A stretch of DNA of 64,000 nucleotides from the NCBI GenBank assembly GCA_951406725.2, contig OX597818.1, positions 116,622,001-116,686,000 of the forward strand, in the 5' to 3' direction. The position numbers were made by a program, and so were the translations under genes. The stretch is from Octopus vulgaris. Its lineage: Eukaryota. The notes beneath the pieces were generated by a model. That model was not told the origin of the DNA. It ran no database searches and was given only the letters and a program-made list of their open reading frames with translations. Positions 1 to 64,000 of the stretch are shown here, piece after piece; within the stretch, counting starts at the first letter, position 1; every line of letters begins with the position of its first letter.

Positions 1-256
1 ATAAACGTATATATATATATATATTATATATATATATATATGTATGTATATGTATGTATTATATATATATATATATATGCAGATATGTATTATATATATA
101 TATGAATGTGTATATATATATATGAATGTGTATATATATATATATATATCTGTATATATATATTCATATATATGTATATATATATATGAATATATATATA
201 TGCATATATATATCTGTATATGTATATATATGGATATATATATATGTGTATGTATG

Positions 257-289
<33 letters not shown>

Positions 290-335
290 CTGTGTGTGTG
301 TGTGTATTTATGCATGCATATACACCTTCATACAC
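1..335. repeat. Compound (TA)n/(TG)n microsatellite
   Basis: Direct reading; explains the YIYI/VCVC ORFs. Confidence 0.95.
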
Positions 336-799
336 ACAAGTACATAGGGACAATATATAAAGTGTTGCAGATACATAACTATGTCTAAGAATTCTACTAA
401 CGTCACTGTTAATGGGTGTTTTGCCTTCTTGCAGATCTCTTGTTTTTCTTGTTAGCGTTACTTCAATGCTTTTTTTTTTACGTGTGATTTATTAATGGGA
501 GTATTTCTTTTTATTCTCTTCTATTTAGAAAGCAAAATTTAACCCGTAGTTAAGGAACAAAAAATTAGAGTTTCTTTTCTTTCGTTCTCGCGTTTGACCG
601 TCGACTGTGAGTGCGTGTTTGCCCTTAATCACCCTTTATGGGTTTCCATTCTTGTTATGCAGTTATAATATATTTTTGTATTTATTGCAAGGTATGTATG
701 TATATGCTGCGAATTTACCAAAAACAAACAAAACAAAAGACGAAACGGGTGTGTAAACAACAGATAGATGTATTAGTTTAACGCCGGGGAAGTGAGAAT

Positions 800-838
800 G
801 TCTTTTACATTTTGAACCTCCGCTCTTCAACAGAAAAG
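800..838 (-). ncRNA. Highly degenerate hammerhead-like relic in a microsatellite-flanked insert
   Basis: Minus strand reads TTGAAGA-gcggaggttc-AAAA-tg-TA, which has CUGANGA/GAAA/UH spacing but core substitutions. Confidence 0.25.
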
Positions 839-968
839 AACACAGAAATAAACAGAGAGAAAATAAAAAGAAAGAGAAAATAAAAAGGACAGAGAAAATA
901 CAATAAAATAAAAAGAGAGATAAATTATATAAAAAAAGGTTTAGTGGCTAGCGATCAATCATGGCGAA

Positions 969-995
969 TGTATATATATATATATATATATATAA

Positions 996-1074
<79 letters not shown>
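969..1074. repeat. (TA)n microsatellite
   Basis: Direct reading. Confidence 0.95.
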
Positions 1075-1078
<4 letters not shown>

Positions 1079-1939
1079 GTATTAGGTCCGCGCAAATTTT
1101 CCTGTATTTAAGGCATTTGTGACCAATAAAAATAGCCAAATTTCACTGTTTTATTAAGGTAGTGGAAAGAAATTGTGCGAGGACATTTTTCAGGCTTGTA
1201 TTGGCTGAATAACTGGGTATTTTGTGCGGGGCTTCTCCTGCAATACGCTGATGTTCTTTCTCTCACTTAAGGGTTTTTCTTGCTAAATTTCCATTTTCAA
1301 ATATTTCGTCTGTTTTAAGTTCATTTCCTGAATGATTTGTTAAATAGATTGACTAAGTATACACTTATTTAAATTATTTGGTGAATGCTAGTTAATGCTC
1401 TCCTTTTGTATCTTTGCATTGTGGTCAATGTCTCGGGCTCTTGTGACCGATAAAAATATGTCTTAGATTCATTCTTATTCCTCTTGATGAAATTAATGGA
1501 TATGCGCAAATGAACAGGGAATATCGGCTTCCCTCAACTGCACAAAACTTGGTAAATGTACTTTTCTACTCTAAGCAGAAGGTTCGAAATTTAGGGGAAA
1601 GGGAGCAAGTCGATTAGATTGACCCCAGTACAAAACTTGGTGAATGTCACCATGTTTTCATTTTCCATTTGAAGAGGATGCTAATGGTCGAGGAATTATT
1701 ACAGACCATCTGTAAATTATTTTGGAAGCTGGGCATTGTTTTGATGCAACGATCAATGATTTGGTTTCACCAATGAGTTGAAGACATGAGAGAGCTTATA
1801 ACCGAATCAGTGGTCGCTTCGATTTATTGGAAGATTTTTTATTGTTGCTGTAGTTTAACTGACCGACGTTGAAATACGCTTCTTTCCTCATCATTTCATC
1901 TTATGTTTAGAGTCAGTGAGTATAAAATTGTTTGAAATT

Positions 1940-2275
1940 TTCACACAAGGCCGGCGATAGACTACAGTCGATTACATATATTATAGTATTTAAATGTTAC
2001 TTTATTTTACCGACCTTAAAAAGATGAAAGGCTAAGCTGACTTTTGAATTCAGATTAAGGAAAGCCGTAAGAAACAACGCTAAGCATTTAGTTCGATGCA
2101 CTAATGATTCTACCAGTTCGCTGCTTTAATGGTTTCAGATTTTGGCACGAGGCCAGCGATACTAGCAAGGAACATTATCGACTATATTAACAACAATTGC
2201 TAGACTACTATTTATTTTACTGACACCGAAAGAATGAAAGACAAGTTTGCCCTCAGCGGGGGGTTTGAACTCATA
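1940..2275 (-). mobile_element. Two old, diverged SINE-A copies in tandem
   Basis: Degenerate matches to gtcgattac...ttatcgaccccgaaaggatgaaaggc...tttgaactcag. Confidence 0.65.
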
Positions 2276-2471
2276 TTGTGTATAACATTATGATGTCCAG
2301 TGTATCAACGCTTTTTCAAGATGATAATAGGGCGTGAATTTCTCGAAAGGCTTGACTCCTTTTTCTATACAGGTCATACAATTTCTGATTTTCTTCCATT
2401 CATTTTTTTTATGTAAGGTTGACAGAATTGTGTAGTGTTGTACAACATTCGTCAATCTATGAGCTTATATT

Positions 2472-2879
2472 TGTTGTTGTTTATTTATTGTCCACAAGGG
2501 GCTAAACATACACGGGACAAACAAGAACAGACGAGAGGATTAAGTAGATTACATCGACCCCAGTGCGTAACTAGTACTTATTTAATCGACCCCGAAAGAA
2601 TAAAAGGCAAAGTCGACCTCGGCGGAATTCGAACTCAGAACATAGCGGCAGACGAAATACCTATTTCTTTACTACCCACAGAGAGGAAAAACAAATACAG
2701 ACAAACGGATTAAGTCAATTATATCGACTCCAGTGCGCAACTGGTACTTATTTAATCGACCCCGAAAGGATGAAAGGCAAAGTCGTCCTCGGCGGAATTT
2801 GAACTCAGAACGTAACGGCAGAGGAAATACCGCTAAGAATTTCGCCACGCGTGCTAACGCTTCTGCCAGCTCGCCGCCT
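2472..2879 (-). mobile_element. SINE-A (tRNA-derived, Meta/MESC-like central domain), two internal units
   Basis: Minus-strand head ggcggcgagctggcagaagcgttagc, B-box gttcaaattcc, body gcctttcatcctttcggggtcgat..agtaccag; 16-bp TSD tctatgagcttatatt at 2456-2471 and 2880-2895. Confidence 0.9.
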
Positions 2880-3558
2880 TCTATGAGCTTATATTGAGGG
2901 GGTGATTGTTGCTTCTCAAACTTCCAAATTCAGTTAAAACACACCAATCAGATACTTTGGCTGGAATATATCGATTACAACGCCTCCTCCAAATCTGATT
3001 CTTGCGTTAGGATTCCTTCAGCAACTGATTCCTCTTTTTTTTTTTTTTTGATGATGAGCAAATCGCTTACAAATGAAATATTTCAAAGTAATAGTCTACT
3101 TGAAAGCAAAAAGAAAAACAAAAGTCTCGGGTTCGAAATTTGATCCGTTTGACGTTGTCTCTGTATTTCACCCTACGAACTAGAGATGATCCGTTTGCTT
3201 GCTCTGTTACACGGAGTGCAAGTCATGTGGCTAAAAATTTAAAAGTGCTAGGCATACAGTCATAAAAGGTCGCGGGTTCGACTTCCGGAATTCCTGAGCC
3301 GAGCCCTCATATAAACACATACACACACCTATACGCACACACCTATACCAACAAAAGTTTTTTAATGAATGCACTGAAAATAGTCAATACAAAGACCTAA
3401 CGCACACACATACACAACACCTTAATTAAATAAGGAAATGAATAATATCGTTCCAAGTTCGTTTATACGGTCTAGCACCTTGAACAAATGTCTTTCACTG
3501 TAGCCTCATGTTGATAACAGCGTTCCATTCGGCAGACAGAAACTGAAGTACGTCGTGC

Positions 3559-3559
<1 letters not shown>

Positions 3560-3633
<74 letters not shown>

Positions 3634-3675
3634 CATCTATCTATGTATCTATCAGTCTATACACATATATATGTA

Positions 3676-3710
<35 letters not shown>

Positions 3711-3729
3711 CTATATATATGTCTATATG

Positions 3730-3761
<32 letters not shown>

Positions 3762-3834
3762 TATATATATATACATATATCTACATATATAAACACACTC
3801 AAATATATATATATATATATATATGTATATAGAA

Positions 3835-3892
<58 letters not shown>

Positions 3893-3950
3893 GTATATAT
3901 GCATATATTTATATTATATATATATAATGTATATATGCATTTTTTTATAT

Positions 3951-4022
<72 letters not shown>

Positions 4023-4035
4023 CGCTATATATAAA
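3560..4035. repeat. (ATCT)n followed by degenerate (TA)n
   Basis: Direct reading. Confidence 0.95.
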
Positions 4036-4040
4036 CATCA

Positions 4041-4162
4041 CTGTATATTTATTTTATTATAAATGCAAAACAAGACCAAGGAGGAATCGACGTAAGCTTC
4101 AATAATAAACTGCAATAGGTGAATCGCGATAGGTGAACCGCAATATGGCGAGGGATTACTGT
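4041..4162. mobile_element. Terminal fragment of a pogo/Tigger-like DNA transposon
   Basis: Ends ccgcaatatggcgagggattactg, whose reverse complement cagtaatccctcgccatattgcgg resembles a Tigger/pogo TIR; no partner TIR seen. Confidence 0.5.
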
Positions 4163-4596
4163 TCTGCATACTGGCCTGTACACGCGATTTATTTGTTAAA
4201 ATAATTCATAAAATATATATTTTCATTAAAACTATCTTCCAAAAACACTTGACCATAAAAGGCATCATTCTTCAAAAACTCAGCAGATACAACACAAATT
4301 TGTTTTCCCGATAAACTATTTTTTAAAAATAAATTCTGGTACAACCTCCAGTTGAAAAACTTTTCACGCATACATACAAATAAAGAAAAATAAATATAAG
4401 TAGAGAAATAAACAATATCACTCGCCCCCAACTGCTGAATCATAAACAAAAAAAATATTCCAGGCATCTAGAAGAGCCAGTAATACGAACATGACACGAC
4501 AGAAATATTATATACAACATGAAAAACAGAATGGCGGAACACAAACAGCAGATCATACACATAAACCTACGGATACAGACATACAGAAACACACAC

Positions 4597-4657
<61 letters not shown>

Positions 4658-4785
4658 AGAGAAAAAACCTCTATTAAACAATTCAATAATGAAAGATGTT
4701 ATTTACACTATATAGAAAACATATACTATAAAATCCCCTTATTAAAAAATCAATAAAGTAAAATAAATTGTAAATAGTATTAAAA

Positions 4786-4848
4786 AGACTTCACACGTTT
4801 CTTGGCTATATTTTCAAATAGATAATAAAATAGTCACTCATCAGGTCT
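4786..4848 (-). ncRNA. Degenerate minimal type-I hammerhead (PLE pLTR-like relic)
   Basis: Minus strand: agac-CTGATGA-g-tgactat..atagcca-a-GAAA-cgtg-TG-aa-gtct; helix II pairs 6/7, helix I agac/gtct, cleavage-site base is G. Confidence 0.5.
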
Positions 4849-5141
4849 AAGATAATAATAAAAAATAATAATAATAAGTAATGATACTAAAATAAAAATA
4901 CTTAACTTCTATTAACTATAAATAATCGAAAAGCATTTAACAATATTTCTTAAAATAAAAATATAACATGTGGAGATTTAATGAAAAAATATGATATATT
5001 AATGCTAATAGTAATCATCCACCCTCTATTAAGAAATCACTGATAGATAGAATAAAAAGACAGAGAATAAAACAGAAAGAGAATATAAAATGATTTTGGA
5101 GGTAGCGATCAATCATAGCTATGTATGTATGCATGTATGTG

Positions 5142-5173
<32 letters not shown>

Positions 5174-5922
5174 TGTATGTATGTATGTATGTATGTATGT
5201 ATACACCACCGATACCGTGGCGTAACAGTATCGCCTACAGATCGCGGTGGCCTGAAACCTAAGTCGCGAAGCAGAATTTCAGCATCAGTTTCAATTAGTA
5301 AGTATACATACATACACACATATATTTATACACACATCACATGTATGTATATATGTATGTATGTGTGTTGTGTGAGTATGTAGGTATCTATGGGTGCTTG
5401 TCTTTATGCTTGTCACCCACCACTGCTTGACAAATGAAATCGCCTTCTTACGTCTTACGTCCCAATAGCTTAATCGTTCGGCAAAAATGAAACCGATGTT
5501 ATAAGTACCAGGACCGATTTAATTCACTAAAATCGTCAATGCGGTGCTCCAGCATGGCCTATCCACAGTTTAATGACTGAGACAAAAGAGTAAATAGGAT
5601 CTCTCACTCACACTCTCCCTCACCCTCCGTCTGTCTCTCTTTATACATACATGCATGCATACATGCATACATATATACATACATGCATACATACGTACAT
5701 ACATAATACATACATACATACATACACACACATATACTTACATACAAATATCCATACATATATTTATATACATATATACATATATATATATACATATAGA
5801 GATATGTATGTGTATAATATGTATATAATTTAACACACACACCGGTAAAATTTCCACTCATTGCCTTCTCTATTTTTCTAAAAGTTTCCGTTGCGTCTTG
5901 CAGCCTTATCAATAGTCGTTCA

Positions 5923-6027
<105 letters not shown>

Positions 6028-7342
6028 ACAGTCGTATATAGCAAGGAAGCAGGAATTCTATACAGTGATAAATATAATTTAATGCCACACGTCACTTCTG
6101 ATTGTGCAAATCTCTGATCAATGATAACCATCTTTTACCAGAGATTTTTTATTTCCATGATAGGGTGTAAATATTTCAAATGCATTTCATACTTTCAGAT
6201 AGTATGGGCGTGGTTTGAATCTAATTTATCAAAGAACCTTATACAGTAAAACTTTTGGTTCGATTTAATTGAGAAATCATTATGGCTGACCTTACATCAT
6301 AATCACCGAAATTTCTTCTAACATAATTCTCTTTAGCGGAAGAATGAGTTTTCATTCTTACGCTTGATGCGTTTATTTTCTATAAATGCAAAGAAAACTA
6401 TTTTGCTACCAGTGATTCAATTTACGCAAAATAATGCACACATTTAAACAAATAATGCGCACGTAATTCGTAATTCCAATATCTTCAAGCAAGACAATAG
6501 ATTTCTTAGAGGTAAATTTTGATTTCAATCAAGGTGTTCATCAGAAATTACAACTAATCTATCGCTTAATTGTTTTGTTTATTATCCTAATTCATTCTGT
6601 TACACTGAAGAAAATTCTTATGCCATGTGCGCAATCTTATAACTATTAAACTTAATTTTCGAATCAGAAACTTTAATTTTATGCTTGTAAAACAATGATG
6701 TTCTTTCTGTAATTGTTACTTGGCCTACTTATTGTTACAGCTAAAGCAAAATTTCCTAATAATGCTTTCTACGATGGTCGTCAAACCTGCTAGAAATAAC
6801 AGCTAAATCTCCATGCTGTTGCTTTAAAAACAGACATATTGGATCACGTAATCATAAGCTACATCTGAAAACAAGGTAGACGCGCTTTGATTATTGGTTT
6901 GACTGAACATAAACAAGGCAACAGCGGGTTGCATTAACGGGCTTTAATCTTATATCCAGCTTTACTTAATATGATTATCAAAATGATCCACAAGATTGAG
7001 GGCAACGTGAGGCTCATCCGGTTACTTGAAATATTAGCGGGATCAACACGAAATCCTGCCTACAGTCTTAAAACAGAAGGAGATTTAGAATAATGCCGGT
7101 CTGCATAAGCTGACGAACAAAATGGCAAGAAGGTGACAGTGTGCAAAGCTTCGATGATAGGTTTGTTTTCTCGAAGCTGTCAGAAGATAAGAAAATAACT
7201 AATGTCTCATTCTGGAATGAGTCAATAATTTAAAACATTAAATCTGAAATGATTCCGTTAAATTAGATTCTGGAAATATAAAGAATGAAAACTCATATGG
7301 AATTAAATCTGTACGAGCAGAATATATATATATATTTATATA

Positions 7343-7418
<76 letters not shown>

Positions 7419-8249
7419 CATGTGTGTACACATACACATATATATGTATATATTTAAAGAGAGTGAGAGAGAGGGACGCACATCAATCACTAAGTCCATC
7501 AATCGCATTCGTTTTTAGCAAGCGGTATCATTACCCTCCTTTTCTTCAAATATACCTCTATTTATGTATGTATACACAAATATTCTTTTGTGGGGATAAT
7601 GGTTCTTGAAGCACATCGCATACAGCTATAAAGAATAGAAAGTAATTATTAGCTGAAGTACGTTTTTAGATAAGCAAAAACAGTCGAATACTAACGGTTG
7701 TCTTAAATAAACTGTATTTATTGGGATACAAGGAATAAAAACAAATACTTGAGTTTCTAATGATTCAGACAAAATCCTTTAGAGCTGAAACGAATGAAAG
7801 AATGAAACGAAAGAGGGAAGATAAGGAAACTCCAAAGAAAATAGCGAAGACAGATGATAGGCAAATATAGGCTCACCCTCATGAAATAAACGAATTTCTG
7901 CAAGTCATCAGAACTAACGTAACTCTATTTCATACGCATTTCGGCAATTTTAAATGCACTAGCTTTAGATGCAATACTTGTTCCAATATCAGCAACTCTA
8001 GAGTCATCATCGGACCTCAGTCACAGTGCCATGTCATTAACGTCTACTGCATTTCTGCTGCACTTTCTGCAACGTAATCTAATTTCCTCTCTAACAAACA
8101 TGGCTTTCGTTGACGAAAGAGATCACCGCCGCGCCTATCACGTCAAGAAAACATTCTATATGTTCTCCAGCGTAGGCTAGACCGACCAATCACGTCCCTC
8201 TCCTGGTAGGTGTTGATTAGCTACCTATCAGTGTCCAGCATCTCTACAC

Positions 8250-9030
8250 ACAGCGGAATTTGAACTCAGAATGTAAAGACAGGTGATATAAAGCTAAGCC
8301 TGTTGTCCGGTGCTAACGATTCTTTTCTACTAAGGCCTGAACTTGGGGGGAGGGTGATAGTCGATTACATCGACCATAGTGCGCCACTGGTACTTAAGGA
8401 TGAAAGGCAGAGTCGGCCTTGGTGGAATTTGAACTCAGAACGTAGCGGCAGACGGTAATACCTATTTCTTTACTACCCACTAGGGGCTAAACATAGAAGG
8501 GACAAATAAAGTCAGACAAACGAATTAAGTCGATTATATCGACCCCAGTGCGTAACTGGTAGTTATTTAATCGACGCCGAAAGGATGAAAGGCAAAGTCG
8601 ACCTCGGCGGAATTTGAACTCAGAACGTAGCGGCATACGAAATACCTATTTCTTTATTACCCACAAGGGCCAAACATAGAACGGACAAACAAGGACAGAC
8701 ATAGGTATTAAGTCGATTACATCGACCCCAGTGCGTAACTGGTACTTATTTAATCGATCCCGAAAGGATGAAAGGCAAAGTCGACCTCGGCGGAATTTGA
8801 ACTGACAACGTAACGGCAGACGAAATACCGAAAAGCATTTCCCCCGGCGCGCTAACGTTTCTGACAGCTCGCTGCCTGAATAATAATAATGATTGATAAT
8901 AATAATAATAATAATAATAATCATCTTTTCTACTCTAGGCACAGGGCCTGAAATTTTTAGGGGAGGGGGGCCAGTCGATTAGATCGACCCTAGTACGCAA
9001 CGGGTACTTAATTTAATTAATTAATTAATA

Positions 9031-9100
<70 letters not shown>

Positions 9101-9205
9101 GTAATGGTTTCGAACTTTGGCTGATGGCCAGCATGTTTGAGGGAGGGGGTAAATCGATTACATCGGCCTAACTGCTGAACTGCTATGTTATTGATCCCGG
9201 AAGAT
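8250..9205 (-). mobile_element. Head-to-tail cluster of SINE-A copies, including a multi-unit copy (head near 8877) and (TAA)n tracts
   Basis: Repeated ~190-bp unit gaaatacctatttctttactacccac..gggctaaaca..gtcgattatatcgaccccagtgcgtaactgg. Confidence 0.9.
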
Positions 9206-9464
9206 AATTCTGTTAATTCACAAATCCTCGTGTTTCTAATAATAGAAATACGGGGATTTGAGGATTAACAGAATCGTTAGAATGTTGGAAAAAACGCTTT
9301 GCCCGTATTTCTTACTGCACTTTCCACTCTGCATTCAGTTGCTACCGAGGTTAACGTACCATTTCATCCCTCTGACGGTATAGTACCTACCAAGTACTCG
9401 GGCCTATGGTATCGACTAAGTTCCACCTCTATGTATTGCTACTCTAGTACTTCAGTCAAAAACT

Positions 9465-9755
9465 GTGGAGGCACGTGGCCTAGTGGTTAGAGCAGTGGAC
9501 TTCCGGTCGAGGGATCGCGGGTTCGAGTCTCAGACCGAGCGATTTGTGTGTTTAGGAGTGAAACACATAAGCTCCACGCGGCTCCGGCAGAATGTAATGG
9601 TGAACTTCTGCTGACTCTTTCGCCACATCTTTCTCTCACTCTTTCCTCCTGCATCTTGCAGCTCACTTACGACGGACCGGCGTCCCGTCCAGGTGGGGAA
9701 TCCAGGAAACCGGCCCTTATGAGCCAGGCATGGCTCGAGAACGATCAAGCAACAA
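9465..9755 (+). mobile_element. SINE-C (tRNA head, 3' module i)
   Basis: ggaggcacgtggcctagtggttagagc A-box, gttcgagtc B-box; imperfect TSD agtc[a/t]aaaact. Confidence 0.88.
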
Positions 9756-10070
9756 GTCTAAAACTATTATTAAGAAAAAGACGAAGAGAGATGTTCGGCT
9801 GAATCTTTTGTCGAAAAAAAAAAGACATTTTTATTCTGGCTCTTTAAGTTCAAGTTCAAATTCACCCAAGGTTAACTTTACTTTCCGTCTTCTCAGGGTC
9901 GATGCAGCAAAGTAAAAGTCAGATAATATGGTTGAGTTACCCTAGTAAATCTTTCTCTCAAAATTCAAACCATAACCGATGTAACAAAGAATTTCCAATA
10001 TCGATGGAGACATTGATATAAACGAGGATATAAATTATATTTAATTATATATTGTTGTTTAGTCCCAAGT

Positions 10071-10416
10071 GTGAAGGCGCATGGCTCAGCGGTGAGAGCG
10101 TCGAGCTTATGATTGTGAGATTGTGAGTTCGATTCCCGGACCGGGCTGCGTGCTGTGCTCTTATCTTGATCAAAACACTTTATTTCACGTTGCTCCAGTT
10201 CACTCAGCTGCAGAATTGAGTTGCGACATCACAGGTGCCAAGCTGTATCGGCCCCTTTGCCTTTCCCTTGGATAACATCAGTGGTGTGGAGAGGGGAGGC
10301 TGGTATGCATGGGCGACTGCTGGCCTTCTATAAACAACCTTGCCCGAGCTTGTACCTCGGAGGGTAACTTTCTAAGTGGAATCCCAAGGTCATTCATGAC
10401 CGAAGGGGGTCTCTCC
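10071..10416 (+). mobile_element. SINE-D (tRNA head plus CORE-like domain)
   Basis: gaaggcgcatggctcagcgg..gttcgattccc..cactttatttcacgttgctccagttcactcagctg; 10-bp TSD agtcccaagt. Confidence 0.9.
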
Positions 10417-10596
10417 AGTCCCAAGTCAACGCTAGTCTAGCAGCCATTCCATTCACTGCTTTCTACATGTAACCGCTTCTTATTTTCCCGAATATAGTGT
10501 ATCTAACTTAACGACAATATCTGTCACACACGGGAGAAAATACATTATATCAGTCCGTTATTGTGCAAGCATTTACTGCTTGCTCTTGCAACACAC

Positions 10597-10900
10597 TGTG
10601 GAGACGCAATAGCCCAGTGGTTAGGGCATCGGACTTGCGGTCGGAGGATCGCGGTTTCGATTCCCAGACCGTGTTTATTGAACGAAAACACCTAAATCTC
10701 CGCGAGGCTCCGGCAGGGGGTGGTGGCGACCCCTGTTGTACTCTTTCGCCCCAACTTTCTCTCACTCTTTCTTCCAGTCTCTTGGGTAACGCTGCGATGG
10801 ACTGGCGTAACGTCCTGCTGGGGGAACATATACGCCACAGAAACCAGGAAACCGGGCCCATGAGCCTGGCTAGGCTTTAAAAGGGCGACGTTTATCATTT
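10597..10900 (+). mobile_element. SINE-C (3' module ii, V-domain-like)
   Basis: Head shared with 29838; gctgcgatggactggcg motif; TSD ttg[c/t]aacaca. Confidence 0.88.
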
Positions 10901-11460
10901 TTGTAACACATTGTATCTAAGTTACTTATTAAATCTTCCTTTCTTTCTCTAAAGACGGTAGTGGTTCGTTTGAGCTTAGATTTGGTTGATAGCTCTAGCA
11001 GGTCGAGCAACTGTATAGAGAATTCTTAATCATTTCTTATGGGAGTGGCAAATGCGCTTCGAAATCAACTGAAAACTTCGAAATAATTTCCATTTGCAAA
11101 CAATCAAAGTCACGTTCGGGATGAAATAAAAATCTTACGTGTTCAATTCCGTCGTTAATTCCATTGTCAACATCATAATATTTCATTTTTCATAAAACTA
11201 TATTCGCGTGCCGTTTCTCTCATTGCAGACAGGAGCACGCAGTAACGAACCATTAACCTCTTGTCAAATGGGGCAAAAACTTAATTTTGATTCCTGGACG
11301 TTGACATCATTTCCCATTGCATATTGTTACAGCATACGAGAATGGCTGGATTTTATTGCTTATCACATCTACACGCCTCACGCCATAAAACCGCCATACT
11401 CCATAGCAATGAAGAAAAATTTATTTCCCCTTCATCTCTGGCATATTACTGCTGTCATTC

Positions 11461-11533
<73 letters not shown>
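11461..11533. repeat. (ATCT)n microsatellite
   Basis: Direct reading. Confidence 0.95.
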
Positions 11534-11534
<1 letters not shown>

Positions 11535-11801
11535 GGCTTGCTCTAAACTTTCACCCTGTTTCTCTTTGGCACTTAGTCTCTACACCCCCGCTGTACTTCT
11601 TTTTCTTCACTCCAAACCTGCTTATCAATGGACATCTTTTATATGTGTAATTATGACTTTTCGTGTATAGTGTTAAAGTGCTCAATACGTTCCTGGAATG
11701 AAATGTTTAGTGCCCAATAAATATTTATATATCTGTAACTATGCAATGAAATCCATAATATGATTTCACAGATCTTACAGTGAGTTAGCAAAATAGAGAG
11801 G

Positions 11802-11832
<31 letters not shown>

Positions 11833-12029
11833 TGTATAAGTGTATATATGTATACAGATGTACGTATATATAAATATATATAGATGCACGTATAAACACA
11901 TACAAACTCGTACATGTATATATATATATATCGTTGTATCTCAGCTTGTCAACTGGTCAGACTTTTGTCTAATGCCTGTAATAAGGCAAATTCTCTGAAT
12001 TCAATAAATGTATTTTTTTTCCATCACTA

Positions 12030-12448
12030 GTATTATTCAGGGCAATCATCTCAGTTAGTAAGTCGATACCATCGACCTGGTACTTGACCAGCACTATATC
12101 TTATCGACTCCCAAATGGATAAAAAGCAAAGCTGACATCGGTGGGCTTTGAACTCAAAACGGAAAGAGGTGTATCTAATACTGTACAGCACTTTTCTGAC
12201 TTTCTAACGATTTTGGCAGCTCAATGCTTTTAATAATAAATATATTGGTCTCACACTTTTGGCACAAAGCCAGCAATTTCGGTGGAGGGTGTAAGTCGAT
12301 TATATCGATCCGTGTGTTGAGCTGGTCTTTATTTTATCGACCCCGAAAAGATGAAATGTAAAGTCTACCTAGGAATATTTTGAAGACGGACGAAATGCCA
12401 CCGAACATGTTGCCAGGCGTGCTAAAGATACGGCCAGCTCGCCGCCTT
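12030..12448 (-). mobile_element. Two diverged SINE-A copies in tandem
   Basis: ttatcgaccccgaaaagatgaaa..gccagctcgccgcctt. Confidence 0.75.
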
Positions 12449-13399
12449 TAATATTATTTAATATTAATAAGAATTTACTAATAAGTGACGTACACAGGAT
12501 TATGAACTTAAGAAATGTGGAATACGAACCATTTGGTTATTGACAAGAAATCATATAAAAGGAGAAAATGAAAAAAGATGTTATGCCAGAAATATATAAA
12601 ATATTAGAAACTCGCTAAAAATACAGAATAGGTATATATTTAGATCGAACACAATTATTGTATAAGAGATAGTCGGGACGTTTTAGTTTAAAATATACGC
12701 GAAAACAAACTACATAATCGAGAATCCTACCGGTGAGAAACCCGCAAAGGGATCTAATTAGGGTACCCCACAATTGTGATTCTCTCCCGCTGGCGTCTAT
12801 AGTCGTGTCTCGTACTCCAAGTAATCTCCCTCCCCAGGGAAGTCAAGTGAAGCATGATCTCTTTTGATGGCTTGTATAAACGTCTTTGTAACAGTTTTTT
12901 CTTCTTTGAAAGACTCAGTGTAGAGAAACCATCTTCTTACCTATCCGTTTTTTCCTGTAATTTCCTATAATATTCTTGTAATTTCTTGAAATCTCCGAAT
13001 AATATTTCTTTTCCGTGCGAGGAATAGGAAATTTCATTGCGATGATGTTCTAGGGAGATGGCCTTCTCACACGTTTTGCCTGGTATCTTCTCCTGCTTTT
13101 CAATGCTCGCTTTTAGATATAGTCACTTAAAAGCACTGTTATCATTTTGAGAATTAGCCATGCTGTAAAGCAACCGACGTCATCTAGGTATTTCTATTCC
13201 ACTTTGTGCTACGTTATTCATGCAGTCTTTAACAATAAACTATCATTGTTTTCCTTTTTACACTCCTCTGATGCAGCATTTTTTTCATAGGTTTGATAAA
13301 CACACAGCTCTTATTTAAGGGAGAATTTTACGAGCGTAAAAGTCGCGTTGGATCTTTTCCCATGGCGAAATAAACACAATTCAAACTTCTACTTTGTAT

Positions 13400-14230
13400 A
13401 AGGGAAGTCTCTGAGTTTCCTTTCCCTCATTTTTGTTTTGTCATTTACACTGCAACGAGCTGACATTTCTCGCTAAAATCTTTTCCTTCCCCATCATACC
13501 TATGCACGAATGGTGCAATTCAGTGCCATCTATTTCTCAGACCGAATAAGCGATAATTTTCTTTGCCATCGATATAGATTACATTAATATTGCTGTGGAA
13601 AATCGACCTCAAGACCTACTGTTTGCCTCTATCTTTTTAAGGTAACTCTTGCTACATTAAGCATAAAAGGTAGGCTTACGGCCCTGCTCTATCAGTTATA
13701 TTGCTCTGTTTCTGCCCTAAACATGACATACTTCAAAATATCCCTGTGGATAGGAACGACAGCAACTTGCAAATTCATGCTTTTACTTCATCACTTATCT
13801 CCCCTTGTTCAATTCGCACGTACTATACATCCCTGTTTCCCATCGAAAATGAAAACAGAACAAGGTTCACTCTCATAGCCAGTGCATCTGCATGTTACTC
13901 TAGTATACTGAAGGTCCATGTACTGCAGTGAAAAAACCTTTGGGGTGTAAATGTTCACTATCTTTGCTTACCATTTTGCCACGTCTTCTGTCCAGTAAAG
14001 AAGAGTAACAGATCCGCGCACTCTGTCTTTGTCAATAAATAAGATACTGTCATACACACCCGATATGGCATCCTTTATATTGTGGTTGGAGAGCTCGAAT
14101 ACGATCCCTCTGTTCGCGAGGGAGAAGTGTGTCAGCTCTTGGGTAATTTCCTCAGACAATGAGAGAATCTGTCAAGACACTCCTTCCAAAATTGCTTCCT
14201 CAAGTGGACCTCACCAGTATCTAAGATTTC
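13400..14230 (-). pseudogene. Possible decayed coding relic (LINE ORF1-like?)
   Basis: Higher-complexity sequence; frame ..EEITQELTHFSLANRGIVFELSNHNIKDAISGVYDSILFIDKDRVRGSVTLLYWTEDVAKW*AKIVNIYTPK.. is protein-like across stops but has no diagnostic motif. Confidence 0.3.
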
Positions 14231-14627
14231 CTTATTGAACTTGACATTTGTAGACCAGTATGTGCAAAGCTACAAGTTATCATCGTTGTTTTTGCAATTG
14301 TCAAGAGTGTCGATATATTAATTCCCATTTGTATTGAAAGCTGCAGACAAAACAATATTTTTGTCATCCAATTATTGATGCTTTTAATTACAGTATTTTT
14401 ATTAATTTTCTTCGTTTTTGCCATAATTTTCTGTACAGCTGTCAAACCTTTTAATGGAATGAATGTTTGTATCGAAGTTTTGTGTTGAAAATCAATATTC
14501 CAGCGTGTTTTTTGAGCAAATTGAGCGCCAATGATTAAGCAAAACTCTTACGTCTCCCTGAGACAGACATTTAAAAAACCGACAGTGCGGCCTTTCTAAG
14601 AAACGACCCCGTGAGCTGAGGTTGCTG

Positions 14628-14998
14628 TTTGTTTGTTGAGCGAAGCGGTCTTCGTCTCAGATTGGGAGAAGTCCGAAACGTGGTCCTTTGGTATTCGTAA
14701 GACCCGCAGAAGAGAAAGCAGGTCAACCCCTGACACTGAAAGCATCGATGGATAGATGAATGTGCATCCAGTCTCAGCGGTTGCGTAGGAAGTCGGGGAC
14801 AAAAAACAGGAAGAAAGAGTGAGAGAAAGTTGGAGTGAAAGAGTACAATAGGGGTCGCCACCACCCCCTGCCAGAGCCTCGTGGACTTCTAGGTGTTTTC
14901 GCTCAATAAACACACACAACGCCCGCTCTGGGAATCGAAACCGCGATCTTCTGACCGCGAATCCGCAGCCCTAACCACTGGGCCATTGCGCCTCCATT
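14628..14998 (-). mobile_element. SINE-C head with a distinct 3' module (iv)
   Basis: Minus-strand head ggaggcgcaatggcccagtggttaggg; 11-bp TSD tgaggttgctg at 14617-14627 and 14999-15009; (CAAA)n tail. Confidence 0.88.
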
Positions 14999-15878
14999 TG
15001 AGGTTGCTGCTGTTCGTAGTGTCACTGGCCAGTCTCAGCGGCAACGCGTTTGCAATCATATTCGCACGGCACGGCTAAATACGCCATTTGTTCTAGAATG
15101 TGCAACTGCTTAATTTCCCTTTTGTCTTTTTCATTGTTTCCTTGGTGAGGTAGTAATGGTTATGTTTTTTCTCGATAATTTGATCATTTATACCTTTCAT
15201 TTTTATAGCAAAATTATGTTGTTAATAAAAACAGTCTACCACGAAAAAAGAAAAAAGAAATATCAAAAATAAAATAAAAGAAATCATGCCTAGATATAAG
15301 CATAGTCTAGTCTGAAAAACGAGTGTGTCATTGCAAAGTATACGACGTATTCTCCTACCTATTTTATCTGCCTATGTAATAACAAGCATTGAAACTCTCT
15401 CGGTTCTCCCACCTTTGACCCAGGGGAAGTCTCAGGTGAGGGAGAGAGGACTGTTCCAACAACCGGTGCGTACTCATTTCTGCTAAATAAAATAAAGAAC
15501 TTGAAAGGAAATGCCTTGGTGAAGGGCACAACCACCATTCGGCCAGTATTCAAATATACAGTTTAATGAATCCCCAGTAATCCCCAAACCACAATCAGTA
15601 GAGCAATCGCCTTCATAAGGCGTAGATATAGATTTAATGGAAGTTCTTATTCATAAATACACAAAAGTAGGCAGAGAGAATTAATAACATGAGCAAAGTA
15701 CATCGCGAGGAACAAAACCTGAAATATTACTTGAGTGGCGAACAGTGAACTTTCATATAACTACCAAAGTACGATCGTTGGATAAGTTAAGCATAACGGC
15801 GATCAGCACAAATTTGCACCAATCTATGTATGTATGTATGTATGTATGTATTAATAAGTATGTGAAGTTATGTGTGTC

Positions 15879-15939
<61 letters not shown>

Positions 15940-16519
15940 GTGCGCGCAGAGACACACCCACCCACACACACATATATTAATATATATATGTATATAATTC
16001 CATTTATCTATATGACGTGTGTGTATGTGTTTAATTGACTTAAAGGTTTGGTCGCTTTAATTTATCGATACTGCTGTACATAGGGTAAATGTGTTTGAAA
16101 GTCTTGGTTTCTTTGGTATGTTTGTTCCCTAACAACACTTATTTTGGTGCTGTTAACACTGCTGGATTGAATGGTACTGCCCAGGTGTCGAAACCATAAT
16201 GATATCTGTGGGGCAGCTGATGATGGAAGTATGTTGGATTGTTGGTATGGCTGTTTTTTATATGTGGAATAGTATTATAACACAACCTTTTGATATATGT
16301 GTGTGTGTATGTACATATGTGTGCGTGTGCATATGTAAATATATGTGTGCGTGCGTATGTTTATATATTTGTGGGCGTGTCTGTTTAAAATACATAACCG
16401 TACTGAGCTGTAGATCACTTACCAAATGTCTTCTAATTAGTGGAAATCAGTACCCGGTGGAGCTTCTTCGCAATCTTCATGATCACTTCATAATCTTTAT
16501 GTTGACTAAACGGTTGAGT

Positions 16520-16864
16520 GTATACAAATCAAAAACAAGGTGTACGTTTGTTCTGGCTCACAAGACAAGTATGAATCTAAAATTGCCCATAATGAGATTA
16601 TACATAATCTTTATGTTGACTAAAGCGATCACGTTTATACTGTGGGAACCGCTGGCCGAATATGGCTACTCGTAGAATTCCATAAAACTCACACAGTTTC
16701 TGTAAGATAACATGAAAGCCTATATGTGAAGTTACAAGCTTATATGTGAAGTTGGGCATATGTTGGTTCCCATTTTATTCTCGGTCATATTCAATCTCAT
16801 TATTGGCAATTTTAAACTCATACTTTTCTTGTGAGAACGTACACCTTGTATTTGATTTGTATAC
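16520..16864. mobile_element. Foldback/MITE-like element with ~75-bp inverted arms
   Basis: 16520-16599 is the reverse complement of 16793-16864 apart from an 8-bp indel and a few mismatches. Confidence 0.7.
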
Positions 16865-17135
16865 CTTCAGCCCTTGTAAGGGATACTCAGTATAATCCCC
16901 ATGAGAAATTGGAATTAATTGCAAAGTATCCGTCGTGGTGAGATCTGAACTAGCGTTTGATTCCGATTGCCGTGAAAGCAACGTTTTCTCGTTATGAATA
17001 GCTAACCTTAACATTGTTTGGTTTAAAGAACTAATGACATTTGAGAGTATATAGCAAGTACGGATTTGCAAAGGAATGAAATTTCTTGGTTATATCCTAT
17101 ATATCTGTCAGCAAATTCAGAGAGCCCAAACAGAA

Positions 17136-17203
<68 letters not shown>

Positions 17204-17500
17204 TATAGATAAATGAAAGAATGGAGTCGAACGACGATTTAACAAAATTCCTTTATTCCTATATATTAATATAGCTACTTTATAAACATGTAGACTTTGT
17301 ATATTGGAAAATTTTCAAAGGCTGACAAAGATTATAATATATTTAACAGAAATACCAAGGCATTCCATAACTGATAGCACAGGGTGACATTGCTCATGGA
17401 ACATCTAAACCGGCTATAAATGCCGAAAATTCCGTCGCAACTTCAAGTAACTATCGATTAAGAGAAAAGCTGACCATATCACATGTCGATGAATATATAC

Positions 17501-17554
<54 letters not shown>

Positions 17555-18677
17555 TATATATATATATATATTATATATACTATATCACATGTTGACGAAT
17601 ATATAGTTAAGATGTTTAGGCGTGTAAATTTGCAAATAGTTGTATTTTCGGCGATGCGAGTAACAAAACCCATAATACTAACGACAAATAAGGTGCAACA
17701 TACTCAGGGATCCGTGGTTACCCTCGAAAACGCACGCACACACGCGCTCGCGCGCACACGCACACATGCACACACACACATGCACACACACACACGCACT
17801 CACTCACACACATGCACTCACTCATGCGTGCTCGCATGTTTACATATATATGTGTATATATGTTTGTTTACATTGGTTTAGATCCAAAGGCGCATGGAAA
17901 GCTACAACAAATTTATAAACATTTATTTATCGAGTTGACATATAGAATGACAAAAGAATTTTTTATTAACTTTATTACGTGTGTGATTTCTGTTTGCGCA
18001 ATATGATTTAAGAGTCGTTGTGGCCAGAAATATATGCGGTCTGTCAAATGTCACTCGGTGGCTGAACAAATTTCAGATTTATTAATACGATGACAGTTTG
18101 GCCATTGAAATATTTTATGTCCCCTCACGTTGCATAATATTCATGCTTGGGTATGTATATTCACTAAGATATATAATAGATTACGGTAACAGAATAAATG
18201 GGCTCAATCGATTTATGCAACAGTTATGGGAGAAATCGTTCGATAACCAATCAATAACAAATTAATGTATCAGGAAATATAAATATACATAGATCCCGAT
18301 TAATGCGATGTTTCCGGCTTTGGCTGTGAGCAATATGATTCAAAATCCTTTACATGTGTTTATACATGCTTTCATATGCATTATCGCGTATAATACAATG
18401 GTATACATACTCGCGTACGCACACGCCTACTTATACTCGCATACATTCGCAAAAGCAAGCACATGCATAATGTTAATAGTAGATAAAAATTAGAACACAA
18501 AAATTAGGAAGATGAAATTGAATACTGTTTAGGAAATTCGCTCACCCGCGAACAACATCCTACAATCCACGAATTTGTTGTAACAGACACGACTGGGCGT
18601 GACTTTTTTTCGTTGCCCTATCGAATTTTCGAACCTACATTCTTATATTCATTTGAAGTCATGATCTATATATATAT

Positions 18678-19042
18678 AGGCGTAGGAGTGGCTGTGTGGT
18701 AAGTAGCTTGCTTACGAACTACATTGTTCCGGGTTCAGTCCCACTACGTAGCACCTTGGTCAAGTGTCTTCTACTATAGCCTTGGGCCGACCAAAGCCTT
18801 GTGCGTGGATTTGGTAGACTGAAACTGAACGAAGCCCGTCGTATATATGTATATACATATACTCTTTTACTCTTTTACTTGTTTCAGTCATTTGAATGCG
18901 GCAACTCAACCCCGGGACTTATTCATTGTAAGCCCAGTACTTATTCTATCGCTCCCTTTTGCCGAACCGCTAAGTGACGGGGACATAAACACACCAGCAT
19001 CGGTTGTCAAGCAATGCTAGGGGACAAACACAAACATACACG

Positions 19043-19076
<34 letters not shown>

Positions 19077-19310
19077 CATATATACGACGGGCTTCTTTCA
19101 GTTTCCATCTACCAAATCAACTCACATGGCTTTGGTCGGCCCGATGCTGGTGTGTTTACGTCCCCGTAACTTAGCAGTTCGGCAAAAGAGACCGATACAA
19201 TAAGTACTAGGCTTCCCAAGAATAAGTCCTGGGATCGATTTGCTCGACTAAAGGTGGTGCTCCAGCATGGCCATAGTCAAATGACTGAACCAAGTAAAAG
19301 AGTAAAAGAA
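18678..19310. mobile_element. Nested SINE-B: plus 5' half / inverted headless copy (18862-19144) / plus 3' half
   Basis: Comparison with the full copy at 50895-51355. Confidence 0.88.
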
Positions 19311-19852
19311 TACCACGGATATTGAAAAAAAATAAACGGTGAGCATGCTCTTGATTAAACTACTCCTCTGTCGTGCTTTTTAAGCGCCTTTGCCACTCAA
19401 AGCACTGCGTACGACTCATTGCCTCGTCACCGTAAGCTTGGCAAAACATGCTCAATGTCTCTGTAGTAGACGTCTCGACTTTCTTTGTTTCTCGAGTTTC
19501 TTGAGGCTCTTTGTTTCAACTTCCTGTCCATGACACTAATCACAGATTACGGCAGACACGTGATCACAAAAACATAAATTTCACAACTTGCAAAGTAAAC
19601 ATAGCGATGTCACTGGACACACTATCTCATGAAGGTCACTGCTAGCTCATACTGGAATGCAACCATGTGCCGCCATCTGTTTGCGCGCTACAGAACTAGT
19701 CCGGCAACTTTTTGATACCACCTCATACTTAGAACGAAAACAACACTAACAGTCATAACAGACGATAGAAAGCAATTCTCTCCATCCACCCCTCTCTTTC
19801 TTCACATATGCATACATAAATACATACATACACACATGCATACATACGTTTA

Positions 19853-19853
19853 C

Positions 19854-19930
<77 letters not shown>
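19853..19930. repeat. (ATCT)n microsatellite
   Basis: Direct reading. Confidence 0.95.
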
Positions 19931-19949
19931 ACGCTCTGGCAACCAAATA

Positions 19950-20325
19950 TTTCTGGGCAAATGCTTTCTTCTATAGCGTCGAGTATACCACATCCTTATG
20001 AGTGTATTTGCTAGACGCAGGCTGAAAGAGGCCAGTTGTATGTGTGTGTGTATGTATAAGTGTATGTATGTATATGCGTGTTTGTGTTTATGTGTTTGTG
20101 TGTATATTTTTGTATCCGTGTCTTTTCCCCAATCTCCGCCTGACGATAGGTACTGGTTTCTTTACGTACTATCAATCTAGTGGTTCGGCAAATGAAAGCA
20201 ATAGATTAAGTACTCGGGTTAAAACAGGAAAAATAGTATTAGGAACGATTTGTTCTAACAGACTTGTTCAATGCGATGTTCCAGCATGGTTACAGTTTAA
20301 TGTCTGAAACTGGTAAAATATGAAA
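19950..20325 (+). mobile_element. Old diverged SINE-B
   Basis: tgggcaaatgctttcttctatagc..ggttcggcaaa..ccagcatgg. Confidence 0.7.
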
Positions 20326-20702
20326 TATATAGTTAAGTATATATATATAGGTGTGTTGTCTCTCTGTCATCCATACGTATTGATAAGTAATGGAGTTTGG
20401 TGCAAGCCTAGGATGGATGCCTGGAGATTTCGTGATGTTTAGGTGCCAGAGGTTTTCCTCTAAAACTTGCTCACCTGGTCCAAAATAATGCTGAACACTC
20501 TAATGGATGCAAGAGTTTCGGAATAAATTTTATGTCGAACAAGGGACCCCAGTGTAGCAGCGAGGAGAACAGAAATTATGTTGCCCTATGTATATTCTAG
20601 AATTTGATGCGAAATATATATTTTGGAGCCAAAGATGATGGTAAGCATTCTTTGAAGAGTAATGATGCAGACAAAAAAATTATGTTGTTATCTTAGCTAT
20701 TC

Positions 20703-20895
20703 AGGTGGTGAGCAGGCACAGTCGTTAGAATTCCGGATAAAATGCTGGGTTGTATTTCGTCCGTCTTTACGTTCTGGTTTCAGATTACACCGAGGTTGTC
20801 TTTACCCTTTATTCTTTTGGGTTCCATAAAAATAAATACCAATTCAAGAGTTTCTCCTCCTAATTGCTGACCTTCTGCCTATAGTAGAAAGATTT
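20703..20895 (+). mobile_element. Old diverged SINE-A
   Basis: ggtggtgagcaggcacagtcgttag..gcctatagtagaaag. Confidence 0.65.
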
Positions 20896-21397
20896 ATTAC
20901 CTCAGCTGTCAAAAATAACCGAGACATTAGTATAGCTATAGCTCTCAAACTAAGCGGTTTGCTTTCCGATCACCTACATCACGGCTCAAGTCCAAGACTT
21001 GGCTTGATAAGGCTGTGTATTACTTTATAACCTTATACAGCTTCATAAATTTGTATTTATATGTTTTTTCTTCATAACGTTTGTCAGCCCTTCAAAATTT
21101 ATAACTAACAAGTAAATATTTGGTGTATGCACATCATTATGTGTTGAATGGTTGATTTTTCGCTCGAATATTTTAGAATCACTGAAAAAGAAAACTTGTT
21201 TTCATTTATTAAACTCATTTATGTAACAACGTTAAATTTATTATTTTACATATTGCTTGCTAAAATAATCAATTTGATATGTTAATGGCTCCACACAGAC
21301 AAAGTAAATATATTATTACATTCGGTATTTAAATGCTTCATAATGCACATACGCGTGTATAGATACAAAACTGTGTTTGTAAATGCCTGTACATACA

Positions 21398-21472
<75 letters not shown>

Positions 21473-22430
21473 TGATCATCAACTTAATGTGAAGGCTGTG
21501 TTAGAATATCATTAATTATTTTATATGTATGTATGTATGAATGCATGTATAACGCATGTGTTTGTATCGTGAGAAATATATATATAGGAAGATAGATCGA
21601 TTGATATATACATACATACACCCCCACACCCCCACAGAGATAAATATGTGTGTGCGTGTGTGTCTGTTTTCTAATTAATGCCGAAATTATGTTTGCATAC
21701 AGGATGAGATATTTCACTTCCAATTCATTCATTCAAATATTCAGAGCTTCTGTTCATTATAAATTTAATTTCATATCTACTTATCCAATAATATACTGTT
21801 TACAAGTGAAATTTTGTTGAAATAATATATTATAAGTGTCGAAATTAAACACTGAATTTCAAGGCTATGTTTTACAAAACAGCACCATGACATTTAGATC
21901 AGCTTAAATATGATTGGAACATATTTGAACTGTATAAAGGTCATATCCACTGTTGTTTGCCAGTGAGAAACACTTCATAATTTTGGCAATAGGTACCTTT
22001 CGAGGCGGAACGATGAATGCATTTCAAGCTTCTCAACAAAGGCAGTTCTGGATTGTCTTTAAAAGCAATCGTTTCCGTATTGTATGTGAATCAACACCCA
22101 GCATGAGTTCATCGACGATTGCCTCGGTTTTCTAATTATTTTTATACAAAATCAGCTACTTTAAAAGAAGAGATTAGTTGATGCCAATAACTATAGTGCG
22201 TGATTGGTACTTTATGATATCGTTCCCTAAGAATCGGAAGATAAAGATCGTCTCAGCAAGATTTGAACTCAGTAGAACGTAAATAGCCTAAATAATAACA
22301 CAACGCACTCTCTCTGATCTGCCAATTCTTCCACTTTATAATAATGTTTTCTGATTTAGTCATTAGGTCAGCAATTTTTAGAGAACTGGGTTAGCCAACA
22401 CTATTGGTCTCAGAACTATACTCTTATATA

Positions 22431-22747
22431 GATGAAGGCGCATGGCTCAGTAGTCAGAGCGTCGAACTTACGACTGTCAGGTTGTGAGTTCGAATCCCGG
22501 ATCGGGCTGCGTGTTGTGTTCTTGAGCAAGACACTTAATTTTACGTTGCTCCAGTTACCTCAGCTGTAGAAATGAGTTGCGACGCCACGGGTTCCATCTG
22601 TATCGGCGTTTGCCTTTCCATTGGATAACACTGGTGGCGTGGAGAGGGGAGGCCGGTATGCATGGGTGACTTTGCCTGGATTTGTGCCTGGGCGGGTAAC
22701 TTTCTAGGTGCAATCCCATGGTCATTCGTGACCGAAGGGGTTCCTTC
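22431..22747 (+). mobile_element. SINE-D
   Basis: Matches the 10071 copy; 11-bp TSD actcttatata. Confidence 0.9.
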
Positions 22748-23674
22748 ACTCTTATATATTTCTTGCTAGAGAATGAGGCTATCCTTAATGACTAAAGGCT
22801 GCAGGCACAATGCAAAACTAAAGCCAGGCTATTGCTCAGCAGGTCATACCTTATCACTATGGGTGACTTGAGGCTCCTGTTTACCTCTAACTGAAAAATA
22901 CAGGCTTTAACTGTAACTCACTGCTTCAGACCTGACAATCCAGTATTTTGGTATTCCCAAAACTACACTATATAACTTGTCACTTCTCCGTAAAGACAAT
23001 AGGACAGGATTTGAGAGAATTTCATTCATAATTGTAGCAAGTTTAGGAACAATGTAGAAGCTCCGGGTTGCTTAATAATGTGTCTGCTCAGGTTTAAAGC
23101 AGTGAGTTATAGTTAAAGCCTAAAATATAATACATTCAATTATTTGTTCCGGCTGTTTTTCGTCTATGTTCAAAGCATGGAGACTTACTTTGCAATGTAT
23201 GTTTTTATGAGAGATCAATAAAGTGCAGACCAAGGAAGACAAATTGGGCTTATTTATTCGTGATCGGTTTCGCTGTCATTGCGTTCTGATAGCAACGGCT
23301 TCGACGGCAATGGTTAGTAAAACCTCTAACCTTTCGTTCAGACATCGTCACTGACGCAACATCAGATATGCATGCAAACGTAACTGCTGGTTGTAGAAAA
23401 TGGCACCTTGTCAATGAGTAACATCCAAATGCAGAACTATCATTGAACATAATAATAAGGACACATATCCGTACAATGTAAATAATGTAAATAATGTACA
23501 GAATTCTACATCTCTAAAATATAGAACAGAATAAAAGCTACAAGTGTAGGAAACCATTATATCCATGCATAATAACGTTTCACTCTGAAACATTCTGTCA
23601 TTTCAATTTGAGTGGATTGAGTTTCATTTGCTTGTCTTACTGAAATTGATAAATCATTCAGTGCTAAATATTAG

Positions 23675-23888
23675 TTTCAAATTTGGGCATGAGGCTAGCA
23701 GTTTTAGAGGAAGGGTTAAGATGGTTATATAGACCCCAGTGTTCAACTGGTACTAATATTGTCGAACCCGAAAGAACGAAAGGCAAAGTGGACTCCAGTA
23801 GCGTTTGACCTCAGAACGTAAAGAGCCAACAAAAACGCCGCTTAGCATTTTGTCCGACGCGCTATCGATTTTGCCTAGTCACCGCTTT
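23675..23888 (-). mobile_element. Diverged SINE-A
   Basis: gaccccagtgttcaactggtact..cccgaaagaacgaaaggcaaag. Confidence 0.75.
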
Positions 23889-24590
23889 TGAAGGACTACG
23901 GTGATTGCTGTTTAATAAATACCAAATTAAGGTAACTTTGTTGCATTCGAGCAAAATCAGGAGAAATATTTACGTAAATTAAGATAAGAAACCAGCTCAT
24001 GGACCTGTTTCGCTGGGCGGTCGCAATCATAACATGAATTGGCCAAATATACATCATATGTTGACGATCAATACACTTCCGTTTGCTAATATTATGAAAA
24101 TTTTGTATTTATTCTTTTTAGATCACTTAATAAATATCTTAGCAACGCGTCGCTTTTTAAAAGAACAAACTTTTCTCCTTGGCTGGTGATTTATTGCACG
24201 TCAAAAATGAATAACAAAATGTCATTAGATTTAGTGAGTTCTAAATGAATTATACTCCTATATTTAGTTATAATTTTTGAAGACGGAAACAACAAATACA
24301 GTTTCAAATAAAATTTATAACAAGACTTTTGCTTATCAATTACAACTCAACAATACATTGGTAAAAATGATAACAAACAGACAGGGGCATTCGCTACATT
24401 AACAAAATGGTTTACGTTTTTTTTTTCTGTGGTTTTATATTGCAATCTGCAAAAGCCACTCCACATTTATATGTAATTACGTATGTGTGCGTGTGTGTGT
24501 GTGTGTGTGTGCGTATGCATTCGTGTCTGCCGCTTTATTTCATTGAACAGTCGTTCACGACGAGAGAATCCATTATACATACATACATAC

Positions 24591-24665
<75 letters not shown>

Positions 24666-24666
<1 letters not shown>

Positions 24667-24955
24667 GATATTTGTTGTTTTTTTCTTCAATTTCTGCAAT
24701 TTCAACCAATCACTGACGTCCATTGAGGTAAAAAAAACATTCTGTGCCGTGTGAATATGCCCCTCGTTTAAGAAACAGATTGGGTTTATTTACATTTGTG
24801 AAGAAAAAAAAGATACCCTTACCCCCACCCCTAACCCTAACTAACCCTAACCCTAAAACATTGAAATGCAATAGATCGATACTAGGGTCATAATTATGGG
24901 TGACAATTTCATATGACACCGCTAGAAAAAACTGCCGTTCAAACCGAAAAGATCC
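24666..24955 (-). mobile_element. Truncated copy of the Merlin-like MITE at 29286
   Basis: Reverse complement of about 29286-29575 including TIR and (CCCTAA)n; ends beside a (TA)n tract. Confidence 0.85.
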
Positions 24956-25169
24956 CGTAATGTTATTGCTTATGAGAATTTAAGTTACAAGAAACACTTA
25001 GCAATGATGTTCGTCACTTGGTGCTGGTGGTCCTTAATCGGAAATGTCTTGACCATTTTTATTTCTTAAATGTATCAAAGGAGTAATTTATGCTTCATAG
25101 TCTATCAATTGCTCTATGCCACAGGGTCCGAGGTTCTGTTATGATTCCCATATTCTTGCATCCTTTCAT

Positions 25170-25350
25170 AGATGTCTCGGTATGGAAGACGCGAATGAAA
25201 GGGATTGCGACAGGTCAATTCATCTCCGGACGTGGGCTGGTGAATTATTTCGCCGCCCATCTTTCCAGCAAGATCCGTCAGGAGAAGCGGAGCCTGCCGC
25301 AAAGAGTATTTGGGAAAAGATGAACGGAAGTAGTAAGAAAGATGATAATG
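25170..25350 (+). pseudogene. Probable C-terminal fragment of a Tx1/L1-like LINE ORF2
   Basis: VWKTRMKGIATGQFISGRGLVNYFAAHLSSKIRQEKRSLPQRVFGKR* resembles the 'IW.TR....F..RW' C-terminus of Tx1-type ORF2 (recognised from memory). Confidence 0.5.
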
Positions 25351-26454
25351 CAAAGAGCCGTGCTTGCATAAAAGGACGGAAATGATTACCAAAAAAAGGA
25401 ATCAAGCGGCGGGTTAGTTCACTAACCTGAAAAACAGTGATAAATTAACATCTATATTTTTAACTTCACATAATCCGTCATACATATCTATAAATCCATT
25501 CGTTTTTAATCTTTTGTAAAGAGTGCTTCTGACCCTTATATGTTCCTTGCCTGTCCTTGTTTGTCCCCTCTATGTTTCCTTTTTATTGGAAATAAAGAAA
25601 AACTGTTAATAGATGTCTTGCTATCACATATTTCCCAAGGACAACGCATCTCTACAGATGCTAGTTTTCTTCTGTCATGCACTATACTTCACACAGATCG
25701 ATTGGGCCGAGTTGTTGTCAAACACATCAAACAAGAAAAGAAGTAAAGACGACTCTACATATGAAGCTCTCCCTCTCTTAATGTGTAGTGCCATTGTCAG
25801 TGGTGTCGAGCAGATGCTTCCTCAAACACACAGTAACCAAGACATGTTTGCAACATTTTTAAGCGTAACGTATTTGGATTATCGCTATTCAGTTAGTAAT
25901 GCAATATGGTGTGTCTGTCATTTGGCTAATATTTATGGCCTGTTGAGCAATAAAAAAGAGCTGCGTTGCTCTCTGATTTTGATATACAATATTAACGTAG
26001 GAAAATAAAGCAACAATAATGGAGTTCAGGTGTTGACATCTGCAACGTTGTGAGTTCAAATTACAAGGGCGTACATTTTGTCTTCTGTTTTTCGGCTCGA
26101 TAAAAAGATTACAAGCATTTGCTGTTTGTTTGCAATTATGTAGAGTGGGTCATTTGAGTGTATCTGATAGTTAGAAATTATTGAAATATACTTCCCCAGT
26201 TGTATTTAATCAATGCTTTCTATCATCGATCAAAGCTATCATGATACATGACAGGCAATTATTTTCCTCTACCGCAAGGAATAAATGTCCTATTCGACTC
26301 TAGAAAGATATAAACTCAAACCAAAAATGAACATGATTAATGATCACAAATCTTCGTTCCCAATATTCTAAGAATCCTACCGCACACCCCTCTTCGTGGT
26401 TACAGCTATTAAATCTTTAACCTGAAACAGAAGATACATTTGCCTTAAGATTAA

Positions 26455-26766
26455 GGAGCTCTCCGTCGGTTACGACGACGAGGGTCCCAGCGGATACAAT
26501 CAACGGAACATATAGCTCGTGAAATTAACGTGCAAGTGGCTGAGCACTCCGCAGACACGTGTACCTTTAACATAGTTCTCAGGGTGTCAAAGAGTGCAAC
26601 AATGCTGGCCCTTTGAAATACATATACTTGTCATTTTTGCCAGCTGAGTGGACTGGAGCAACGTGAATAAAGTGTCTTACTCAAGGACACAACGCGTCGC
26701 CGGGAATTGAACTCACGACTTTACCAACGTGAGCGGAATGCCCTAACCACTAAGCCACGATCCTTC
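26455..26766 (-). mobile_element. Chimeric SINE: D-type head/CORE-like domain plus module iii
   Basis: Minus strand: gtggcttagtggttaggg..gttgtgtccttgagtaagacactttattcacgttgctccagtccactcagctg..ccacttgcacgttaatttcacgag..gtcgtcgtaaccgacggag. Confidence 0.85.
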
Positions 26767-26991
26767 CTTGAGACTAGAATGGACCAATGAATGGTATCGT
26801 AATTTCAGTAGTTTGAAAGGACATTATTTAAGACAGACCAACTTGTCTGTTGTTAGCTTCGAGCATTACATTTGCATGGATATTACAATATTGTATGGGG
26901 CATCTCAGAAGGGTAATCGATTATCCCTGTGAGGATAGGGAATAGCCGAAATAGATCACATCACAATATTCTGTCCGTTGCTGGAATAAAT

Positions 26992-26993
<2 letters not shown>

Positions 26994-27039
<46 letters not shown>
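26994..27039. repeat. (GA)n microsatellite
   Basis: Direct reading. Confidence 0.95.
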
Positions 27040-27041
<2 letters not shown>

Positions 27042-27147
27042 ATTTACGACTGAGAAGTGAAACAGTATCAATTCAATTTGACTTTCACACATTGCTCTAT
27101 GATACAGGGTCCAAAGTTCTCTCATGATTCATATATATATATATATG

Positions 27148-27222
<75 letters not shown>

Positions 27223-27896
27223 TAATGAAGGAATATGATTCCAAACTTACAGGGAAAAATTCAATTTAGTAATACTAAATCAAATTTCACAATATGATCT
27301 ACGCATTCAATTAGTTTACAAAATGATTCCGTATCGCTCAACCACGTGTAACCTGAACAAAACGCTCGTTGGGAATCAGCGTATCACAGTGTAACACACT
27401 GTGACAGGGTTGAAACCCTTGAATTACATGTTTATTTCACCCGACGGGTTTCCTCATATTTATGCACGCGGTTTAGTTTGGACCCAAGACTGACGCAGTT
27501 GGAGCGAACACGTATTTTATGATTACGAAATGAACTTCTTCACCACGTAGCTACCTGTATTATCCATCTCATAATTAATCATAAAATGAAATTTGAATGA
27601 ATGGACATTGTAATTGCTTTTTTTTGTTTTAGTTCAAACAAATAATCTACACATTTGTTTTTCATTTTTTAACTCCACATATTTTGACATAAAACATTAA
27701 GAGCAACAATTGTGTTTTAAGTGGATCATCTGCCTTTCTTTTTTTTTTAATTTCTTTGCTTTATTCAAATTTTTTAAATATTTTGTTGTGTATTCTGGTG
27801 AGAAGCTATCAATTAACTCAGCATCACAAAGTCGACAAAGCTTTCTGTGATCTTCATTTTTTTCTTCTTGTTCTCAGTACTTCCTACAGATAAAAT

Positions 27897-28277
27897 GTGG
27901 AGGCGCAACGGCCCAGTGGTTAGGGCAGCGGACTCGCGGTCGTAGAATCGCAGTTTCGATTCCCTGACCGGGTGTTGTGAGCTTGTCTTGAGTGAAAACA
28001 CCTAAAGCTCCACGAGGCTCCGGCAGTGGTTGGTGGCGAACCCTGCTGTACTCTTTCACCACAAACTTCTCTCACTCTTTCTTCCTGTTTCTGTTGTACC
28101 TGTATTTCAAAAGTCCAGCCTTGTCACACTCTCTGTCACGCTGAATCTCCCCGAGAACTACGTTAAGGGTACACGTGTCTTTGCAGCGCTCAGCCACTTG
28201 CACGTTAATTACACGAGTTGGCTATTCCGTTGATCGGACCTGCTGGAACCCACATCGTCGTAACTGGCGGAGTGCCA
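27897..28277 (+). mobile_element. SINE-C head plus module iii
   Basis: ggaggcgcaacggcccagtgg..cagccacttgcacgttaat..cgtcgtaactggcggagtgcc. Confidence 0.88.
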
Positions 28278-29285
28278 ACAGATAGAATAACAGTTAACAT
28301 ATGCTCAATATAATTTCCATTTATCCACTCTTTATCCACTCCTTATCCACTCCGTTACTGACCTGGTCAACTACAGTTCTTTGTTTTATAATTAGCTTAA
28401 GCGTATAGCTTTCGTGTTTCTTATAATTTTCAGTAGCACTTGTATAAAGTTGGGATAGGTTGCTACAAAATCATTTCTGTTTTTTTTTTCTCGTTTTTTC
28501 TCTTCTCTCTTTCGTATATCTGTTTTTACTTTGTCCCCCCATTGAAATCCGATACAACGTCCTGACATCACATGCAATGCTACTGGCAATGTAACCTAAA
28601 CCATATCACTATAATTATACCAATCAGATGCCTTTGCATGATTCTTTGAAGAATTGACCTATTGGAAATAGGTTAATTGGATGTCATGTTCAGAACTTTA
28701 AGGAAACATTTAACCCGCTTAAATTCGCTATGTTACAGATAACATAGGTTACGATTGATACAATATTGATAAACAAAGCGAAATAGTTTACATTGATTAG
28801 TAACAATTCTCTGAGTCAGAATGTTCAAACTGGGAATATAATCCCTAACATAGATAAATCATTTCTAAAACGAATCAGAGCGTCGTATTTAAGTCCCCAT
28901 ACCTCTCCCGCCATCTCGCTCTTTTTACCTTCATCCCTGTCTCCCTCATTTTTTTCTCTATCTTTCTCTCCCTCTTTCCTCTCTGTCTCTATTTCCCTTT
29001 CTGTCAATAAATGACACTTCTCAGATATGCAAATATATTTGCGCAGCACACAGCACGAGTTTAAATGTTCTCAGTGTTGTTTGCAGCCCTACTTTCTTAA
29101 GTGCTAAACTGCGCAATCCTTTGTTTACATAACGTAAATTCAGAACGAATGACCTGTATACATTGCTTGACTTCACTGCAGTTAGATTTATCTTATCTTT
29201 TACAGAGCACAAGTAAAAAAACTGCCGCATAACAGCTCTATAAATCAAAATGCTTATCCCGCTCTTATGTGAGAGTAGTTTTATT

Positions 29286-29712
29286 GGATGTTTTCGGTTT
29301 GAACGGCAGTTTTATCTAGCGGTATCATATGAAATTGTCACCCATAATTATGACCCTAGTATCAATATATTACATTTCAATCTGTTTTAGGGTTAGGGTT
29401 AGTTAGCGTTAGGGTTAGGGGGAAGGGTATCTTTTTTTCTTCCCAAATGTAAATAAACCCAATCTGTGTCTTAAACGAGGGACATATTCATACGGTACAG
29501 AATGTTTTTTTACCTCAATAGGCGTCAGTGATTGGTTGAAATTGCAGAAATTGAAGAAAAAGAACAACAAATATCTTACAACTATAGAATTTTCTCAATA
29601 AAGTCAAGAGAAAAAGATATTTTATAAACACATTCTACCAGTATACGAAGTTTAAAATTTTTTAGTTACCTAGAAATTATGTTAAAAACTGCCGGTCAAA
29701 CCGAAAAGATCC
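29286..29712 (+). mobile_element. Non-autonomous DNA transposon (Merlin-like MITE) with internal TTAGGG repeats
   Basis: 28-bp TIRs ggat[g/c]ttttcggtttga[a/c]cggcagtttt; perfect 8-bp TSD gttttatt (29278-29285, 29713-29720); 5'-GG termini with an 8-bp TSD fit Merlin. Confidence 0.85.
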
Positions 29713-29837
29713 GTTTTATTAAGAAATTACTGTACATGTCATCTTTGTTTATCTGCTTTATTTTTTGTACTCTTTTATCACTTGTTATAAGCTACGTGGA
29801 AATGACACTAAAGGGATTTGTCATTGTATAGCAAACA

Positions 29838-30152
29838 AAAGTGGAGGCGTAATGGCCCAGTGGTTAGGGCAGCGGACTCGCGGTTTCGATTCCCAGACCG
29901 GGTGATGTGTGTGTTTATTGAGCGAAAACATCTAAAGCTCCACGAGGCTCCGGCAGGGGGTGATGGTGACCCCTGTTGTACTCTTTCGCCCCAACTTTCT
30001 CTCACTCTCTCTCTTCCTTGTTTCTTGGGTAACGCTGCGATGGACTGGCGTCCCGTTCAGCTGGTGGGGGGGGATCACATACGCCACAGAAACCGGGAAA
30101 CCGGGCCCATGAGCCTGGCTAGGCTTGAAAAGGGCGCATAAATAAAATAATA
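29838..30152 (+). mobile_element. SINE-C (module ii)
   Basis: TSD atagcaaaca; matches the 10597 copy. Confidence 0.9.
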
Positions 30153-30554
30153 ATAGCAAACACAAAAGGACGAACAGACATTATGCAAGCAGCACCTGTA
30201 TGCATTATAACACTAAAGCTGCAAATATAACGAGCTTTACTCATTTACCACATAGAATAAAACAACAAACGAGTATCTTACACAATTGTTGTCCCTACGA
30301 ATTACATGGAAACAATAAAACTTAATCCCTCGATTGCTATAGTGCGAATCAAGATAAAAATGCGAGTTGGTCATGGTTTAATTTCTATTTGCCATGGATG
30401 ATTTACAACAGAACAACAACGACAACAACCCAACAGATTCTGAATCGAGAGGGCAATTTAAGAAATGTAAGGTTTGACAAATTTTCAGTAAAATTTAAGG
30501 GAAGGCTACGAACCAGCAATCGTTCTGTTGATTATTTGATGTAATGACGACTAT

Positions 30555-30713
30555 AAGAGCGGCTGTGTGGTGAGTGGCCTTCCTTACCAGCCACATGGTT
30601 CTGCGTTCAGTCCCACTGCGTGGCACTGTGGGCAATTGTCTTCTTCTATAACCTCGGCCCGATCAAAGCCTTGTGAGTAGATTTGGTAGACGGACACTCA
30701 GAGAAGCCCGTCG

Positions 30714-30776
<63 letters not shown>

Positions 30777-31030
30777 ATGTGTGTGTGTGTATGTGTGTGT
30801 GTGTGTGTGTATATGTTCGTGAGTCTGTGTTTGTCCCCCTCAACATCGAATAACAACCGATGGTGGTGTGCTTACGTCCCCCGTAACTTAGCGGTTCGGC
30901 AAAAGAGGCCGATAGAAAAAGTACTAGGCTTACAAAGAATAAGTCCTGGGGGTCTATTTGCTCGGCTAGAGGCGGTGCTCCAGCATGGCCGCAGTCATAT
31001 GACTGAAATAAATAAAAGAATATAAGAATA
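30555..31030 (+). mobile_element. SINE-B with internal (TA)n(TG)n
   Basis: ggctgtgtgg..gttcagtcccactgcgtggcac..gaagcccgtcgta[(TA)n(TG)n]..cagcatggccgcagtc. Confidence 0.9.
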
Positions 31031-31034
31031 TGTA

Positions 31035-31350
31035 TCCGCTTTGAAGTTTCTAGTCGAACAAGCCGCCTCCGTTACTTATTTTTCAAATCTGTTATTTATA
31101 TATCGGGGTTTTTCGACGAAGCGCTATATCACATGAACAAATGAAAAGCGGTTATTAAGCGGTGGAGGAGGAACAAACATAACACATATATTTATATATG
31201 CATATACACCGGGATTATCCACAGTTTTCGTTTACTAAATTCACCCACAAGGCATTGCTCAGTCCGCGACTATAATGAAAGAAATTGTTCAAGGATTGAA
31301 CCCGAGACCACGAAGTTACAAAACAAGCTTTCTCGTCACAAAACCACGTC
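31035..31350 (-). mobile_element. Old diverged SINE-B, inverted and abutting the previous copy
   Basis: gcggtggaggaggaacaaaca..aaattcacccacaaggcattg..attgaacccgagacca. Confidence 0.6.
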
Positions 31351-31370
31351 TAAGTCTTATATAGGCAGGG

Positions 31371-31678
31371 TGGGGGCACATGACCTAGTGGTTAGAGCAG
31401 CAGACTCGCGATCGAGGGATCGCGGGTTCGAATCTCAGACCGGGTGATGTGTGTGTTTATGAGCGAAACACCTAAGTTCCATGCGGCTCCAGCAGAAGGT
31501 AAAGGCGAACTTATGCTGACTCGTTCGCCACGACTTTCTGCCACTCTTTCCTCCTACATCTTGCAGCTCACATGCGACCTCACCGGCGTCCCGTCCAGGT
31601 GGGGAACCTATACACCAAGGAAACCGGGAAACTGGCCCTTATGAGCCAGGCATGGCTCGAGTAGAGAACAATAAACAA
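31371..31678 (+). mobile_element. SINE-C (module i)
   Basis: 10-bp TSD ataggcaggg; matches the 9465 copy. Confidence 0.9.
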
Positions 31679-32084
31679 ATAGGCAGGGATGAGGATCGGT
31701 TTTGCGAAGACTGCATAATTGGTCCGCTCTCACAGTGCAATCCGCACAATAGCGGAACAACATTGAGACACAGGAAAACACAAAGACTTTTGTGTCTCTT
31801 GGAGTCTGTATTCAAGATTGATGGAAGCAGGAGGGTTAACTGGAGGCTAGATTTGCCGGTGTTAGTACAATAATGCGCTAGTTACTGCATTCAAACCTCA
31901 GAAGATAGGTTGGTAAAAAGCCAAAATCGCTTTTTTCAGTCGAATTATCGTGCCAAAATGCAAACGTCATCAAGAATGACGGGTAATGCACGACGCAGAC
32001 TACATGTATATGCGTGTGAAAGTGAGTGGGTGTAAATGCCAGCGTGTGTATATGTGTGTGTGGGCGTTTTATATTAAATTATAT

Positions 32085-32610
<526 letters not shown>

Positions 32611-34019
32611 ATGCAGAGACAGATAATCTAATCTATATCTATCTTGAGTGATAGATATATAAGTTAGAGATGCGTCTCATATGAAATACATAAAAATATT
32701 GTAAAGTTTACAATTCCACATACGATCAGAGTAAACTATGGCAAACAACTTCTTAAGTATCTACTCATTTCTCATTCATAGCCATAAAACATAATCTGAA
32801 GTGCGTAGGCCTGTATATAGGAAATCTATGAAGATTCTTGATTTGTAGAGATTTCAGTAAACAAAACTGTCTGTCTATTGGTAAATTTCGCAAAAGATCG
32901 CTGATTGCGGATATTTACTAAAAATAGTAAGTTGAGAGCAATTAATATTTTTGGCAATGATAGACACTTGGCAAATTTAAAAGGATGGATGAAATAAAAT
33001 AAGAACTAACAAAATCCATTACTTTAAAGTAGTAAAGACTACGTCACTAATAAGGCTAAAATATATAAAATTGCATAGCGATGTCGTCGTTACTTTAGGA
33101 ATCAATTGAATATTTGAAGGATTGTATACCCGCAAAACAAGCAACTTTCGATGACGGTGTTTCTATTAAGTCACCAATCATTAGATATAGAAGGAAAATG
33201 TCCTCTAGGAGGCCTTGAATTGCTAAATCAGGTACAACATAGAATAAACAGTTGATCCGCAACAAACTGCTGAAGAAGTTTCTTTGAATCACATAAGAAC
33301 AGAATAAAAATGGTACACACACACTTACACACATACACAAAGAAAGATTAGCGTAGCAAATGGCTGCCTCGACTAAAACGTTATACAGTTGTGTGTATGT
33401 GTTTATATGTGTGTGTGTGTGTGTGTATCTGTGTGTGTGTGCATGTATGTATGTATGCTTTATTTATAATGTGGGAAATATATGTTTCTAGCATAAAATG
33501 GTTAGGAATACATAATATGCTAAACAAGGGAAGGAAGGAAACTGGTAGGAGTCGAGGACGATAAAGCTGATGAATGTCAACTGTTGAAATTTATTTGAAT
33601 AACAACATCAAAAGAAATGAGGACATAAAAAGCAACAACCGTAGCTGCACCAACAGTAACATCAATTACAACAACAACAACAACAACTACTACTACTACT
33701 ACTTTAACTGCAACCGTTACACATTTACACGCTCATGTTGTTACTGAAGTACCCTTACTGAGCCTACGTTTGGATTCCATTACATTGAGTATACAGATTA
33801 CATTTGATTTTTTTTTACTTTTTTCAGTTTATTAATATTTTACTATGATCTCTGCAGATGTCGAATTATGATATATGTCTGCATTCACGTGTCGGCATAC
33901 ATACATCCACGTACACACACATACACACACGAGCATGCGCATAGATGTACACACTCCTGCTGATGCTCTACTACTACTGCAAATGCCATTAATGTTACCG
34001 CTAGTAACATTAATAATTA

Positions 34020-34420
34020 TTTCAAATTTTTGCCACAAAGGCAGCTTGGGTGGTGGTGGAGATGAGTCGATTACATTGATCCCAGGGTTCAACCGGTTCT
34101 TATTTTATCGACTCCAGAAAGCATAAAAGGTAAAGTCGACCTCAGCGGAATTTGAACTCAGAATGTAGCGACGGGCGAAATATGACTGAGCATTTCGTCC
34201 AGCGTGCTACAGATTCGGCCACCTCGCCGCCTTCTAATAACATTAATAATAACAGTCTACTTCAAATCTTGCTGCAAAGCCAGTAATAAGAGGAAGGATG
34301 TCGATGATATCGACCCTAGTATATGACTGGTATTTTATTTCATCGACGCGATAGGATGAAAGGCAATGTTGACTTCAACGGTATTTCAGTTCGGAAGGTA
34401 AAGAGCCGGAAGAATATCAC
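34020..34420 (-). mobile_element. Two SINE-A copies in tandem
   Basis: aaagtcgacctcagcggaatttgaactcagaa..cctcgccgcctt followed by a second diverged copy. Confidence 0.8.
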
Positions 34421-34991
34421 CGGAAGAATATGGTCAGAGCGATGCTACAAGTTGTTGAAATTAAATCATATGAAGTGAAAATTCCGTCGTTGACCAACAG
34501 AAAAAACCCCGTAATTCTATAGGGCAAGGTACCATATTACACAATGACTTCAAAAATTCAACGGAGAAATATTAAAGCAAGTTGTACAACTCTGCCCTGC
34601 TTGGTTGAAACAAAGCTAAATATTCTAAACTTGGTGCAAAGAAAAAATCATTATTCCCAAGAAACAGGTGATAAGAAATCTATCAAACTATGAACCTATA
34701 CACAAGCGATTCTCATAAATCTTGACGAAAATAATTGCCATATATTGAATGAAAAGTATCTCCATGAATAAGACTGATTTCATATTTTAGAAATATATCT
34801 GAAGAGGCACTCAATGCTAAATTTGCACCTAGAATCATTGCAGTCATTGTTTTCATATAAACAGACACTTTTTTAAAGTCATCTCTATAGATTTTTTTAA
34901 TAGAAATCAGAGCCAGCACTGAAAGTTGCGCCCTTTCGTACATGAATATGTCTATATAAAAAATACGATCAAAATAGAAAAATAGGTTATA

Positions 34992-35036
34992 GGTGTATTT
35001 GCATATTTCAGGATTTATTGTTCCTTCTTCAGCGCC
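34992..35036 (-). ncRNA. Minimal type-I hammerhead ribozyme motif (PLE-type)
   Basis: Minus strand: ggcg-CTGAAGA-agga-acaataaa-tcct-GAAA-tatgcaaa-TA-cacc; perfect 4-bp helix II, near-palindromic helix III, helix I 3/4. Confidence 0.65.
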
Positions 35037-35203
35037 ATACCCAATCCATTAAACATCCACAAAGACAATGCTTAACTAGTCACGAAATAACGCAGTATAC
35101 ACAATTGGGTATACCAATTATACATATTAAAAACATTCATGGCAACTGATGCGTACATGTTGGTTATTGTTAATGACGCAACATTTCGTTGGGGAAGCAC
35201 AAC

Positions 35204-35398
35204 ATACTACCAAGTATATTAAAGGCTCCTGAGTCAATACTCTGTCCTACCTGTGTTACCAGTGCGATTTAATTTTTTTAATGGCCCTAGTTTCTGTGGA
35301 GAATCTGTAGAGATAACTTTTAAATGTGATTGAATCGCACTGCTAACACCGGTAGGACAGAGTATTGACTTATAAGCCTTTAATATACTTGGAAGTAT
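35204..35398. mobile_element. MITE-like foldback with 70-bp arms and 55-bp spacer
   Basis: 35204-35273 is the reverse complement of 35329-35398 (about 7 mismatches); TA near both ends. Confidence 0.75.
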
Positions 35399-35612
35399 AT
35401 TACGTTTGCACAACAAAACACAGTGTCCTTACCAGCAATTGACATTATATACAGAGTAAGTTAAGATTCGTGAAGTCCATTCCAGTTTAGTTTAGTTGCC
35501 AGTCATATAAAATCTGCTATATATTAGTGAGATATTCTTGTGTGTGCTTTTTCAAACTAAGTTTGATAGTTTCTTATACTGAAGTCGATGGTAGTTATTG
35601 TGAGAACGTTTT

Positions 35613-35843
35613 AAGGCGGCGAGCTGGCAGAAACGTTAGCACGCCGGGCGAAATGCTTAGCGGTATTTCGTCTGTCGTTACGTTGTGAGTTCAAATTCCG
35701 CCGAGGTTGACTTTGCCTTTCATCCTTTCGGGGTCGATAAATTAAGTACCAGTTACTCACTGGGGTCGACATAATCGACTTAATCCCTTTGTTCTTTTTT
35801 TGCCCACTGTATGTTTATCCCCTTGTGGGTAGTAAAGAAATAA
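35613..35843 (+). mobile_element. SINE-A, single unit
   Basis: ggcggcgagctggcagaaacgttagcacgccgggcg..ccttgtgggtagtaaagaaata. Confidence 0.92.
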
Positions 35844-36839
35844 GAAACAGCGTAGAAAATTCTGAAACAAATGTATTTAGTACATAGATGACGCCTCTAT
35901 ATAATGTAGTCACTCTTTTAATCTGAGGATCAATTAAACAAGACTTGTGCAAGAAACAAAGCAGCGATTAAAAATGAACTTTTATAGCGAAGGGTGAAAC
36001 TATTGTTCAATTTAATCCAGCCTTTATTTTATCTCCAGCTTCAGTGCTCCGTCGTTTAAGTATTGTATAAGATATTTAAAGAAAGGCATATATGATTAAA
36101 TTACTCCATCGTCATAGAATGAAACATAGTGGACAGTAATGTAAACTGTCGGGTATTGGCAGATTGCTATAATTAATGAACTTGTTTCCTAGTAACGGAA
36201 TAAAGTGGCTTGTCATACGTAAGTGCAGATGTTAAATGACTGCTGACTTCGTATTCTATTTGTACCTCACCAAATGTAAACTAAGATATCTGTAAAATGT
36301 TGTTTGAAAAGCAAACAGACCAATTGTCCACGTTACAAACAGACTGATGATCCATCTGCATAGTATATTAACTAACAGAATTTTTCGTGACCAGGACATA
36401 TTAATTTTTACGTCCTTCCTATTTACATGTGTGTCAAAAAGAATTAACTTTCACTGAGCTGATTTTTATGTAATGCAGTCTGTTTACAGATAAAGATGCA
36501 GATCGCACTCAATATGGGTCATTTGTTATTTTAGATTACGTGATTCAGGGTTGGTTTTATCAAATTATCAGTCATCCAGGAAGTGCATTTCCGTTTGGAT
36601 TTCAAAACAATTTTAAAGCAAATATTCTAAAGTTTTGTTCTACGTTCATTTAATGCTACAAGAAAAATCTTTCCATTTCAGTGTTTAACGATTTAGTACT
36701 ATGACGTCAGAATTAGTATTCCATATTAACTTCTAAACTGTCACCCAAGACTACTTTTGTAATATCAGATTACACTCACTCAGTAGTTTTAGTGAAATAA
36801 GTATTTTTCTAAATTGTACGGATGTGGCCGTATAATCTT

Positions 36840-37370
36840 TGCTTTATATCCTTTCGGGGTCGATAAATTAAGTACCAGTTGCCTACTGGGGTCGATCTAA
36901 TCGACTATTCCCCTCTCCCAAAATTTCGGGCCTTGTGTCTAGAGTAGAAAAGAAAATTTGTAGAAGTAAAAAGGCGGTGAGCTAGCAGAAATGTTAGCAC
37001 ACACGGCGAAATGCTTAGTAGTATTTCGTCTGCCACTACGTTCTGAATTCAAATTCCGCGGAGGTCGATTTTGCCTTTCATCCTTTCGGGGTCGATAAAT
37101 TAAGTACCAGTTACGCACTGGAGTCGATATAATCGACTTAATCCGTTTGTCTGTCCTTGTTTGTCCTCTCTGTGTGTAGCCCCTTGTGGGTAGTAAAGAA
37201 ATAGGTATTTCGTGTCTTTACATTCCGAGTTCAAATTCCGCTGAGGCTGATTTTGCCTTTCATCCTTTCGGGATCGATAAATTAAGTACCAGTTGCGTAC
37301 TGAGGTCGATCTAATTGACTGGCCCCCTCCCCAGAATTTCAGGACTTGTGCCTAGAGTAGAAAAGAATAT
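36840..37370 (+). mobile_element. 5'-truncated SINE-A followed by a two-unit SINE-A
   Basis: Three copies of cctttcggg[g/a]tcgataaattaagtaccag; 3' end cttgtgcctagagtagaaaagaa. Confidence 0.9.
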
Positions 37371-39009
37371 ATTTGTTCCAGTGAAGTTGCTTATGCATTT
37401 CGGGCACACTCTCACCATCATAGTTACTAGTGTTTGCACCAATCAAAGACAATAACCAATATATCTATTGAAGGAGGTAGTGCTCCAGTCTGGCCATAAT
37501 CTCCATAGCTTCTACCAGTCTGAATGAAAAAGAATATTGTAGTTTAAAACCTGTTTTTAAAATTACAAAAATTTCCATTGATCTGCTGACAATTCATTAC
37601 CTGAATTGAAACATAGAATTGCAAAATTACGAAGTTGACACATTTAACACATGACACTAACTTTACCCTGAAAAGTTTGTCAAAGAACTTGTGGTGTTTA
37701 TTTATCAGTTTCTGCCCCTAATTTGAATGATTCTTTATGCAACTTTGCTTTACATATTACCTGGTTCGATAAAATACGTAATGGATTAGTTGTGGTATAG
37801 AATATTTCAGTCAGTATCCACTCATATAATTTTGGCATCGTCTCCGTGATAAAAATCAACAAGAATTGAAGTAGCTGAGTGTTTAGCCATGTTTCTAGCC
37901 TCAATTGATTTCCAGAATATTCAAGTTGCCATGGAGTGTATAAATGAAGGAAGAGATAGAGAGACAGAAAAACAGATAGAGTTGCACTTGAATGTTGATC
38001 AAACGCAATAAGGTAGATTCAAGAGAAATATTATTTAATAAATAATGAAATCGTGAAGTACCTTTAATCTCACTTCTGAAGTTACCCACTTTCAGATGCG
38101 ACAGCCTACGCACCGACTATGGTGTTTGTATTTGTCGGCACACGATATTAAAAGCCTTATATTTTCCTCTGGGAATATTACATAAATAAAAAAAAAGAAG
38201 GAATTCTTTTATAACCATGAGAACAATTTTATATAACACCGTTCTGTCTGACATGATCGAATATAGTAGATCGCTGTTGTCAACGAAATCAGTGGTATGT
38301 GCATTTGATAAAAAGTACACGTGGCCTAAATTTTGATTTTTGACTTAGGAACATAGGCACAAACTTAGGTGATATAAATTGTCGATAAGCTAAATCTCAG
38401 TACTTGACTGAATTTTATTCATATTACTGTCAGATCTACGAAATTAATCTACGGGGGCTTAAACTCTGAACTTAAAGAACAATAACTCGATACTGCTAAT
38501 CATTTTGACCGACTGTCTAATGATTCTGCCAACGAACCACATATTTAATTTGTTTCTTTAACAGTCTTTTATTATTAATTACTTCCATATTCCCTGCACC
38601 AAAACCTAGTTGATAGACCTGTCAACATCATATGTATTGTGTTAAGCCAAACAAGGAGCTACAGCATAATTGTAGATCTTGCTAGAAACAGCAGTCTAAT
38701 CTCTCTTAAACAATAGCATAAAATTCTTAAAAAAAGACGAAAATATCAGTGCGGAATATATTTTGGTACTTGGTAACATTTTTACTTTTAAATAAGAATG
38801 GATGTTAAAGGCTGAAACAACTTGAGTCATATACTATCGCAAACGGTCCAGACTTCGAAATAAACAGCAATACGGAGTGTATTGCATATTTCAGGTGTCA
38901 CTTTGAACATTTCACTAAGGTTTTTAACTCCGAAGTTGCATTATTATGGAAATATCTCATTGCCTTAATTTTGTTGGATATTTGTAAAACTTTCGAATTA
39001 TAATAGTAA

Positions 39010-39218
39010 TTTCTACTAAAGGCAAAAGACCTGAAATTTGTGGTAGGGGAATAATCGATTACACCAACCCCAGTGTTTTACTGGTACTTAATTTATTGAC
39101 CCCGAAAGGATGAAAAACAGAATCGACTTCGGCAGAATTTGAACACAGAACGTAAAGACGGATGAAATGCCTCTAAGCATTTGCCCGGCGTCGTAAGGAT
39201 TCTGTCAGCTCACCGCCT

Positions 39219-39219
<1 letters not shown>
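39010..39219 (-). mobile_element. SINE-A
   Basis: gaccccgaaaggatgaaa..cagctcaccgcctt. Confidence 0.85.
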
Positions 39220-39355
<136 letters not shown>

Positions 39356-39590
39356 GCATTCCTTTCTGCTGGAGGCACAAGGCCTCAAATTTTTGAGGAA
39401 GGGATTAAGTCGTTGGGACCCTTCCATTACAGATGCAATCCATGCATGCGATGGCTTTTGCATTTAATTTAACTAATCAGGAACTGTATGAAAGGAACTT
39501 GCCCAAGGTACCACGTAGTGGTATCGAACCTGGGTCCTATTGTTAGGAAGCGGACTTGTTAGCAACACAACCACCCCTGCTTTTAAATTC

Positions 39591-39960
39591 TTTTGCTCTT
39601 TACTCTTTTAATTGTTTCAGTCATTTGACTGCGACCATGCTGGAGCACCCCCTTCAGTCGAGTACCCCCTTCATTCTTTGTAAGCCTAGTACTTATTCTA
39701 TCGGTCTCTTTTGCCGAACCGCTATGTTACAGGGGCGTAAACACACCAGCATCGGTTGTCAAGTGATATATATACATATATATATATATACATATATACA
39801 CGGGCTTCTTTCAGTTTCCGTCTACCAAATCCACTCACAAAGCTTTGGTCGGTCCGAGGCTATAGTAGAAAACACTTGCCCAAGGTGTCACGCAGTGGGA
39901 CTCAACCCGGAACCATGTGGTTCATAAGCAAGTTACTTACCACGCAGCCACTCCTACGCC
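39591..39960 (-). mobile_element. SINE-B
   Basis: Reverse complement of the B pattern, head ends ccactcctacgcc. Confidence 0.9.
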
Positions 39961-40619
39961 TATAGTTTAAATGAGGTAGAACAAAATTATAAAATACTAT
40001 CCACATTACCTCATCGACAGAGAAGATAACTGCGTGCTTGGATTTAACAAGAAACTAATAGAACATAACACAGACTTAGCTATTTGCGGGTCTGACTGCA
40101 CTTTTCCTACTAAATCGACCAGCACACTTATATTCCAGATATTAAAAATGTTTCCCCTTATACAATGACAGTGAAATACAACCGATAAAATCATATGTTG
40201 ATCTCAGCTAAATATTTATTCTGTTCTCATTGAAGCTGAAGATATCTTGCGTTGATTGCTTACTCACTCCAAATTCGTTTCATTAAACGTATTTTTCTAA
40301 AAACCGTCCTGAGAAACAGCAATTAGAAAAGATCATTTCCTGAAATATCATGACTGGAAATACATTAAATTGGTATAACGTTTCTATACTTACTTACTTC
40401 TATTTCGCTTTTCCACTAATTGAATCAATGAGTGGTGTATATATATATATATTGCATTGATCCTTCTCAGCTTACTCCTAAATAAATATTTGGAAATAAT
40501 ACGATATCAACTTTAGATAGTTCTCAATTCTATAAAGCTTCTACACTTTCTATTTTATTGAATCAAGATTTATAAAAAACAGGTTCACCAATACGTGTGC
40601 AGAAAAGCAAAACACATTG

Positions 40620-40674
40620 CATATCCGTATATATATATATACACACGCATACATATATGCATACATATATACAT

Positions 40675-40733
<59 letters not shown>

Positions 40734-40750
40734 AATAAATACATATATAC

Positions 40751-40789
<39 letters not shown>

Positions 40790-40824
40790 CATACGAACAT
40801 GAAAATATGCTCACTCCTCTCCAT

Positions 40825-40922
<98 letters not shown>

Positions 40923-40955
40923 TATATACACATATATACATACATATATATATAA

Positions 40956-40989
<34 letters not shown>

Positions 40990-41006
40990 GTGTGCGTGTG
41001 TGTGTG

Positions 41007-41039
<33 letters not shown>

Positions 41040-41040
41040 A
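40620..41040. repeat. Compound (TA)n/(CA)n/(ATCT)n/(TG)n field
   Basis: Direct reading. Confidence 0.9.
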
Positions 41041-41412
41041 TAATGTAAATGCATGTGAGAATGTGAACCTCGCGAATCAGCTGTTGTGTATTGACTACTG
41101 AAGAATAGAGTGAACATAATTGGTATGCTGTTGAAACAAACATCCGATAATCTGATATATGTGAATGCATGTGTGTGTAGTATATATGTATGCATGTATG
41201 CATCCGTCACGATAATAGTTTGCAATGGAAAGGGAATATAGATGTTATTGGAGTTTCTATGCTTTGTTTATTCTTTAATGTTCGTAGGCTGCACTGTTCT
41301 TCTTCAGCGTACATTCAGTAAAAAAATTTTAATTGGGTTATTCAGCTCAGGCGTATGGATTTGCTTGCAAACGAAACCAAACATTCTCGTTACAGACTCT
41401 TTTCTCTTTTTT

Positions 41413-41604
41413 ATTTTACTCTTTTTACTTGTTTCAGTCATTTGACTGCGGCCATGCTGGAGCACCGCCTTTAATCGAGCAACTCGACCCCGGGACTTAT
41501 TCTTTTGTAAGCCCAGTACTAATTCTATCGGTCTCTTTTGCCGAACCGCTAAGTAACGGGGACATAAACACTAGGGGACAAACACAGACACACAAACACA
41601 CACA

Positions 41605-41660
<56 letters not shown>

Positions 41661-41820
41661 TACGACGGGCTTCTTTCAGTTTCCGTCTACCAAATCCACT
41701 CACAAGGTTTTGGTCGGCCCGAGGCTATAGTAGAAGACACTTGCCCAAGGTGCCACGCAGTGGGACTGAACCCGGAACCATATGGTTGGTAGACAAGCTA
41801 CTTACCACACAGCCACTCCT
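41413..41820 (-). mobile_element. SINE-B
   Basis: Well-preserved reverse-strand copy with internal (TA)n. Confidence 0.92.
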
Positions 41821-41985
41821 GTTTCTTTTTTAAAAAAAACAACAAAAAACAAGCGTATGCATTTTGAACAATGCGTTTTTGTTGTCTCCTCTAGAAATAT
41901 CATGATAATCCTGTCTGGAATGCATTTGATCCTAGCACTTGTGGATCAAATCGCATATCACACAAAGGAACAACAACGGAAATAT

Positions 41986-42404
41986 TTATTTCTTTATTGC
42001 GCACAAGGGGCGAAACATAGAGGGGACAAACAAGGACACACACAGGGATTAAGTCGATTATATCGACCCCAGTACGTAACTGGTACTTATTTAATCGACA
42101 CCGAAAGGATGAAAGACAAAGTCGGCCTCGGCGGAATTTGAACTCAGAACGTAGCGGCAAACGAAATACCTATTTCTTTACTACCCACAAGGGGCTAAAC
42201 ACAGAGAGGACAAACAAGGACAGATAAACGGATTAAGTCGATTACATCGATCCCACTGCGTAACTGGTACTTAATTTATCGACCCCGAAAAGATGAAAGG
42301 CAAAGTCGACGTCGGCGAAATTTGAACTCAGAACGTAGCGGCATACGAAATACCGCTAATCATTTCGCCCGGCGTGCTAACGATTCTGCCAGGTCGCCGC
42401 CGTC
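41986..42404 (-). mobile_element. Two-unit SINE-A
   Basis: TSD caacaac[g/a]gaaatat at 41971-41985 and 42405-42419. Confidence 0.9.
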
Positions 42405-42640
42405 CAACAACAGAAATATCATTAACCCGTACACACCGTCCATATGGGCCCTACATCCTACGCTAATTTGAGAGCGCTCTTTGGGGAGGCATCCAGTGTC
42501 TTTGGCGAGCTGATCTACTTACGTTGTGTTCAGACGACTAGCTCGAGTCCGACCATGCCTCGACATCCGTAGCATTAGATCATTTACCAGATGTTGTTTA
42601 GCTCGTCAGCAATGTTCCATAAAACGCAGCCGCCTTTAAT

Positions 42641-42745
42641 CTAGATGGAACTTACACCAGAATGTTAAGATCAGTTTTAAACATATCTTGGAGAACTCAT
42701 TCCCTCAAGAAACACCCATATGGAGATCACCCACCTGTTTCACCT
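42641..42745 (+). pseudogene. RTE-clade LINE ORF fragment (post-RT region)
   Basis: LDGTYTRMLRSVLNISWRTHSLKKHPYGDHPPVS matches the RTE 'R.LR.IL.ISW' motif. Confidence 0.75.
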
Positions 42746-42934
42746 TTATGCAATACTCATAATCGCTCTAAAAAAACCCCATTATTCGAATTTCTGTCTG
42801 TAACTTAGTTCAAATAAAATCAAAATTGTGGTAAAATATAGAATGCGAGTGTTGATTTTCCATAAGCATCCGAGTTATAATTTCTAAAATATGATCTTGT
42901 ATAAAGAACCAAAATCTTGTTTAGCTGTTCTATT

Positions 42935-42996
<62 letters not shown>

Positions 42997-43165
42997 TACA
43001 TACAAACAAACAAGCACATGCACAGCACAAAAAATGCAAATATGTAAATATAGAGACGTTTACATATATGTATGTACACATACGGACACACACACACGCA
43101 TATATACATATTCACACACCCACACACGCACAATCACAAACAAACAAACAAACAGACAACATTAA

Positions 43166-43223
<58 letters not shown>

Positions 43224-43320
43224 TACAAACAAACAAGCACATGCACAGCACAAAAAATGCAAATATGTAAATATAGAGACGTATACATATATCTATGTAC
43301 ACACACGGACACACACACGC

Positions 43321-43355
<35 letters not shown>

Positions 43356-43590
43356 TATATACATATTCACACACGCACACACACACACACAATCACAAAC
43401 AAACAAACAAACAAACACACACACACACACTACAAAAAATGCAAATATGTAAATATAGAGACGTATACATATATCTATGTACACACACAGACACAGACAC
43501 CAGCAGACAGACACACACACACACACACACACACGCATATATACATATTCACACACACACACACACACACACATACACGCATATACATAT
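42935..43590. repeat. Tandemly triplicated ~190-230-bp unit built around microsatellites
   Basis: Core acaaaaaatgcaaatatgtaaatatagagacgt occurs three times (near 43027, 43250, 43432). Confidence 0.9.
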
Positions 43591-44072
43591 GTGTCTATTA
43601 GTAGACGTGTATAGCATCATATCAGACGCAAATAAACTAATTTATTTCAAAACATCAGCTTCTATTAAATTCTATTGTATCCGTCTACATCTTCATAAAC
43701 GCACATTCTAAAAACCCTCACAACCTTTCATTCCATCCAGACGAATCAATATTTCAACGAATCTTTATGCTTCAATAAACTATATTTTCACAAACAAACT
43801 TTCTCATATGCTCAATCTGCATACCACTGAATCCATTCATTCGAATGAAAACGAGGAAAATATTAACTATCATTTTTCTTACGAAAACAGACTTGTTTAT
43901 CTATCGACTCATAATTACCTGACTCCTTTTTTTCACGCATAATTAGCAGACAGAATATGTGTTCATATTCTTGTTTAACCCAGCCTATGGCTTTGCAATT
44001 TTTAAATGCATTAAATTTCTTTAGACTTACTCTGTTCATGAAATAGATGCCATAACCTATTAGCTTATATCA

Positions 44073-44073
<1 letters not shown>

Positions 44074-44160
<87 letters not shown>
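44074..44160. repeat. (ATCT)n microsatellite
   Basis: Direct reading. Confidence 0.95.
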
Positions 44161-46699
44161 GTGTGTGTATATAAATATTTAACTAATCAAAGGACATACT
44201 AAGTATGTCTGCCTGCTGGAAATAACAGTCAAAACTCTTATTTAAATCGCCCAAAATACACAGAAGATAACTACAGAAATCAACCAAAAGCAGTGCGTGT
44301 GTGTATGTGTGTGTGTGTATACTTACATGTAAGTATGTGGGAATTAGTTTGTATAAGCAAGCGCAAAGATAGTTTTCAGAAGTAGATTTTGTTTTTCTAA
44401 AAGTAAATACTAATAACTGATTGTCGTATCAAGTGTTATACCGCATATAATATCTGTTACATGATTAAGATCAAAAGGTATTATTTTTAACCCAGTGGTA
44501 TGTTTCTACGTTGTCTGTTTGGTCGACAACCATATTATATTGGCGATTGAAGTGGTGTTAAGTTCTGTTTTTTAGTAGTGGTGTTGGATCCTGAAAACTT
44601 TCTAGATTGACCGCGTTTCATTTGAGATTTCGAAGTTAATATAAATGTTAGACTTCTCCATTACTGTTTAAAATTTTCCATTGTAGTAATTTACTGGTTG
44701 ATCTAACTAAACATAAGACAATTATTATCCAATTCAGTTCACGGAATAGGAAATGATGCTTCGGAAAAAAATTGTTATTTGCTTTCTAAGAAATGATATA
44801 GGTTGTTTAGGATATAAAAGTTTAATTGAGATGGATGCTGACTCTTATTAAGACGGCCTGTTTTCCAAACACGATACCTTTATTTTCAAGGATGGTTTTT
44901 GTCAAATCTAAATAGTGAAAGAAGAATTTACATCAGTAATGAGACTGACTTCATTGTGACCTCGTTTGGCTAATCTGCTTTGTATGCTGAGATAGTAAAT
45001 AAACTCCCAGATGTGCATTCATGTGGATATAGTACGTGTTACCTTTACTTCCTGTAAAGTTATTCAAATACAGACGGTTTTATATTGTAGACTTACGACG
45101 TTTCCCCTGGTTGCAGGGTTTTTATTATCACTGCATTCTTTGAGCGCATGGATGACGCTTTTAACAGCATTTCCTGTTATATTGTTGTACCTAATGTTAC
45201 TTTCATTGTTATTTATTTTTATGTAGTGTCTCATAATTTGGATAAATTTTGACAAATGTTGGTGTCTGAGCGTTATTTAGAACCCATTCAGTACAGAGTT
45301 CAAATTGTGTAGCAACTGTATGGATAAACTATTTCAGGTGACGAGAATTTTAACATTACTCACAATGAATTTCAAAAGCAGCATCAACAAGAAACGAGGT
45401 GCCATTATTGTCTTCTTTACATTGACAAGTTTTGCAAACAGAAAAGATAAGCACAACAATTCACGTTTAAAAATTAATAGCTTACAATACATTATAAAGA
45501 ACATCTAAAGCGCATTCATTGAAACAAGATCTTAAAATCACGCACGGTATTCACATTAGATCAATTCGGGAAATGCATTTACTACCTCACCATAGTGCAT
45601 TCAGTATTCAAATTACATCCGAAGTAGTTTCGTTAAAACATCTACAAACAGAAGTGGTCTTTTAACATACGAAACAATTCCTGTTTTTAGTGTTTAGATA
45701 TGAATAAGAAGACTTCTGAACTATAGATGACGCCTTAATACTAGAATAGAAAAGTCGCTTTCCTCATAACAAGCAACAACACAAAACTCACTAATATAGT
45801 AATTACACATTCGAACTGAATTGAAATTGTGGGTGTCTCATCTTTTCTGGTGTTTTATATCAAGAACTACATTTAAATTCTTATTCCTCTCTTAAGTCTG
45901 TAGCATAATATCTGGCGAGTACAGGTCTACAAATACTTGCAAGATTATTATTGTGTAGAAAATACCTCGTTTGGGCAAGATATATAAATACATCGTGAAA
46001 GGCAAATTTACTGCGCTGTTCGTCCACAGATAATATCTCTGCTGGATTTACGGTGTCCAAAACACAATATACATCGGAAGAAGATTAAAATTATTCCAAG
46101 AGCGGTTGGCGAAAATGTGAAATGCATTTCTGCCTCGGTCAGTTGAATGTACTTACAGCTAACCTTCGATGAAATTGGTAGACGACCAATATATTGGCAT
46201 AGAAGGAATAAACAATCCTGTATAGATGCCCGACTGAATAAAATATATTTTATATGCACAGAAGCAGTATTAGACTGAAATAGTCTACTATATATTATAC
46301 TGAATATGATACATTGCGAAAGAAAATGTATGACGGTATTTGTGTAGAGATAATACATCTTATGGATGTTCATGTATTAAGAATACAGTATCTATCGAAG
46401 GCAGACGAGTATAGTTCCAACACAGGCTGGTGATCACATATTGCGTCTAAGCACGCGGCTGTTTATGAGGAGATGCTATGGACAATGACAGAGCGCAATC
46501 AAGCAGAAATGAATTATAGCATTCTCACCAGCCGTTGCTTTATTTAAACACGGTACGTCCAGAAGAGTCATTATCTACGAACGAATAACACAGTAATTTT
46601 GCCTTTTTGCAATGTCTTTTTACACTAACTACAATGCACAGATGTCTATTTTGATCTCATACTGCTCCTGTTGCATATTCTTTTCTTTAGGTGCGATGT

Positions 46700-46995
46700 C
46701 CAGAAATTAGAATATAGTCGATCAGGTCCTGCCAGAATTCTCTGTTCTTTGTTTTCTGTTACAGTTCCACTTTCCGATGCTTAATGCCTCTTTCTTCCAA
46801 CCAGTTCATCAAACATGACATCCATATCATCCTTCTTTTTCTTCTTCTTTTTCCCCACTTCAGTTCTTCCAGTCATCGCTAAATTCTCCAGCCCTCTTTC
46901 CTTATCACGACAGAGAAACCCCTGTTGCTAGGTTCTTTTCTCCCACAGAAGTTTCCTATTTACCGCAGCCCGACTCATCACTTCTTTATCTATGG
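46700..46995 (-). pseudogene. RTE-clade LINE 3' ORF fragment, frameshifted
   Basis: KEVMSRAAVNRKLL..GLENLAMTGRTE../..RMIWMSCLMNWLEERGIKHRKVELLQKTKNREFWQDLI. Confidence 0.8.
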
Positions 46996-47658
46996 CGTGT
47001 AACGGATGCATAAGAGGAAACCAGAATCAAACATTGTACAGTGTCCCTCTGTCAGAGCAAAAATTACCGCCAAACGTAATTTTAAATTCATCAATTAACT
47101 TCTGTTCTATGTAGGATCAGATCTAGTTAGCTCAATGCTGTACCGATCATGAGGTTGATATCTCGCTATCAAATTTCTTACGAAGTGACATGATTGTTAG
47201 GGAGAACCACAGGATGGTGCAAACAACATCGATAATGTATTTAACTGTAGTAGTGTAAATGTTGATTGATAAATGTTCTTTTGCAATGACATGTTGTGCT
47301 CTAGCTAACTGCATAAAAACACAGATTTACTTTACACGCGCTCGTTGTCATTACTAGCCCATGTCAACATTAATTAAACACATCTACGATTAAAGGCCCT
47401 CTAACAATGCCATATCCGCTCTTTCAAGCAATCTGTATCCAGGACTATTTTCTCTAATGCGTCGGTAGTTATGAGACGATTGCTTCGTAATGATGGACAA
47501 CTGGTTGTTCGTATTAGCAAATGGAATTATCACGCAAATAATCTTTCGTTGGAAAATTCAGTATAAATGTGTAATACCATAACTAACACATTCATACCTT
47601 TACCAATATTAATATAATTTCTGTATACATATATATATATATATACAGGAATGGCTCG

Positions 47659-47950
47659 TAGGCACAGCAGTGGCTGTGTGGTAAGTACGCTACCAACCAT
47701 ATGGTTCTGGTTCAGTCCACTGCGTGGCACCTTAGGCAAGTGTCTTCTATTATAGCCTCGGGCCAACCCTGTGAGTGAATGTGGTAGACGGAAAATGAAA
47801 GAAGCCGTTATATATATATGTATGTATATATATATAAAATATATATGTTTGTATGTATGTATATGTGTGTTTGTGTGTGTATGTTTGTGTGTCTGTGCTT
47901 TCACCCCACCATCGCTTGACAACCAATGTTAGTGTGTTTACGTACCGTGA
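47659..47950 (+). mobile_element. 3'-truncated SINE-B
   Basis: gtggctgtgtggtaagta..caccttaggcaagtgtcttcta. Confidence 0.85.
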
Positions 47951-47968
47951 CATATATGGCCGCAGTAT

Positions 47969-48010
<42 letters not shown>

Positions 48011-48159
48011 GATGCCCTTAACGCCTCTAGTTTTGTTTTCACCTCTTCCACAGATTCCAGTATGTATGTATATATATATATATCAGTGACCAACATTCAC
48101 TTGTCCGTATGCAATATGCATCCTAGTCATTGCAATTTGTCCCTCTCCTTGTTAATACA

Positions 48160-48627
48160 TCTATATATATAAAACTGTAGTTATGTGAGTGTCTGTCCCT
48201 TCGATTTAGATTCCTAATCTCCACATTTTGCGGTGCAGTTTAACCAAATTGTATCTTATAGTCGTGATATATCGAGCCCGTCTGAGTATTAGCGCGCGTC
48301 TACGATGGGTCTACGATTTTAAAATAATTTAACATCATTTTTTATTCCATTTTAATGATAATTTTCGTGGTCGATGGCGGCGGAGTGGCGTCCATGCTCA
48401 CACCTGCACCTGTTTGCTTCTCCCCGTTATTCCCCCCCGTGAAGCTGGGGGAAGAGAGGTAAGGGAATCAACGTCGTAAAGCGTTGTCAGAGACCAGCGT
48501 TCTTTTAGAACAACGACTTATGTTTGAAGACACCAAAACAGAAATGCTAAAAGCCCGAATTGGCATTATAGGAAATAACTCTAAAAATGTATATAGTTAT
48601 CAACCGAGCAACGCCGCATACTGCTAG
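48160..48627 (+). mobile_element. Non-autonomous Helitron
   Basis: 5' A|TCTATATATATAAAA; 3' degenerate hairpin ccgagcaacgccgc then ctgCTAG|T; sits between A and T with no TSD. Confidence 0.8.
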
Positions 48628-48663
48628 TATATTATATATATACATACATATATATATACATAC

Positions 48664-48935
<272 letters not shown>

Positions 48936-49261
48936 ACAAAAAAAAAAAAAAAAAAGAAAAGGGAAAAAGAAAAAAGAAAAAGAAACAGATTTCGACATGC
49001 ATTAAAACAACAAGAAATAACTAATTTTTTTACGTAATGGATTCCCCTTTTATCTTCCTTCACTACAATAGAATTGGTTTTAGCCACAATGAGTCTTCTT
49101 TACTGCAATGCGTATATATTGATGAAAACATGATACTATTATAGAAAAGGAATATACAATATAATGTATTCATGAGAAGAAAGAAACTAGATGGGGCACC
49201 TTCAATAGACATATGATTTCCATTTTTTGTTATTGAAATTACAATATATGATATATCATCG

Positions 49262-49630
49262 TGGTACTCGGTCGGTTATGACGACGAGGGTCCTAGTTGA
49301 ACCGGTCAACGGAACAGCCTGCTGATAAAATTAAAGTGCAAGTGGCTGAGCATTCCACAGATACGTGTACCTTTAAAGTATTTCAAGGGAGATTCAGCGT
49401 GACATACAATGTAATAAGGCTGGCCTTTTGAAATACAGGTATAACAGAAACAGGAAGAAAGAGTGAGAGAAACTTGTGGTGAAAGAGTACAGCAGGGTTC
49501 GTCACCACTCCCTGCAGGTGCCTCGTGGAGCTTTAGATGGTTTCGCTCAATAAACCTTCACAACACCCAGTCGGGAATCGAAACCGCAATCCTACGACCG
49601 TGAGTCCGCTACCCTAACCATTGGCCCATT
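49262..49630 (-). mobile_element. SINE-C head plus module iii
   Basis: Reverse complement of the 27897 type. Confidence 0.85.
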
Positions 49631-49654
49631 GATGCATAAACATATTGATATACA

Positions 49655-49800
49655 TTTTGAGTTCAAATTCTGCCGAAGTCGACTTATCCTTTTATCCTTT
49701 CGACGTCGATAAAATAACTACCTGCTGAGCACTGGGGTCGATATAATCGATTTGATCCTTTCTCCGAAATGGGTGTCCTTGTGTTAAAATTTGATACCAA
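49655..49800 (+). mobile_element. 5'-truncated SINE-A
   Basis: gagttcaaattctgccgaagtcgact..ctggggtcgatataatcga. Confidence 0.75.
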
Positions 49801-50894
49801 TATATAGTTTAGTGTACTTTAAAAGTACATTTAGACTATTTGTAAATTAAATTATTGGGAGTCTTTCGCAAACAAATACTTATTGAAAGTGTATAAGATC
49901 TATCTGGTCCTTTGAGACTTCCATGTACTCGTCAGCTGATAAATATATTCTTGACACTCCCATCCTTTGCCCATCAGGAAACTGATGAAACAGCTGATGG
50001 GAGTATGGTTTCTTTAGCAGCTTGTAGGTAGGTATTCACATTTAACAGACCAAGCTGGAGCAATGTGATACGAAATGTTTTCGTTACTCGACATCAAAAG
50101 GCAGAATAACCACCTCAGAAATTGAACCTACAACCACAAGAACGAGAGCTCAATACCCTAACCATTAGGTCACGTCCCCTAAAGCTTTGGAACAGTAAAT
50201 CTGTAATCAATACATCTGTGGATAATGGAAAAGGCTATACGGTATCTGATGAAAATCCCAACGCAGGATTGATATTAATCCGGCTGATCATTGTCTGCTG
50301 TTCGCCGTGTATCTGGAAGTACGTTGCTCACATCTGCTTAATGCGTACAGTTCTGACTAAAATCAATACACATGATCAGACTCTATATTAGCATTTGTAA
50401 CATATTTGATTATTTGTCAAATATTTATGCATTCCTGTCACACACCCGAAACGGTTTAACGCGTAATAATCACCGGCTATCATAATAATTCTGCCCAAAC
50501 TATTCATATGCTTTAATCAAAGATGCTAAGCTATAAATAATTTATTGTAATTAAGATTATGAGTTTCAATCGCACTATGAATAAGACCTGTATTATTGCA
50601 GATGCTGAGCCGTGAATAATAAACCGCGTCATCAATAATTGTTGTGACAGAATCTGAGTGAAGTAACAAACCGCTTGTATTCCATCTGTGGTTGTAGGAA
50701 CGGCTAGAAATAGCTAACAAATCCGTTTCAGTTCAGATAATAAAGAATATAAAAGAAAAATACATTCGATGAGATAATCCTACTTTCAGTAAGTTAGTGG
50801 AAGTGTTTCTTCATGTCTGTAGCATATATGTTCTACACATGACTTGTTGAAACAGTGGCGCTGTCTCATTCATCGTGTAATTTCAACAGATATA

Positions 50895-51063
50895 GGCGCA
50901 GGAGTGGCTGTGTGGTAAGTAACTTCCTTAACAATCACATGGTTCTAGGTTCATCCCACTGCGCGGCACCTTGGGCAAGTGTCTTCTACTATAGCCTCGG
51001 GCCGACCAAAGCCTTGTGAGTGGATTTGGTAGTCGGAAACTGAAAAAAAGCCCGTTATATATA

Positions 51064-51147
<84 letters not shown>

Positions 51148-51355
51148 TGTGTATGTGTTTGTCTCCAACATCGTTTGACAACCGATGCTGGTGTGTTTAC
51201 GTCCTCGTAACTTAGCGGTTCGGCAAAACATACCGGTAGAATAAGTACTAAGCTTACAAAGAATTAGTCCTGGGGTCGATTTGCTCGACTAAAGGTGGTG
51301 CTCCAGCATGGCCGCAGTCAAATGACTGAAACAAGTAAAAGCGTAAACGAGTAAA
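50895..51355 (+). mobile_element. Full-length SINE-B (tRNA-like head, CORE-like accttgggcaagt, internal microsatellite)
   Basis: ggcgcaggagtggctgtgtggtaag..(TA)n(TG)n..gactgaaacaagtaaaag. Confidence 0.93.
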
Positions 51356-52417
51356 TATCAACTGACATCGAAGAGGCTAAATGAGATTTTGTGATACAGG
51401 TGAAATAACAATTTGATTTTGAAAATCTTGACGCAATTGAAAGTTAAGTATTTGTTAGCTTGGAACGATTTTTGTCATAAATGTTTGTGCTTTATCAATG
51501 AAAAACGTGCTAAGTTAAAAATACTAGATGTTTGAAGAGAGGCAGTTTCGAGACTTCGTTTCATCTGATAATTTTTAATCCTTAACTATCGGCCTTTGTA
51601 TTGAATTCTTCTTTGAAAACCCAACGGGTTCAAGAAAGCATATACCAGTAATGTAATTTACTTGTGTCTTTCACACTTATCAATTCTCCTCCTTTCTACC
51701 TCTCTCTTCTCTCTCTCTCACTAACTCTCTCTCTCTCTCTCTTCCTCTGCTAAAAATTATATTTTCTGATATGTAAAAAAAAAACAAAACAAAAAATCAT
51801 TGTAAAATATTGTATGTAACTTCGAGAAAGATACACACTGTTTGGAAGTCTAGACTGGTATTGATATTTAATTGAGAATAAATAATGAGCATAGAAAAGT
51901 TATGAATAACATATTCTTCAACGGCCCACATCCTCACCCCCACCAAAAAATATATAGGTAAATAATCGCATTGCAGCGAATAAGAAGAACATTAAATAAA
52001 ACGCTGAAAGGTATTGACAAGAAAAAGATAAGAAAATAGCGAGCAAGTTTTGTTTATATGTGATGCAATTTCAATGATCAAGTTAAGAATAATATTTGCT
52101 TTTATGTCCAAATTTTGTAAAAGATACCGTTACAGTAACGACATGTTTTTTTTAGCTTTACATTTTAATTAAGTCCTTTAAATGAATTTCTGGACATCGA
52201 TATTTTTTTCAATAACTAAATATATCAGAAATATCGACTAAACAGAGGTAGGAAAAGAAATAAATAACAACAATATAGATAACTGTTTAAATATATATAT
52301 ATATAAAAAAAAGAAATATCAACAACGAAATTGAGTGGAAGGGCATCAACAGGAAATTGAACAACAAGGAATAACAATAAAAGGTTATAAGAAACATGTT
52401 CTTTTAAATCCCGTGTT

Positions 52418-52664
52418 CTATTAAATCAAATACGTGGGTACCGTGTTCAAATCTCTTGCTGGGATACGTTAAAGCTATAGGAAAATTAATAGCGGGACAG
52501 CTGCCTCAGGGGTTAAGGAAGATGCAATTTGTGAGCTCCCCTATTAAATCAAATACGCGGGTACCGTGCTCAAATCTCTTGCTGGGATACGTTAAAGCTA
52601 TAGGAATATTAATAACGGGAGAGCTACCTCGAGGCTTCAAGGAAGATGCAAATTGTGAGCTCCC
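52418..52664. repeat. Tandem duplication of a 123/124-bp unique unit
   Basis: 52418-52540 versus 52541-52664, roughly 90% identical by eye. Confidence 0.92.
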
Positions 52665-52665
52665 T

Positions 52666-52711
<46 letters not shown>

Positions 52712-53690
52712 ACCCAGGCACACAATATACACATACGCACATATTATAAATGACATCTTATCCGTTTATTGCGTAATTGTAACTGTAAATAAATGGTTAA
52801 CATGTAAACACAGACATGGCAATACAAGAATAACAAGATGTGCGGCTTAATATCAAGCGTTGTGATATCTTTACAACGCAAAAACCGTAATATTTAAAAA
52901 ACGAGTATATAACATACAGATGTAACTACATCTGTTGCGTCTGTTGCTGAATATTTCTAATCATAATTGATTTCAATTGCCTAAAATATCTAAATGGTAT
53001 TATGTTTTCGGGTACATTTAATTTACATTGAACCTTAATTAAAGTTTAATATGATGAAATCAATATGGCAATATGTACCAGTGTCGATCATAGACCTAGC
53101 GTCATTTTGTGGTTTAACATGCGAACCTCTTTAATTTTACCTCCAGTTCATCAAAAGATGTTTGCGGAGCATCCATGCCTTTGCAAGTTATCTTCCTTCG
53201 CCCTGATTTCTTCCTCGCCCCACCCAATTTTCCAACTGCATGTAACTTCATCCTAACAATCACATTGTCTTGGGCTCTGTCCCCAACTTTTCATTTGAAT
53301 CCCATTAAGAGCATCTTTCTTAGAACTTTTTTTTTATTTTACATTTCATTCTTTTTCCATTTATCTATCGGATTATTCCTAATTAAAAATGAAATGGGAC
53401 AATAAAAATCGATATTTAATCCGTTGACATTTTCTGCCCATTTCTTTGTAAACTTTGCTGCAAAGTTTTTGTTTCTTTCTACATACAGAATAGAATTTTT
53501 AATTAATTTCAAAACTTTCGTTGTACAGCAATCATTAGCCCCCTCACGTGATGTTCATTATCTAAACTCCAGCCCTTAACGTATTTCAGGTTTTATTCCT
53601 TAAAACTTATTTTCTTTCCAATTGAGAAAAAATCATATTAGTAAAAATTTGTAACAAAAAATACTTAAACATCTAAAAATATTTAATATA

Positions 53691-54060
53691 GGCGCGGGAG
53701 TGGCTGTTATAAGTAGCTTTCTTACCAGCCACATGATACTGGATTCAGTCCCACCGCGTGGCAACTTGGGTAATTGTCTTCTAGTATAACCTCGGACCGA
53801 CCAAAGCCTTGTGAGTGGATTTGGTAGGCGGAAACTGAAAGAAGTCCGCCATGGATATATATATATATATATATATATATATCTGCGTGTGTATATATGT
53901 TTGTGAGTTAGTGTGTCCCTGCCCAACATAGCTTGACAACCAATGCTGATCTGTTTACGTCCCCGCAACTTAGCAGTTTGGCGAAAGTGACCGATAGAGT
54001 ATTAGGCCTACAAAGAATAAGCCCTGCATGGCTGCAGTCAAATGACTGAAACAAGTAGAA
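53691..54060 (+). mobile_element. SINE-B with internal deletion
   Basis: ggcgcgggagtggctg..gactgaaacaagta. Confidence 0.88.
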
Positions 54061-55505
54061 TATCGTTACCGCTGGGTTCTAGTGTAAGATCCTTAAATTC
54101 CAGGGTCTCCGGTGACCAATAAAGCATACAGACCAATATCTTCAAATATCCCAGAAAAAAAACTGTACCCAGAAACCTAAAGCTTATAGAAATATCAGTT
54201 GGAGTGTCTGTCAACTTCCTTTTCAAAAGCGGAAGTCGATAATCTCCTTCGTGGAGATTTAAGCTAGAGAGTAGTGTGCTGGAAAATGACAAAGAGGCGC
54301 ATAGAAATCCACTTAAAATCATTTACAATTCACTAATTAGTTAATAGTTTAATAATTAATCATGAGCTATGTTTGAGCACAGTTTGATTTATTTCAAAAT
54401 TTTAACGTAAATAACTACTAACAAACTGGTATTTTAATTTTGACATAGACTTTTGCTATTCATTGCAGATACTGCATTTGCTTAAGGTATGAATCATTAG
54501 GTGGCATTGTTAGAACAGATTTAGTTTCAATTTGAAACCATAAGTTGAGTCATCTGTGCTGCAAGATATCACTTACATTATGTATACTATAGTAATATGG
54601 CAGATAAATGGAATCACCATCATCATCAAAGTTTGGTTAGTTCATTCGTTATTCTGCTTGTTTAACGAATCTCTTTATATCGACGCCAAACACAGCCATT
54701 GTCTTGGATTGCAGCAGTTTCACAAAAGAATAAAAAAAATTCTAAAGTCTGTTAACAAAGCATGAATCAAAACCAGTAGAAAACGTTATTGTTTTTTTTA
54801 ATTATTACTCCTTCTCCTAGTTTCCTTGGGTTAACATTTTTTATTGTGTGATTTATGCTTCTAAATTTTTATGTTTGCGTGTGTTTCTATTTTGCCGATC
54901 TTCTCTTTATATATGCTTTTTTTTTTAGCCTGTCCTGATTATTTATGCATTTCATTTTCTCTTTGCACGTGTTTACATACGCCTTCTCACAGACATCCAT
55001 ACAAGACACACGCACATACAAGCAACCAGATTCACACGAACACACATATACACACACACATATATGTGTGTGTATACCTTTTAACCGTGTTCTTGTTTTT
55101 CTTGTTCTAGTTGTCTTGGATTTTTTGATATTGACGCTGTATCAGTTGGTTGTGTTGGTATTTTCATTCTTACTTTTTATCTTTGTCTGAAGCAAAATAA
55201 AAAGCACGAAAAAAATACGGACAAATCTTTCGGCATCAAGTTTCCAAACAAATATGTGACAGTCAAATAAGAGATAAGTTGATAAATTCAGAATAGAATT
55301 AGAAATATAATCCGTCCTATAATTGAATTAGCTGAAATTCCAGTTCAATATGTTACAGTTTAAGAACTAATACAAAATGTAATCACACAATATAAAACAT
55401 ACATTTATATTATAGTAAAACTGTAAATCCTATATTTAACTAAATATCTTTAATCAGAAAGAAAGGGGTGGGATTTTCTCACGTTGCATTTGAATAGTCG
55501 TATGG

Positions 55506-55950
55506 AATAAGCATCAGACAGATGGAATGTCTCAGAGAATGACATATGCAAATGCGTAAAGGTCGGAACACTGAAACATATTCTTTCCAGCTGTTCATTA
55601 GCATTGTACAGGTATACATAGAGACATAGCCTGGTCCTTAAGGTTATATTCAGTGCTATGAAGAACCAAATTGATCTCAACAAACAGTGAGAAAAAAACC
55701 GTTGAATTTACCAAGTAGAGATTTCATTACCTTCGTGCGCTCAGGTCAGAGGATCCGTTTCAAGAAGAACAAGAAACTTCCTGTGAGAGATGAAAAGTGG
55801 AACGGCTATTGGGAGGCGACTGCAGATTTACCAGGGTGCCAGGGACTCATTCCCTTCCCAGTTACGGAAAAGCCGGACGTTTTAATGTGGTGTGAAGGAA
55901 AGAATATTGTAAATCTAGTCGAGTAATGTTTCTTCATGAAGACAACAATT
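55506..55950 (+). pseudogene. Hero/R2-superfamily non-LTR retrotransposon fragment: CCHC knuckle plus restriction-like endonuclease
   Basis: WNVSENDICKCVKVGTLKHILSSCSLALYRYT*RHSLVL, then after a frameshift FITFVRSG..WEATADLPG..TEKPDVLMW..IVNLVE../HEDN. Confidence 0.82.
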
Positions 55951-56795
55951 TTGTGCGTGGATGTATATTTTTAAAGATCGTTATTACATGTTAGATAAAA
56001 ATTGAGGTGCAATGTAAAGGATGTTTCCTGGAAAAGAAATTTTTCGAATATTATGAAATGTTTTTGGCTTTTCGTTTTGAAAATAATAAATGCGTAAAAC
56101 TTTGGAAAGCAAAGTGGAGCTGAAATTTGTAGAGTAGAGGCGTTGAAGCTAATCAAAAGATTGAAAACATTACTTGTATCTGTAGTATCATATTTCTTCG
56201 ATTATAAATCGTCTAAGTAATATACCGACAAGAAACAAGTCATGGTAATTAAAATACTGAGCTGAAGATATTAATTAATTTTTACGAAAAGTGAAAGAAA
56301 TATTGAGCACCCTTATCACAGCACTCATTAAGCTTCAATAATTCAACTATTCTCAAAAGGGAATCAGCTGTGGATTCGTGTATGAACTAAATGGAAATTA
56401 GGGAATACGATTTTAACTTTGTATTGTAATAATTCTATAGCGTCGATGAGACAAATCGCACGATGAAGGTAAAAAAGAAAACATTTTCGCGGGATGTCAT
56501 TTTATCTGACGTTATTTAGCTAAAATTTTAGCGGTTAATATTCTTATAACTATGCTTGATTTACAGAAAATACGTTTTTAAATACGACCAATCTGTATAG
56601 CAATACACTTCAGTGAATCTATAATTCGTAATAAATTCTAGGAGGAAATAGAGAATAAAGCTGTTATTAATGAAATTGTTATCTCAATAAATCCATTGTA
56701 TAAACCAGTTATCATACACACTTGAACTAATGTCATCTCCCTCTCTCACTTACTCCCTTTCTTATCCCATCTCTCCCCTCTTTACTCTCTCTCTC

Positions 56796-56854
<59 letters not shown>

Positions 56855-56863
56855 GTATATATA

Positions 56864-57079
56864 CGAGGGAGTTCTCATAAGTTCCTGGCATTGGGTAAAA
56901 GAAAATAGAGAAGGAACAATTAATTATGATTTTATTCAACACATTCCCCTCTCAGATTCACACAGTCATTTCAGCAGTCTTTCAGTTTTCCCACGCCCTC
57001 TGAAAGAGCAGAGAAGTTTGTACCTCCAACCAAGCCTTTCGCAATACTCTTAAAACCAGGAACTTTTCAACACCCCTGG
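56864..57079. mobile_element. Mariner-type MITE
   Basis: TA|cgagggagttctcataagttcctgg ... ccaggaacttttcaacacccctgg|TA; imperfect TIRs, TA on both sides. Confidence 0.78.
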
Positions 57080-57140
<61 letters not shown>

Positions 57141-57198
57141 GTATGATGTAACCTGTTCAGCTTTTCCACAAGTTTATCCACAAGTACGTGGATAAACA

Positions 57199-57472
57199 TA
57201 ATAATAATAATAATGTTCGTCCTTCCGTGTTCGAAGATGACCATTGACATCATTTGGTGGAATTGCTGCTATGAGACCGGAGCTGGCTGGTGAGGCCAAT
57301 ACGGGCAAGAAAGCCCCTCCCATAGGTGGGGCAGAAGTGGGTAGGGGCTGTGCTATTGGTGCAGGTGGCTCTGGCTTTCCGCATCTGGCGTTTCTGTTCT
57401 GCTGACTGAATCCGTCTCTCCTCGGCTGTCTTTGCTCCTGTGGTGATTGCGCTGCGCCAGGATGACCGCGAT
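57199..57472 (-). pseudogene. RTE/BovB-like LINE 3' end with (TTA)n tail
   Basis: RSSWRSAITTGAKTAEERRIQSAEQKRQMRK..CPT(Y)GRGFLARIGLTS(Q)LRSH*, short 3'UTR, (TTA)n. Confidence 0.88.
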
Positions 57473-57674
57473 TTCACGCATGAAATTATGGACATAGTTT
57501 TCTACATCTCTCTAAAAAAAAATTAAAATCAATTCTTGATAGATACTAAGTATTAATTCAAATTAAATCCGAGATAATGAATTAATTGCATAAAGTTTAT
57601 GGTAATAAAAATAAGTTAATGCTTCTCTCACCTCTCATTCCAAATCAGTAATCAATGTTACAATGAAAACATAT

Positions 57675-57788
57675 TTGTTGTTGTTGTTGCTATTGTGGCT
57701 GTTGCTGTTGTTGTTGTTGTTGTTGTTCTTCTTCTTCTTCTTCTTCTTCTTCTTCTTCTTCTTCTTCATAACAACACACAACAACAAC

Positions 57789-57848
<60 letters not shown>

Positions 57849-57855
57849 AAGAAGA
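57675..57855. repeat. Compound triplet array (TTG)n(TTC)n(CAA)n(TAA)n(GAA)n
   Basis: Direct reading. Confidence 0.95.
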
Positions 57856-57949
57856 GTGCGACTGTTATTGAATGAACAATATTGGTACACTTTTAGAAGA
57901 GTTACACCAATCCTTAAATATTAATAATAATAATAATAGTAATAATAAT

Positions 57950-58175
57950 GATTTCAAATTCTTGCCACAAAGGCAGCTTGGTGATGAGTCGATTATATCG
58001 ACACCGCCCCCACCCTAATGTTCAACTGGTAATTATCGACACCGAAAAGATGAAAGGCAAAGTCGACCTCGGTGGAATTTGAACTGAGAACGTAAAGACA
58101 AACGAAATACCGCTAAGCATTTCGTCCAGCGTGCTAACAATTCGGCCATCTCGCTGCCTTAACAACAACATCAAC

Positions 58176-58231
<56 letters not shown>

Positions 58232-58410
58232 CTTTTCTGCTATAGGCACAAGTCCTGATATTTTGGAGGGGAGGATAAAGTGATTAGCCGACTTTGGTAC
58301 TTTTTATCGACGCCGAATAGATAACAGTCAAAGTCGACCTCGGCGACATTTGAACTTGGAAGATAAAGTACTCCGCATTGCATCCGGTGTGTTAACGATT
58401 CTGTCAACCC
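57950..58410 (-). mobile_element. Two SINE-A copies separated by (TAA)n
   Basis: aaaggcaaagtcgacctcgg..tctcgctgcctt, (TAA)n, then tcttttctgctataggcacaag. Confidence 0.85.
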
Positions 58411-58481
58411 TACGCTGTTTTTTTTCATTACAATAGCAATAACACGAATAATAATATTAATACTAATTAAAACTATACACA

Positions 58482-58913
58482 CTTTTACTCTTTTAAATGT
58501 TTCAGTCATTTGACTGCGGCCATGCTGGAGCACCGACTTTAGTCGAGCAAATCGACCCCAGGACTTATACTTTGTAAGCCTAGTACTTATTCTATCGGTC
58601 TCTTTTACCGAACCGCTAAGTTACTGGAACGTAAATACACCAGCATCGGTTGTCAAGCGATGTTGGGCGGGGGGGGGGGGGGGACAAACACAAACACACA
58701 AGCATGTACACACACATACATATATATATATATATATGTATACATATATACGACGAGTTTCCTTTCAGTTTCCGACTACCAAATTCACTCACAAGGCTTT
58801 GGTCGGTCCGAGGCTATAGTAGAAGACAATTGCCCAAGGTGCCACGCAGTGGGGCTGAACCTGGAACCATGTTGTTGGTAAGCAAGCTATTTACCATACA
58901 GCCACTCCTGCGC
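58482..58913 (-). mobile_element. SINE-B
   Basis: Full reverse-strand copy. Confidence 0.92.
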
Positions 58914-59251
58914 ATAAATAATGATGAATATTATGAATGGCAATGATACGTTTCATAATGCCAAACGAAAATATTTAAGTCACGATAAATATGTCCCAGT
59001 TACAATATGTAAAAGCAAGAATTTTTATCAGATGTTTAATATAATCAGGCAGTGAAATAACAAATAACGGGTCTTCCATAAAAAGCATAAAACTGATAAT
59101 GAAAAAATATATGGAAGAAAATGTGTTCCACAATTATTTTATGTGGAGACATTACAAAATATCACCCTGTTTCTTTCTCTGTCCATCTTTCTTTGAATAT
59201 GTGTGTGCGCCTGTGAATGTGTGTCTAAGTATGTACACATCTATGTATACA

Positions 59252-59397
<146 letters not shown>

Positions 59398-59476
59398 TAA
59401 GCACCTGTGTATACCGTTTGGTGGTGTAGGTGGTGGAGTAAATTGATCAAAATAAAAACATGATGCGAAGGATTCA

Positions 59477-59554
59477 GCGGTACATATGTTTCGGGCCTTT
59501 ATTAGACAGATTTATAACAATGCATAATGTATGTCTGTGGCCTTCTTCAGCCGC
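59477..59554 (-). ncRNA. Minimal type-I hammerhead motif (mirror copy)
   Basis: Reverse complement of 59950-60027. Confidence 0.72.
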
Positions 59555-59949
59555 GCACAACAGCTTCCACAAGGACATGTGTTACATCAAAAATTCTTGG
59601 TTGGGGATGCAAATCCTCCCATTCGCGTACGACATAATGCGGCAGCAGCATAGAATTGAAGCGTCCATCTCTTTCTTCTCTCAATGTAGGATGAGGAAAG
59701 ATGGATGTTGAAGTAATGTAAATAAATAAATACATGTATATACGTGAAGATGGAGGGGACGTATATACATGTATTTATTTATTTACATTACTTCAACATC
59801 CATCTTTCCTCATCCTACATTGAGAGAAGAAAGAGATGGACGCTTCAATTCTATGCTGCTGCCGCATTATGTCGTACGCGAATGGGAGGATTTGCATCCC
59901 CAACCAAGAATTTTTGATGTAACACATGTCCTTGTGGAAGCTGTTGTGC

Positions 59950-60027
59950 GCGGCTGAAGAAGGCCACAGACATACATTATGCATTGTTATAAATCTGTCT
60001 AATAAAGGCCCGAAACATATGTACCGC
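59950..60027 (+). ncRNA. Minimal type-I hammerhead ribozyme motif
   Basis: gcgg-CTGAAGA-a-ggcc..ggcc-c-GAAA-catatg-TA-ccgc; helix I 4 bp, palindromic helix III ACATATGT, GUA triplet (predicted cut after 60023). Confidence 0.72.
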
Positions 60028-60115
60028 TGAATCCTTCGCATCATGTTTTTATTTTGATCAATTTATATATATATATATATATATATATTATATTATATAG
60101 ACATACGTGTATGCA

Positions 60116-60202
<87 letters not shown>

Positions 60203-60212
60203 AATATATATA

Positions 60213-60410
60213 CTTTATTTAAAGCAGCTGAAAATTCAACAAAACCTGTTACTCTGAGTTTCCCGTTGCCGTCCGATGAACGGCAACGGGAAACTCAGAG
60301 TAACAGGTTTTGTTGAATTTTCTGCTGCTTTAACTAAAGCATATTACTCTACCACTGGTATTTGAGTACTCTTTTTTCCACCTTGTTTCACATTTATGTG
60401 TTTACTCCGC
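60213..60410. mobile_element. Second foldback insert (60-bp arms, 7-nt loop, ~70-bp tail) with a variant hammerhead-like motif
   Basis: 60213-60272 is the reverse complement of 60280-60339 (2 mismatches); gt-CCGATGA-a-cg-gcaa-cg-g-GAAA-ctcagag-TA-ac; (TA)n on both sides. Confidence 0.75.
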
Positions 60411-60448
<38 letters not shown>

Positions 60449-60455
60449 TAAATAT

Positions 60456-60508
<53 letters not shown>

Positions 60509-61857
60509 CCTACTTACATACATATATACATATATACAAACACAAACACACATAAGTGCTGGATAGTCTAGTAAATACACTTGAAAAATAAAGAGAACAT
60601 CATTAAAACTGAAATCAAATCATATTCTATGTTATTGGAAGCTTCTTGAAGCTTTACAAATGATTACTTCGTGTTTATTCTTCTCAAAGGACGAACAATT
60701 ATGAAAACTTGAAACCAAGAGAACAGTTAAAATAGAATGCGTTTGAAATGCACGATTATATCTAGGTACTGTTTTACAGATAATATTAAAGCAATATAAT
60801 CTTAGTTGCCCATATTATACACACACATACACAGAAAAAGACTTGTGGGATGTATATGGAAGGAAGTAGTAGATTTGTGGTTAGAAATAGGAATTAAAAG
60901 AAAAAGAATATGTAGGTAGAATATGAAGAATTTTCTTGAAAGTGTGTAAAATTACCAAGCATGTAGGGAAAGGAAGGATTTCTTAAAAGCCTGCGTATTC
61001 TGTTAAATCTGTAGGTATAGAAAACTTGGCGGAAGAGAAATAATTCGATTTAGAAAGAATTTAGCTAAATTTTACAAAGATCGTTGTGAAAGAAAAGTAA
61101 AAGTAAAAAAATGGCGGCGAAAATTCGATTACAGAAAGGAAAACATAGATGAGTCATCTCGGTAAAAAGTATTTTGGTGAAATACAATTGCAAAACTGAT
61201 ATTTTAAAGTGTGTCTGTGAGAACTTATTGATTCAGTTGTTTCATTTACTGCGCGTGAGCTTTGAATTGAGAAATTGCTCACTGAAGTGAAAAAAGTACC
61301 GAAAATCGCTTTGATATATCATATGCATATAAACGCATATCCTGCTTACTTCCTCAATTAATCGGTTTTAATATTTGAAAGCAGGAATCTTGTGTGACAC
61401 CACACAATAATCAATGCTTTCTAAAGGCAATTATTGTCGTGAAACAATACAGTTACATGCAAGCGGTGGCACACTGTTGCCATTGATTAAAAGTAATTTT
61501 AATTGAAATCATTATGTGAAGAAACAAAAGTTTAAAGCAAAATTTCTAATATTTCTGTCTTCTGTAAAGATCTGATGACATGTATATTTTGTGGGCAATA
61601 TTCATTCTTACATTTCAACTAAAATATAGGTTATATAACACAATGTTTTCAGGTCTCTAACGCATTCGGAATATGAAAGGAATATATTCACGTTTATTCT
61701 CAAACGCTTTATTTTGCCTTTCATCATTTCGGGGTCGATATAATAAGTAGGAGTTGAGCACTGGTGCTTATGTGACTGAGTAGTCCCATCTCTACAAAAA
61801 TGTCAGGATTTGTACCTGTAGCACAAGTATATATTAATGCAGACAGTATGGCAAAAT

Positions 61858-62116
61858 GTGAAGGCGCGTGGCTCAGTAGTTAGAGCGTCGAGCTTACGAT
61901 CGTGAGGTTGTGAGTTTGAATCCCGGACCGGGCTGTGTGTTGTGTTCACTCAGCTGTATATATGAGTTGCGATAACACTGGCGGCGTGGAGGGGGGAGGC
62001 TGGTATGCATGGGCGACTGCTGGTCTTCCATAAACAACCTAGCCCGGACTTGTACCTGGGTGGGTAACTTTCTAGGTGAAATCCCATGGTCAGTCATGAC
62101 CGAAGGGGGGTCTCAA
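61858..62116 (+). mobile_element. SINE-D with internal deletions
   Basis: 10-bp TSD atggcaaaat. Confidence 0.9.
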
Positions 62117-62709
62117 ATGGCAAAATATTTAGCTCTCATTCATCATTTACTATTTTGAAAGAAAAGTCAGAAACAAAATTCCTCCAATTGTGCTAAACAT
62201 AAGGTAAACCGTCCATCTAATGCATAATTAGGAAGAGATTCCAACACATGATTTTAATAAAAGAATACTTTATTCATTATTATTTGAAACTCGTGTTTAT
62301 CACTTAACAAATTCTAGAAATTGACACAGGTCAATATTATTGATATTTACACCTCTGTTAATAGTCATTTTGTTTTACTTAAAGCCAAAGACATCTTACA
62401 TTTCGTTGGAACTTAAGCTGATATGCTTTTAAGAAAATAGTCAACGTTTTAGCGATTCAAAATAGCTAAAAATAATCCAAAAAAGTTACTAATTGACACT
62501 TATGAGAATATGTTGTCCTGAACTATGAAATAATTTGCCCTACCTGTTTTACATATTGTTATATAATGAAATTCATGGCTTAAACGAATGGTTTTTATGG
62601 AGATAAATACCAAATTATTAGATATCCTAAGAAAATATCTCACAAAATTACATATACTTTTTATGATTACGATCGTTACAAACACCGAGCTGGAAAAATC
62701 GTTAAAACG

Positions 62710-63302
62710 ACGGACAAAACGCTTAGACAACCACCTAAACGATTTCAGATCAGCATAAGGATTACCATCACCCCATTCGAATTCAACCAGAGAACATAGA
62801 AACACTTGCTTCGGATCGAGCTGAATGGCGAACAAAAGCGTGGAGTGGAGTGAAAGCGTTTGAAGAGGCCGGGATAGCGTATGCAAGACGCAAGCGAGAT
62901 TAGAAGAATGTTACGATCGAAAGGCGAATCACCATGACCTTTTGCTCTGCACAGTTTGTGACAGACCACGCATTTCTTTTGCTGAGCTCGCCTCTCATTT
63001 GAGGACCGATGAAAAACGAACCTCCATCAACTATTATTTTCTATATATCTGTGAACACCTTTCAATGTCCTGTATGCAACAAGGTCTGCAAATCTAACGT
63101 AGGCCTCAAGAGACATTTTAAGGTCCACAAAGATCAGAACTTAACTGCAGCACTTGGTGGTCGAAATCGGATATGCAATCTGTATGGTTCTTTTCAAAAT
63201 ATTGTCTGGTTTAAAAAGCCACATCAAACGCCAGACGCCATGATATCTAAGGTTTAGGTACAAGAGATGGGCAGATTCTGCATAAAGAGTAGACAACCAC
63301 CA
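62710..63302 (+). pseudogene. RTE-clade LINE 3' end with three C2H2-type fingers
   Basis: IQPENIETLASDRAEWRTKAWSGVKAFEE..; CTVCDRPRISFAELASHLR; CPVCNKVCKSNVGLKRHFKVH; CNL(Y)GSF/KILSGLKSHIKR; ends at (TA)n. Confidence 0.82.
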
Positions 63303-63325
63303 TATATATATATATATATATATGT

Positions 63326-63597
63326 TTACCTTTTACTTGTTTTTGTCATGAGATTGTGGCCATGCTGGGACATCGCTTGAAGAATATTTAGTGGTATAAA
63401 TTGACCACAGTACTTATTTTTTTCAACCTGGAACTTATTCTATAGATCTCTTCAGTCGAATCGACACTTTACCGGGACGGAAACACATCATCTTCGGTTG
63501 CCAAGCGGTGGAGGAGGACAAACATAGACACGCAGACACGGACGCACACACAAACGCATACACACACAGATATATATGACGGGCTTCTATCAGTTTC
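63326..63597 (-). mobile_element. Diverged SINE-B 3' portion
   Basis: ttttacttgtttt..ggccatgctgg..gacgggcttct. Confidence 0.75.
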
Positions 63598-63604
63598 TGA
63601 AAGT

Positions 63605-63660
63605 TAATTATATATATATATATATGTGTGTATGTATGTGTGAGTATATGCATATATATA

Positions 63661-63713
<53 letters not shown>

Positions 63714-63719
63714 CTGTTG

Positions 63720-63752
<33 letters not shown>

Positions 63753-63851
63753 CTCTATGTAATTCTTTCTCTCTCTCTCTCTCTCTCTCATAATATATAT
63801 TATATATATATTATATATTATATATTGTTCTTTTTATTATATATATAAATA

Positions 63852-63926
<75 letters not shown>
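63605..63926. repeat. Compound (TA)n/(CT)n microsatellite
   Basis: Direct reading. Confidence 0.92.
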
Positions 63927-63929
<3 letters not shown>

Positions 63930-64000
63930 ATCACATATGTTCCGAATACAGGTATTTGTGCTTATCACATATATAAACGAAATCGATGGTCCTCTGTTAT

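Follow-up and report, generated by a model that had tools for sequence, protein, structure and literature searches.

Insertions of Penelope-like elements (PLEs) typically combine an inverted, 5'-truncated copy, a tail on one side only and a bias toward (TA)n targets (PMC8557442, PMC3846280, PMC8969392), and stumps without an open reading frame (ORF) are the usual product of their 5' truncation (PMC8557442). In vitro, a Poseidon protein both nicks AT-rich DNA and extends its two strands, and reverse transcription begins in an AC-rich stem-loop, at two sites that delimit the tail (PMC11167929). The Poseidon hammerhead cuts only with the protein; it is not needed for insertion, which core mutants did not block in vitro (PMC11167929), and what the hammerhead does in endonuclease-bearing PLEs is described as unclear (PMC8557442). 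PLE repeats carry minimal hammerheads with a palindromic helix III, in which a G10.1-C11.1 pair closes helix II and an extra base usually follows A9 (PMC4209133). Natural hammerheads with a 2-bp helix II and a mismatch at 10.1-11.1 also exist, and the core change U4C is known from a viroid hammerhead, where cleavage in vitro was much lower and infectivity was retained (PMC3088659). Recently active Penelope-like families have been listed in Octopus vulgaris, in a paper that makes no mention of hammerheads in its main text (PMC13282606).

Here we describe a foldback insert from O. vulgaris, found in a stretch of 64 kb that was analyzed as a whole (the window). The window is AT-rich, animal-type DNA with many microsatellites and dispersed repeats.

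A foldback insert and its neighbor in a (TA)n field

When the window was scanned for fold-backs with a perfect stem of at least 16 bp, two were found besides simple repeats: the insert at 60213-60410 and a first palindrome upstream of it. The arms of the insert (60213-60272 and 60280-60339) pair at 58 of 60 positions, with 43 perfect pairs next to the loop and mismatches at 60229/60323 and 60218/60334. In a shuffle control, run on the microsatellite-masked window with loops of up to 60 nt, the longest perfect stem was 10 to 16 bp in eight of eight shuffles, against the 43 observed. Each of the two arms carries a single change that its partner lacks (the family described below has A in >99% of depth at 60334), which argues against an assembly chimera. 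The insert is 198 nt long with (TA)n on both flanks. A sequence-only reading of this DNA had described it as (TA)n, inverted copy, longer forward copy and (TA)n, about 150 bp from the first palindrome; this architecture was borne out, with the forward arm running to 60410, and the gap measures 147 nt. No target-site duplication is readable in the left-flank (TA)n, and no second copy of the insert was found within the 64-kb window. The features are as follows.

8452-8876, 30557-31036, 41415-41821, 50890-51359, 58484-58919: examples of dispersed repeats
59396-60065, minus strand: first palindrome, with 307-nt arms, a 13-nt loop and a 43-nt tail on the left; CUGAAGA-core hammerhead motif; tail-start motif at 59430-59441
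60118-60212: (TA)n target field, left flank
60213-60272, minus strand: inverted, 5'-truncated copy, mirror of 60280-60339; its outer end matches the short 3' terminus of the family and meets (TA)n
60271-60272, plus strand: GT, which supplies native positions 2.2-2.1 of helix I and also the 2-nt microhomology of the inversion joint; alignments of family contigs extend through 60271
60271-60410, plus strand: forward, 5'-truncated copy, ending at the long 3' terminus of the family, where loose ends enter (TA)n in four of four runs
60273-60279, plus strand: hairpin loop, hammerhead core C3-C4-G5-A6-U7-G8-A9 (U4C); in the family, position 4 is C or T and position 7 is T or C
60280-60289, plus strand: 2-bp helix II with a GNRA cap; A10.1 stands opposite G here, T or A in other copies
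60290-60302, plus strand: G12-A13-A14-A15.1, palindromic helix III and GUA triplet; predicted cut after 60302
60303-60316, plus strand: helix I 3' strand, whose native partner is missing from this copy
60340-60410, plus strand: 71-nt tail on one arm only, starting with TTACTCYACCAC (60344-60355) and a predicted hairpin (60345-60368)
60411-60501: (TA)n target field, right flank

The loop reads exactly CCGATGA, which had been pointed out as lying one base from the CUGAUGA core, and the elements read downstream of it were all found in place: the cg-GCAA-cg mini-stem (60281-60288), GAAA (60290-60293), the near-palindrome ACTCAGAGT (60293-60301) and the GUA triplet (GTA, 60300-60302). Scored against the minimal type I hammerhead (C3 U4 G5 A6 N7 G8 A9, G12 A13 A14 A15.1, U16.1 and H17), this copy matches 10 of 11 conserved core letters, the exception being C at U4. 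The G10.1-C11.1 pair that closes helix II is absent, and two further pairs and the GNRA loop are present. Helix III is predicted to dimerize with itself through 4+4 bp (-7.4 kcal/mol). As had been claimed, helix I is cut to 2 bp in this copy (T60272-A60303 and G60271-C60304, followed by a C/A mismatch). In the predicted hairpin of this copy's transcript (-95.1 kcal/mol, 58 bp), helix II, GAAA and the cut site are buried. With helix I lost and the motif within such a hairpin, the ribozyme of this copy is likely dead. The Rfam covariance models gave no hammerhead hit at gathering score in the window; 63 Rfam matches of up to E=10 in 59390-60420 include no hammerhead family, and the weak miRNA-type ones reflect hairpins. 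The core letters A6-U7-G8 (ATG) also open a 29-codon frame (60276-60365, plus strand) that runs into the tail. PLE repeats can contain the first codons of an ORF (PMC11167929, PMC3846280); the N7=C variant abolishes this ATG, so the frame may be due to chance.

The first palindrome is an object of the same type on the minus strand. Its arms (59439-59745 and 59759-60065) are 100% identical over 307 nt, which suggests a young insertion or possibly an artefact. Its hammerhead motif has a 4-bp helix I and a long helix II, and the z score of its predicted tail hairpin is -1.9; the tail hairpin of the insert is not more stable than shuffles (z of -1.0 to -1.4). Overall, the two palindromes align poorly. 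They have TTACTCYACCAC in common, identical at 11 of 12 letters, where the inverted arm stops and 42-44 nt past the cleavage triplet. Anchored at the termini, a motif shared to this extent arose in 11 of 3000 shuffles and in 0 of 3000 random window segments, and unanchored in 7 of 150; an earlier shuffle figure was circular and was set aside. As judged from these alignments, the two palindromes are different families, and their 3' anatomy is probably shared. The insert had been called unrelated to the first palindrome, which holds over most of its sequence but not at this boundary motif. Likewise, the picture of two hammerhead-bearing families brought into one TA field by inversion stands as to the mobile family, the (TA)n and the inversion, and fails as to full unrelatedness.

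Some other features of the window were noted. Between the two palindromes lies a short non-TA island (60088-60117) with no match among the window self-matches listed. The dispersed repeats form families of 200-480 nt at 70-92% identity, SINE-like by size, with 184 pairwise matches of at least 100 nt. At 57726-57855, (CTT)n faces (AAG)n across an (AAC/AAT)n spacer, a simple-repeat fold-back.

Termini, inversion joints and helix I in the family

Part of 59400-60410 is found in public runs (20 of 24 listed). We collected all contigs of four runs (X1, X2, X3 and X5, under three organism labels) that aligned to 60213-60410 at 80% likeness, which gave 12481, 6188, 3530 and 3486 contigs, respectively, with 2110, 1522, 739 and 793 of them at least 99% alike. 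The set shows many diverged copies, and the insert is one copy of an abundant, high-copy repeat family; the summed contig depth used below does not measure copy number.

Two 3' termini characterize the family. At the long one, loose ends behind 60407/60409 enter (TA)n in 79/71, 57/36, 47/56 and 55/66 contigs of the four runs. At the short one, the loose ends behind 60344 are (AT)n in 69, 33 and 32 contigs of X1, X2 and X3, among the rows listed, and a C>T change at 60340, seen at 9-12% of depth, is linked to this terminus. The inverted arm of the insert gives way to (TA)n at the mirror position of 60339, and this is the short terminus when the overlap with TA is allowed for. Between left and right arms, at least 19 distinct joints were found, with offsets of 1-55 nt and up to 7 added letters (12 from the 15 listed rows of 30 in all, and 7 from 12 of the 14 rows in a second joint table). 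Most joints have short sides of 22-35 letters; the sign of the offsets flips with the strand and was set aside. The inversion points therefore vary. In addition, in four contigs 60307-60320 is connected to upstream letters that lead back to 60271; these are either very short head-to-tail hammerhead pairs, which could form the dimer in cis, or fold-backs centered just upstream of the core.

Contigs that reach 60271 run on upstream with letters missing from this locus, in at least 128, 103, 71 and 56 contigs of X1, X2, X3 and X5 (among the 24 listed of 458 loose-end rows, agreement of 0.63), and the last 14 letters are identical in the upstream consensus lines of the four runs. Set in register against 60305-60316, the last 12 of these letters (CTAGCAAAAACT) form 10 of 12 possible pairs, 8 Watson-Crick and 2 G-U. 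Pairing equal to this occurs at 17 of 63,987 window positions; shifted registers give 3-8 pairs, with 8 of 12 in the +1 register. Together with two pairs from GT at 60271-60272, helix I of the family comes to 12 of 14 positions. Opposite its inner mismatch stands 60307, a position that also varies (G>A in 28-48% of depth). For the 12-letter duplex, the predicted energy is a modest -6.0 kcal/mol, and 1.6% of 9141 window slices do as well. The complementarity supports the existence of helix I in the family. Where cctgt had been expected upstream, CTGT is found and the fifth letter is A (ACTGT), with pairing resuming for 8 more positions. The shared upstream letters also contain a T-rich run that ends in CTAG just before the outer end of helix I, which resembles a 3' splice site. 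The Penelope of Drosophila virilis has an intron that stops at the 5' end of helix I (PMC4209133).

Core variation

At 60274 (position 4), T accounts for 0.36, 0.42, 0.59 and 0.52 of summed depth in X1, X2, X3 and X5 (32, 19, 29 and 17 contigs). This T is probably under-counted, since the reference has C and a mismatch near the alignment edge favors clipping. The neighboring C3 (60273) lies at the edge and is unscorable. The C at position 4 is thus neither private to this copy nor fixed, and the proposal that U4C might be a family-wide variant had to be abandoned, with T in 36-59% of depth. CpG decay was rejected as the source of the split: G5>A is not listed at 3%, no changes are listed at the CpGs 60281-82 and 60287-88, and the CpG observed/expected ratio of the window is 0.93, so that there is no CpG depletion.

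In the four runs, no variants of at least 3% are listed at 60290-60302 or at the conserved core sites from G5 on. From the variant table of 15 rows, we omitted 60334 (changed only at this locus), 60340 (which goes with the short terminus), 60273 (at the edge), 60371 (outside the tested regions) and the left-arm mirror rows 60263 and 60268, and seven variable sites (at least 3%) remained. Tolerant positions hold six of these: in the hammerhead, N7, the GNRA N, 11.1 and the mismatch in helix I, and in the tail hairpin, its loop and its bulge. Such positions make up 15 of 66 when the tail hairpin is included (P=0.0003); for the hammerhead alone, 4 of 5 sites fall on 9 of 41 positions (P=0.0055). 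Both P values are optimistic because the tolerant classes were assigned after the variants were seen. The seventh site is position 4. This pattern suggests selection on RNA structure among the source elements. At 11.1, T in 14-25% of depth on the right arm would give an A-U pair.

The allele shares at 60274, 60263 and 60307 shift together over the four runs, which is only a hint of subfamily linkage. A fall in depth toward the core was set aside, as it is confounded by alignment edges and by the two arms. A subfamily with a different stretch before 60329 was seen in 34, 23 and 28 contigs of X1, X3 and X5, a sign that more variants exist in the stretch from the hammerhead to the short terminus.

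Luense et al. (2017) reportedly deal with small PLE hammerhead variants and may already describe a U4C variant. In the literature searched, we found no report of a U4C PLE family, a negative on which that paper or the supplements of PMC4209133 and PMC13282606 may bear.

Affiliation, origin and meaning of the insert

The copy described here, from a high-copy family with two (TA)n-joined 3' ends and variable inversion points, is likely the stump of an endonuclease-bearing PLE with a minimal type I hammerhead motif in its terminal repeat. We infer PLE membership from anatomy: the family contigs give only 30 loose letters beyond the aligned stretch, and neither part of the single ORF that defines these PLEs, a telomerase-like reverse transcriptase with a GIY-YIG endonuclease, is linked to them. 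The PLE marks that we found are the inverted, 5'-truncated copy beside a forward copy, with variable truncation; an optional 3' tail on one end, with two 3' termini; and the (TA)n target at the locus and at both termini of the family. PLEs can also form a pLTR by partial tandem duplication, and either such a tandem or a fold-back would account for the four contigs that lead back to 60271. Of the marks of a minimal type I hammerhead, we found helix I in the family and the short palindromic helix III.

The closest reported insertions, those of endonuclease-bearing PLEs, have the same head-to-head inverted truncated copy, tail at one end, palindrome at the joint and microhomology (PMC3846280, PMC8557442, PMC11167929), together with the (TA)n or AT-rich target, the hammerhead near the 3' end and the two 3' termini. 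Unlike them, our insert is only 198 nt long, and its tail measures 71 nt rather than the 30-40 nt reported (PMC8557442). PLE clades include Penelope/Poseidon, Neptune, Nematis, Hydra and Naiad. With metazoan PLE minimal hammerheads the octopus motif shares the type I form, a near-canonical core, a helix III predicted to require a dimer, and occurrence as many dispersed single copies in sequence families (PMC4209133, PMC6765202). It differs from those presented in PMC4209133 in its helix II of 2-3 bp with a GNRA loop (7-8 bp in Schistosoma and 6 in D. virilis), in the absence of the G10.1-C11.1 pair, in position 4 being split between U and C, and in the longer helix I of the family (12 of 14 positions versus 4-5 bp). 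The core change is the same as in the viroid U4C hammerhead (PMC3088659), but here it occurs in a minimal motif of an animal repeat family, at about 40-65% of depth. Animal non-LTR retrozymes are likewise non-coding, with a type I hammerhead and a relation to PLE repeats, but they are described as tandem units (bioRxiv 10.64898/2026.07.22.740005), whereas 60213-60410 is an inverted stump with a tail.

Further sources were also searched. Viral contigs gave 0 matches to the insert, and a single metagenome-contig match, in GC-rich DNA with no flanking similarity, was rejected as chance. In the part of the PMC8557442 supplement that was accessible, there was no helix III match, and three tail-motif matches lay inside unrelated GC-rich sequence.

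For the origin of the insert, we lean toward a route with two primers. The element protein would have nicked both strands of the (TA)n tract, and reverse transcription would have begun at two RNA sites, the tail end (60410) and the tail start (about 60339), giving two cDNAs primed from opposite strands of the TA tract, one per start site. Both cDNAs would have ended early, at the hammerhead, and a 2-nt GT/AC microhomology would have allowed their head-to-head fusion, so that the core remained as a 7-nt loop. The full-length family RNA would form the predicted helix I of 12 of 14 bp, a helix II of 2-3 bp capped by GNRA, and the palindromic helix III, which would need a second copy (a dimer) to cut after GUA. 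Both U4 and C4 versions are present in the family, of which C4 would be the slower to cut.

The inversion joint alone fits a close rival equally, in which reverse transcription from the tail end yields one cDNA that halts within helix I, folds back on its own GT/AC and is extended on itself as far as the short terminus. Such a fold-back is a real possibility: self-priming has been proposed for PLE junction palindromes (PMC3846280), the 7-nt loop and the 2-nt microhomology fit it, and the arms agree at all three polymorphic sites that they have in common (60284, 60289 and 60307), although agreement in three common alleles is weak evidence. It would require a separate reason for the stop exactly at the recurrent short terminus, and several joints are more suggestive of end joining, being offset by 1-2 nt with 1-7 letters added.

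It is unlikely that the family never had a gene of its own and is a non-autonomous, non-coding PLE parasite, retrozyme- or SINE-like, with a hammerhead end. No ORF is linked to the family, animal retrozymes have been proposed to derive from PLE repeats (bioRxiv 10.64898/2026.07.22.740005), and the four contigs that lead from 60307-60320 back to 60271 could be short head-to-tail units. These contigs could equally be fold-backs, however, as helix I has a 5' strand that, once inverted, looks like its 3' strand; there is no tandem array at the locus, and the lack of an ORF is what 5' truncation of a PLE usually leaves (PMC8557442).

A palindrome created by fold-back of an ordinary repeat copy during assembly or library preparation is very improbable. 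No aligned contig spans the whole of 60213-60410, and its exact joint was not singled out among the contigs, but of the two differences between the arms one lies on each, the end of the inverted arm is a genuine family terminus, and similar joints occur in independent runs. Weakest of all, and largely refuted by the family contigs, is an ordinary MITE in TA sites, bounded by terminal inverted repeats and resembling a hammerhead by chance: the insert is short, palindromic, high-copy, non-coding and TA-flanked, and Rfam lacks a hammerhead match, but instead of the shared palindrome with fixed terminal repeats of a MITE we found asymmetric ends, with the 71-nt tail on one arm, and a variable center with its many joints, most center contigs enter non-palindromic upstream letters complementary to 60305-60316, and variation avoids the hammerhead core.

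Returning to the PLE stump with two primers, its architecture is already known, and the U4/C4 split in an abundant family is its sole notable feature. Tentatively, we suggest that a Penelope-type family in this lineage amplified U4 and C4 master versions side by side, both with a long helix I, a helix II of 2 bp and no G10.1-C11.1 pair, that C4 spread at least as well, and that the tail-start motif common to otherwise different families marks the protein-binding and priming site that sets the end of the inverted arm. Such stumps evade both Rfam and descriptors that require CUGANGA and resemble MITEs, and they may be missed or misfiled in repeat libraries. With thousands of contigs, the split lets the U4 and C4 versions be compared in their copy number, their age and where they are truncated. 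If the suggestion is true, the family would be a natural experiment, indicating either that a slow U4C ribozyme suffices or that cleavage is dispensable for the spread of PLEs.
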